DNA of 64,000 bases from Chiloscyllium plagiosum. Its lineage: Eukaryota. The stretch lies in contig NC_057718.1 of the NCBI RefSeq assembly GCF_004010195.1, positions 57,427,023-57,491,022 on the forward strand. Reading direction: 5' to 3'. Position 1 is the stretch's first letter. Each line of letters starts with the position of its first letter. Made by a program: the position numbers and the translations under genes. The notes under the pieces were generated by a model, which was given only the letters and a program-made list of their open reading frames with translations, made no database searches and was not told the origin of the DNA. Below, piece after piece: positions 1-64,000 of this stretch.

Positions 1-1972
1 CTGACTTTGCCTGTGAGAAGTGCACCCAACTCCAACTCCTCACAGACCATGTTAGGGAACTGGGGTTGGAGCTGGATAAACTTTAAATCATTTGGGAGGC
101 TGAGGGAGTGATAGAGGCATTACTGGGAGGTAATCACAGCTAAGTTGCAGGACAAAGGTAGCTGGGCGGCTGTCAGGAAAGGAAATAGGCAGTCAGTGCA
201 GGGACCCACTGAGGCTGTACCCCTCAACAATAAGTGTACAGTTTTGGATACTGTTGGTGGGGGGGAAATGACCTACCAGGGGAAAGCTTCAGTGGCAATG
301 TCTCTTGCACTGAGCCTGGCTCTGTGGCTCAGAAGGGAAGGAGGGAGAATTGAAGAGCAATAGTGATAGGAGGTTCAATGCTGAGAGGAACAGACAGGAG
401 ATTCAGTGATTGCAAATGATGGCATAGCGAGGAAAAGGGATGATGACTTGAAAAGAGAATATGGGGAGTTAGGTTGGAAGCTAAAAGGCAGAGCGAGCAG
501 CATAGTAATCTCAGGATTGCTACCGGTGTCACAGGATAGTGAGGCTAGGAACAGAGAATGAGTACAGAAGAACACGTGGCTGCAGGGCTGGTGTAGGAGG
601 GAGGGCTTCAGATATGTGGATTATTGGGATACCTTCTGGGGAAGTTGGAACCTGTACAAGGAAGATAGGTTGCACCAATTGGGCACCAATATCCTGGGCT
701 GGAGGTTTGCTAGAACTCTTTGGGAACGTTTAAGCTAGTTTGGCAGAGGGTGGGAACCAGAGGATGTAGTAGTTAGTGAACAGCCAGATACAGCATGCAG
801 TAAGTCTGTGAGGAGGGATAGACAGTTGATAGAACAAAGTTGCAGTCAGTATGATGGGTTGAAGTGTGTCTGTTTTAACGCAAGAAGTATCAGGAATAAG
901 GGTGATGAACTCAGAGCATGGATCAGTACTTGGAACAATGATGTTGTGACCATTACATAGACTTGGATATCACAGGGCAGGAAAGGTTGTTGGATGTTCC
1001 AGGGTTTAGATGTTTCAAAGGAATACAGGAGTAGGTAAAAGAGGTTGGGGAGTGGCATTGCTAATCAAGGGTAGTATCACAGCTGCAGAAAGGGAGGTCA
1101 TCGAGGAGGGTTTGTCTACAGAGTCCATATGGGTGGAATCAGAAACCGGAAAGGAGCAGTCATTTTATTGGGAGTTTTCTACAGACCCCCTAGTAGCAAC
1201 AGAAACACAGAGGAGCGGATTGGCAAGCAGACTTTGGAAAGTTGCAGAGGTAACAGGGTTGTGGTCATGGGTGACTTTAACTTCCCTAATATTGATTGGA
1301 ACCGTCTTGTTCAAATAGTTAGGATGGAGCAGTTTTTGTCAGGTGTATTCAGGAAGGATTCCTGACTCAATATGTAGATAGGCTGACTAGAGGGGAGGTC
1401 ATATTGGATTCGGTGATAGTGATCTTAACTCCCTGACCTTTACGATAATCATGGAGAGAAATAGGAGCAGACTGTATGGGAAAGTATTTAATTGAGGGAG
1501 GGGGAATTGCAATGCTATTAGACAGGAACTGGGGCACCTAAATTGGGAACAGATGTTCTCAGGGAAATTCTCAGAGAAGCTATGGCTTTTCTCATTGGAT
1601 TGAAGAAGGATGAGAGCTGATTTGATAGAGGTGAAGAAGATGATGAGAGGCATAGATAGAGTGAATAGTCAGAGACTTTTTTCCCAGGGTAGAAATGGCT
1701 ATCACAAGGGGGCATAATCCAAAGGTGATTGGAGGAAGGTTTAGGGGAGATATCAGAGGTCACGGCTTTACACAGAGAGTGGTGGGTGTATGGAATGCAC
1801 TGCCAGCAGTGGTAGTACAGTCAGATACATAAGGGACATTTAAGCAACTCTTGAATAAGCTCATGGATGATAGTAAAATGAAGGATATGTAGGTCAGTTT
1901 GAGCTTAGAGTAGGATAAAAGGTCAGCACAACATCAAGGCCTGTACTATGCTGTATTGTTCTATATTCTATA
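1..1972 (+). mobile_element. CR1-type LINE, decayed and internally deleted (ORF1 zinc-finger/zipper and SGNH esterase remnants, ORF2 APE endonuclease, 3' end)
   Basis: Translations include DFACEKCTQLQLLTDHVREL (ORF1), CFNARSIRNKGDELRAWI and GVFYRPP...VVVMGDFNFPNIDW (APE). The sequence jumps at ~1580 to the RT C-terminus and ends in a TTCTAT-like tail. Confidence 0.88.
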
Positions 1973-2799
1973 ATTAAGATGTACAGAAAGGTGCAGGCAT
2001 TGTGAACTCTATTTTATTGGAAGAATTATCTGGCTGATGTTTAAAGGTTGAGTTGACTGCTTATATTGTTCACCATATGTGTCCTAATTTGTGACTTGTT
2101 AGTGAAAAAGTGAGTGATCGCTGAGTTTCTAGCTTCTCCCTTAAAGCTCTAGCCACCCCTTCTTGTGGTGAAAGTTGTTAACATCTAACAAACAGCAAAG
2201 GGATAGTTGCTGGGAGAGCAACATAAAGTCCATTGTGCCCTGGCAAGTCAAGTATTTTGTATTTTTGGCATAGAGCAATGGCACCTTGAACTGGCCATCC
2301 ACTACAGCTGGTAAGTTACTTAGACATCTTGGATCCTTCTTGCCTTTGGGAGATTGGGGCTGCAGCATGCCCTATTCCTCCATTATGATCAAATTTCTCA
2401 ATGTAAAGTGAGACATCCAAACAAAATAACATGCTACAGTAGTGACAGGTACAGTCAAACTGGAAGTCGTGATCCTCAACCTGCATGTAGGTAGTCCTTG
2501 GATGATGATTAGTTGCATCTTTTAGCCCTGAACTAGGAGCAGCATCAGGCAGAACTATGTGACAATCCAAATGCCCTATTTAAGGATGTACAATTGTGTG
2601 GTTTTCTCCATAAGGCCAATATAAAGCCTCCTTATAATGTTCCTGTCATTGTGCTGTCCAGCAAGCCATCTGTTCATTTGGTAATTCATCTTCATCATTT
2701 TGTTTTATTTCAGACAAACTTTCAGTGGCTATGCAACTTAGTTGGTGTGGCACAGACATCATTGCCTTTGGTTATCAGAACAAGACTAACAGGAAAAAG

Positions 2800-4115
2800 G
2801 TCAGTTTGAAGAAATAGGAGCAAAATAAATTTTTGTAGCAGCCTATAAAATGTGGAGAGGCAGAAGTTGGTTTCACCAGGTGGTAGATTACAAAGGATCT
2901 GGAATGCCCCCTTAAAAACAACAATGAATACCTTCCCTTGCACTAACAAGGGAAGTACACAAAAATCTTGTGCAAATGGTGATCCAGTAACCATCAGTGA
3001 CAATGTTATGGAAAGGTTCTATGATGCCCTGGATTATCTTCTGCAAACAATCTCAGGTGAACAAAGTTATTCTAATGGGTGATTTTAATGCCAGAGTTAA
3101 ATAAAACCACTTTGTCTGGAGAGGCATCATCAGTCAACATGGAGTTGGAAAGGAAAACACATGGAATTCTCCTACTTTTGTTGTGTGCCAAGTATGATGT
3201 TGCTAAAACCAACACCATATTTCAACACGGAAGGGAAATACAAGACAACCAAAGAATAGCTATGACCTAAGCATTGGCATCTCTTTCACTATGTATTTGT
3301 CAGTCAGAAGGGGAAGACTGATATCAAGGAGGCTCCTGTCATACAAGGAGCTGGCTACTGGACAGACCATTGCTTAATCCACACAAGTCAAATCTAAAGA
3401 TCCGGCCAAGATATGGTAAATCAATTTGCTAGGCATAGCCAAGGCTAAATTTCAAACTCCTGAAGAACCCTACTGTTGCCTTAAATCTCTTGACCTGACT
3501 TGACTAGGTTCTGTGATTTTATCTTCTTGAAGTGACATGGAAGATGAATGGTAATAGCTCCATAATCAGGTCTTCAAGATTTCAATGGGATTCTGCAAAT
3601 TTCAGCACCAAGACTGGTTTGAAGAGAATGATGAAAACATCTCCCATTGTCTCAGTAGAAAAAATATTCAGGACATTAAGAGGCATGATACATGCTTTCA
3701 CAGATAGATGTTACAGTTCATCCATTTTGCATTCCATCAGTCATTCTGCATTTTCCTTTTTTTGTGTTTTCCTTTTTTTATGAGCTCGATGCCTAGTTTT
3801 TCCTGGGGGATGTCAGAAGACTTGTATGTGAGATTTACAACTACTGATCAAGTTATAAATGCATGCATCTAGAAGTAAAACTGTGCCTATGGATGACTCC
3901 ATGATCATGTCTGGAAAGAGTATGGCATTGAACTAAAGATTAAAATCAAATTCTTCACCAGTCCATTGTTTTCATCACCCTGTAGTGTGTTGTAGAACCT
4001 GAGTTTGCTATAGGTGTGAGATCAAAGCACTGGAATGCTTTCCAAAAGCACCAGAATGCTTCCCCAAAAGCACCTGAGTTCTGATATGAGAATTTGTTGG
4101 CAGAACATAATCACA
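2800..4115 (+). mobile_element. RTE-clade LINE, heavily decayed (APE endonuclease and RT C-terminal remnants)
   Basis: Translations include ERFYDALDYLLQ, KVILMGDFNARV (~3063-3098) and KHWHLFHYVFV...GAGYWTDHCLI. The element appears to resume after the CR1 insert at ~5525-5940. Confidence 0.7.
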
Positions 4116-4116
4116 A

Positions 4117-5525
4117 ACAATGACACCTTGCAAAATGTCCAGTTTACAGAGGAGGAAGTCCTGGGTGTCTTGAAACGGTTAAAGGTGGATAAATCCCCAG
4201 GACCTGATCAGGTGTACCCAAGAACTCTGTGGGAAGCTAGAGAAGTGATTGCTGGGCCTCTTGCTGAGATTTTTGTATCATCAATAGTCACAGGTGAGGT
4301 GCCGGAAGACTAGAGGTTGGCAAACNNNNNNNNNNNNNNNNNNNNNNNNNNNNNNNNNNNNNNNNNNNNNNNNNNNNNNNNNNNNNNNNNNNNNNNNNNN
4401 NNNNNNNNNNNNNNNNNNNNNNNNNNNNNNNNNNNNNNNNNNNNNNNNNNNNNNNNNNNNNNNNNNNNNNNNNNNNNNNNNNNNNNNNNNNNNNNNNNNN
4501 NNNNNNNNNNNNNNNNNNNNNNNNNNNNNNNNNNNNNNNNNNNNNNNNNNNNNNNNNNNNNNNNNNNNNNNNNNNNNNNNNNNNNNNNNNNNNNNNNNNN
4601 NNNNNNNNNNNNNNNNNNNNNNNNNNNNNNNNNNNNNNNNNNNNNNNNNNNNNNNNNNNNNNNNNNNNNNNNNNNNNNNNNNNNNNNNNNNNNNNNNNNN
4701 NNNNNNNNNNNNNNNNNNNNNNNNNNNNNNNNNNNNNNNNNNNNNNNNNNNNNNNNNNNNNNNNNNNNNNNNNNNNNNNNNNNNNNNNNNNNNNNNNNNN
4801 NNNNNNNNNNNNNNNNNNNNNNNNNNNNNNNNNNNNNNNNNNNNNNNNNNNNNNNNNNNNNNNNNNNNNNNNNNNNNNNNNNNNNNNNNNNNNNNNNNNN
4901 NNNNNNNNNNNNNNNNNNNNNNNNNNNNNNNNNNNNNNNNNNNNNNNNNNNNNNNNNNNNNNNNNNNNNNNNNNNNNNNNNNNNNNNNNNNNNNNNNNNN
5001 NNNNNNNNNNNNNNNNNNNNNNNNNNNNNNNNNNNNNNNNNNNNNNNNNNNNNNNNNNNNNNNNNNNNNNNNNNNNNNNNNNNNNNNNNNNNNNNNNNNN
5101 NNNNNNNNNNNNNNNNNNNNNNNNNNNNNNNNNNNNNNNNNNNNNNNNNNNNNNNNNNNNNNNNNNNNNNNNNNNNNNNNNNNNNNNNNNNNNNNNNNAG
5201 GCAAACTCTTTTCCCTGGGGTCGGGGAGTCCAGAACGAGAGGGCATAGGTTTAGGGTGAGAGGGAAAAGATATAAAGGAGACCTCGGGGCAACCTTTTCA
5301 CCCAGACGGTGGTACGTGCACGGAATGAGCTGCCAGAGGAAGTGGTGGAAGCTGGTAAAATTGCAACATTTAAGAGGCATTTAGATGGGTATATGAATAG
5401 GAAGGGTTCAGGGATATGGGCTGGGTGCTGGCAGGTGGGACTAGATTGGGATGGGATATCTGGTCAGCATGGACGGGTTGGACCGAAGGGTCTGTTTCCA
5501 TGCTGTACATCTCTATGACTCTATG
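4117..5525 (+). mobile_element. 5'-truncated CR1 LINE spanning an assembly gap
   Basis: EEVLGVLKRLKVDKSPGPDQVYPRTLWE lies before the gap. RTRGHRFRVRG...TFKRHLD and a CTCTATGACTCTAT tail follow it. Confidence 0.9.
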
Positions 5526-5953
5526 TGCTTTATCATTGTGCTGGGCTTAACAGTATGGAGACCATCTTGCACAAAATTCAATCTCGGCCATGCCACCCAT
5601 AAGATGACTAAGGAGTCCATAAATACATCTTTTATGATGTCCTATCTCAAGGTGGTCAGTACAAATGAAACATGATTACCTTTTAAAAAAAGCCTTTAAA
5701 CGTCTGCACAAAAGACTACCTCTCTTGGGTAAACATTCCAGCCAACCAACCCAACTGGAAGAAAACCATTAAATCTGGTTCAGCTCACAATATCTAACAT
5801 TCACAGAGGTATGCCTGAGGTGGGTAAGTACAGACATTTACATAATCCCCAAAATGACAATGTAAATTGTAAATTCTGTGGGCATCCGTTTCGCCTCTGC
5901 ATAGAATTCTTCAGCCAAGGGAGGACTCACAGGTGATAGTGTCACCATGTCAT

Positions 5954-6287
5954 GGGGTGGCATGGTGGCTCAGCAGTTAGCACTGCTGCCTTTCTGCACC
6001 AGGGACCCGGGTTCGATACCAGCCTCAGGAGATTGTCTGTGTGGAGTTTGCACATTCTCCCCGTGTCTCCGTGAGTTTCCTCCGGATGCTCCAGGTTTCC
6101 TCCCACAGGCCAAAGATGTGCAGGTCAGGTGAATTGGCCATGCTAAATTGCCCATAGTAATAGGTGCATTAATAGGGAGTAGGGGAATAGGTCTGGATGG
6201 GTTACTCTTCGGAGGGTTGGTGTGGACTTGTTGGGCCGAAGGGCCTGTTTCCGCACTGTAGGGAATCTAATCTAATCTAATCTAATC
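5954..6287 (+). mobile_element. HE1-like tRNA-derived SINE
   Basis: A-box TGGCTCAG and B-box GGTTCGATACC, the conserved core GTGTGGAGTTTGCACATTCTCCCCGTG, and a (TCTAA)n tail. Confidence 0.9.
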
Positions 6288-6289
6288 AT

Positions 6290-6820
6290 TTACAGATTGA
6301 AGGTGTCAGGACAGGTTGAGGGAGTGATTAATAATATTACTACATCCTAGGGTTTAATATTAGCAGCATAGAATACAAATGTAAGGATGATACATGAAAT
6401 GTGTGTAGAACACTGTTTCAACCTTAATTTTAATACAGAATTAAGAGGACGTTTCACAAAGGTGTCCATGAGAGACCAAGAAAAAAACTGTTCTGATTAG
6501 TGCAATGCCGAGAATGAAAGGGCATACATTGATGGTAATTGACAAATTAAGCAATGGTGATGGGAGGAATAACCTTCTTAAGCAGCAATATGAGGTGGGC
6601 TGTCTAAAAGTGTAGTGGAGGCCTGGTTCACTCAAGGCATTCAAGAGGGAATTGGCTAATTACATAAAAAGAAGAAAACATTGGGGTACGTTTGTTGAAG
6701 TAGGGTGGGGTGAAGGCTGGTGGGGAGGTGACACCAGGTAAATTGCTCCTTTGAAGAGCCAGCACTGACAGAATGGACTGAAAACTCTTGTGCTGTAAGT
6801 ATTCTGTGATCCTGTGATGC
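6290..6820 (+). mobile_element. Old CR1-like LINE 3' fragment
   Basis: Degenerate similarity to the CR1 RT C-terminus and 3' UTR of other copies in the window, with a CTGTGAT-like tail. Confidence 0.5.
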
Positions 6821-9119
6821 AGCTTCAGCTTTCTCCCTGAGATAGTTGTGTGTGATGGCTAGGTTTTCATAGAGATAGATACAATGCTGAATTTATGACT
6901 TGTGTTCAAAGGAGCTTATTTTCTCCACCAAAAAAAGCTTTTGCAAAACCCCATTGAAAGCCTACCTCTGTATATCATTTTTAAATTCTGTAACTTTGCC
7001 AATTCACAACAGTGACTTTAGTAGTGTCACCACAATAATGTAGTGTTTACACAGTGGTGACAGCAAGGATTTCTTTGGATCAAGACAATCTATAGTGTGT
7101 GTCAAGTTCACTGGCTTCTCACATACAATTGCTATTTTCTTTGTATGCGTTCTCCCCTTTTTTGTATGATTGGTTGGTGCATTTTTTCTCTTAGGTTTGA
7201 ATTTCGCAGTAATAATGACGATACTTTCAAGATATGTTATGTGAGATATGAATGACTTGGAAATACCAGTGCGAATCAAGCTGGCTGTGTCCTGAATCAC
7301 ATATCTGCCAAATGGGCCTTGAGGCAGATAGTGAGGGAGGCAATAAAAGGGAAAACCTTTTTGACATTGCCTTTGCCAATCTGACAGGTCTGTCTGTGAC
7401 AGTATAGATAAGAATGATCACTGCACAATCCTTGTTGGGACAATTCCCATTTCCACACTGACAATACCATCCATTGTGCTGCCTGGCCTTACAATGGTAC
7501 TAAATGGGATAGATTCAAAACACCTCAAAACTGGGTATCCATGAGGCATTGTAAGCCATCAATAGCCATGAAACACATTCTTCAGCCTCATAGTCTGGCA
7601 TTTTCCTCATTGTACCATCGCTATGAAGTCAGATGTTCAACTCTTATTTAATGAGAAGTGTAGGAGCCAGTTCAGAGAGGAATATCTAAAAATTGTGCCA
7701 ATCCGGTGAACTACAACACAGGACAACTTACAGGTCAAACAGTGAAAGTTTCAGCCAACCTAATTCACTCCATACATTAGCAATAAATGGTTGACAGCAG
7801 CATATACAACAAAGGTGGAATTTTATAGAGTTTTGAGCAATGTGGCCAATGCAAGTTGCGTGGCAGAATTGGGAAACATCCTGACAATGAAATCCTCTCA
7901 CTATATCTTTTATGTTTTTCACAATTAGTGGACAAAGATCTCGCAAGGCAGCAACAAAATACCAATCCACAGTCTTTATTTTCTTGACAAACGTCTTGTT
8001 AATGTCTCATTAATATTCAGCCTCTCATTTTACAAAACTCATCAAACAAGTTAGATACCGGGAAATTTCAGTAAGGAAACCAGAGTGAGCACCTGGCAGA
8101 TGCAACTCATTGCTTGCTTCCAGTGACTTCCATGTTGGAAACCAGTCACCAACATCTTAGTGCACACTCCATGAGTACCAGACATACAAACTGGACAATC
8201 ATGGATATGGACATACGATATGTGCCAGCTGTAAGAACATCATGGCACATCTCTGATTCACTTACAGCATACTTCTGCACTTCAATGATGCACTGGCAAC
8301 TAGCATTGTAATGCTGCAGCAAGGATATTATGCACTCACGTACACGTACAGGTGCATCTCTGGGCTCTTCATTCACTGTCATAGCATTTACTCACTCTAA
8401 CCCTTCCTGGATGTTCACAGCATCCCTGCCTTGCATTGCCTTTCCTTGTTTTTTTTGTGCTTTACTCTGTCAACCAGAGGTACACAATACTACAGATTCG
8501 TCTCGCTATTTAGCCCAGACATAATGCCACGAAGTTTGTCACAGTTGTTAGAATCCTCAGTCCAGTAAAGGGTGGTAGCCTTTGCTCTGAGGTTCCCAGC
8601 ATTTAGAATCAAGGGCAGCCTCTGATTCCAATCCAGGCTCTGCTTGAGGCAGTCAGAGTTAGAAAGCCATCCTCATAAGGAGTGAGGAGTGGAATGACAG
8701 ATAGTACATCATCGGTCCTGACTCTCTCTGCCCTATTGTGGGCTGTCTCCTTCCTGGAATGAGTGAGAGGGGTAGATATTGGTGTGTGTGAAAGTGGATT
8801 GTATGGATTAACTTTGGTGCTGGTGGCATATGTCCCAAGCAAATGAGTGGGGACTATAGAAGGCATAGACTGTTGTGCTGGAAAAGAAAAGCTGGTCAGG
8901 GCAGCATCCGAGGAGTAGGAGAATCGAAGGGTTTCTCCTATAGAAGGCATGCAAGATTAGTGGTGCAGGATTTGGGATGGTTGCGAGCAAGCGGGGAAAA
9001 TGTTGCAGATGGTAAAGCATGAAGCCTGGTGGAAGGTGAAGCCTGGTGGAAGGTGGTTTCAATAGCAGAGTCGGAATGAGTGTGAGACATGGGAGAGAAG
9101 ATGGTGGCAGTTATGCTGG

Positions 9120-9370
9120 CAGATTGGAGAAGGACATTGACCTTCTCCCGACAATGTTGAGCTGAGATTTCTGGTGACACTTAGCTCCAGACTTCATTAT
9201 AACTTTGTTAGCCAAATATGAGCAAAGGACTGAATTCAAAATGTGAGGTGAGTGAGAGTGGCTGCTCTCAGCAGTTTATGATGCCTGTAACGGCAAAGGA
9301 AGCCTCATGAAATTGAACTCAATGAGCGTTGATGACAGCTCTCCACAGCTGGCGTTCAAAACTAGTACAA
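9120..9370 (-). mobile_element. Harbinger-type Myb/SANT-like ORF remnant
   Basis: Minus-strand SAQHCREKVNVLLQSA resembles the QCRKKxNDL motif also seen at ~52410. Confidence 0.4.
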
Positions 9371-9937
9371 AAATGATAGTTGTGATCAGAGGTCAAAATT
9401 TTTTTTGTTTTTGTGTGCACCTCTTGAGAAGCTACCTTGATTTTGAGACCCTGCTTTTTGGTCGTTGAGGGCTATCTTTTCTTTCTCACTAACTCATTTA
9501 TTAGGTGATGCTGTCAAATCGTAGTGATGTCTTCAGTATTTGTGTTGACATATGGGATACTTGGCCTTAAACAGAAACAAAATTAGAATAATTCATTAAT
9601 ATTCTCAATAATCAAAACTAAAGCCACAACACACAAGGAAAATGTTAGTTTCCAAGACAACAGTGTAATTAGACTGCACAAAATAAGTGAAAAAAAATTA
9701 CTTTTCTAAGTAGCTGATGCATACTCTTATACATGAAAAGGCAACATCGTCAACATATCTTCCACAGAATAGCAAGGTCATAGTTGTGCGTTTTCATTGC
9801 ACACTCCATTTGCATAAAGCTTGAACATTTTAACCAGGCATTTACAAAGGTATTTAATGAATCTTAGAACTAAGTGTCAGATTTAAATTTCTCAACAATC
9901 CACACTAATAAGCTGCAATCTTTATAAAGGCCATCAG

Positions 9938-10961
9938 ACCCGTCCGCGCTCACCCCTGCCCGGACGGAATTTCACATTGTCCCCAAGGTCCCGTACTTCC
10001 CGTGGGAGCCTGTGCCCCACAACCTGAGCCGCCTCCGGAATTTTAGTTTTGTCCCTTTTAAGGATGTAAAAAGGCGGGCCCTGTATCGACTGCTGCTGCA
10101 CACCGTCCACCTCTTCTCCCTCGTCCACCGACCGGATACGCCTTGGCGTGCCAATTTGCCACTGGGCGGTGGAGATCCCCAGTGGAGGGGTCTCTACGTG
10201 GGAGTCCTCCCCCTTTCTCTCAGGGATCTGGGGTGGAGGGTGCTGCACGCAGCAGTCCCCTGCAACCGCAGATTGCAGTGGTTCATGGCCTCCCAGCCCA
10301 ACTGCTTGTTCTGTGGTGCTTTGGATTCTGTGGACCATGTATATATTGGGTGTGGGCATTTGCACTCGCTTTTTGATTTTCTCAGAAACCTCCTCCTCTG
10401 CTTTTGGCTGCACTTCAGTCCCACGCTCCTGATCTTCGGGCACCCGGTATGGAGGAGGGGGGCAGGTCTGAAGACCTCCTCGTGGGTCTGCTCCTGGGCC
10501 TGGCCAAACTGGCTGTGGAGGAGGTTGTTAGGGCTGACTGCCTGCCCCTCTTCTGAGGTTACGTTAGAGCCCGGGTGTCTCTGGAAAAGGAGCACGCGGT
10601 CTCCACCGACACCCTGGAATTGTTCAGGGAGAGATGGGTGTCGCAGGGAATGGAGTGCATTATTTCCCCTCTAACTCTATTTTGATTTAATCCCTGCCCT
10701 CCCCTCCCCTTCACTGTTTCATCACACAGCATTGCCCTTTGATGTGAAGGACACAGCTTGTCACAGGCCACTCGGGTGTTTCCTTTCTTCCTGGTGGTGG
10801 AAATTTGAATAAAGATTCGTGCACCTTGTGTATTTCACTGTGTCTCATGCCTGCACACACACAACATGGGTGCTGGGGAAAAAATAAGCACTACTGCAGT
10901 TAGGCGGTAGTGTGGGAGTAAAAAGAAAAAAAAGAAAAAATAGAAATTTTTTTTTTTAAAA
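9938..10961 (+). mobile_element. Tx1-clade LINE 3' portion (zf-RVT region, 3' UTR, poly-A)
   Basis: ORF 10012-10674 contains DLGWRVLHAAV...CLFCGALDSVDHVYIGC. There is an A-rich tail and a 14-bp TSD with one mismatch (ATAAAGGCCAYCAG at 9924-9937 and 10962-10975). Confidence 0.88.
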
Positions 10962-11789
10962 ATAAAGGCCACCAGGATGCCTATTCCACACTATATCAAT
11001 AGATATCTTCACTCCATCATCATCTGTCATCAACATGTACAAATGCTCCTGCAGAGAGACACGACTGCTATTGGTTTAACTGGAGGGTCACCACACCTCA
11101 GCGGAAAGGGGGAGGGGCTCACTGGGCTAGCGTGCTGGAAATCAAGCTCCATTATTCCCAGAGACATCACAAGTTTGAAAAGATTCACTCAAACTATTAA
11201 ATGTTCCTGATTTAACTATCTGAAGTACCTATATCAGGAGAAAACACTCAGTGGGTTTTTACACTTAACAAGAAAACCTGTTTATTGCAAACAGATTATA
11301 TTAACTGATGACATGAAATGCTAACCTAACATTCCATAACTAAAGATTTATCCCTTTTAAAGTGTCCATGTACACATAAAGAAACAAAACAAGACACAAA
11401 TTTTCAGGGTGATGAGGGGGAGCAGTGAAAAATCAGTGATGCACAGTTCTGATACAAGTCCAGGTTACAGATGTTGATGAGATATTTTCCTCAGTTCCCT
11501 TTCAATTCCTTTCAACTCTTGACACACCAATTTTCAACATTTCATTTATTACGTGAGGTGAGTCACCCTTTTGTTGTCTCTGAATATTTCTTTTCTCTTT
11601 TTCATTTCAAGAAGGACTTTTTCAGAGAGAGAGTGAGAAAGTAACTCGCTCCTCAGGATTTTCATTTACTTCACTAACAGAAGAGGGAGAGAAAGAAAAA
11701 TGTTTTCTCCTTCACAGGTTCGATGTTTCAGCTGTATTGTCGAATGCAAACCTGTAACCACTCGCCTAGGAACCATTCAAGAAGTGTAT

Positions 11790-12558
11790 GCACCAGGACT
11801 GCAAAAAGAAGAAGAGGAACACCTATACAAGGTATTCGCCAAAAACGGATACCCGCGCAACTTCATCAGTAGATGCCTAAGAGAAAGACCACGGAACGAG
11901 GACATACCACAACCAAAAGGACTAGCCACACTACCATACATCAGGAGCATCTCGGAACTGACTGCCAGACTACTACGACCCCTAGGACTCATAACGGCAC
12001 ACAAACCAACAGCCACGCTCAGACAACAACTCACCAGAACGAAGGACCCGATACCCAACATGAGCAAAACTAATACCATGCAAGGACTGCACAAAACACT
12101 ATATAGGACAAACAGGAAGACAGCTAACAATCCACATACATGAACATCAACTAGCCACGAAACGACACGACCAACTATCCTTAGTAGCCACACACGCAGA
12201 CAACAAGCAACATGAATTCGACTGGGACAACACTACTATCATAGGGCAAGTCAGACAGAGAACAGCCAGGGAATTCCTAGAGTCATGGCATTCATCCACA
12301 AACTCCATCAACAAACACATCGACCTGGACCCAATATACCAACCACTACAGCGGACAGCTGAAACTGACAACCGGAAGCGGCAGGGACAGACCACTATAA
12401 ACACCGGAGGAAACATCAAAGAAGCGCTTCGCAGGAGGCTCCCAAGTACTGATGATGTCGCCTAGCCAGGGGACGAAACGTTTGCAACAAAAACTTCCAG
12501 CTCGGTGAACAGAACCACAGCAACGAGCACCCGAGCTACAAATCTTCTCACAAACTTT
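11790..12558 (+). mobile_element. Penelope-like element (RT C-terminus, GIY-YIG endonuclease, terminal repeat with hammerhead motif)
   Basis: Translations include LYKVFAKNGYPRNFI...TLPYI...KDPIP and HYIGQTGRQLTIHIHEH. A 9-bp TSD GAAGTGTAT lies at 11781-11789 and 12559-12567. Confidence 0.92.
12446..12485 (+). ncRNA. Minimal type I hammerhead ribozyme motif in a Penelope terminal repeat
   Basis: CTGATGA (12449-12455), stem II GTC.CCT/AGG.GAC, then GAAA-CG-TT; a short stem I GTA/TGC. Confidence 0.65.
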
Positions 12559-12854
12559 GAAGTGTATTCTTGAATATACATAACTGGTCTTGGTTGAGAA
12601 ATCAATAAAATTTTTGTCGCTCGGCAAAACTGCCCTGAATACACACCCACACTGCCGAGGTATCTTAGCATCTTCTCTCACTGATTGAATAAGACAACAA
12701 CGTAGATACAATGCACAATGAGTTCCAATAGTTCATTTTTTAATGAAAGGCCACATACATCATCTTCCACCATATTATCTTATTCGTTCAAACCAATGAT
12801 CTTTTCCTATTTTCTAAATCCACAATCCAAAAAATAAAAGAGGTCTTCGCAATA

Positions 12855-13470
12855 ATTTTACATTTGAAAATCACCACTGGCTTTAATTTTGTTGTGTTGG
12901 CCGTGTAGGCCAATGCCATCATGAGTCTTGTCTTCTAATGTCCTATAGTTTTTCAAGAGAGCTGTCTTCTAACATCTCCACTCCATTCCACAGGTTAGTT
13001 GTTTGTTTCATTTATATTTATGTTTTTACTGAAGTAAATCACTGCGAAATGATTAATTTTGGCTTTGAGGTCTTCAAGTCTCTAAGTACTGTCATCTTGG
13101 GTTTCTATCTCTTCAGTAGGCATTATTGTTCTGTAAAGCAGCCATACCAAGTGGCAATTGGTGTCAATTCTTTATTGGACACAAGGTGTGACTTGGCCCA
13201 TTTAAGTGGATACAAATACATTACAGTTCTGGAGATGTAACCATTTTGATGACTTTCAAGGACCCATTCTGATACATGCTTTCCAAGATAAGGTTAGTGG
13301 ATAGTCCTTATTTTCCAGGCACGCTTGGTGTTGGGCATCTTCTTTAGGGTGGATTCCTTCTTCACTCATATCAGGTTTTTTTTACTACAGCAGTTATTTG
13401 AAAAGTTAGCAAATGTTAAGATGTTTAGCTTGAAACCAACTTCACGCTTCATTAGCTTTGTTGAAAATCT
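12855..13470 (-). mobile_element. pogo/Tigger-family transposase pseudogene (BrkDBD/CENP-B HTH and DDE_1 N-terminal part)
   Basis: Minus-strand LKKMPNTKRAW...HVSEWVLESHQNGYI and KTIGH*KTRLMMALAYTANTTKLKPVVIFK match the pogo consensus KTTGHEKxRxTVVLACxADGTKLKPxVIFK. Confidence 0.8.
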
Positions 13471-13761
13471 AATTTCTCTGCATTGTTCACCACATGGGTC
13501 TGCTGTGTGGGGAGCGGTCTTAAACTCCTGTACAACTTTGCAACACAATTCATATTGCCTGCTTGATCACTTGTGCCCAGTTATAAGGTGAGTAAAATAT
13601 ATATTTGTAGGATGATAAATTGAGTATGTTTTGACTGAAAATAAGGTGCTGGTGGTTGACTTGTTTATTGAGTAAAGGTCAACTTTTGGGGCTGAATAAA
13701 TAGACAGTCATAGTACACTCCAGATTGATCTATGTATTGTGATCTGTGCAGTTTTAACCGA

Positions 13762-14040
13762 CATAGAAACATATAAAATAGGAACAGGAATAGGCCATAC
13801 AGCCCTCTGAGCCTGCTGCGCCATTCAATAGGATCAAGGCTGATCATTCAAACAGTGCCTGTTCCTGCTGTCTCCCATAATCCCTTTAGCCTGGAGAACA
13901 ATATCCAAATTTTCCTTAAAAATGTTCAATGTTGAGAGAAATCCACAGGCTCATCACTCTCTCGGTGAAAATGATTATCCTCATTTTATGTGGAAATGAC
14001 ATGTCTTGAATCTTTAGATTGTGGACTCTGGTTGTGGAAT
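13762..14040 (-). mobile_element. CR1 3' end fragment
   Basis: CATAGAAACAT...AGGAACAGGAATAGGCCAT is the reverse complement of a CR1 3' UTR like that at ~23930-23975. Confidence 0.7.
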
Positions 14041-15319
14041 CAAATTCTAAATCCATAATTAACCTATACATAACCCAAACATGAGAGATTTGTTCTTAAT
14101 GCTCCACAAACATTCTTGTGTTGATCAAGATTGATAATTCTGCAGCTTAGCAGAAAAATCTGGCCAAAGAAGTGCACACATGCAAACAGGCTGTGCATCA
14201 TGATGTTCCTCTCTTTGAGGCCCTCCAGCTGTGATGTCAAGAGACAGAATAGTAATACATGTGTTCTGCTTTACACTTGTAATTTCACACAGTATTAGAA
14301 TTCAATCAATTGTATTATTATTCCCTTGCAAGATGAAACATTCAACTATGTATACTTAGTGCCTTATGTCCCTCTGTCATGGAGAATGCAGAGTATGAAC
14401 AAACGATTTACAGATCAGGAATTCTTGTCCTATGCATGGTTAGTTAATCTCAAACAGGTTGTCAGTAAGGTTTTTATAAATGAGCTCAGCGCCTCTGTAT
14501 TTGTCATGAAAAAAGCAGCAAAACTTTTTATGTTAAATGACAAGAAATGTTGACAGAAGAAATATCTCTTTTTGGCCCAAAATAATTAAATAACTTACTC
14601 ACCTTTACCCTCTCACACACACATAAAGTATCAGCTCTTGATCAAAGAACTGGACAGTTTCCAGTATATGTCAAATAATATCAGAAAAGCTAGTGGCTTT
14701 ATGAAAGAGTCAAAGAACTAGAAAGGAGTAGATTATATATTACAATATATAAAAGAAGCAACAAATGATTGGGAAATGAATTCCTGATTTGTATTGGGGA
14801 TATTAATTCATTATTTGCTATTTACATATATTCTAATCCCAAACATCTTGAAACTAGATTGTGTGAGGAATTTAACCTCTGAACTTTGTAAACTGTGAAT
14901 GTCCTTCACTTTTTATCCATCTTTGTCAAAGCAGGTGACAGGTATAGTAAATAGACTATCATTAAGTTCACAACATATATCCCTTTTGGTAAAGCTTTAT
15001 TATAAGTAAGTTCATTTCTTACGTGTTAGAACCGCTTCTTCTTGAACAACAAATCAATGAACACTTTAAGATGACTGAATGGATGTGCAGACATATTAAC
15101 AAAAGAACAGGAATAGGCCATTCAGTCAGATCATCTGTACAGTATACTTTCAGATCTTACATTAAGTAAGATCATAACTGACTTTCTTGTCTCTACTGGC
15201 AAGATTGCATAACTCTTAATTCCCTTAGAAATCCACTAATCTCTATGTTGAATAAACTCATTGACTGAACATCCATAGCTGTCTTTGGTAGGGAATTCAA
15301 CAATCCTATGATCTTATCA

Positions 15320-18300
15320 CCTCGCCTTGAACATTAAGTTTTGAGTTCCTTTCAGCTTTCAGGAGGATCCCTTTATCCTGTCATGCTAGGACATGTCTTT
15401 CAGTGTGCTTTGAAAACCATGCCACTTAGACTTCTAAGTATACCTGGACCAATATCCAGCAGCAATGTCCATTCCAGCAATGTCTTCTTTCTTAAATCTG
15501 TGTAAGACACATTCTTTTAAATAGAAAACCAGTTCCCAACAGCATCCTGTTGGTAACAGTCCTTCCCTCCATTTTCAACAGGAGCAACTGAATCTGTTTC
15601 CCTCTGTGTCTCTATGTTTGTTTGTATCTGCCCAGAAAAACAGATTTCCCTCTTTTGTGTTAAGATGTGAAAACATTCACTTAATTTTCTATAGGTTTTG
15701 GGTTACAGATCACATGGGCCTATCTGCAGGCAGAGTTTAGAATGATCATCCTTCCTATTCTTTTACTTAAATTTAAGGAGACAACTTTAAGTACAAATGT
15801 CTTGTAGATTCTTGCATTTGGAACAGCTCCTCATCAAAAATGAGAAGTAAACACTCCAGTAGTAATGATTTTTCTGCAAAACAATCAACATATAGCATTG
15901 TAAACCTTTTAAAAATTAATTTAGTATCTAAAGTACAGGGACTATCCTTTCATCTTTTGTCACATTTCACCATTAAACCTTCTGTTTTGGCCACACTGTA
16001 AGCCTTAATCAAATAGAACTAACTGATTGCATGTTGCAGTTAAGATTTAAAGTGCAGCTTGAATGGATTCTTTGAGCACCAACTCTTGAAAACAAAAGTT
16101 TCTTTTAGTGCCAATTAATTCACTTTCTTCCAATCTGCTAAAAGGATCTCCTTTTCCATTTTGCTTTGGCTGTGCAGCATTTCTGTATCTTTGATTAAAA
16201 AAAAAGAGTGCAATTGGGATTTTCATCCTCAGGCTGCTTTTTAAAATTGGTATTGAGTTGTGTGCAGTCTGGATTTTGGATAATATTTGTGATGAACCCA
16301 AAGGTTTCACCATTTGTTTGGTCTGGTTAGCTTTGTCAGGAATAACATTGCAGTTGTGAGTAACCCATCTGGCTTCTGGAGATTGATGGCTGTGAACTGG
16401 AATGCAAGGAAAGCTTCCCTGCCTTGTGCTTCTTATTCTCTAGATTCAGCAATTTCTGTCGATCTGCTTTAAAGTTAGACTCTAAATCATCAAGGTTTTC
16501 ACTTTTAAAATCAGACAATGAACCAATCTGTTCAGGTTTTGACTTTTGATTTCCATGTTCTTCTATGTTTGCATTTCATAAAGTATTCAAGTCAGTGAAG
16601 AAAGTCTCAGCCAGCCATCTCTCCGAGTTGCATGGCAATTGAAATCATCTCACCTTATTTGAAGTCAGGGTCATTTTCATCTTTAAGTTTACTTCCATGA
16701 TTTAATCCTTGTGTTATTTTCCAGAAGATACAGGATTAACATGCCTCTGTTTATGCAAACAGTCTGCTTTCTGTCAAGTAAATATTCTTTCGCTGCTTTA
16801 AGAACTTTAAGGTTATTTCGATATTCAGTCAAAAAAATTCTTTTTTGTCAGTTCATACATTTTTGAAAGTTTTATTTTTGCTTTCCCAATTAAATTGAGT
16901 ATTGTCTAGTTTTTTTTAAGCAAGATGATCACTAATTCATTTTGAATTTTTAAATTTACGTTCAAGAACACATATCCTCCTTGTAGCTAATGGTGTCAGT
17001 ATTTCCTGCAACTTTACCACTTTCCTTCAAAACATTCCTTTTCCCTGTTTCATCAATTGTTTTGAATACTATTGCTTTCATCTATGTCACATCTTGCTTA
17101 TGCTTAGATCACATTTTAAAATCAGATGACTTTACCGCCATTAACTCTCCAATTCGAGCCTGACTCTGCAATATAATGTTTAAAGTGGCAGTCTGAGTTT
17201 CAGACTCTTTTGATCCATCTTCAAATGATAATTTTATCAGCAGCGTTGCAGGAAATGATTGATGCTTTTAAGTCGCTCAATTATTTCCTGTACAATTTCA
17301 GTTTCCACACCATTCTGGCAGTGCTGGATATGGCAGACAAGATACTTTCGAATGAAAATTCTATTTTTTTCCTTTTTATTGTTTTCCTTAACCCCTCCCC
17401 ACACTACTGCCAAATAGCAGTAGTGCTTATTTCTCCCCAGCACCAATGTTGTGTGCGTGTAGGTGCAGGTCACAGTGAAGAAACATTGAGTGCAGAAAAC
17501 TTCATTTGTATTCCATCACCAGGAAAAAGAACACCAAAGTGACCAGTGACAAGCAGTACCTTACTCTTCAAGGGCAATGCCTAAGTGAATGAAAAAGTGA
17601 AGGGGAGGGTAGGATTAAATCAAAATAGAGTTGGAGGGGAAAATAAAACATTCCATGCTCCGCTGTGCCCAACTCTCCCTGATTTCCTCGCGAGTATCAG
17701 TAGACATTGCATGCTCCATCTCCAGGGACACCTGGACCCAAACATAACAGCGAAAAAAGGGGAAGAAGGTAGTCAGCCATAACAGCCCCCTCCATGGCCC
17801 ACTGCCTGGACCTAGTAATGGCCAGCCTGGCCAGGCCCAGGAGCATACCCACAAGGAGATCTCTGACCTGCCCTCACCCTCCGTATCGGGTGCCCAAAGA
17901 TCAGGATCGTGAGGCTGAAGAGCAACCAGAAACATAAAAGAAGATCTTTAAGAGAATGAAAAAGGGAGTGCAGATGCCCACAACCCATATATACATGGTC
18001 CAAGGACTCCACAACACAACAGAGCAAACAGTTGGGCTGGGAGTCTGTGAACCATTCCAATCTGCAGTTGCAAGGGACTGCTGCATACAGGCTCCTCCAC
18101 CCTAGATCTCCAAGCGAAAGTGGGAGGACTCCTGCGTAGAGAGCCCTCCACTGAGGACCCCCACTGCCTGGTTCTAATGAAAATTCTATGCCATCAATGG
18201 GCTAATTAGGCAGAATCTCCACAGTTATAGGATTGGAAATTAACCCGCAATTTAAATTAACCTCCATTTAAATTAAACTAAATTCTCCTCAATAATTTAT

Positions 18301-20350
18301 AATCATTTTTATTCAGCAAATCTTTAGAGAAATTATAGGCTTGTTATCGTTTAACTCCTGGGCAGTGTTACCTGGAAAAGCATTGTACAGTTTTATCAAT
18401 CCCACAGTCTTGCCTTTTACTCTTCAGCATCCCACCTTTGTATTAACTTTTCATGTCAACAATAACTTATTGGTACATTTGAAGTGTCTTAACCTCCAGA
18501 TTGTTGCTTTTAAAATTCTAAGGATTGTCTGTTTCTTCCCCCGCCTATTTTCCTCACATGGATCCTACTTCTTTCTCTTCAGTCTCTCTGTGAGTTCACA
18601 AACAACAGCCTGTTGCTAACATGCTTGTGAGACAACGCATAGGTCTCTATCATCACTGCTGCCTGCCATTCTCAGAAATGTTATGTTCTTCCAGGAAGGG
18701 CCTTATTCCCAAAGGGACATTGTTTTTACTTCCTTACATCAGCATCAAATCTCTAAGATTCTGAAAATATTGCTCAAATATTCTAGAGTTATACTACCTA
18801 TAAGATACAATTTCCTTTTCTCTCGCATTTTCCATAAAAATCTGACTTTGTTTCTTCTAATTCATGCATGTTGACAACAGCAGTTTTCACTGTATCATAA
18901 TCATCAGATCGGACATCTGAAAGGGATGAGTATAACTCCTTAACCCTCTTTACAGGTTGTAAAATATTCCAACTTTCTTATGGCCATTGTAGCTTTATAG
19001 TAACTTTCTCAAAAGAAATAAAATAAATTTCAACTCCTGCGTCACTGAATTTAGGCCATAAGCAAATATTCCTTGTCAAATCAAAACCAGGAATTAAATC
19101 TGAGTCATCCTCAAGTTTTACTGCCGCCCACCACACATCCTTTCCTTACAAGTTCAAATATCTTTGCTTCTCTCTCTCTTTAAATTCAGAATTTTATTTT
19201 CTTCTTCATTTTTGGAACCCAAATTTGAGTTTTCACATCTCCCTGAATTCTTTTTCCCATTAGTGTTTTATCATTTCTGATTCAAACACCTTTTTTTTAT
19301 TTATAATTGAAGCTAACTCAGAGTGCTGTCAAAATCACCATTTTGTCCTCAAGTTTCATTGGTCAAGCCAATTATTGAACAAGTCTTTAAGTTCTATTCT
19401 TTCCAGAAATGCCTGAGCATTGAAAATAATCCTGTTGACTTTGCTTTAAATATAGTAAAACTAAGTGTGAAATCTTGTTTGTCTGAACTCTGGAAAACCT
19501 CACTGTACCTATTTTACAGCTTCTGGATTTGAATCTTGCAAGAGTTCCAGTTTTTTTTATGATCCCTGCAGAGACCAATAACTTTTAAAAAGAAGGGATA
19601 AATTTCCCAATAGCTGATGGAAGGAGTCATAGGACAAAATTTCACATTTTATGATGTTCACTGTAAGAAACAAATTAAAAACCAACATGGACTAAAAATA
19701 CTTACAGTCAACTAATAAATCAAACTCAAGAAAAGCCAATTAACCAATTTCCTCTTCTTTAGTTCTACCACTAAAAGTCCAACCCACAGTGCAATGAAAC
19801 AAACCATGGGTTGGGTATGGAGGCAGCTCCCAAATCCACTCCTGTTCGAATAGGGAATGATTCCTATACTATTGGCACTAATCTGATCCATACCAGATGT
19901 CCGTTTAACTGAGCCAACCAGTCTACAACAAACGTATTTATATGCATGTTCTATGTTAGAACATTATAGCTTGTAATGGTTGAGGCTCCAATTGCTTTCC
20001 ATCACATAAGACTCTCCCCTGCTGTCACCACTTGCCATTCTGTATGTTGGAAGGATTTACAAGTTGATACTCACCTCATTTGGCTGCATTATGGTCAGGT
20101 CTTCCTTACCATTAATACCTTAGGTGGGACATATATGCGGATGTTCACTGCACAATAAGACCTCCATCAAATAACTAACAAAACCAAAATTCCTTACATG
20201 CTTTTACTGTACACCATACCCCCAATGGGTATATATCCTTAAAGATTAAGTTCCAAGCTCCTTGCCAACTTTTCAACATTTTCCTTCTCCCGGCAACCAA
20301 GATGAGTTTCGAGTGACCTTTGAAAACCATTCCACTTCAGATTCAGGTTC
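15320..20350 (-). mobile_element. Ancient Gmr1-like Gypsy LTR retrotransposon relic (gag and protease); boundaries approximate
   Basis: Minus strand ~19086-18850 gives FDLTRNICLWPKFSDAGVEIYFISFEKV..LQWP*ESW...YSSLS...DYDTVKTAV (Gmr1-type gag). Minus strand ~18340-18180 gives DNKPIISLKD...EVNLNCGLISNPITVEILPN*PIDGIEF (protease C-half). A diverged direct repeat lies at 15325-15435 and 20237-20344. Confidence 0.7.
17365..18175 (-). mobile_element. Tx1-clade LINE 3' portion inserted into the Gmr1-like protease
   Basis: It is homologous to 9938-10961 (QPNCLLCCVVESLDHVYMGC). A perfect 14-bp TSD AATGAAAATTCTAT lies at 17351-17364 and 18176-18189. Confidence 0.9.
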
Positions 20351-20724
20351 CCAATGATGGGCGAAGGATTGGTATTAAGTTGGAAGAAAGTTTCAGGCAG
20401 ATTTGCCTTTATAATGATGATGATCTGAAAACTCTATTGGATCCATTAATATGGTATGAATATTCATTAACATGCCAGTCAGCTGGAGTTACATTCCAGG
20501 CTCGCAGCTTTTTAGCAATAAGTGAGAAAAATGGGCTTTCACAATCTTCACTGTATATATGAGGATGTACCTGGCTGGTAGACTTCCTCATGGATGTTCT
20601 GATGAGTACACACTGCATCATGCTTCATACTAGGTCTTATTCATTAGCAGGCTGATTCTGAATGGGCATTGTCAAGGCTCTGTACAATAGGAAGGTTACT
20701 GCCTAAGGAATACAGCCTATTAGG

Positions 20725-20968
20725 ATAGAATAGCGTAGAATTCCTACACTTTAGAAACAGGCCCTTTGGCCCAATGAGACCATACTGATCCGCTGAAGAA
20801 CATCCCACCCAGACCCAGACCCAGACCCAACACCGCCCCGCCCCCACCCCCCCACCCCCATCTCTATAACTCTGCATTTCCCATGGCTAATGCACTTAAC
20901 CTAAACATCCCTGAATACAATGGGTAATTTTGCATGGCCAGTCCCCAATTTGCACTTCTTCGGACTTA
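20725..20968 (-). mobile_element. HE1-like SINE 3' half
   Basis: Reverse-strand SINE tail and body (CCATGGCTAATGCAC..CCTAAACATCCC), with a short internal (CCAGAC)n expansion. Confidence 0.7.
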
Positions 20969-21948
20969 GCAACAATGAGCCTGCCAAGGGAGGCTGAGAA
21001 ATTGGCTTGGACAAGAACACTTGTTCCAGGGCATGCTAGAGGAGGGGAAATGTGGCAAAGGGGCAATTAAAGGCGAGACGTTTGGTCATTATGAACACAG
21101 AATGTAACCTAAAACGTAGTTGAGGTGGCAGCAAGATCTTGGGGAATGAAGGCAGGCAACTGGTAAGGAGGAGGAAAAGTAACAGTGATGGGGTAAGGAG
21201 ACAAGTAAGGGTGGATGTTGCATGTTTAGAATAGGAAACTGAATGGGATGATGAGATGTGCTAGTGAGGTGGAAGGAGCAGATGAATTGGAAAAAAGTGT
21301 CAAGGTAAGGCTGGACATGGGGTGTTGGAGGAACTTAGGCACAGGGAAAAGCAGAAAGGTCAAGGGAAGAGGTGAACATGGCATGGTGACATGGCCACAG
21401 TAACTGAGGAAGATTGACAGAGGGGAAGCCAGTGAAAAGTGGAAGACCTTTTACAGTTATGCAATGGGTTTAGGAGGTCTTTACATTAGAGGAGAGGTTT
21501 AAGGGTGAAGGAATCAAGGAAAAAATTAACACACCTCTTTCTCTGGTTTCTGGTCACAAAATAGTCCCTCACTGAGAATGTTTAGCAAAAATGGGAGACG
21601 CCTCAGCCATGGTTGTATGAATTCCTGGAGAGACCAAAGACTCAAATATGTTTAACATGAAACAGAAACAAGAACAAAGCACTGCACAAGCATTCATTTG
21701 GGGACAATATACTGAAATGAAGTGTTCATGCCAGCATAAAGACTGCCATGATCTAGCCTCTTATGATACCGACACCTAATTAGGGTGTCTAATACATTGA
21801 AGTCTGAGTTCAAGGGTAACAAATACTCAGCAACAATTGATTGATGGGTTGACGGTATGATGTAGGTTGTTTCATGTGAAGCCATGCAGAAGACACACTA
21901 TCTTGGATAGCTAAAACTGAAGGTCATGAGTATGGAATCACTTAACAT

Positions 21949-22276
21949 GATTAGATTAGATTCCCTACAGTGTGGAAACAGGCCCTTCAGCCCAACAAGT
22001 CCACACCGACCCTCCGAAGAGCAACCCACCCAGACCCATTACCCTACATTTACCCCTGACTAATGCACCTAACACTACGGGCAATTTAGCATGGTCAATT
22101 CACCTAACCTGCACATCTTCGGACTGTGGCAGGAAACCGGAACACCCAGAGGAAACCCACACAGACACAGGGAGAATGTGCAAATTACACACAGTCAGTC
22201 ACCAGAGGCTGGAATCGAACCTGGGACCCTGGTGCTGTGAGGCATCAGTGCTAACCACTGAGCCACCGTGCCACCC
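21949..22276 (-). mobile_element. HE1-like SINE, full length
   Basis: Reverse complement of the 5954-6287 family, including the tail and tRNA head. Confidence 0.92.
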
Positions 22277-22727
22277 AATGTTGAGTTCAACACTGCAGGG
22301 GAGAATGAACAGACAGAGAGAGCTAGGAATCAGAGTTAGCTATGTGGGATGTACCATAATCTCAAGACTATAAATATCTTGCTCATGGCTGATCGAAGGT
22401 TAGGCCAAGCTAGCCATGAGTCATGCAGAATGGGCCTCCCTATGCTGAGGTAGGTGCACCCAAGACTTCAGCAACCTGAGGAGGGCCCAAAGATTAAGGA
22501 GATAAGCACAATTTTGCAAGCAGAACCCAAACATATATCCTCCTATTTGTTAAAGAGTCCATGCTTTAATGCAAGATTTTTGGTCAGCTAAACCCAACAA
22601 CTCCTAAGGAGGAGGAAGAGGCAAAGGCAGGGCTAATGGCAACAACTGCAGAGATCTGGGCCTCCAGCTGTGGAGAAACAAATGACCCCTGAAGAGGGGA
22701 TCCTGGGGCAATGGATGCTGTCGATCA

Positions 22728-22948
22728 CTATATGCCCTCTACCTGTCTTCACCTATTCCCACTTCACCACCCTGTCCCCCGTCACCCACTTTATCTGCAG
22801 CTCCCCCTATATCCACCCCCAGTCCTGAAGAAAGGTTACACCCAAAATGTCGACCTCTCCACCTCCTGGTGCTGCCTGGCTTGCTGTGTTCTTCCAACCT
22901 CCTGCTTGTCTACTTTGGACTTCAGTATCTGCAGTTTTTTTGTCTCTA
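22728..22948 (+). mobile_element. Penelope-like terminal repeat fragment with decayed hammerhead motif
   Basis: CCTGAAGAAAGGTTACACCCAAAATGTCGA followed by GCTGCCTGGCTTGCTGTGTTCTTCCA...CAGTATCTGCAG. Confidence 0.7.
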
Positions 22949-23664
22949 TGGTAAGGGTTATGAAAGAGTCAGATGAGAATTCTGGAGAGGCCCATCTCAA
23001 TATCAGGAATAATTCCTTCCATCTTTTATACTTTTCACAAGTGACTTAGTGAGATCTTTGTTAGATGGTGAGTGACAAGTTGATAATTGTGATTATTACT
23101 TGTTAAGCCCCTTGTTGATCTCATAACTCATCTCATTTATATTCAGTGTCCTATTTACCAAGATCACTAGCTAGACAGTGGGAGAAGTGGAAATCACAGT
23201 GGTAGGTTCAGCTCGCCACTTGCTCTGAAAATCCACCATTTGACGATGACCAAACTGCAGCACTATCCACAGACACCATTCACATGCACCCTTCCTCAAC
23301 AGACATTGGCGTTTGCCACCTAGTAACCACTCACAAACATTCTGGCCTACATCAAAAGGAAATTACTACCATAGTTGCTCATATGTGCTTCATATTGATC
23401 ATACCTGGAGCCAGTTTCTGCTGTCCTCTGATAGAAATCTGTTCTGAAAACACAGACCTGTATTCAAAGCACAGTGACACATTGCAATGAAAAGCTACAG
23501 CAGGGACTCATTGAATAGAGCCACATGTACCTGACTCAGAGATTGTATCTTCGGGCTGCTTGTTTCTGACCTCATGCTCACTTATGAAGTGCCTACCAAT
23601 AAGCCCGAGCATGCATGCCTTGCTGTGCCAATTACTGCAGTCATGTAATCAGGCAGCTTGCCTT

Positions 23665-23978
23665 GCTGGTCAGCAGTCTGCCACAAGGGGTCATAGTTTA
23701 AGGACAAAGGATAAACATTTTAGGACTGAGATTAAGAGAAATTTCTGGACAGAGAAAGTGGTGAGCCTGTAGAATTCACTACCACAAAAAAATGCTTGGG
23801 CCAAAACATTACGTGTTTTCAAGAAGGAAGTAGATACAGCTCCTGTGGCTAATGGGATATAGGGGCAGGTTGGGATTAGAGCATTGAGCTTGGTGATCAG
23901 CCATGATCATATTGAGTAGTGGAGCAGGCTCGAGGGGTTGATTAGTCTACTCCTGCTCCTATATTCTATGTTTCTGTG
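23665..23978 (+). mobile_element. CR1 3' fragment
   Basis: TRGHSLRTKDKHFRTEIKRNF followed by the CR1 3' UTR. Confidence 0.8.
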
Positions 23979-24959
23979 TAATAGGGTGCATATCTTGCTG
24001 TGCAGCAATATGCGACGTCAATCTCATAGCAACACACTGCATAAGCAGCAAGTAGGCAACTATGTCTCAAAGTCTTAGGGAAGTCAGTGACAAGGACGAT
24101 ACCAGTTCAGGTGATTAGCCATGGTCAGGTGTACAGATCAGGTGGTTTCGGTCATGCAGTACATTCCTCTGCAGACTATGGTCAGTCATAGTTGGTACTT
24201 TGGCTCCATAGCAGCCAGTCCAGAATGTAAGGCTAACACAGTTGGAGAGATGTATGGGCACCAGTCAGTGATCTGAGAACCTTTCATCAGAGGCTGTCTG
24301 GTCGGGTCATTCAAGGGGCTGTAGTCAGTCTGTCTCCAAAAAAAAGGGGAAAGAGATGGAAGTTCTGGAGGTCAAGTCCTATTGCTACTGGACTGAACCT
24401 GAGCAAGTTACTCCTTAAAACTGGGGCCTTCAGGCTCTGGAGAAGGACAGAATACAATTGTGAAGGGGACCTGTAGATTGGGGGGAAGGGTGCATGTGAT
24501 AAACTATGACTCTGAAGGGGGTAAGGTAAGAGGGGTGGGGAGGGGTTGACCACAGTCAGGACCACCCAGGTGGTGAGGGGAGAGACACCACGCATAGTCA
24601 TCTCAAATACCAGATGCTGGATGGGAAAGGTAAACAGTGTAGGAACATGTACCTGGGTTGTTTGGGCACGTGGGGAATGGTGAAGCCTGTGGGGTTTATA
24701 GGATGAACTACTGGGAAAAGAATGTGGATGTTTTGACACATTTACAGTAAACTGAGGCTGGAAGCCACTGGAAAAACAGCGTTCACTGTTCATCATGTTG
24801 GAAATCGAAAGCACACAAGTTGGAAGAAAATGGCTGTGGCCACACTGGGAGTGAGTGGGGTTAGTGACTCGACTTGTGAAGAAGGGGACAGCAGCTAACA
24901 CTCATCATAGGGCTTTAAAGGAAACTAACATTGGTCATAGATCAATGGTTTTTCTATCC

Positions 24960-27392
24960 ATTGTATGGACCGTACAGCATCCTCGTGTACGACAAAGGGT
25001 GGAGAGGTTTGCTTTTTAATCAACAACTTGTGGTGCATGGACATTGCAAACCTGGGCAGCCATTGCTTCCCAAACCTTGAATTCCTCACCAGCAAATGCC
25101 ACCCCTTTTATCTACCACGGGAATTCACGTCTACTATTACTAACTGCTGTGTGCATACCGCCACAAGCAAAGGTCTGGATGTGCTTTACTCCACCACTAA
25201 CACCCTGGAGAAGGAACACTTTTATAGTTTATTGTAACCGACAACTTCAATCAAGCCAATCTAAGGAAGGTGTTGCCCAAGTACCACCAGAACATTACCT
25301 GCCCCACCAGGACCCCGAACATTTTAGACCACTGTTCCATCACTGTGAAGGATGCCTACTACTCTATTCCCCCGCACTCATTTCGGGAACTCTGACCACA
25401 ATGCCATGTTTCTTCTCCCAGTTTACAGGCAAAAGCTCAAGCAGGAGACCGCCTCATGGATACAGGTCCAGTGCTGGTCAGAGGAGGCAAAGTATCAACT
25501 CCAGTGATGCCTGAAATTGGCTGATTGGGCCATATTCAAATAGTCCGCAGGTACCTTGGATGAGTATGCCACCACCGTCACAGACTTTATCAGAAAGTAT
25601 GTGGACGACTGCATACCAAGGAAGTCAATCTGGGTGTTCCCCAACAGGAAACCCTGGATGAATCAGGACATACAGAAACTGCTAAAAACCAGGCGTGAGG
25701 CCTTCAGATCAGGAGACCCACTCAAATATAAGGAATCCAAGTATGACCTTCGCAGAGCCATTAAGACAACCAAAGACCAATACCAATCCAAACTAGAGAC
25801 TCAGCCAGACACCCTGCGACTATGGCAAGGACTGAATGACATCACAAGTTCTATGAAGAGACAGTGCAAGATAGCAGATGATGACATATCCCTCCCAGAT
25901 CATCTCAGTGCCTCTGCGCTCGCTTTGAGTAGAATTTCGTCGAAATAGGTGTCACCTCTCTGTCAGATCCTGACGAACCTATCCCAATAGTCACTGCATC
26001 AGAGGTCAGATCAGTTTTCCTTTGTGTGAATCCAAGGAAAGTGATGGGACCAGATCGAGTACCAGGCCATGCTCTCAGAGCGTGCACAGATCAACTGGCA
26101 GAGGTCTTCTCGGCATTTTCAACCTCTTCTTGCAGTAGGCCAATGTCCCTGCCTGTTTCAAGAGGACCAACATCATCCCTGTGCCGAAGAAGGCTCATGC
26201 AGCATGTCTCAATGACTACCGCCCAGTGGCCCTAACCTCGGTGGTCATGAAGTTCTTTGAAAGGCATGGCATTAATTAACTCAAGCCTCTCCACTACTCT
26301 TGACCCACTCCAATTTGCCTATCGGACCAAAGATCCACGTCAGATGCTATATCACTTGCCCTACTGTCCTATCTAGAACATCTTGACACCAAGAACAGCT
26401 ACGTAAGAATCCTACTCATTGACTACAGTTCAGCCTTCAACACTATTATCCCCTCAAGACTGATTACTAAACTTAGTGATCTCGGACTAAGCTCCACCTT
26501 CTGCAACTGGATCCTCAATTTCCTGACAAACAGGCCACATTCAGTGAAGATTGGGGATAATAATTCAATCTACTAATACTCAACACTGGAGCTCCCCAGG
26601 GTTGCATACTCAACCCCTACTGATCTCACTGTATACCCATGAATGTGTTGCCAAATACCAGACTAATGCCATTTACAAGTTCACCGAGGACACCACAATA
26701 GTGGATCGAATCTCAGATGGGAGGTGGAAGACCTGGAAAAATGGTGCATTGAGAACAACCTAGCTCTCAATACCGGCAAAACCAAGAAACTCTTTTTGAC
26801 TTTCGGCAGGATGTTATTCATGCTCCCCCCTACACATTAATAGCACAGAGGTGGAACGAGTGAGGAGTGTCAAGCTCCTGAGGGTTGAAGCTTTCTTGGA
26901 CTCTTCATGTGGATGCACTGGTTACAAAGGCCCAACAATGTCTCTTCTTCCTCAGGCAGCTGAGGAAATTTGGCATGCCGGTGAATACCCTTGCCAACTT
27001 TTATAGGTGTGCCATCGAGAGCATTCTGTCTGGATGTACCACCACCTGGTATGGCAACTGTACCATTCAAGATTGGAATCAGTTACAGAGAGTGGTGAAC
27101 TCGGCCCGGACAGTCACAAAGGCCAACCTCCCATCTACGAGGCCCGCTGTCAAGGAAAGGCTGCTCGCATTCTCAAAGATCCATCCCACCCGGCAATGTT
27201 TTTCTACAACCTCTACCATTGGGGAGAAAATACAGAAGCTTGGATGCACACACCAGCCGGTTTTGTAACAGTTAGTACCCTACTGTTGTTAGAATACTGA
27301 ATATACTCACAAACTCTTAACATTTGCTTGTACCTGTGTTTTTGTTTTTGCTGCTGTTTACCTATTACTTACTTACCTATGTTACTTAACTA
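24960..27392 (+). mobile_element. Rex/Babar-type (L2-related) LINE, 5'-truncated and frameshifted
   Basis: Translations include KGGEVCFLINN.WC (APE), [38 protein letters not shown]...YKFTEDTT and FYRCAIESILSGC (RT). Confidence 0.88.
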
Positions 27393-27394
27393 GC

Positions 27395-27845
27395 CTGTCC
27401 ACTGAAGCAGGCAGCTTGAATTGCTGCACTGATCACCATCTGGACAATGAGGATCACTGTGTCCCAGATGCTTGTCTGCCTCTGCTGCTTTGCATTGTGC
27501 ATTTAGATGAACACGATTGGTGTTGGTTCTCTGGCAGCCCACTGAGTGCTAGTGACCTGGCGCATTTCTTCCTTGGCCTGCTGTGGAGTTGTCAAACATT
27601 GAGGTGCTATTCAGGTTGTGCTCACACGCTCTCTTCGCCTATAGTTCCTACTGAGGTATCAGTATGTGGGCTGGTACAGGATGCAGGAGACAGTCTTGCT
27701 GATGTTTCCCCTGAGGCCTTGGTACTTTCATCTTCAGAGATCATGAATTTTTTGAGGGGGGGGGGAAGATGCACCGGTCATGGAGATGCTGCTGTACCTG
27801 CAAGAGACAGGCCTATGCATCTTAAATGTACCAACAGCAAAAGTT
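27395..27845 (-). mobile_element. Probable Harbinger Myb-gene downstream exon remnant
   Basis: The minus strand resembles 53030-53160 (CCTGCA.CCT..ACCAG), which follows the Myb-like exons there. Confidence 0.35.
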
Positions 27846-29061
27846 AATATACCAGATTGTGTGTTGCTTTGTTTGTTGTATGTCAAGATTATAAAATAAA
27901 GGCATTTCTAGTGTCATTAAAAATCAAAACCGTAACAATACTTTTCCTCAGATGTTCGTAAGTTTATTGTTTGCAACAGTATCACTACATTCTTCACTTG
28001 CCTGCCATTGGAAAATGGGACTCTATCCATAAGGTTTCAATGCTACATTTTATTGGTATTTCAATTCAGAATACCCAAAAGTAAGAGTGATTTGTCAACT
28101 AAAAGTACAATAAGTAAAAATAGTCTCCCCCCGATTATTAATTGCTTGTAGTTTTATATTGACATTCAGGGGTCTTCATTCCCGGTTTTCAATATAGTTG
28201 CAAACTTGTTCACCTTTATGTGAAGCTGAAATTGTTCTTCAACTTAGCATCAATTACTCCATAAATATAAACATATTTTCCCACAAATATGAAAAGTATG
28301 CTAAAATAAACCTTACTTTTGCTCAAAGAACTGGCCAAATTCAGAAATACACAGCTCCATCTTTCTCATTTTTTAACATATCACAGGCTAGATTTGAGTT
28401 GCAGTCTCTTGATAGAAACCACTTCTCACTAACATTGACCTTAATCACTTCTTCTGACAAAAGGCATTTCCTACTGTAGATTGACTGTTTCCTATAAATA
28501 CTGGGCTATTTCCAAGTGACCTGGGCACAATTTTTGGTATTGGACATTCTCCAATTCAAATAGATATTTTTCATGCACACATAAGTCAAACGATACATAA
28601 ATGTACTTCACTGTACAAATTAAGAAAAGAGGTAATAGCAAATCATTGAATAATAGAGGGAGAATAGCAACTGCTTTCTCAGAAAGTACATGTGTTTTCT
28701 CCTGATTCAGGTGGCAAAGCTAGATTTATATTGAGTGTATATCTCGTTAAAGTTGGTCTTTAGGCATTAGGTTGGGGATATTGTGTTCACAATGACATAC
28801 TGTTGCTAATGAAAACTTTCTGTAGTTGCAAATACTTGCAAATTATTTGCAACTACAGACTTGCAAATAATTTGCTAAATACTTCCAATTAGAAACTTTA
28901 TTTCTTGCAAAATAGAAACTTTAAATAACACAGCAGCTGTGTCTGAAAATTGGCTGTGTTATCATTTTTATTTACAAACTGAGTTGAAAAGTTGCAATGA
29001 AATACATTCTGTTTTTTCCCTCTGAACAAGCATTGTCCACACATTAACTGGCTTGACACGG

Positions 29062-29432
29062 TAGAATAAAGTCGAGAAGTGTGGCACTGGAAAAGCACAG
29101 CAGGTCAGGCAGCATCTGAGGAGCAGGAGAGTTAATGTTTTGGGCATAAGCTCTTCATCAGGAATGTGGGGTGTGGGGACAAGGGGCAGAGAGATAAATA
29201 GGAGGGAGGTGGAGCTGGGGGGAAGATAATAGCTGGGGAAGGCAATAGGTAGATGCAGGTGGAGGGTGATAGTGACCGGTCAGAGGGAAGGGTGGAGCGG
29301 ATAGGTGGGAAGGAAGATGTACAGGTAGGACAGTTCAAGAGGGTGGTGTTGAGTTGGAGGATTGGATTGGATTGGATTGGATTGGATCTGCGATGGGGCG
29401 CGGGCAGGGAAGATTAGGAAACTGGTGAAGTC
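29062..29432 (-). mobile_element. Penelope-like element 3' end (terminal repeat with hammerhead motif)
   Basis: The reverse complement contains CCTGATGAAGAGCTTATGCCCAAAAC. It is homologous to 56018-56350. Confidence 0.8.
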
Positions 29433-29433
29433 C

Positions 29434-30422
29434 TTCAACCACACAACATCAATGTGTTGATCTGTACCTTCAAGACCATCAATAGTACCCTTACTGGTAT
29501 AAAATTCACTAAGAAGGAGGAAAACAACAACAAATTACCATTCCTTGATGTCACAATGGGGAACTTCAAATCAGCATCTGCAGGAAAACAACACATACAG
29601 ACCAAATATTGAACAACAGAAGCAATCATCCCAACATCCACAAACTAAGCTACATTAGAACATTATTTCAATGAGCCACCACACACTGCAGCACAGAGGA
29701 ACTATACAGAGCAGAACAAAATGACATGTATAGTGGATTAAAAAAGAATGGTATCCAATGAACACAGTCCGCCAATTTCAGGGCAACAAACCCAAACAAA
29801 CAGACAAAACACATCCAGACACCCTAACCACTCTCCCCTACAAAGATATTTTGGAAATGACTGCCAGACTATTCAGACCCCTTGGCATCATGGTAGCCCA
29901 CAAACCCATCAACATACTAAAACAGCACCTAATGAAGTTGAAAGACCCTATACAGACAACAAGCAAAACTAATGTCATTTACAAAATACCTTGCAAGAAC
30001 TGTAATAAACACTACATTGGACAAACAGGAAGAAAACTAGCCACCAGGATACATGAATATCAACTAGCCACAAAAAGACATGATCCACTGTCACTAGTAT
30101 CCTCACATATACTACTTCAACTGGGACAACACATTCATCCTAGGACAAGCCAAGCAGAGACATGCATAAGAATTACTGAAAGCATAGCATTCCAACCAGA
30201 ACTCTATCAACAAACACATTGACTTGGATCCCATTTACCCCCATGAGAAAAAGAACAGGAAATGACATCACCATAGGAAATGATGTCACCACAGGAAATG
30301 ACATCACCCACACTAGGGCTACACCACTAGGGTTTCATTTGGAGCTCACTGAACAGGTTACCTAGTATCATGATGAAACAGCTGAAAATGGACCTTCCAG
30401 CTCAGTGAGCAAACCTACATCC
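29434..30422 (+). mobile_element. Penelope-like element (RT C-terminus, GIY-YIG, terminal repeat)
   Basis: Translations include IKFTKKEENNNKLPFLDV and KTNVIYKIPCKNCNKHYIGQTGRKLATRIHE. Confidence 0.92.
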
Positions 30423-31693
30423 TGGATAACTCCCCAGGACCTGATTAGGTGTACCCTAGAACTCTGTGGGAAGCTAGGAAAGTGTTTGCTGGGCCCCATG
30501 CTGAGATATTTGTATCTTCAACAGTCACAAGTGAGGTGCTGTAAGTTTGGAGGTTATCTAACATGGTGCACTACTTAAGAAAGGTAGTAAGGAAAAGCCA
30601 GGGTACTATAGACTGCTGAGCCTGATATCAGTGGTGGGCAAATTGTTGGAGGGAATCCCAAAGGACAGGATTCACATGTATTTGGAAAGGCAGGAACTGA
30701 TTATGTATAGTCAGTTTGGCTTTGTGTGTGGGAAACCATGTCTCATGAACTTGACTGAGTTTTTGAAGAAGTAACAAAGAGGATTGATGAGGGCAGAGTG
30801 GTGGACATGATCTTATGGACTTCAGTAAGGCATTTGGCAAGACTGCTCATGGGAGATTGGTTAGCAAGGTTGGATCTCATGGAATGCAGGGAGAACTAGC
30901 CATTTGGATACAGAACTGGCTCAAAGGTGGAAGACAGAGGGTGTTGGTGTAGGGTTGCTTTTCATACTGGAGGCCTGTGACCAGTGGCTTACCACAAGGA
31001 TCGGTGCTGGGTCCATTTCTTTTCATCATTTATATAAGTGATTTAGATGTGAACATAGGAGGTATAGTTAGTAAGTTTGCAGATGACACCAAAATTGGAG
31101 ATGTAGTGGAAATCAAAGAAGGTTATCCTCAGAGTACAACAGGATCTTGATCAGATGGGCCAATGGTGTACAGGACATTGGTTAGGCCACTTTTGGAATA
31201 TTGCATGCAATTCTGGCTTCCTTCCTATCAGAAGGATGTTGTGAAACTTGAAAGGGTTCAGAAAAGATTTACAAAGGTCTTGCCAGGGTTGGAGGATTTG
31301 AGCTATAAGGAGAGGCTGAATAGGCTGGAATGTCAGAGGCTGAGGGATGAATTTACAGAGGTTTATAAAATCATGAGGGGCATGCATAAGATAAATAGAC
31401 AAGGTCTTTTCGCGGGGTGGGGGAGTCCAGAACTAGAAGGCATAGGGTTAGGATGAGTGGGGTAAGATGTAAAAGGGACATAAGGCGCAACCTTTTCATG
31501 CAGAGGGTGATGCATGTATGGAACGAGCTACCAGAGGATTTAAAAGGCATCTGGATGAGTATATGAATAGAAAGGGTTTGGAAGGACATGGGCCAAGTGC
31601 TGGCAAATGGGACTAGATTAGTTTAGGATATCTGGTCAGCATGGACGAAGGATGCGTTTCCGTGCTGTACATCTCTCTGACTCTATGACTGTA
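30423..31693 (+). mobile_element. CR1 LINE RT fragment with internal deletion
   Basis: PQGSVLGP, SKFADDTK and YRTLVRPLLEYC motifs, with a CTCTATGACT tail. Confidence 0.9.
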
Positions 31694-31695
31694 TG

Positions 31696-32118
31696 AAGAA
31701 TACAATCAGCTCTGCAAGTCTTGACAACTTAGCTTGAAACTGGGAATTGTAGTCTACATTAGGAAAGAACTTTCTTTCAAACCAGGGAAGAATCTTGATG
31801 AGGACTGACTTCCAGATCAGCTCATGAGCTTTCTGGTGAAGAGCTTCGTGAAAGGTGCAGTGCTGTAGTCAATAATTTTAGTGTTGAAGTGTTAAATTTA
31901 TTGTATTATTTCATTAAATATATGATTTAAAGATTTACTTAGACTGTACTACATTTGTGTTAGGCTCACTACTATTTTTGTTTTGATTTTTACTAATATT
32001 TTTGGTGGTTTATCCCTAATCCTGTTTGTCCCATCGACCCTATTATTTATATTGCACATTTTTCTATAACAAGGTGTCGCATGGGAACACGAATACTGGG
32101 TTATAGGAGAATTACCTG
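31696..32118 (-). mobile_element. Tc1/pogo-type MITE, truncated
   Basis: It ends GTTATAGGAGAATTACCTG followed by TA, and is the inverted homologue of 58461-58900. Confidence 0.7.
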
Positions 32119-33080
32119 TAGAACAACAAAAAGTGAAGGTTTCAGTTTACAGTTAATCAGGACTTGAATATTATGGATAAAAGTTATGTAAATTTTTATT
32201 TGTTCTAAACTACTGATTCATTTGTCTGAAAATTAGAATAATATTTAATTATGGCTTGCAAATTTCTTTGTAATAATTCACATAGATAAGATTATTTCTT
32301 TAATTATATTTAATAGAGTTCCAATTGTGATAAAATCAAATTCAAATTTTGAGTGATCAAGAGACAGAATGGGAATAGTGAAAGTTACATTTTATTTTAC
32401 CAGTGTGCTAAGAGTTGATAACTCATCAACAGTAAAATCATAGAGTGCATAATCATGAACTTCCTAACAAGTGGAATAAACCAAAGGTTCCACTTTGTTT
32501 TCAATTTCTTGGTCTATCTTTTGCACATTTGGTTTCTGTGTAAATAACATTTCTTGCTACTTACTACATCTATTGCTACTATTCTTGGTGCACTAAATGC
32601 AAGGCAATCATCAGTTTACAATGATCAATAAAAACCATTATATGGCTCATTTATGCTAGTTGGAAACAACATGCAAATATATGCATACTCCTTGCTAGGA
32701 CTTACTCCAATCATACGATGGAGCATGTGGGAATATTTTGGTTTCCAAAGTATGAATAAAATTTAATCTCTTTTGTTTCAGTGAGGTTTATCGCATGTAT
32801 CAGATCCTTTAAAAATGATATCTGTGTTGTATGAATCAGGTGTTATATCCTCATCTAGATATAATCAGCTACTACTTTGAAAACCTAACAAGACTTGAAT
32901 TAAGCACATATAAACCTTCCATCTTCAAAGCTTTATGAATTGCCCTGAGTAAAGATTAACATGTTGACCCAGAGCAGGCAGCCATGACTGAATGTCTATT
33001 TATATCTCCATACAGAGTTCCTAATTTAAAAAAAAACTTAGGATTTATATAACAGTCCATACACACAACTTCCCAGAATA

Positions 33081-33402
33081 CAGCACGGTGGCTCAGTGGT
33101 TAGCACTGCTGCCTCACAGTGCCAGGGACTCCAGTTCAATTCCTGCCTTGGGCGACTGTCTGTGTGGTTTGCACATTCTCCACGTGTCTGTGTGGGTTTC
33201 CTCTGGGTGCTCCAGTTTCCTCCCACAGTCCAAAGATATGCAGGTTAGGTAAATTGGCCATGCTAAATTCCCCATAGTGTTAGGTGCATTAGTCAGGGGT
33301 GAATGTTGGGGAATGGGTCTGGGTGGGTTGCTGTTTGGAGGGTTGGTGTGGACTTGTTGGGCCGAAGGGCCTGTTTACACACTGTAGGGAATCTAATCTA
33401 AT
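33081..33402 (+). mobile_element. HE1-like SINE
   Basis: Same head, core and (TCTAA)n tail as 5954-6287. Confidence 0.92.
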
Positions 33403-33569
33403 CATCAACCATGCCTAATATTTTACTGTTAGATTGCATATTTACTTTTACGTAAATACAAAACAACTTGTATGACCAGTACACCTAAAGTAATTTATGT
33501 GCAAACAAAACTTTTTCCTTAACTAAAATATCGTAATTTAAAAGAATAATTTATTTCTTGAACAATGCT

Positions 33570-34136
33570 GCAACGGGTGAAATGTTGCTGAACAAACCAA
33601 GAATGCCAAATTTCAAATGAGCAGAACAGTTTATATTACAGGAGAAAAGGGAGCTGATTGTTTAGCAAATCTTATTGGGAGAGGTACTTCCCAAGAGAAA
33701 ACAATAAGGAACTAAGACTCTCCGTGCACCTAGATTATTCAAATAAATGTGTAGAGCGTGAACATTTTCCTTTTATTTTCCGAACGAGGACCTGTATCTT
33801 CACATATAAGACACATTATCAGCTCGATTGATTATCTTAAACTGGTTGAAAGTGCAACATTTTGTGCACCCAGCTTTTGTCCAAATTGCTGTGCAATTGC
33901 AGAAATCACATCAACAGTAGACATTTTGTGTTTTGCAAGCGTGGGCCAGTTGTGTATGGTTTGTACTCTGCCTATTATGTATAACTGAATGTATATACTG
34001 GTTGATTCAAGTTCCCAATCACTGGGACGTATGCCTATGTACGTGACATTGTTCCAACATTGAAATTTGTCCATGTAATTGCTCAAATGATGAATGCTAC
34101 CCTAAGTCCAAAAAGACATTCTGCCGAACACGCAAG
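33570..34136 (-). mobile_element. Old Penelope-like GIY-YIG remnant adjoining the ERV
   Basis: Minus-strand SNYMDKFQCWNNVTYIG...SAIAQQF resembles the Penelope SNVVYxFxCxCxxxYIG...SAIxQHL motif. Confidence 0.5.
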
Positions 34137-34140
34137 GTAG

Positions 34141-34498
34141 TATGAGAAACAGAACTCACTCACAAATCAGCCTGAGACAAAGCCTTGGAAACAAGAACAA
34201 TATATTACAGCCTTGCAAGTACCAGACGCTTCTGCAATCAAGCAGAAATGCGCGCGAAAACAGAGCATGTAAGCATTCTTATTCAGTTTGTAAGTTGCGG
34301 AATCACGCCTCCCTTTTCCCATCATAAGCCAATTACCTCACTTGTTTTTTTCTCTCTAGTTATTTTCTTATCTGGCCATCCTGCTGTCCTTGTATGTCTG
34401 CATTCTTTGTTCCTTGTTTGTTACAGCTTGTTCTTTTATCCAGCCCTCCACAACACCCCCTCCCCCACCTGCAGAAACTACTTTTCTAATCTCCCACA
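34141..34498 (-). repeat. ERV 3' LTR (358 bp; lacks 192 bp present in the 5' LTR)
   Basis: Direct repeat of 41377-41916. On the minus strand it starts TGTGGGAG and ends CTCATA (CA mutated). Confidence 0.95.
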
Positions 34499-34520
34499 AT
34501 TCCCCATTTTTCTTTTTCTC
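34499..34520 (-). promoter_or_regulatory. Polypurine tract
   Basis: Minus-strand GAGAAAAAGAAAAATGGGGAAT lies directly before the 3' LTR TG. Confidence 0.85.
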
Positions 34521-34610
34521 TAACTGTTGTTTCTACACTTATTAAGTCTCCTTTAATTCATTTTCTTATGTTCTGCCCTCTTACGCCTTTTGGCAATGAG
34601 GTTCACAATC

Positions 34611-36130
34611 TTACATTTTACATTTGTGTTGTTCGTCCCTTTGACGCATTCTTTGACTTTCCCTTTGTTGCATATCACCTGCTGATCGTAAAAGCATCTG
34701 ATGATTTATTTGGGTTCCTTCCCCAATGGATGTCATCAGTCGGCTCATTACCCATTTTAGGACATTGAACCCTACCACCAGACCCACGAATATCAATAAT
34801 CCATAGATAGCTAGATTGACTAACCGCCTTCCCCAACCAGTCAATCCCCAATTCCCCCATTCCCATCCTTTTTCGTTCTGGTACTGATTACTGGCCTCCC
34901 TTATCTTGGCGATTTTGTCTCGCACATGTTTGGAGATATCAGTAATGTTAGAGGAGATCTCAGGTATGTACGTACAACATTCCTCTCCAATTAGTGCACA
35001 GGTACCACCCTTCTCTGCCAGAATATAATCGAGAGCTATCCTGTTGTGAAGAGTCGTTAGCCTAGTGGCAATCATTTCGGTCGTTATGGCTGCTACTTGG
35101 GATTGGGTTTCGGCCAACACATCAGCAGTATTGTTGGCCAACTCTTCTAGGGAAGCCGCCAATTTTTGTATTTCTACTCCTGCTCGAGCAGTCCCATACA
35201 TAGGTATCAAAGTCCAGAGGAGGCGATCTCCTTCGGTTACTTTCCGGGTTACTTGCCTTCCTCCCTGTTTATTCTGAGGTATTTTTGGGGCTCTCTTTAA
35301 CAGCCTCAAGTGGGGAATTATATAGGCGAGGTAGCAGCAGCCACTCCAGCCTTTCTGGTTCTGGGGTAGTGTCTGAACTGGATGGTCCCAGCACCCATTC
35401 CCGTGACATCCGCCACTCCAAACGTACTTCTCGCCAGGGATAAATGGGTAGACCTTTAAGCCACACACCCAATATGTCCCATTCAATACTAGGAGAATGG
35501 TTGTGGGAGTAGCTTGACTGGTGTGGACACAAGATGATTTTCCTAATCGGAAGGGTGCAGTTTCATTCTGATTACAGAAACAAGTGGTATTTACTGCTCC
35601 TTTCGGTGGGGAAACTCTAAGGCCATCGATAGCACCCAGAGTTTTCGGGCCTGGTCAAGGGAACCATCCCGCAAAGTTATAATTACCCCTGTCAGATCTC
35701 CATTTTGTATTGTTTGAGCCCGAGTCAAATTGTTGTACATCGTACACTTCTCTTTTGGTAAGTGGTATTACTGTGAGAGGAATTCCGGATTCCCCATGGT
35801 GTGGGATCTCTTATTCCTGATGAAGGGCTTTTGCCCGAAACATCGATTTTGCCTGTCCTCGGATGCTGCCTGAATTGCTGTGCTCTTCCAGCACCACTAA
35901 TCCAGAATGTGGGATCTCAGCACATACCCAACAGTCGGTATGCCCCTTTAGTTTAGCATAATTCTGATATAAAGCGGTAAAATGATTTTTCTCACCCGTG
36001 ACAATATAAAGCTGACCACTCATTTCAGCTCACAACCCTATCTGTCTATTCCCTAACCCTTTGTATGCCAGGGAGGAGTGAGTCCATGCAACACTTACAA
36101 TTGTTTTGGGATACAGTTTTTTTAACCAAC
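34611..36130 (-). pseudogene. env: Retroviral env (gamma-type); N-terminal SU disrupted, SU C-half and TM open (34611-35654)
   Basis: It has a CWVC motif, the immunosuppressive domain LHNRIALDYILAEKGG, CALIGEECC (CX6CC) and a TM helix LAIYGLLIFVGLVVGFNVL. There is a TGA at 35655-35657 and an insertion at 35811-35907. The start position is approximate. Confidence 0.93.
35811..35907 (+). mobile_element. 97-bp Penelope terminal-repeat insertion carrying a hammerhead motif
   Basis: It is absent from the paralogous env copy (~38095-38106), has an 11-bp TSD TGTGGGATCTC (35800-35810 and 35908-35918), and contains CTGATGA-A-GGGC-TTTT-GCCC-GAAA-CATC. Confidence 0.9.
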
Positions 36131-36143
36131 ACTTAATAGTCTC

Positions 36144-36770
36144 TTATCTCAGTCCATTCTTTTTGCTCAGCTTGACTTTCAAAGGGTTGTCTGTAGGATG
36201 TGCTTGCCACTCTGCCGGAGGGGAAGGAGCGTCCACCGGGCCCTTAACGCGAGTGTGATGACTCCACCCTTTTTCAGCAGTTCGGACGGCTGTTTCAGTA
36301 GTCAGGAGGGTTAGGAATGGTCCCTCCCAGCTTGGGTGCAGTTTGGTATCTTTCCAGGTCTTTATCAGGACCCAATCACCCGGTCGTATCCGATGTACTG
36401 CGAACTCAAGTGGAGGTGTCTGGGTCAACAGACCCTTCTTCCTAATGACAGACAAAGAAGAGCCGAGCGCCAGAATATTGTTCTTTAAAAACTTATCATT
36501 GAACTCTACAGTTGGGAATTGTCCTGTCACTTCCTCATCATTTCCTCTAATTAGGGTTGGCTCAAAAATAGACACCAAGAATTCTTCGCCTTTTACTCCG
36601 GAAACCCTGCGATTCTTGTTAGTCAATTTAACACCGGTAGGTCTAAAACTTAGGGATGACCGTGCCGCTCCCATGTCCACCAAAAATACTGCCTCCTCCC
36701 CTTCAGGTCCCACCTTTAAATTTATCAAGGGTTCCCGGTGGGTCTCAGGAGGAAGGAACCCCTGACTCCC
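36144..36770 (-). pseudogene. pol: Truncated pol, copy B: protease N-terminal part fused in frame to the integrase C-terminal domain
   Basis: EPLINLKVG...VFLVDMGAARS (the DTG position) joins at ~36516 to ...RPGDWVLIKTWK...WEGPFLTLLTTETAV...WSHHTRVK. Confidence 0.9.
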
Positions 36771-36773
36771 CTA
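36709..36773 (-). promoter_or_regulatory. gag UAG readthrough signal with pseudoknot
   Basis: TAG, the 8-nt spacer GGGAGTCA, stem 1 GGGTTCC/GGAACCC and stem 2 CCCACC/GGTGGG. Confidence 0.75.
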
Positions 36774-37164
36774 ATCTTCATCTAAGGTCATTAGGGAAAC
36801 GGCTTCCCTTTCTCGTGCTAATTCCGGGCATTCTCGTTTAAAATGCTCCACTTTCCTCCAATGGTAACACCCTGCCTGTTGCCTCCTTTCCCGGGTGTCT
36901 AACCTTTGTCTTTCGTGTCCTCCCCTATCCTTCCTGTTATCCCGTGATCCCAGTCTCCTTTTTGTTAGTTCTTCTAATGCCGCCACCATCATTTTGGCTT
37001 TCTGTTTCTGCTTCTCGTCTTCCCTTTTCACATACACTTTCTGTGCCTCACATAACAGTTCTTCCATCTGTCTTTCACTCCATTCATCTAATTTCTGTAA
37101 TTTCTTTTGTATGTCTGGCCATGATTTAGTTACAAACTGGACCTTTAAGAGTCCCTGTGCTATC
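36771..37164 (-). pseudogene. gag: gag 3' part, copy B (CA C-terminus and NC)
   Basis: EELLCEAQKVYVKR...CYHWRKVEHFKREC (a knuckle Cys is mutated to Trp). The copy is cut by the gap. Confidence 0.9.
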
Positions 37165-37571
37165 NNNNNNNNNNNNNNNNNNNNNNNNNNNNNNNNNNNN
37201 NNNNNNNNNNNNNNNNNNNNNNNNNNNNNNNNNNNNNNNNNNNNNNNNNNNNNNNNNNNNNNNNNNNNNNNNNNNNNNNNNNNNNNNNNNNNNNNNNNNN
37301 NNNNNNNNNNNNNNNNNNNNNNNNNNNNNNNNNNNNNNNNNNNNNNNNNNNNNNNNNNNNNNNNNNNNNNNNNNNNNNNNNNNNNNNNNNNNNNNNNNNN
37401 NNNNNNNNNNNNNNNNNNNNNNNNNNNNNNNNNNNNNNNNNNNNNNNNNNNNNNNNNNNNNNNNNNNNNNNNNNNNNNNNNNNNNNNNNNNNNNNNNNNN
37501 NNNNNNNNNNNNNNNNNNNNNNNNNNNNNNNNNNNNNNNNNNNNNNNNNNNNNNNNNNNNNNNNNNNNNNN

Positions 37572-38330
37572 GAGGTATTTTTGGGGCTCTCTTTAACAGC
37601 CTCAAGTGGGGAATTATATAGGCGAGGTAGCAGCAGCCACTCCAGCCTTTCTGGTTCTGGGGTAGTGTCTGAACTGGATGGTCCCAGCACCCATTCCCAT
37701 GACATCCACCACTCCAAACGTACTTCTCGCCAGGGATAAATGGGTAGACCTTTAAGCCACACACCCAATATGTCCCATTCAATACTAGGAGAATGGTTGT
37801 GGGAGTAGCTTGACTGGTGTGGACACAGGATGATTTTCCTAATCGGAAGGGTGCGGTATCAATCTGATCACAGAAACAAGTGGTATTTACTGCTCCTTTC
37901 GGTGGGGAAACTCTAAGGCCATCGATAGCACCCAGAGGTTTCGGGCCTGGTCAAGGGAACCATTCCGCAAAGTTATAATTGCCCCTGTCAGATCTCCATT
38001 TTGTATTGTTTGAGCCCGAGTCAAATTGTTGTACATCGTACACTTCTCTTTTGGTAAGTGGTATTACTGTGAGAGGAATTCCGGATTCCCCATGGTGTGG
38101 GATCTGAGCACATACCCAACAGTCGGTATGCCCCTTTAGTTTAGCATAATTCTGACATAAAGCGGTAAAATGATTTTTCCCACTCATAACAATATAAAGC
38201 TGATCACTCATTTCAGCTCACAACCCTATCTGTCTATTCCCTAACCCTTTATATGCCAGGGAGGAGTGAGTCCATGCAACACTTACAATTGTTTTGGGAT
38301 ACAGTTTTTTTTAACCAACACTTAATAGTC
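37572..38330 (-). pseudogene. env: env SU part, copy A
   Basis: HTDCWVCAQIPHH...AEWFP* has the same stop as copy B. The copy is cut by the gap. Confidence 0.88.
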
Positions 38331-38399
38331 TCTTATCTCAGTCCATTCTTTTTGCTCAGCTTTAGTCTCTTATCTCAGTCCATTCTTTTTGCTCAGCTT
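38326..38399. repeat. 37-bp tandem duplication unique to copy A
   Basis: TAGTCTCTTATCTCAGTCCATTCTTTTTGCTCAGCTT occurs twice. Confidence 0.9.
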
Positions 38400-38432
38400 G
38401 ACTTTCAAAGGGTTGTCTGTAGGATGTACTTG

Positions 38433-38969
38433 CTATTCTGCCAGAGGGGAAGGAGCTTCCACCAGGCCCTTAACACGAGTGTGATGACTCCACCCTCTTT
38501 CAGCAGTTCGGATGGCTGTTTCAGTAGTCAGGAGGGTTAGGAATGGTCCCTCCCAGCTTGGGTGCAGTTTGGTATCTTTCCAGGTCTTTATCAGGACCCA
38601 ATCACCCGGTCGTATCCGATGTACTGCGAACTCAAGTGGAGGTGTCTGGGTCAACAGACCCTTCTTCCTAAGGACAGACAAAGAAGAGCCGAGCACCAGA
38701 ATATTGTTCTTTAAAAACTTATCATTGAACTCTACAGTTGGTAATTGTCCTGTCACTTCCTCATCATTTCCTCTAATTAGAGTTGGCTCAAAAATAGACA
38801 CCAAGAATTCTTCGCCTTTTACTCCGGAAACCCTGAGATTCTTGTTAGTCAATTTAACACCGGTAGGTCTAAAATTTAGGGATGATCCTGCCTGCTCCCC
38901 TTCAGGTCCCACCTTTAAATTTATCAAGGGTTCCCGGTGAGTCTCAGGAGGAAGGAACCCCTGACTCCC
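38433..38969 (-). pseudogene. pol: Truncated pol, copy A (same PR/IN-CTD junction plus a 27-bp deletion of the active-site region)
   Basis: It reads GPEGEQAGSSL where copy B reads GPEGEEAVFLVDMGAARSSL. The junction is at ~38741. Confidence 0.9.
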
Positions 38970-40473
38970 CTAATCTTCATCTAAAGTCATTAGGGAAACG
39001 GCTTCCCGTTCTCGTGCTAATTCCGGGCATTCCCGTTTAAAATGCTCCACTTTCCCGCAATGGTAACACCCTGCCTGTTACCTCCTTTCCCGGGTGTCTA
39101 ACCTTTGTCTTTCGTGTCCTCCCCTATCCTTCCTGTTATCCCCTGATCCCAGTCTCCTTTTTGTTAGTTCTTCTACTGCCGCCACCATCATTTTGGCTTT
39201 CTGTTTCTGCTTCTCGTCTTCCCTTTTCACATACACTTTCTGTGCCTCACATAACAGTTCTTCCATCTATCTTTCACTCCATTCATCTAATTTCTGTAAT
39301 TTATTTTGTATGTCCGGCCATGATTTAGTTACAAACTGGACCTTTAAGAGTCCCTGTGCTATCGGATTATCGGGATCCATTCCCGAATACTTCCTTGTGG
39401 CCTCCTTGAGCCTTTTAAGAACTGCAGAAGGGTTTTCATCCTTCTCTTGCCGTACTTCAAAGGCCTTAACAAAGTTTTATGATCTAGGTGCCGCCTCTTT
39501 AATTCCTAATATTACCATTTCTCGTAGATCCTGCATTGACTCCCTATCTTCTCTGTCGTTATTTTCCCAATGAGGGTCAACATTTGAGAATTTCTGTTCT
39601 ACTGGGGCCCCTCCTTCCCCGACTGGGTGCTTCTTTTCCCATTCCTATAAAGCCTCTCTCCTAATCATACCTCGTTCTTCCCCTGAAAATAACGTTCCTA
39701 AAATTGCCATCAGTTCTCCCCAGGTATATAAATTAGGCCCTAGGAATTGATCTAATTGTTCGGCTAGTCCAACTGGGTCCTCTATTAAACTTTTCATTTC
39801 CTTTTTAAAGAACCTAACTTCACTGCTAGTTAAGGGAGCGTTTACATATCCGATTGTACCTTCCCCAATCGGAACATCTCTTAAGGGACATAATTTTATA
39901 TTTTCCATTATCCCTGCCCCTCCTTTACGTGTGGTGGCTCGAGTGTTTCTGAGCCACCCTAGGTTCTGCATCTTTTAGTTCAGAGTCGGTTCCCCTTTCT
40001 GTGTCTGGACTCGGTTCTACTTCGGGAGCTGTAGGCTCGTTCCGGGGAGTAGTATATGGGGGTGGATCCCATTGTGGCTTCCCTTGTTCATTCTTTTTCT
40101 GTTCTTTCCCTGATTCCTCCGTATTCATGGGACATAATTTTACTCCCGTGCTCCCTATCCAACATGCCGCATAATTGGACTCTTTTTGACTGTACGGTTC
40201 TTTTCGATTGACATATATATTAAAATCTTGACACAGCCAATCCTCATCGGACCCCCATATTTGGGTCAAAAAAAATACCAGACGCCTTAATACTTTCTCG
40301 AGTCCAAACGAAACAACAATAGTTTATCATTGTAGCCTTCTCTTTCTCCCACGTCCGGGAGTTGTGTTCCCAATTACCCAACATTTTCCCCAAAGGACTG
40401 TCGGGTGGAATATATTCCCCTTAACGTTATTAACAGATTGGTCGTTACACAGGCAACTCCCCATGCCTCCCAT
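38970..40473 (-). pseudogene. gag: gag, copy A (MA-p12-CA-NC), frameshifted
   Basis: ATGGGAGGC start, IPPDSPLGKMLGNW, late domains PPPY and PTAP, GYVNAPLTSSEVRFFKKE...LDQFLGP, CYHCGKVEHFKREC, and a TAG stop. Confidence 0.93.
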
Positions 40474-41357
40474 TGTTGCTAATTTAATTAATCTTAACGA
40501 GGTCCGGTGTCACCTTCTTCCATACCCCCTTCAGGGTCCTGACTAGACACCTTACTCGTCCGATTAATCTGACCAATTATGTGTTTTTTTTTTGAGACTT
40601 CAACTGTTCTCCATAATTCACTTTTATGTAAGGATAAGAGATTAGTTAGAAACTGATGGTAAGGCAGTCATGACCTGTAAAAAGAACAGGAGTTAACATT
40701 TTATTTCATAATCTGTAAAATCTTTAACTTTAAAAGAAATCATGTTAAAATTTCCATAGTAGAAATCAGATTCAAAACAGTCCCGGATCTCAAGCTCCAG
40801 GGAACAAAGCACAAACATTCAATCTCACAGACACTTTGAGCTTCCCGCAACAACTCCTCTAGCTTTTGAATATTTTTCTGGACGTCTGGCCGTAAGTTAG
40901 TTATGAAGTGCACCCTCAGTAGCCCTTCAGCTACTAGCCCTTCTGACATGGGCTGTTTTCTATTGACATATGCTTTATTTTATATATCGCCAATTCCCCG
41001 TACTTTTGTACGTCCCGACCACCAAGGCAATACTTCAAGGTCTCTTTTCTTACCTTGGTCTGTGCACAGAGTTATCTGGTCTTTTCGGTGCGCCCCGTCC
41101 CGCGGCAATTCCTGCAGCAAATACTGCTGCCCCCAGTCGCCCGGATATATCCTTTAAGACCTTTGCTTACCCAGGTATTGTGCACAAGAGTTGCCCAACC
41201 GAACCCGCCGCGTCTGCCCGCCTTGATTCCAGGGTCTCCCAGTCCGGATCATACTCGTCCAAACCGCGAACGACAAGCAAGGGAGTCGGAGATCACTGAA
41301 ATTTGTGAGGTGCACCTCCCCCGTCATCCCAAGAGTGTCGAGCGGTCGGAGTTTTAG

Positions 41358-41375
41358 ATCCCAGACGAGCCCCAA
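41358..41375 (-). promoter_or_regulatory. Primer-binding site, tRNA-Pro type
   Basis: TTGGGGCTCGTCTGGGAT differs at two positions from the tRNA-Pro PBS TGGGGGCTCGTCCGGGAT and lies immediately after the 5' LTR. Confidence 0.88.
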
Positions 41376-41376
41376 T

Positions 41377-41916
41377 TGTGAGAAACAGAACTCACTCACA
41401 AATCAGCCTGAGACAAAGCCTTGGAAACAAGAACAATTTATTACAGCCTTGCAAGTACCGGACGATTCTGCAATCAAGCAGAAATGCGCACGAAAACAGA
41501 GCATGTAAGCATTCTGACTCAGTTTGTAAGTTGCGGAATCACGCCTCCCTTTTCCCATCCTATCATAAGCTGATTACCTCACTTGTTTTTTCTCTCTAGT
41601 TATTTTCTTATCTGGCCATCCTGCTGTCCTTGTATGTCTGCGTTTGTTACAGCTTGTTCTTTTATCCAGTTTCTCTTATCATACTATAAGCTTTATTGCG
41701 AAATGCCCCTGCTGCTGCTTTTTGTGGTCAGCTACAACCCTTCATAGTTATTTCCTAGCTTAAAACTATTTTCTTTAAAAGACCCTCTATATTCATTAAA
41801 GTCTTAGCCTTAAGTATGCTACAAGATTCCGCGACCGTTTGTATCATGTTCCCCTTCCCCTCCCTCCACAACATCCCCTCCCCCACCTGCAGAAACTACT
41901 TTTCTAATCTCCCACA
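41377..41916 (-). repeat. ERV 5' LTR (540 bp)
   Basis: Minus-strand TGTGGGAG...TTTCTCACA, with AATAAA at 41437-41442. Confidence 0.95.
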
Positions 41917-43309
41917 GTAGAAGTCAGCAGAGTCCTTATAGGGCTTTCAGTTTAACTGCATTCAGTTCAACTGCACTATTTTAATTTGCTGCATTGTGAG
42001 TGATCTAGGACAATGTTCTTTACCATGCATAGAAGGAAGAGCCAGCTGAGCCTGCAAGTTCAACTATGTTCCACAGACTGTCAAGTGCAACATTGGACCT
42101 TAAAATGAATATTCAACAAAAAAAGCAAAAACACAATTTATTTTCTAAATCATGTTCCCTTATTCAAAACTAATATGTCTGTTATCTCCTTTTGCAACAT
42201 CAATGTATCAATGACTAAACCAAATTGTGAAACTCTGCCTTTCTTTTTGACTGTGGATGCTGAAACGATCTCTTCAGCTGTACTATTCTCGTCTACCATT
42301 CCTACCTGTTTGCCATGAACTTTACTGTGTATAACTTTTGATTTTCCTGTTCAATACCATCAACTTTTGTTTTCATATCTATCACATGCACTTGCAAGGA
42401 TTTATAGATTCCTGAATTTGCTGTCAATCTATCATGACCTCAACCTGAGGCAGGGCTGAAATCTGGAGCTTTACCAGAGCCTGGAAGAATTTTGTTTCCT
42501 CTCTTCCTGTAAATTGTCTGGATTTGACCAACTTCCTCACAGGCATAGCACTTTGACTTGATTTGAGAGCATTTAAATGTTTAGTGATAAAAGGGGAAAA
42601 GTAGCATCTAAATTTCTGACTGAGTCTGTGAACTGGCTTCTGTGCGTCGATATCTGTGAATTCATTGCAGGCAGTGGTTATTTTACAAGTTTTAGTCTAG
42701 GTTTAGTTTTTGCCTCCCAACAAAGCTGGCAACAGAAAGGTAACAGAGTGCAATGTAGTAAAATGCTGATATCTTGCATATGCCACAATGAGCATGGCTT
42801 CGAACTTTTCAGTTAAAACATTTATCTCCATGTTTTTAAACAAAAGTGCAATTAAATTGTGAAGCTTTTATAATACTTTTTTTTTTCTTCAGTTGAATAG
42901 AAATTTTTTTTGCCTGGATATGTATTTTTTACCACAAAATTACAAAATAGATAGGACGAGTAAGGTCTGATTCACTCCAGACCCACAATGTGGTTTATGC
43001 TTATTTTCTCTCTGCCTAGCAAGTCACTCATTCCCAAGGAATCAAGGGATGACAATAAGTGCAGGCGTTGCTGGTGATACCCACCTCCTTAGAGCAATAA
43101 AAACACTTGGAAGAAGCTTTTTTGTGGTTGCAGACCAGTTGGATGTTGACAAAGTATAAACCTTTCCTGTTGGTAGATTTGAGTGGGCATTAACTGGGTA
43201 CGCCTTTGGCCACATGTGTGCAATTGAAGATGCCATGCACCTGGGGAATCCAGTGGTACTGGCAGTATTATTATGCTTCACTTCGGTTGTGTGGAGGAAA
43301 TCAAGCCCC

Positions 43310-43850
43310 AGATAATTCCAAAGGTTCACAGCCACTGAGTATAAATAATTCTTCTCATCTCCTGAGCTAAGTGGCATTTCCCTTATTTTGAAATTGTGTT
43401 TCCTGGTTCTAGACTCCCCAACCAGGGAAAGATCATGCCTGCACCCACCCTGTCTATCCCTTTAAGTATGTTTCAATGAGATCAGCTGTCATTGTTTGAA
43501 ACTCTAGAGGATACAAGCCCAATTTTTCCAATCTATCTATAGGACAGACCTGCCATCCTGGGAACATGTCTGGTGAACCTTCATGGCAGTGTCTTTATGG
43601 TAATAATAATTTTCCTGCGATAAGATGACCAAAACTGCACAGAGTATTCCAGGTGTTGTCTAACCAAGTTCCTATGTAATTGAAGCAAGAACTCATTGCT
43701 GCTGTACTCAAATCATATTGCAATAGAGGCTACCATTCCATTATACATCTACAGTCCCAACATACATCGATAGTTTCCAACCCCTCACCATTTAAGACAT
43801 ACCCTGCACATCTGTTTCTTCTACCAAAGGGGATAACCTTATATTTTTAT
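43310..43850 (-). mobile_element. CR1 RT C-terminal fragment
   Basis: Reverse-strand CR1 signature (CCTGGTTCTAGACTCCCCAACCAGGG; GACCAAAACTGCACAGAGTATTCCAGG). Confidence 0.8.
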
Positions 43851-44922
43851 GCATTTATTCCTTTTGTTTGCAAGGCCGCATCTGTTAATGTATTATTTAG
43901 CCATGGCAAAGATGGCATTAGTGACCTGTGAGATTCAGTGCTTCTTTTTCCCATTTGCAAGATGCCACAAACATGCAGAGCTGATCTCTGGACAAAGCGA
44001 AAACAAAAGCTTTAAAGACCGTCGTGACCTTGATGTTTACTGTGAGAGCATGATAGCAAGTTCTGTTGGGTGTCAAGTTTTCAGCAAGTAGGGCACAAAT
44101 GTTTGGTTCCATCGAGCTGGTGAGATACCGATTCCTGCAACTCGTTCATCACAATCTCCAGGTGTTTTTGACTTCACCGTTAGATTCTGTTGAGGCTATA
44201 ATTTCGTGACCTTTCTACCACCCATTCCTCCTCATATCCTTCAGCTGCTTGAGATTTCACTCTTCCTGCACCTGATGTTATACCTCATTGTTCCAGACTA
44301 AAAATCTGACAGTCATTCCACCAGCCTTCCTTCATAGCAATTGGTCACCCAATTGTCCTGGGTGACCTTGTCCTAGCTATGATTGAATGGTGGAGCAGAC
44401 TCGATGGACTGAATGGCCTAATTTCAGCTCCTATGTCTTATGATCTTATGATGTCAGGGGGTGCTGAGCTATTTGATGCCAAGCACTGAATATCCACTCT
44501 TCCTGCCATCTGTGCAGTATAAAGGGGCACCTCTTAAATCATAGGTGGCCCCTTTCCATCCCACAACATCTTATGGATTTAGGGTGAAGCCATGAGTACT
44601 TTTTAACCCACCTTTCTTCTGCTAATGTCTCTGAAACTGTGGGTAACCTGTGCATCTCTTCAAAAGCTTAAACGCCCAACCTTGACAAGATTCAACAAGC
44701 TCTTAAACCATTTTAATTAACCTCTTTTGGGAGGAGAGCAGGATTCAAGTTCCAGCTGTCATGAACATTGTCTGTGCCAGGGGCATCACTCTGTAATTGA
44801 CATACACCCAGTGTGTCATTTTCAAGGTCTAGCAATAAGGATCTTATCTTTTGGATGGCCCCAGACATTCTGGCCATAATTCCTGCTGACTCTTCAGTGC
44901 CACTGAGCTACTGTCATTCACT

Positions 44923-45160
44923 TGAAGAAAGTGAGGACTGCAGATGCTGGAGATCAGAATCAAAAAGTGTGGCACCGGAAAAGCCCAGCCGGTTGGGCAG
45001 CATTTGAGGAGCAGGAGCCACCAGCACTATTCCCCACCCCCCCTCCCCAAACCCCTGCACAGACATTCTGAATAGAGAACTTATGCTCAAAATGGCATCT
45101 ATTCTAGTTCTCGAATGTTGCCTGACTGGCTGATATTTTCCAGCACCACACTTTTTGTCT
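44923..45160. mobile_element. Two Penelope terminal-repeat fragments in inverted arrangement
   Basis: AAAAAGTGTGGCACCGGAAAAG (minus-oriented) and TTTCCAGCACCACACTTTTT (plus-oriented) are near reverse complements. Confidence 0.65.
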
Positions 45161-45259
45161 TTCTGTTGAGATAAAGTAAAGCCTTGCCCGCCTGTTCAGT
45201 TGGATCTTATTCTGCTTAATATTTATCCTTCAGAAAACAATTAATTGATTGTTACTGTG

Positions 45260-45372
45260 AGGGCTGTTGTGGTACAATGGTGGTGTCCCTAACCCTAGGG
45301 CAAAAGGAGCCCAGATTCAAGTCCCACCTGCTCTGGAGATGTGTAATAATATTTCTGAACTGGTGGATTATT
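45260..45372 (+). mobile_element. tRNA-derived SINE head fragment
   Basis: A-box-like GTGGTACAATGG and B-box-like AGATTCAAGTCCC. Confidence 0.45.
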
Positions 45373-45924
45373 TACATTTGATTTAGTTGCCATTTTTGCT
45401 CTTTTTTCAAAATAATGGCAATACTATTAAAGTAACTTATAGCTATGAATGCTTGTGATTTTAAAACCATCATATAACAATACACAATTCTTCCTTTTCA
45501 AGGTTTTAAAATCCACATTTGTATTCATCTTAATTTAATTGTCCAACAAACAGGTAAATCACAAGATTCTTCTCTGCTGGACTATTCCCTTTGCTGCTGT
45601 GACCAAAATGATGATGATACAAAAAGAGGTGGTTGAGTTTGGAGAGGGTGCGGGGTTTTTGATAGAATTTTCCTCTTTTGTATGCACGTTGCAGGAACAT
45701 TAATCTGCAAATTATGCACCCAGTCTGTGTTTTCCATTAATTAAAATTAGTGCATGGAAATTCTCAATTTCTCAACATGAACTCCCAAATCACTCCAAGA
45801 ATGTAAAAATTGTGAATTTTCACTGGCCTGATAAGAGCAGAATGATTTTTGTTAACACTATTTTGGCTATGTAATTTAATGTTCTATTTGTTTTGATCAT
45901 TGCTGCTACATTAAGAGAAGTTCC

Positions 45925-46265
45925 TTTTCGACTGGGACAACACATCCATCGTAGAACAAGCCAAACAAAGACACGCACGAGAATTCCTAGAAACATGGCA
46001 TTCCAACTGGAACTCTGTCAACAAACACAACGAGTTGGACCCCTTCTACCACCCCCTGAGAAAAGGAACAGGAAGTGACTTCACCACAGAAAATAACATC
46101 ACCACAGGAAATGACATCACCAACCCAAAGAAACCCAAACATATAAATAGAAAGCAGGAAGTTTCAGCATTGCTTTGCGTGAAGCCCATTGAAGAAGTTA
46201 CCTAGTAAGGTAACAAAACCACAGGAAATGAATGTTTCAGCTCAGCAAGCAAACCTACATCCAAA
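45925..46265 (+). mobile_element. Penelope-like element 3' fragment
   Basis: FDWDNTSIVEQAKQRHAREFLETWHS; homologous to 30115-30422. Confidence 0.88.
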
Positions 46266-46632
46266 ACATCACAGTTAAATATTTTAAGCACCACATTTCT
46301 TTCAACTTCACCATTGCTGGTAATAATTACCCTTTCATTCCTTCTTTTAATGGGCTGAAACATCATCTGCTACCTTTCGATATATATGTACATTTATCTA
46401 ACTCAACTTTTAGCTTTCATGCTGTCTTTATAAATTCATCCAACATCCCAATCAGTGTTACCCTATGAACTGAAGTTGTTAATTTTAACAAGAGATAGAA
46501 AACGCCTTTTGGGCATTCATAACAGTACTTATCATAGTTCCAAATAAGAGGTTTGTAAATTTTGTTTTGTGACTGTGTCTTTAATTTGGAATCAAATAAA
46601 CAGAATACATACGACTTGTTCAGAAGTTTACC

Positions 46633-47502
46633 TGTGTGATGTGGCTGTTAAAGATTAAAAGGAGCCTTATTTGTTTTTAGAATAGTATAAGGTATTCACA
46701 TGGAAACAATGGCAGCACCATCTGTGTTTACAATTGTTACACTGCTTGTCTTCAAAGTTCCATAACATATTGAAAATATTGGATGGAAAACAGTAAGGTT
46801 TTAATCTGTCCATTTATTTACAAGATGAAAGAGAAATGGCTCTCAAGAATTTCTCTCCGGATACAATGCCCATGTGATTTGTTTTGCCATAAAATGGGGT
46901 TTGAGAGGTTGGGTTTTTATGATACCTCTGAAAATCCACAAACACAAGTAGTCTATCAGAATGTAGGAGATAGAGAGAAGCTAGAAGCTGAAAGTCTCTG
47001 TGGTACTCAGCACTGGAATATGAGTGGGAGTTAGAGTTGAGATTGTAAAGATCAAATTTGGAAGGATTTAAAATGAAGTTGGAAGATTTGCCTAACTTGT
47101 GCTAAGGGCAGAATCTCCACCAAAAACAGTCATGCTATGAAAAAGACAGTTCTAGGATTTAAAGTTACAAGGCTGGGAAAAGGAAAGAAAATGGAAATAA
47201 AGCTTTTATAGCACTAAATTGCTCTGAATTTTTTCCAAGAGAATTGGAAGTCTACATTAGGAACAGTGTAGTGTATAATTGTGAAGTGGAGTTTGCAATT
47301 ATGTTAAAAAGAAAAAGAGTAAGCTTTTTCTGGTAGTTTAAAGTATAAGTTGCTGACACAAATAGTGTTTAGTCAATTTTGCTCTTAGTTTGCTTGTTAC
47401 AAGAAAGGTTTAAAGAGATGAAATGTTGTCATGTCATCTTTCAACTATTTGGGAATTTCAAACTTTTTGTTTTCAAGTAATTCGTTCTGTGAGGAGTGTA
47501 AC
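46633..47502 (+). mobile_element. Possible solo LTR, old
   Basis: TGT...GTAACA ends and LTR-like composition only; no TSD confirmed. Confidence 0.3.
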
Positions 47503-50359
47503 ATCTTGATCTGTGAATAATGTGCTGCTTCTTACAGTCTAGCCAATTTCTTAATCATTTGGAAACTTTATTTTAAATTGCTGCTGATTTAATTAAAGGT
47601 GCAAGCATTCTCTGTGCTACTTTGCCAAAAGCAGTTTGGAGATATTGGTACAACGCAATATGAAGCTCCACACTGTCCACTTGTGACATCGCTTCCTCAA
47701 AAAAAGTCAAGATGATTTGTTCAGCAGGATCTTTTCTCATTTTCATTCCATAAGTATGAATTCACAGATGCAACAGATTATTAACAGTGCTTTTGGATGG
47801 AGAAGTGTTTAAGTCACAATGACATAATCACATGTTTATTTCACTTAATTTATCTTAATATTATTTGTATAAAGGCAAATCATTACTGATTCCCAAGTTC
47901 GCTCCTTCCATTCCTTATTGAATAATGATGCTGTTCTCCCATTATGTGCACATCTGGTCACAAGCATCTTTAGTTGCCCTGACCCATTATATATTTATAT
48001 ATAAAGAGTTACACAATATTTTTAATGTGCCCTAAAGGATCTCATAAGATTTATTTCAAACATCTGTAAGGACCATATAGATTGGCCCCCAGGATATTTT
48101 TGGTAACAGATGGGCCTGTTTTGCTCTGTAGAGGATCCCTGGTATTTGCTGAACAGCATGTTGCTTTTTTGTGCAACTAGGTGATTCATTTTTATTTATG
48201 TTTCCAGCAAACATTATTATTTAATTTTGATTCATTTCAAGTCATTATTGTTTTTAGTATGGAATAATAGTGTAGATTCATTACATAATTGGAATATAAA
48301 ATGCTATTTAAACTAACAATAGTATTGGGTAATAAAGTAATTTCTGTGGTGTAATTTAAATTAAGATGTTGCAATTGACCATGGTTATAACCCTCACCAT
48401 CTGACAATTTAATATTGACAGCTGGGGAAATACTACATGGCTAAATGCAACTCACTTGAACCAATACAAATTATCATAATGTTTACACTACCAAAACCCT
48501 ATTAAGATACATATAAATGATTGAATAAGTTACATTGAAGTCATATGACAATATTAATATCATGACTTTCTATTCTTTTATTGCCCCATGAATTGTAATA
48601 GTAGTAACTTAGGAGATACTTTAGCTGAAAGAATTAATATGTAAGGTTACAAAGGCAGTTTAATTATACAACAGTAACTCAGTGTTAGTTGCAATGTTCG
48701 CATAACATGGCAATCTTATGATCAATGTCCAAAACTGCTATCAAGTTCAAATAAGGTTAATATCTGATGAGACACATTTATATCTTTGAATAACCAGGCT
48801 CTGAATATATTGAAAGGTTAGTCATTTAACTTATTGCTCATAAAGTAAGAGATTTGAGGTTTGAAATTTTATTCAATCATATCCTTCCCAAGCTGGCGTT
48901 ACAAGTTTAATATTTTTCCCTCACTTGAATAGCCAGCCTGATGAATCTTTACCTGCTGTGATAGTTTAGCCTTCTTCCAATGTTTGCTCTCACTTTGTAG
49001 CACTTCTATTTGTTTTGCTAGAAGCTGAATTCTTACATCAAGTGATGGAATTATTTACCTGAATTCCATTAAATTTTCTCTTTCTCAAAATAAATTCTCT
49101 CCTTGGCTTCCATAATCAAATTTTTGTTTTTTTTGGTCAAAATATCACATTTTACACATTTGATCTCCGAAGTAAAGCAATTACAATTTCCACAAACTAT
49201 GTTATACACCTTTTTCGCACAAATGTCTTATTTGTTGCTACTAACTTGTATGGCAATGTGAAGTATTTAGAATGGACACAAATTAAATTACTTGTGAGAA
49301 GCAGGGTTTGCTCGTTAGTTGCATACTTTTTTTTCTGGTCTTAAATGATATTGGTAAGACAATTCCCGATTTATTTGCAAATTTATTTTCATGTCTGTAA
49401 ATAATGATGCAGTATAGGACAAGGATTAGATCTCTTGGTCGAACAAAATATAGTCCTCCATAAAACTTTTGACGAGTCTCGATGTGCTGAGCTCCAGCAA
49501 CTAATTAGAAACAGATGCTAACAGTGAAAGATCCTTTGTCCTCACAGTTTGTCTTTGAGTAGCCATAGATCTTAGTATTAACTCTTTCTACTTACAACAG
49601 TGCAGCAGAATTGTTGCAAGTATCATTTTTATGACAGTTTGAGACTGATTAATAAATTCATAAGTACTTTCCCTAAACTTTCTCATAACTAGTACCTTCT
49701 AGGGCCAAATCACAGGGATATCTTACTCCTTTCAGATTCGATTTACCAAAACACCCACCTCTAATTCTTCAAGTCCATACTTGCTGTGAATTTCCTCTCA
49801 TCCTCAAAATTTATCTGGCATACCTATCCGTTTAATTCAGCTGAGGTGATACTCTTGTTTCAAAAGATCTTCCCTCTTTCCCTCATGAAGGCCTCATGAT
49901 TGACCTCTTTCCATTCCCACCAATCATTTATCAGTTGCTAGTCTCTATCTAGAGTGTCTTTTAACGTGTGCTGATTTTTTCATTTTCCATCTGAACACCA
50001 ATTACTAAGTACCTATACTATCACTTTAATTTTGCAGATTCACCACTTACAGCATTTTTCCCCTTCTCTCACACTCATAAACATTGTTCTCCCATTCTTA
50101 TTCCTCCCTGTCAATGCCTTTTATTTGTTCCTTTCATTCCAATTCATTTATTTCTTAAAATTTCCTCGTGTTTCCTTCAAGTTGTTTCATTTGCTCCCTT
50201 CATTGCATTAATTTACCTTTTTCATTTTCACTCCTTTTCCTTTGCCTTCTCTCTTTGTCATCCATTACCCACTCCACACATATTGAAGTCCACCTTTATT
50301 TGACTTCTATTTCCTTTGTTTGGATCATTCTTCCTTCTCAAGGTGTTTGTGGACTGAGG

Positions 50360-51935
50360 ATAGAACATAGAACATTACAGCGCAGTACAGGCCCTTCGGC
50401 CCTCGATGTTGCACCAACCTGTCATACCAATCTGAAGCCCATCTAACCTACACTATTCCATGTACGCCCATATGCTTGTCCAATGACAACTTAAATGTAC
50501 TTAAAGTTGGCGAATCTACTACCGTTGCAGGCAAAGCATTCCATACCCTTACTAGTCTCTGAGTAAAGAAATTACCTCTGACATCTGTCCTATATCTATC
50601 ACCCCTCAATTTAAAGCTATGCCCCCTCGTACTCGCCATCACCATACTTGGAAAAAGGCTCTCCCTGTCCACCCTATCTAACCCTCTGATTATCTTATAT
50701 GTCNNNNNNNNNNNNNNNNNNNNNNNNNNNNNNNNNNNNNNNNNNNNNNNNNNNNNNNNNNNCCGGAACTCGATCCCTCTATTAATAAAAGCTAAAACAC
50801 CGTATGCCTTCTTAACAATCCTGTCAATCTGGGTGGCAACTTTCAAGGATCTGTGTACATGAACACCGAGATCGCTCTGCTCCTCTACATTATCAAGAAT
50901 CTTACCATTAGCCCAGTACTTTGCATTCCGGTTACTCCGACCAATGTGAATCACCTCACACTTGTCTGCATTAAACTCCATTTGCCACCTCTCAGCTCAG
51001 CTCTGCAGCTTATCTATGTCTCTCCGTAACCTCCAACATCCTTCGTCACTATCCACAAATCCACCGACCTTAGTATCGTTTGCAAATTTACTAACACACC
51101 CTTCTACGCCCTCATCAAGGTCGTTTATAAAAATGACAAACAGCAGTGACCCTTGCGGTACACCACTCGTAACTGGACTCCAGGATGAACATTTCCCATC
51201 AACCACCACCTTCTGTCTTCTTTCAGCAAGCCAATTACTGATCCAAACTGCTTTATCTCCCACAATCCCATTCCTCCGCATTTTGTACAATAGCCTGCTG
51301 TGGGGAACCTTATCAAATGCCTTGCTGAAATCCATATACACCACATCAACCGGTTTATTCTCATCTACCCGTTTGGTCACCTTCTCAAAACCGTGCTGAC
51401 TGTCCCTAATCAAATTATTCTCTTCTAGATGATTATAAGTCCTGTCTCTTATAACTTTTTCCAACACTTTACCAACAACTGAAGTAAGACTCACTGTTCT
51501 ATAATTACCAGGGTTATCTCTACTCCCCTTCTGGAACAGGGAAACCACATTTGCTATCCTCCAGTCTTCTGGCACTATTCCTGTAGACAATGACGATTTA
51601 AAGATCAATGCCAAAGGCTCGGCAATCTCCTCCCTGGTTTCCCAGAGGATCCTAGGATAAATTCCATCTGGCCCAGGGGACTTACCTATTTTCACACTCT
51701 GCAGGATTTCTAATACCTCTTCCTTGTGAACCTCTATCCCACCTAGTCTAGTAGCCTGTATCTCAGTCTTCTCCTCGACAACATTGTCATTTTCTAGAGT
51801 GAATACTGTCGAAAAATATTCATTTAGTGCTTCCCCTATCTCCTCTGACTCCACACACAACTTCCCACTACTATCCTTGATTGGCCCTAATCTTACTCTC
51901 GTCGTTCTTTTATTCCTTAAATACCTATAGAAACT
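50360..51935 (-). mobile_element. CR1 LINE ORF2 3' portion, relatively young
   Basis: ORFs 50997-51860 ([28 protein letters not shown]) and 50448-50981. Confidence 0.95.
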
Positions 51936-52259
51936 TATAGCAACTTAGGCCTAAGATTATCCATTTTGGTGTTAAATTGTGGCAGTGGGCATCTTGGCTG
52001 GCATTACATCTATTAATGTTGAGGGTGAATTAAATGATTATCACCTCATTGCTTGTGCAAGCATGATGTTGCATGAATGCTCAGCAAATGACATTGGGTG
52101 AGTCAGAATGTATTCCCCACCCCTGGTAGAACTTGTCAGGGTAATAATTTCTATATTTAAGGCTAACGAAACACCAGGTCACTTGCTGCAAACCAGTGGC
52201 TTGCACTTAGCCTGGGTGGTTACAGATCATCTGTCATAAGAAGCAGATGCTCACCCATC

Positions 52260-53200
52260 ATTTTAATGACTTTTGGTTATAGGAACTCGTGGATAGAATA
52301 TGGGACAAAAGGGACATTATGCTCCTGGGAGATGGCCTCAAGAGGCCATCTTATCAAACTGCCCAGCCTCGACCAAGTTGCATGGGTCAATGCCAATGCC
52401 ACATCCGAGTTGCAAGAAAATGAATAATCTGCTGTTCTCCATTAGGATAAGTGACACCATCTTCTCTGTGCATAATCACATTCACAGGAGCATCACTCAA
52501 TGAAACTCTGCCACTGCACAGGTATATCACACATAGTATAGCTTGTAAGCCTCAGCAGCATGTGCATGATACACACTCAAATCATTGCTCTCAAACTATT
52601 AACCCATCCTGGGTAATGCACCTCCTACTCATTGTATGGTTATGCATGTTCCCAAATTGCTCTTGCACCAGTGTCACCACATTCAATCCTTCTCTTTATC
52701 TCATTGCAGAAAAAGCTGACTTACAATCACATAGAGAGGGCCAAGACTGGAGGAGAGGAGCTGGATATAAATATTCTCACCCCTCTGAGGTACGACAAGA
52801 CCAGGACCATTCCGATAGGGATGAGAAGACAGAAATGGACCAGAAACCCAAGAAGAATTACATCCTGCTCTAGTAGGATATGCAAAAATGCATATATATT
52901 ATTCTGTGTCCGCCATTGTGCTTCTTCACCAACTGATTCTTGCTCTTCTTTTCTACAGACACTAATGGCACTCAGGAAATAACTGAGCAAAAGCGACACA
53001 GCTTGGGCCCCTCAAAGTTGGCACGAACTCGGAGGAGGAAGCCTGTCAATCTTCAGAGGGTGTACCAGCAAGGTATTCACCTGCACCCTCCACCAGTACA
53101 GAGATAGTCATCTTGATGGGTACCCGAGTTAGATTAGACTCAGAGACACAATCTGGTGAGCATCACATCACTGACCCGTGTGTTTTTCTTTCCCCCCTAC
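52260..53200 (+). mobile_element. Harbinger-associated Myb/SANT-like gene remnant with intron
   Basis: SCKKMNNLL, a decayed donor at ~52447, the acceptor TTTATCTCATTGCAG ending 52709, then KKLTYNHIERAKTGGEELDINILTP. Confidence 0.6.
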
Positions 53201-53484
53201 AGCTTAAGATGGAGGGACACATTTTGACATTGAGTTTATAACTTAGGCAAATTCATATTTCTGGAGTGCATGCAGATATGGAAGTGTGGATGTGATAGTG
53301 GAGTGTGCCTGTGTCTGCTTTAAAACATATAAGTTTAAGTTGCAGATCTAGGTAAAGTAATTAATGTTGGAATTTTATTACATCTTATTACTCTCCCAGA
53401 TAATAGAAAAGAGTTACAGTGAAATACAAATTGTTTAAAGGATCATGAGGTCATAGTGCTCTGTTTCTTTAAAGAGCTATTAAA

Positions 53485-54108
53485 ACATTTGGTACCCTGC
53501 CTTTATTGCTCAGTCTTTTGAGTATAGGAGTTGGGAAGTCGTGTTGAAGTTCTGCAAGACATTAGTGAGGCCTCTTCTGGAGTATTGTGTCCAGTTCTGG
53601 TTGTCCAGTTATAGGTAAGGTATTATCAAGCTGAACAGGGTTCAGAAGAGATTTACCAGGATGTTGCCAGATATGAGAAGTTTGAGTTATAAAGAAAGGC
53701 TGGATCAGCTGAGACCTTTTTCACTGGCTTGTTGAGGAGGTTGAGAGGCAATCTAGTAGAAATTTATCAAATAATGAGAGGTATAGATAGAGTTAGTGGT
53801 AGTTGTCTTTTCCATAGAATGGGGGATTTCAAGAGTAGGGATCACCTTTTTTTGGGTGAGAGGGAAGGAATTTAAAAAAGACATGAGAGGCATTTTTTTT
53901 ACACAGAGGGTAGCTTGCACATGGAATGAACATCCTGAGGTTGTGGGTACAATTACATCTTTTAAAAGTTATTTGGATAGATAGATGAATAGGAAAGGTT
54001 TGGAGGGATATGGACCAGGAGCAGCAGGTTATGCTTGTTTAGGATCATATTTGGCATGGACTGGTTGGATGAAAGAATCTGTTTCCATGCTGTATGATTC
54101 TATGACTA
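53485..54108 (+). mobile_element. CR1 3' fragment
   Basis: LVRPLLEYCVQFW and a TATGATTCTATGA tail. Confidence 0.85.
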
Positions 54109-55546
54109 TTTGAGATTTTGTTTGGAGTTAGAATGTTAAATGTTTTCTTGTGAGAGATTGCTTCTTAGTTTTTAATTACAGTTGTATAAAAACCAATTGA
54201 AGAATGAAAAATGAACACAAATAAGATAATTTATTTCCAGTTGTTCCTAAAATCATGTAGTGTTGGTTTTATATTTAGTTTAAGGAAACAGTTTTAGTTA
54301 AATGGTTAATTTCAGAACTTTAAAGATTTTATTGTTATATTTAGAATTTAATGTTTTGGCCAGAGTGAACTTCCAAGTAAAATTTAACATGTGAGTTAAT
54401 GTTTAACTCTGGATAATAAGGTTTGCTCGTAATAAATGTGTATTGCTGTGAATTGGTACTTTACAGAAAATAAGGAAAACTTGGAATTTATGACATCGGA
54501 GAGGTAACTTTCTTTGAACAAAAGCTATCTGAAAATATGTTCTGATATCTGAGAAAGGTGATATCAAAAAGTTAGAAACAAAAAGAAAACAAAATCCAAC
54601 AAGAGATGTAGTTTTTCCTTTGTTCAGGAAACAAAGCACACTGACAAAGCTTTTCTTTTTGTCTGAAAGAAAGAGGGGATGATGATTATAATTATGTCCA
54701 AGATTTTTGCCCCTCCCCACCTTTAAATGTGCAGAGAATTAACTGCTTGGCTGAAATTGACTGCACAACTCTTAGAATTTATCTTGTCCAATATGTCCTA
54801 AATATTTAATTTGTGAGTTGTCAAAGATGTTTGATTAATCGACCCATTCTCCCTGAAGTGGGATAGATAGGTCTTTCTTTTGTTTCTCATTACTTTCAAA
54901 AATTTCTGAATCTGTGTGCAGACTTTCACACACAATGACGGACTAAAAGGCTTTGATCTTTTGAAAAGGAAGCATCCTTACCAATCCAAGCGGTTTGTTG
55001 ACTATTTATTGTAATTTGGACAACGCTGTTGGCGTTCAATTGTATTGCAAACCAGCCGTCCAGCCAACTGATCTTAACTGACCCCAACCAGGTTGGTTAC
55101 CATGAAGTCCCACCCTCTCAATCTCATACCTCTCATGACATATGGTCACCCTCAAGTTCAACCACCACCAGGTATCTATATTAAAATAGAGTAGCCATAT
55201 GATCCTCTGGACTATGTTATTGGAAAGGGACACAGATTATCAGTGTGAAATCAGTTAACTTTAAAATCTCCTACAGGTTTATTTAACAGCCCAGACTACT
55301 GTTTGCAGATACATAGTTACATACTTGATACAAAGTTACCTGTATGAAGTCATATGCCTGTATTTTTACAAGATGTCATGTGGCATAGATGGTGCACTTG
55401 TCAGTGATTTGTGTTAGATAATTTCCAACCGTTTGTGATCAATTTCCACAATGAATTGCTTACTGATTAGCTATGTATGGAAACTTTTGATACCAAACAC
55501 TAGAGCAAGTTTTTCATGCTCTATGTTGAAATACTTGAATTGCTCT

Positions 55547-55700
55547 TAGAGTCATAGAGTCATAGAGACGTACAGCATGGAAACAGACCCTTCGGTTCAA
55601 CCTGTCCATGCCGACCAGATATCCCAACCCAATCTAGTCCCACCTGCGAGCACCCAGCCCATATCCCTCCAAACCCTTCCTATTCATATACCCATCTAAT
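55547..55700 (-). mobile_element. CR1 3' terminal fragment
   Basis: Reverse complement of 5380-5525 with a (CATAGAGT)n tail. Confidence 0.85.
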
Positions 55701-56017
55701 GCACTTTCAGATTTAAATGGTTTATCATGTTGGATGGTACGTGCTGCTTTCTGAGATGTATGCTTTTGAAGTAGTTTCTCAGAGCAGCATGTCCTGGAAC
55801 TGACCAGAGAGCAGGACTTGGTATTGTGTCATCTGATTGGACTAATTAATGACCTCAGAGTAAAGGCACACCAAGGAATTTTACTAAAAGTTTGAAGGAG
55901 AGAAGAATGAATCCCAGACTAGGTTTTAATTATAAAAACTTCAAAACAGAACAACTATGTGGGCATGAGAGCCAAGCTAGCTGAAGAGAACTGGGATATT
56001 AGGCTAGGAAATGGATT

Positions 56018-56830
56018 AGGAGAAAGTGAGGACTGCAGATGCTGGAGCTGAGAGTCGAAAAGTGTGGTGCTGGAAAAGCACAGCAGGTCAGGCAGAATCT
56101 GAGGAGCAGGAGAATCAATGTTTTAGGCATAAGCCCTTCAGCAGGAATGTGGAGGGTGAGGGGAAGGGGCCAAGAGTTAAATAGGAACTGGGGAGATGGT
56201 AGCTGGGAAGGTGATAGGTGCAGGTAGAGGATGTGACGGTGGAAGATTGGAGCGGCTCCCGGAGCAGATAGGTGGGAAGGAAGATGGACAGGTGGGACAG
56301 TTCAAGTGGATGGGTCGTGTTGGAGCTTTGGAGCTGGGTTGAGATGGGGGGAGAGGAGATTAAGAACTTGGTGAAATGAATGTTGATGCCATGTGGTTGG
56401 AAGGTCCCAAGGCAAAACATAAGGTGTTCTTCCTCCAGGCATTGTGCTGGCTAGGATTTGGCAGTTGAGGAGGCTCAGAATTTGCATGTCCTTGGCGGAG
56501 TGGGAGGGGGAGTTGAAGTGATCAGCCACAGGCCGATGGGGATGTTTGGTACGTGTGTCCCAGAGATGTTGTCTGAAATGTTCCACTAGTTGCTGTCCTG
56601 TCTCCCCAGTGTAGAGGAGACCATATTGAGAGCAATGGGCAAAGATGAGATGTTTGGATGTGCAGGAAAATCTCTGTTGGAAGTGGAAAGATCCTTGGGT
56701 GCCTTGGATGGAGGTGAGTGGGGAGGTGTAGGTGCAGGTTTTACACCTCTTGCAGGAGCAAGGGAAGGTGCTGGTAGTGGAGGGTGGGTTGGTGGAGGGG
56801 CGTGGACCTAACAAGGGAGTCACGGAATTC
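56018..56830 (-). mobile_element. Penelope-like element (GIY-YIG and terminal repeat)
   Basis: FPCSCKRCKTC...FSCTS...LLYTGETG...PVADHFN, with a decayed hammerhead at ~56115-56146. Confidence 0.9.
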
Positions 56831-57502
56831 TGATAGGGTGGGGTAAGAAATGTCCAAAAGCATGTTTCCTGGGTGGAATATGCTGACATTGAAGACTGTA
56901 TGTTATGAGAAAAGGGATGATGTCCAAGTGGGTGCCCGAAACATCTACAAGTGTGGTAGAAGCCAAGCTGCTCATGTTGCTTCTGTTCATAGTCAACATT
57001 GAAATCACTTGACTGTTGAAGAATTTGAGTTGTACAGTCTGAAAGTACTGATTATTGGGAAAATTCAATGCTGTAACAATGTTGCTTCCAAATCACAGGA
57101 TTGCTGCTTTAAATTGACATGGCATTACTTAGATTTTGTTTCCAGCAGTATATGCTTATCTCATGTGGCAATGCTTATGATATAAAATGTTATATATAAA
57201 ACATGTTATGATATATCAACAATGTAACTTAAGAAACTGTGATGTTGGTAATATGAAAACTCTAGTGGGCATTACTTACAGTAGACCAATACATATAAAT
57301 ATTATATTCAAAGGCACTTCCATGTCTGCGCTAACAATAAGATAAATATGCTTTCATCAACATGTCATGCTTCAGGCGCCCTGAGTTAAGATGGAATATG
57401 TGATTTTTTGATCCTCAGGTCATATGCTATGATATAGCAGTGATATCATGAACATGTCTCTTAAAGGTATACTTATATTTTAACTGTGAGACATAACATT
57501 TA

Positions 57503-57865
57503 GGATGGTACGGTGGCTCAGTGGTTAGCACTGCTGCCTCACAGCACCAGGGACCCAGTTTCCATTCCAGCCTTGGGTCACTGTCTGTGTGGAGTTTGCA
57601 CATTCTCCTCGTGTTGGTGTGGGTTTTCTTTGGGTGCTCTGGTTTCCTCCCACAATCCAAAGATGTGCAGGTTAGGTGAATTGGCCACACTAAATTGCCC
57701 ATAGTGTTCACGAATGTGTAGTTTAGGTGCATTAGCCAGGGCTAAATATGAGGAATGAGTGTGGATGGATCAGTTTTAGGAGGGTTGGTGTGGACTTGTT
57801 GGGCTGAAGGGGCTGTTTCCACACTGTAGGATTTCTATGATTCTAACAGGATTCTATGATTCTAA
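57503..57865 (+). mobile_element. HE1-like SINE
   Basis: tRNA head and core present, with a (TTCTATGA)n-type tail. Confidence 0.88.
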
Positions 57866-58460
57866 CACAAGATATATGGCTCAGAAATAGACCATTTGGT
57901 ACGAGGTAGGGAGGGACTGTCTTATAAAGAGAGGTTGAGTAGTATTGGGCCTGTACTGTTGGAATTCAGAAGAAAGAGTGGTGACCTGACTGAAACATAT
58001 TCAATTCTTATGGGACTCAATAGGGTAGACTTAGAAAGTTGTTTCCCCTTGAGTGAGTTAGGATGGAAGGCTTTATCTCAGAATAGGCTCAGGAACAACC
58101 CAGTCTACACCTGAGCCTCTTCCCATCTTTCCTCACTGAAATCCATCATCTCAATCCTTTCTGTCTTCTCCCTCTGATGATTGCACAATTTCTCCTTTAA
58201 ATGCATCTACATTTGTTTCAACCACTTACTGTAGTAGTGAGATCTACATTCTCACCTCTCTTTGGATAAAACATTTTCTGATGACTTTTCCCTTGGATTC
58301 CTTGATGACTATCTAATGACCTCTTTTCCCCACAGATCTAATCAAGCTGTCTGTATCCACTCAACCAAAACCTTTCATAATTTTAATGATCTCTAGTAGG
58401 ACATTGTTCAGCCTTTATTTTTCAAGAAAAAAACGATATAACCTGCTCACTCTTCTGGTA

Positions 58461-59093
58461 CAGATAGGTCTCCTATAACATGGTAGTTGTGCTCCTGTGT
58501 GACACCGTGTTATAGAAAATTGTGCTTAGAAATAATGGGGTCTATGGGACAAACAGGATTAGAGGCAAACCGCCAAAAATATCAGTAAAAATCGAAACAA
58601 AAATAGTAGTTAGCCTTACACAATGGATAGGACAGTCTAAGCAAATGTTTAAATCATATATTTTAATGAGATAAGACAGTAAATGTAATACTTTAACACT
58701 AAAATCACTGACTACAGAACTGTAGTCATGAAGCTCTTCACCAGAAAGCATGCGAGCTGACTGACCATGTAATGTCAATGTGGAAGTCTAGTCCTCCTCA
58801 AGATTCTTCCCTGATTTGAAATGAAATTCCTTCTAATTGTAGACTACAATTCCCAGTTTCAAGCTAAGTTTCAAGGCTTGTAAAGCTAATTGCATTCCTC
58901 TGTTAGCTGAACACACTGATTTTGTATTTGCAGACAAGATGCTAAGGCTGCGTTTTGCTGTTCAGGTGAGTGCCGGGGATGGAATCACATAACAACGAAC
59001 CAGAGTTCGCTTTATAAAAAAAAGTCTACGATTCACTAATTACGTTACAGACAAATTATGTTTAATAAACACGCTTTCTCAAACAACTATCTA
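58461..59093 (+). mobile_element. Tc1/pogo-type MITE, near full length
   Basis: TA followed by CAGATAGGTCTCCTATAAC at the left end, and a decayed right TIR AACTATCTA followed by TA. Its homologue is at 31696-32118. Confidence 0.7.
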
Positions 59094-60059
59094 TATAATC
59101 TTTAAAGGTCTTCTCTGCACAGTACAGGAACTTTGAACTCATACTGGCCTTCATAATTTTGAGTCTTTTAGTCAGGTAGGAATCCATTTAACTGTACTTT
59201 CAATCATACAGTTGAGGAAGCAGCATAACAACGACATGCTGTCTCCATCAGAACAAATCGAAGCTGTGAATCACAGATCGTGATCTTCAACCCTATTTTC
59301 AGGTCTTACTTAATTTATCTGCAACTTCCCCACATCTGCCCCATTGTCTCCCATATTAGAGTGAATTCAAAACATCCTCACAAGGTTAAGGAAAGTCCAT
59401 GAATATGTATGTGAGAGTTTGGTGTGAGAAGGGTGTATTTTGTCAGAGATACTAATGTCACTGCACCATCTTTAAAATCTGGAAGCTACATTTTGTAGCA
59501 TAATAGCTCCAAACTTTATAAAAGGCTACTTAATCTGGTGTGGTGCCCCAAAAGTGAGAGTACTGCTTTCCAAATTTGTCTAGGACTTACCTTGCATTAA
59601 ATGACAAGAATGTGGCATCAGGTAATTCACAAAAGTTGCAGCTAGAGAAAGAGAGAATGGGTAAACACGTTACCTTCCAAATGGAGATAGAGGACAAGGC
59701 TGATCTTGGATTGAAGTATGGGGGCCCTGAGCTCATGTGCACTTGTCTGATGAAAAGGATGTTTGAGGAATATAACACTTTAGTGCAGAATCTGAGGTTA
59801 GTTTTCACAGATTTGTTGTAATTGACAGTTGTGTGCCTGGAGGCGACCACTCTGATTTATACAATCATCTGAGAAACTGTTTATTCATTGCAAATATCCA
59901 TGGCATATGCAGCTGTTTCATTGGAAACTGCACACGACTCTAGTCTCAGAGGAAGCCCAGAAAAGCCAGTGCCTCTTCCTTTAACTTGCCCATGTTTCCA
60001 TTGTTGACAAGGCCAGCATTTAGTGTCCACCCTAACTGACTTTGATAACTTGAGATTGA

Positions 60060-60800
60060 TCTGCATTCTTGAATCTCTTCAGTATACACGGTCTAGTTAT
60101 ACCCACAATATTGTTAGGGGGAAGTGGCAGAATGTTGACCTAAAAATCATGAGCAAACCATAATGTATTTATAAATCAAAATTATGCTCAACTTGGAGAG
60201 GACTTTGAAGGGGCAAGTGACCCCATATGTCTGCTGCTCTTGTTGTTCTTGGTGGTGGGGTCTATGGGTTTGGCAAGTGCTGCCAAAGAAACCTTGGTAA
60301 GTTGCCACTGTGCATCCTGGAGATTTCACACAATGAGCCACTGTGTGCTGCTGCTGAAGGTTTGAGGTGGTGAATGAGTGCCAATTAAGCAGGCTGCTTT
60401 CACCTAAATGGTGTTGAGCTCCTTGAGATTTGTTAGAACTGCATTCAGCTAGGTAGATGAGTACTATATCACAATCCAAATATGAGCTTTGTAGGTTGGA
60501 CAGGCTTTGGAGAGTCAGGAAATGAGTTACTGAAAAATTCCTAGCCTCTGACCTGCTCTTGTAGTCGCAGTATTCATGTTTCTGGCTTTGTTAATCTTCT
60601 GACCAATGATAAATTGCCAGGACATTGATTTTGGGAGTCCAGTAGTAATAGTGCCAATGAATATCAAAGTGGACAGTTTAGATTCTCTGTTGTATGAAAT
60701 GGTCATTGCTTTGCATTGTGTTATGCAACTGTTAATTGCCACCTGTCAGCTAAGACTGAATATTATTCAGGGTCTTGCTGCATTCAGGTATGGATTACTT
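60060..60800 (-). mobile_element. Old CR1/L2-like LINE 3' region
   Basis: Minus-strand ATTRAGQRLGI and KCxAMTIS-like RT C-terminal remnants. Confidence 0.6.
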
Positions 60801-61554
60801 CATTATTTCCTTTATTAGAAACACAAAGTGTGCATTTTGTAGTTGAACTTAGGGCTTTCCTTTAAGCCTGTCACTGAGAACTTCCAGATTCTGTTAATTG
60901 CCATCAGAACAGTGATACTGCTGTTTAACGGGGACATAATTTGAGGGCTCAGTGGACTGCAATATGTATGAGGTTACCATTTCTCCTTGTTGATAATATT
61001 ATATGCATTATTTTTTAAAGTGTTGTTGGATGACACTCCTGACCCATCCTGGATGAATAAACTGTTGCATTTTGTGGAACTATATGGGTACCAATGTGTC
61101 ATGTGTGTATAGAGTGCTACAAATGTTTGTGGTTGCTTAAGATGTATTTTTGTTCTATATATTAAAGTGAAGTTTACCTTTTCATTTGGAGTAACATTTG
61201 TTTGTTAATTGATGTGGTAATTTGCATTATTTGTGTTTTATGTCAAAGTTAAAAATGTGAGTTCTGGTTCATTCAGGTCATTTTGGTTTCTTTCTTTGTG
61301 ATGGAGAGAAACCGTAAAACCATGATTATCTCTTGGGATTGAGGAGTCCTTTGCCTCCCAATGGCTAGATCCTAAAATGGACCAGACACAAGGTCTCCTA
61401 TTTCTGCAACTGCATGGGTAACTGGTTCTGCCTGATTTCTGGCAAATGTACAGAGTGGGCTGGGAGGAGTTCATAAATATAGCTTCTAAATCCCAACATT
61501 TTCCTGGTGAATCTATTTGCTACACTATCTCTTGCTGAAATATTGCCTTTTAAA

Positions 61555-63030
61555 ATATACCAAGGCTTCTCTTATGCAGAGTCTGCTGCATAATATAAAA
61601 ATGCATGGCGTTACAGGTAAAGGATTAGCATGGATAGAGGATTGGTTTACTAACAGGAAGCAAAGAGTGGGGATAAATGAGTGGCATTCTGCTTGGTAAT
61701 CAGTAACTACTGGTTTGCCTCAGGGATCAGTGTTGGGACCGCAGTTATTCACAATTTACATAGCTGATTTGGAGTTGGGGACCTTGTGTAGCGTGTCAAA
61801 GTTTGCAGATGACATTAAGATGAGTGGCAGAGCAAAATGTGCAGAGGATTATGAAACTTTGCAGAGGAACATAGATATCTTAAGTGAGTGGGCATAGGTC
61901 TGGCAGATGGAGTACAATACTAATAAATGTGAAGTAATCCATTTTGGTAGAATAACAGTAAAAAGGACAATAACTTGAAAGATAAAAGGTTCTAGCCTGC
62001 TGCTTTGCAGAGGGGCCTGGATGTCCTTGTGCATGAATCACAAAGTCTGCAGGTACAACAAGTAATTAGGAAGGTAAGTGCGGTCATGGTGGCTCAGTGG
62101 TTAGCACTGCTGCCGCACAGCACCAGAGTCCCATGTTTGATTCCAGCCTTGGGCGACTGTCTGTGTGGAGTTTGCACATTCTCTGCGTGGGTTTCCTCTG
62201 GGTGCTCCGGTTTCCTCCCACAGTCCAAAGATGTGCATGTCAGGTGAATTGGCCATGCTAAATTGCCCATAGTGTTAGGTTAATTAGTCAGAGGGAAATG
62301 GGTCTGGGTGGGTTACTCTTTGGAGGGTCGGTGTGGACTGGTTGGGCCGCTGGGCCAGATCCCACACTGTCGGTAATCTAATCTAATCTAATCTAATCAT
62401 TACTAAAGGGATTGAGTTTAAAAGCAGGGAGGTTATATTGTAGCTGTATAGGATGCTGTCGAGGCCACACCTGGAGGAATGTGTGCAGTTTTGATCTCCG
62501 TATTTGAGAAAGGATGTACTGGCACTAGAAGTGTGCAGAGGAGGTTCACTAGGTTGATTCCGGATTTGAGTGGGTTGGCTTATGAGGAGAGACTGTGTAG
62601 ACTGGGATATATTCATTGGAATTAATAACAATAAAGGTAGAATCTCATAGAAACATATAAAATTATGAAGGAAATAGATAGACTTAGAGAGGATGTTTCC
62701 ACTGGCGGGTGAAACTAGGACAAGAGGGTTTAGCCTCAAAATTAGGGAGCAGATTTAGAACTAAATTGAGAATGAACCTCTTCACCCAGAAAGTTGTGAA
62801 TCTATAGAATTCCTTGTCCAGTGAAGATGCTACTTCAGTAAATATTTTTAAAGCTAAGAGATTTTTTTGAATGATAAAGGAATTAAGGGTTACGGTGAGA
62901 GGGCGGGTAAGTGGAGCTGCGGCCACAAAAACATCATCTGTGATCTCTATGACCTTATTGAATGGTGGAGCAGGTTCAAAGTGCCAGACGGCCTACTCCT
63001 GCTCCTAGTTCTTATATTCTTATGTTCTCA
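61555..63030 (+). mobile_element. CR1 LINE RT and 3' end interrupted by a SINE
   Basis: PQGSVLGPQLF, SKFADD and a 3' UTR ending TTCTTATGTTCT. Confidence 0.9.
62080..62398 (+). mobile_element. HE1-like SINE nested in CR1
   Basis: SINE head, core and (TCTAA)n tail. Confidence 0.9.
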
Positions 63031-63559
63031 ATTCTTGATTTTGTTGCATTTTCAGGGAATGATGTTTTTGAACCAAAATGTTGCTGGGTCGCTTCTGGCT
63101 ACATTGAAAACTGACATATTGCCCATCTGTCATGAGACTTCTTTGCACACTTATTAGCCAACTTCAACAATTTCTTACATGTGACTGTCATAATCAGATG
63201 TCAAAGAATTCCATTGTAAGTGATGATCCTGGAATGATACTTTTCCCACTAATATGCAAGTCAAGTTAAAGCTTAGGAATGCACTTAATAGATGTACACT
63301 TCATTGAAATGACATTGTAAAAAACAGGAAGCACCATTTTCTTTACACAGTGAGCTGTTAACATCTGGGATACACTGCCTGAAAGGATGGTTGAAAGTGA
63401 TTTAGTGGGAATGTTCACACAAATTGAAAAGACCTGGTATGTTATCGTAGTGATTAATGATTATTCATATGTGAAAGACAGTTGAATCCAGTAGAGCTAA
63501 CAAACATAAAATATATACTTTACAAATTTTCTGCATCACTGCAGTATCCTTTTTTGTGG

Positions 63560-64000
63560 TTCAATTAACATCTTCAGTCATCACTGATCGTCTTATGGGG
63601 TGGCTCCAGAAGACTGGATTGCAAATGTTACACTTCTGTTTTAAAAAAAGGAGAGAGGTAAATCTGCAAACTACTGGATGTTTGTGGTCCGATAACTTTT
63701 GGACTTAATAATCTGACACAAGCTTATGTAGAGAACAATGAACTAGCAAACTGTATTCAGCACAGATTTGTTAAATACAACTTGTGTTTGATTGACTGGA
63801 TCAAATTCATTGATGTAACTGAGAATGATGATTAGGTAACGTTGGACATATAGACTTTCAAATGGCATTTGACAAAGTACTACATAATAAATTTGCTCGT
63901 TATTTTAAATTCCATGAGATTTGTCAGATACATTAGGGACATTTAAGTGACTCTTGGATAGGCACATGGAAGATAGTACAATGAAGGGTGTGTAGGTTAG
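63560..64000 (+). mobile_element. Decayed CR1 fragments
   Basis: PEDW/DFQMAFDKV-like remnants; the last ~75 bp resemble 1822-1900. Confidence 0.65.

Follow-up and report, generated by a model that had tools for sequence, protein, structure and literature searches.

A class I (gamma-like) provirus lacking most of pol in the bamboo shark Chiloscyllium plagiosum: anatomy, age and possible origins

Among retroviruses of this kind, loss of most of the enzyme gene in a single deletion is a common fate, and chicken EAV-HP copies exist without pol. Passages of three reports document pol deletions that are shared among proviruses and spread by co-packaging (PMC11379458, PMC10924933, PMC6466679). SERV-K/MER11 is thought, in the first of these, to have spread in this way (PMC11379458), and in mouse IAP 1-delta-1 a Gag-Pol fusion acts in cis and the subtype is active (PMC6466679). 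In the literature that we searched, no retroviral lineage dependent on a helper was found described for cartilaginous fishes, and elements of this type would escape screens that recognise shark ERVs by their pol (PMC4422223 is an example).

In this report, we analysed a window of 64,000 nucleotides from Chiloscyllium plagiosum (contig NC_057718.1, positions 57,427,023 to 57,491,022), in which one ERV has kept its cis elements while reverse transcriptase (RT), RNase H and the integrase (IN) core are absent. We give about an even chance to the view that the locus is one decayed integration, whose pol was most likely lost by a template switch before integration and whose enzymes were supplied by a helper.

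Structure and relatives of the element

Sequence comparison places a minus-strand class I provirus at 34141-41916, with two LTRs and a target-site duplication (TSD) of 4 bp, the bases at 41917-41920 on the 5' side being those at 34137-34140 on the 3' side. Both LTRs have TG..CA-type ends; the 5' LTR (41377-41916, 540 bp) and the 3' LTR (34141-34498, 358 bp), both on the minus strand, diverge by 2.9% ± 0.9 over 343 aligned sites. The U3 of the 3' LTR is shorter by 192 bp, and 14 bp are absent from the 5' LTR. A polypurine tract (PPT; 34499-34520, minus strand) with 20 purines in 22 positions directly precedes the 3' LTR. The primer-binding site, at 41376-41359 on the minus strand, was read directly from the sequence and is probably of the tRNA-Pro type. 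Gag, a UAG codon and protease follow each other in a single frame; the Pfam domains Gag_p30, MLVIN_C and TLV_coat were matched, the IN C-terminal domain is MLV-type, and env is gamma-type (TLV_coat, with CXXC in SU and CX6CC in TM). From its LTRs, TSD, PPT, gag-UAG-pro order and env type, we class the element as a class I (gamma-like) provirus, an assignment made without RT phylogeny since RT is absent. When the whole element was searched by tblastn with four pol proteins, neither RT nor RNase H nor the IN core was found. The earlier note had described the LTRs, TSD and PPT, the loss of these three domains, and a class I provirus dependent on RT and IN in trans; all of this is borne out.

The closest named matches for gag, protease and the IN tail are ERV proteins of birds, rays and bamboo sharks (50-65%). 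These parts presumably resemble the class I ERVs related to HERV-I/HERVIP that occur in birds, reptiles and sharks, although placement in that group rests on RT, absent here, and no match bore that label. The env proteins XP_043563399, XP_043544711 and XP_048383747 (Chiloscyllium plagiosum, Stegostoma tigrinum) belong to the same family, at 75-87% identity to the window env; their names, syncytin-1-like and PABLB-like, come from automatic annotation. In the env tree the window copies group with the two C. plagiosum proteins (support 99/96). The env family was found on two C. plagiosum and seven Stegostoma scaffolds, and more than one locus of the ERV family, indeed several, exist in bamboo and in zebra sharks.

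Three sets of protein matches, of 64, of 24 and of the 150 best, contained no instance of the same fusion of protease to IN tail, a type of frame that is rarely annotated. None of the 24 longer matches with other pol domains, in annotation that misses most ERVs, reached 70% identity, and no close full-pol helper was found among them; a separate pol-bearing family is represented by five C. punctatum models. Among contigs, none of 167 candidates from metagenomes and none of 9 from viruses contained the fusion frame, and the full pol protein P0114 was found in 0 of 12 viral candidates. The contig scan with P0002 gave eight loci that are only distantly related, with ~40% identity to P0114, and P0002's own contig was absent from its matches. 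Among sequencing runs, 14 of the 24 listed (two organisms, five studies) contain a share of 0.30-0.44 of the words in 37572-43000, and for another six the share is small; no RNA run is among those listed. These figures are silent on the junction, copy number and expression. No host gene was identified nearby, and when 12 larger frames from the rest of the window were compared with Pfam, only one matched, as an RT.

The pol deletion, the coding regions and env splicing

An assembly gap of 407 N (37165-37571), absent from the earlier note's description, divides two internal copies, hereafter A and B. In both, about 968 codons (~2.9 kb) of pol, from residue ~62 to ~1030 of P0114, are deleted, and the protease N-terminus is joined in frame to the IN tail. 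Three codons of homology lie at the junction, query codons 83-85 aligning to both sides; these breakpoints are judged at the protein level. The fusion frame of copy A (38388-38969, minus strand, junction 38750-38742) has an early stop at 38435 and a 37-bp duplication at its end, and lacks 27 bp that take in the protease catalytic motif. The frame of copy B (36144-36770, minus strand, junction 36524-36516) is open for 208 codons, with the catalytic motif changed. The protease part has lost its C-terminal third. The in-frame junction is thus present in both copies, as had been claimed; it falls at the same place, but one codon there differs, so that 'identical' was too strong, and the protease part comprises ~83-85 codons counted from the gag stop instead of the ~70 residues once given.

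Between the copies, the fusion frame carries four synonymous and 15 non-synonymous differences (pN/pS 1.21, from two copies and with low power), and 57-75% of simulated frames would stay open by chance. The frame evolves neutrally, with no sign of purifying selection, and because of this neutral ratio and chance openness we rejected the idea that the in-frame join is a sign of function.

The earlier note had listed gag and env as present; both are there, as broken genes. Gag of copy A (38970-40473, minus strand) is spread over frames -1, -2 and -3 relative to P0079 and P0063, the reading frame shifting at least twice and being cut by at least four premature stops; its Cys-His box is intact and it ends in UAG. 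The 3' part of gag in copy B (36771-37164, minus strand) begins at the gap and also ends in UAG, its Cys-His box being altered. Env of copy A (37572-38211, minus strand) runs to the gap, lacks nine signal-peptide codons and has a stop at codon 87; env of copy B (34611-36023, minus strand) has the same nine-codon gap in the signal-peptide core and the same stop, here codon 123. With gag stops and frame changes and these shared env lesions, neither gene is usable. In the relatives P0091 and P0112 the signal peptide of env is intact. Only in copy B, env contains a 97-bp piece of a host repeat (35811-35918), flanked by a duplication of 11 bp and 83-85% like repeats at 29081-29165 and 56064-56148. 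Between the copies, pN/pS is 0.43 for the gag 3' part and 0.52 for the env 5' part; the overall value of 0.68 does not differ from neutral (p 0.15).

The leader splice donor, a GT at 41052-41053 on the minus strand, corresponds to the leader-exon end of XP_072406404 and XP_072406529, which are Chiloscyllium punctatum gene models. The env acceptor is an AG at 38668-38669 in copy A (17 of 20 upstream positions pyrimidines; exon start of the gene models) and at 36442-36443 in copy B (16 of 20; likewise matched by gene models), both on the minus strand; in copy B it lies ~75 nt 3' of the junction, inside the retained IN tail. Models of C. punctatum and of a gull-family bird (kittiwake) show the same join of leader donor to IN-tail acceptor. 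Moreover, of the IN-tail matches with unaligned upstream sequence, 22 of 74 begin at reference residues 1050-1059, a peak in which some proteins are counted repeatedly and part of which may be an alignment edge. The acceptor AG was missing at the equivalent place in all three distant full-pol loci. The shark and bird gene models support a predicted env acceptor inside the IN tail in this clade, and the shared donor-acceptor pair is a reusable result that explains many odd database proteins ending in an integrase tail. Of two donors proposed earlier, that at ~41053 agrees with gene models, and that at ~41170, which none supports, was set aside as the less likely env donor. The suggestion that the IN tail was retained for the env acceptor stands as to the acceptor's position; selection for it may be surmised.

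Age and origin of the deletion and of the second copy

Both copies stop precisely where the gap lies, and the runs before it, of 47 and 127 nt, are identical; they have a single flank and TSD pair, and two env lesions in common. Because of the gap, the single flank pair and the shared lesions, A and B count as one integration; we therefore rejected them as independent support for a lineage, which they had been taken to indicate. The second copy is best explained as the same provirus, either duplicated or in another allele. An assembly artefact, with unmerged haplotypes or paralogues at the gap and a real element of ~5.5 kb, comes close to an even chance in our estimation: the precise termination of both copies at the gap speaks for it, and false tandem duplications with an intervening gap are an error described in part of PMC8081667. 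However, 2.7% divergence and four larger indels exceed the heterozygosity of 0.1-1.6% given there (PMC8081667), the gap length is specific and positive, the window's other two gaps show no similar overlap, and C. punctatum models carry two and three tandem IN-tail exons behind a single leader. The remaining weight falls to a real tandem duplication of ~2.2 kb, and from the same models it seems that members of this ERV family can carry internal repeats in tandem.

Copies A and B differ at 47 of 1752 sites (2.7%) and the LTRs at 10 of 343 (2.9%; Fisher p 0.86). It is improbable that integration has twice the age of the A/B split (P 0.022), whereas 1.5 and 1.75 times that age stay plausible (P 0.18 and 0.07). 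On these figures, the pol deletion, the env signal-peptide gap and the env stop would date from near or before integration. The junction common to both copies supports a deletion older than the split between them, and the divergences lean, as had been proposed, towards a deletion already present at integration.

Our preferred reading is a single integration of a class I (gamma-like) ERV in an orectolobiform shark, since decayed. A single step removed the ~2.9 kb of pol between short, similar stretches in protease and near the integrase end, as seen at the protein level; most likely this came about by template switching during reverse transcription before integration, and helper enzymes would have packaged, copied and integrated the deleted genome. 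The deletion ends ~75 nt short of the acceptor, so that leader-to-env splicing would still be possible, perhaps under selection, and the in-frame fusion would be a functionless by-product of codon-phased homology. Short homology at deletion ends, however, is as compatible with repair by the host as with a template switch. A full-length provirus may have lost the same 2.9 kb privately, by microhomology-mediated repair in the germ line, before being duplicated or split into alleles, with neither helper nor lineage. We hold this unlikely, though deserving serious weight. Deletions of 14, 27 and 192 bp postdate integration or the A/B split, so the locus does lose DNA privately; no second junction locus was found among the protein and contig matches; and the wide LTR error (0.029 ± 0.009) leaves time before the A/B split. 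Yet three shared lesions would have to fall within a short interval, the deletion ends just 5' of an acceptor that a neutral event need not respect, and no close full-pol relative appears among annotated proteins while another family has five C. punctatum models. A satellite lineage in which selection kept Gag and Env functional, and whose fusion perhaps acted in cis as in IAP 1-delta-1, seems improbable: the open frame of copy B, the kept acceptor, the lower pN/pS values in gag and env and the intact signal peptides of P0091 and P0112 would suit it, but the overall ratio, that of the fusion, the chance openness of the frame, the env lesions in both copies and a protease half without its C-terminal third or an intact catalytic motif do not. 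We think just as little of a cryptic intron, spliced from genomic RNA that was then reverse-transcribed, a route that would also precede integration and need a helper. The junction bases resemble an exon-exon boundary, and in the unrelated P0002 RT is fused to the IN tail at a point only a few codons away from this one; but three codons of homology account for the junction without splicing, P0002's own DNA was not found in the contig scan and no full-length family DNA was seen.

Comparison with known systems

Beyond this locus, a pol-less sublineage may have spread in carpet sharks by trans-complementation, the deletion stopping before the acceptor because spliced env was needed and the space being refilled by tandem duplication of gag end, IN tail and env. 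We regard this wider picture as doubtful. Its refilling step is suggested by the C. punctatum models with two and three tandem exons. If true, the picture would amount to a lineage of retroviruses that depended on a helper, within the cartilaginous fishes.

Each known system matches the shark element in some respects. SERV-K/MER11 likewise combines a large pro-pol deletion with kept LTRs and U3 deletions, but is a class II element of macaques with 32 deleted proviruses, whereas the shark case is one locus only (PMC11379458). In mouse IAP 1-delta-1, as here, an internal deletion created an in-frame fusion and proteins are needed in trans; unlike it, the shark fusion joins protease to the IN tail and is neutral, and env is kept but dead (PMC6466679). 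The D-type of ERVK[2-1-LTR] in cattle is similarly a shortened non-autonomous form of a full-length family; unlike the shark element it is class II, makes up 85% of its family and is still mobile (PMC10924933). Defective chicken EAV-HP proviruses are believed to be helper-spread, as proposed here, but are Alpharetrovirus-related, unlike the shark element (PMC4607243). Helper-spread deleted ERVs are thus known in mice, cattle, macaques and chickens, and the shark case would extend this pattern without changing it.

A class I provirus with a shortened pol

The element, on the minus strand at 41916-34141, reads as a class I provirus on all features examined. Its LTRs (540 and 358 bp) mismatch at 10 of 343 aligned sites, with gaps of 192, 14, 5 and 1 bp; a tract of 20 purines in 22 bases lies directly 5' of the 3' LTR, and the same four bases stand at both outer ends, which therefore come from one integration. 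The LTR pair, 4-bp target-site duplication and purine tract proposed in the earlier note were all seen. A primer-binding site is visible in the sequence at 41376-41359 (minus strand), which we take to match tRNA-Pro, and Pfam matches comprise Gag_p30, MLVIN_C and TLV_coat. Without its second internal copy, the provirus would measure 5480 bp. The domains of gag and env are present as claimed, but both genes are broken by stops or frame changes (at least two frame changes and four early stops in gag of copy A). The element may resemble HERV-I/HERVIP. No usable markers of that group came from PMC4724089, PMC5753468 and PMC4133949.

The reported absence of reverse transcriptase (RT), RNase H and the integrase (IN) core holds: when four pol proteins are aligned to the window, nothing matches beyond the N-terminus of the protease and the tail of IN. 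P0114 is a pol of 1148 aa that spans protease, RT, RNase H and IN; of its residues, the element retains those to about 62 and those from about 1028 on. Codons 83-85 of the query can be aligned on either side of the deletion. About 968 codons (2.9 kb) were lost at a homology of three codons, and this alone keeps the reading frame. The deletion is real, and ordinary in kind. Pol is not rarely shortened in frame in this clade: a comparison of 252 proteins with P0114 revealed 26 internal jumps, many of them probably splice artefacts of gene models. In a related family, P0065 and P0113 join protease in frame to the whole IN and share a 90% cluster with full-length P0114, the deleted form being found on 3 contigs. 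In P0003 the protease is joined to the core of IN, and in P0002 RT runs into the IN tail near the end point of the window deletion.

The protease::IN-tail fusion shows no sign of function. Copies A and B differ in it by 4 synonymous and 15 non-synonymous changes (pN/pS 1.21), and the three coding parts combined (pN/pS 0.68) do not differ from neutrality (p 0.15). Of the protease half, the C-terminal third is missing, and the catalytic motif is altered in copy B and deleted in copy A. A simulated 208-codon frame remains open in 75% of cases at 1.4% decay and in 57% at 3%.

Two internal copies at an assembly gap

Copies A (39362-37572) and B (37164-35276), both on the minus strand, are parted by a 407-N gap at which each ends exactly. 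Their alignment shows 47 differences over 1752 sites and gaps of 27, 37, 108 and 1 bp; the 108 bp are found in B only and represent a fragment of a host repeat, flanked by a duplication of 11 bp. Compared with P0091 and P0112, relatives with an intact env signal peptide, both copies lack the same nine signal-peptide codons (peak hydropathy 0.35-0.55 versus about 3.0), and env stops at the same codon in both. Since they share gap ends, signal-peptide loss and env stop, A and B are one decayed provirus seen twice; the second copy claimed earlier is present, but the gap had gone unmentioned.

A false duplication at the gap and a real one are nearly equally probable. Identical stretches of 47 and 127 nt lead up to the ends at the gap, which fits the false duplications that PMC8081667 describes as an assembly error. 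That paper, however, quotes a heterozygosity of 0.1-1.6%, below the 2.7% divergence of A and B. Against an assembly error also stand the positive gap length, the other two gaps of the window, whose edges do not overlap (no duplication flanks the 873-N gap at 4326-5198), and two Chiloscyllium punctatum gene models with tandem tail exons. These models, XP_072406404 (P0001) and XP_072406529 (P0089), have 2 and 3 IN-tail exons that are almost identical and follow a single ERV leader, an arrangement that points to internal repeats or proviruses of the family standing in tandem. The exons differ among themselves at 0-4 of 78 residues and from A or B at 5-13, which makes them a separate expansion.

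The host repeat fragment (97 bp, 35811-35918, in env of copy B) belongs to a common repeat, with relatives at 29081-29165 and 56064-56148. A dispersed family, found in both orientations at 5951-6290, 21947-22280, 33078-33416, 57503-57858 and 62079-62401, probably represents LINE or SINE 3' ends. Broken RT frames at 50448-51944 (minus strand; Pfam RVT_1), containing a 59-N gap at 50704-50762, are probably a LINE.

The integrase tail and env splicing

In both C. punctatum models, which are predictions, the leader exon stops at 41053, where a GT begins, and the next exon begins at 36443-36441 (38669-38667 in copy A), behind an AG preceded by 16-17 pyrimidines in 20 bases. A kittiwake model, XP_054038308, likewise predicted, has a comparable leader-to-tail join. 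The models P0007 (from a bird), P0188 and P0001 have similar leader sequence just 5' of the donor, joined at the same tail position. Among 177 tail matches, 74 have at least 24 unaligned upstream residues, and 22 of these begin at reference 1050-1059, the acceptor position, a peak in which some proteins are counted repeatedly and to which the alignment edge may add. The site is not a general one: at about 40% identity, each of three distant full-pol loci is without the AG at the equivalent spot. The earlier note suggested that the tail may have been kept for its env acceptor. The predicted gene models do place an acceptor within it. The deletion ends some 75 nt short of the AG, a position compatible with, though no proof of, selective retention for env splicing, and env is dead in the window copy.

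Origin of the deleted genome

The two LTRs have diverged as much as copies A and B, within error (Fisher p 0.86); an integration 1.5, 1.75 or 2 times older than the A/B split has P of 0.18, 0.07 and 0.02. Three lesions are common to both copies, and the env tree has a stem of 0.028 versus tips of 0.020 and 0.027. The shared lesions would have come in with the integrating genome, and the evidence leans that way, early decay in place being the alternative. Lesions already present at integration imply a helper, a full-pol retrovirus supplying RT and IN in trans. The provirus is 7-68 million years old depending on rate, the upper figure following the rate assumed in PMC4422223.

We give an even chance to a deletion that preceded integration, in a genome carried by a helper. 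A deletion private to this locus is a tentative, less probable reading. No protein with the same junction occurred among 64 hits, 24 hits and the best 150 of 823 hits, which is weak evidence either way because such frames are seldom annotated. Env relatives lie on two C. plagiosum scaffolds (83-87%), with which the window copies cluster (support 99/96), and on seven Stegostoma scaffolds (55-78%). None of 24 longer hits reached 70%, and this lack of a close pol weakly suggests that the family may be mostly pol-less; a separate family that does carry pol, with a tail 63% alike, is seen in five C. punctatum models. Two metagenome contigs (L001, L003) hold nearly complete class I-like proviruses, about 40% to P0114, L003 with gag, pol and env. 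The gag+env satellite lineage proposed earlier, if maintained by selection, is improbable: broken gag, the env stop and signal-peptide loss leave the window copy unusable for it. It is equally doubtful that the deletion is a spliced-out intron.

In the literature covered, from which subscription journals are mostly absent, we found nothing on this ERV family or on pol-deleted shark ERVs. The window provirus behaves like known deleted ERV genomes that retain cis elements: SERV-K/MER11, where 32 proviruses carry a pro-pol deletion (PMC11379458), IAP 1-delta-1 (PMC6466679), bovine D-type ERVK (PMC10924933) and EAV-HP (PMC4607243).
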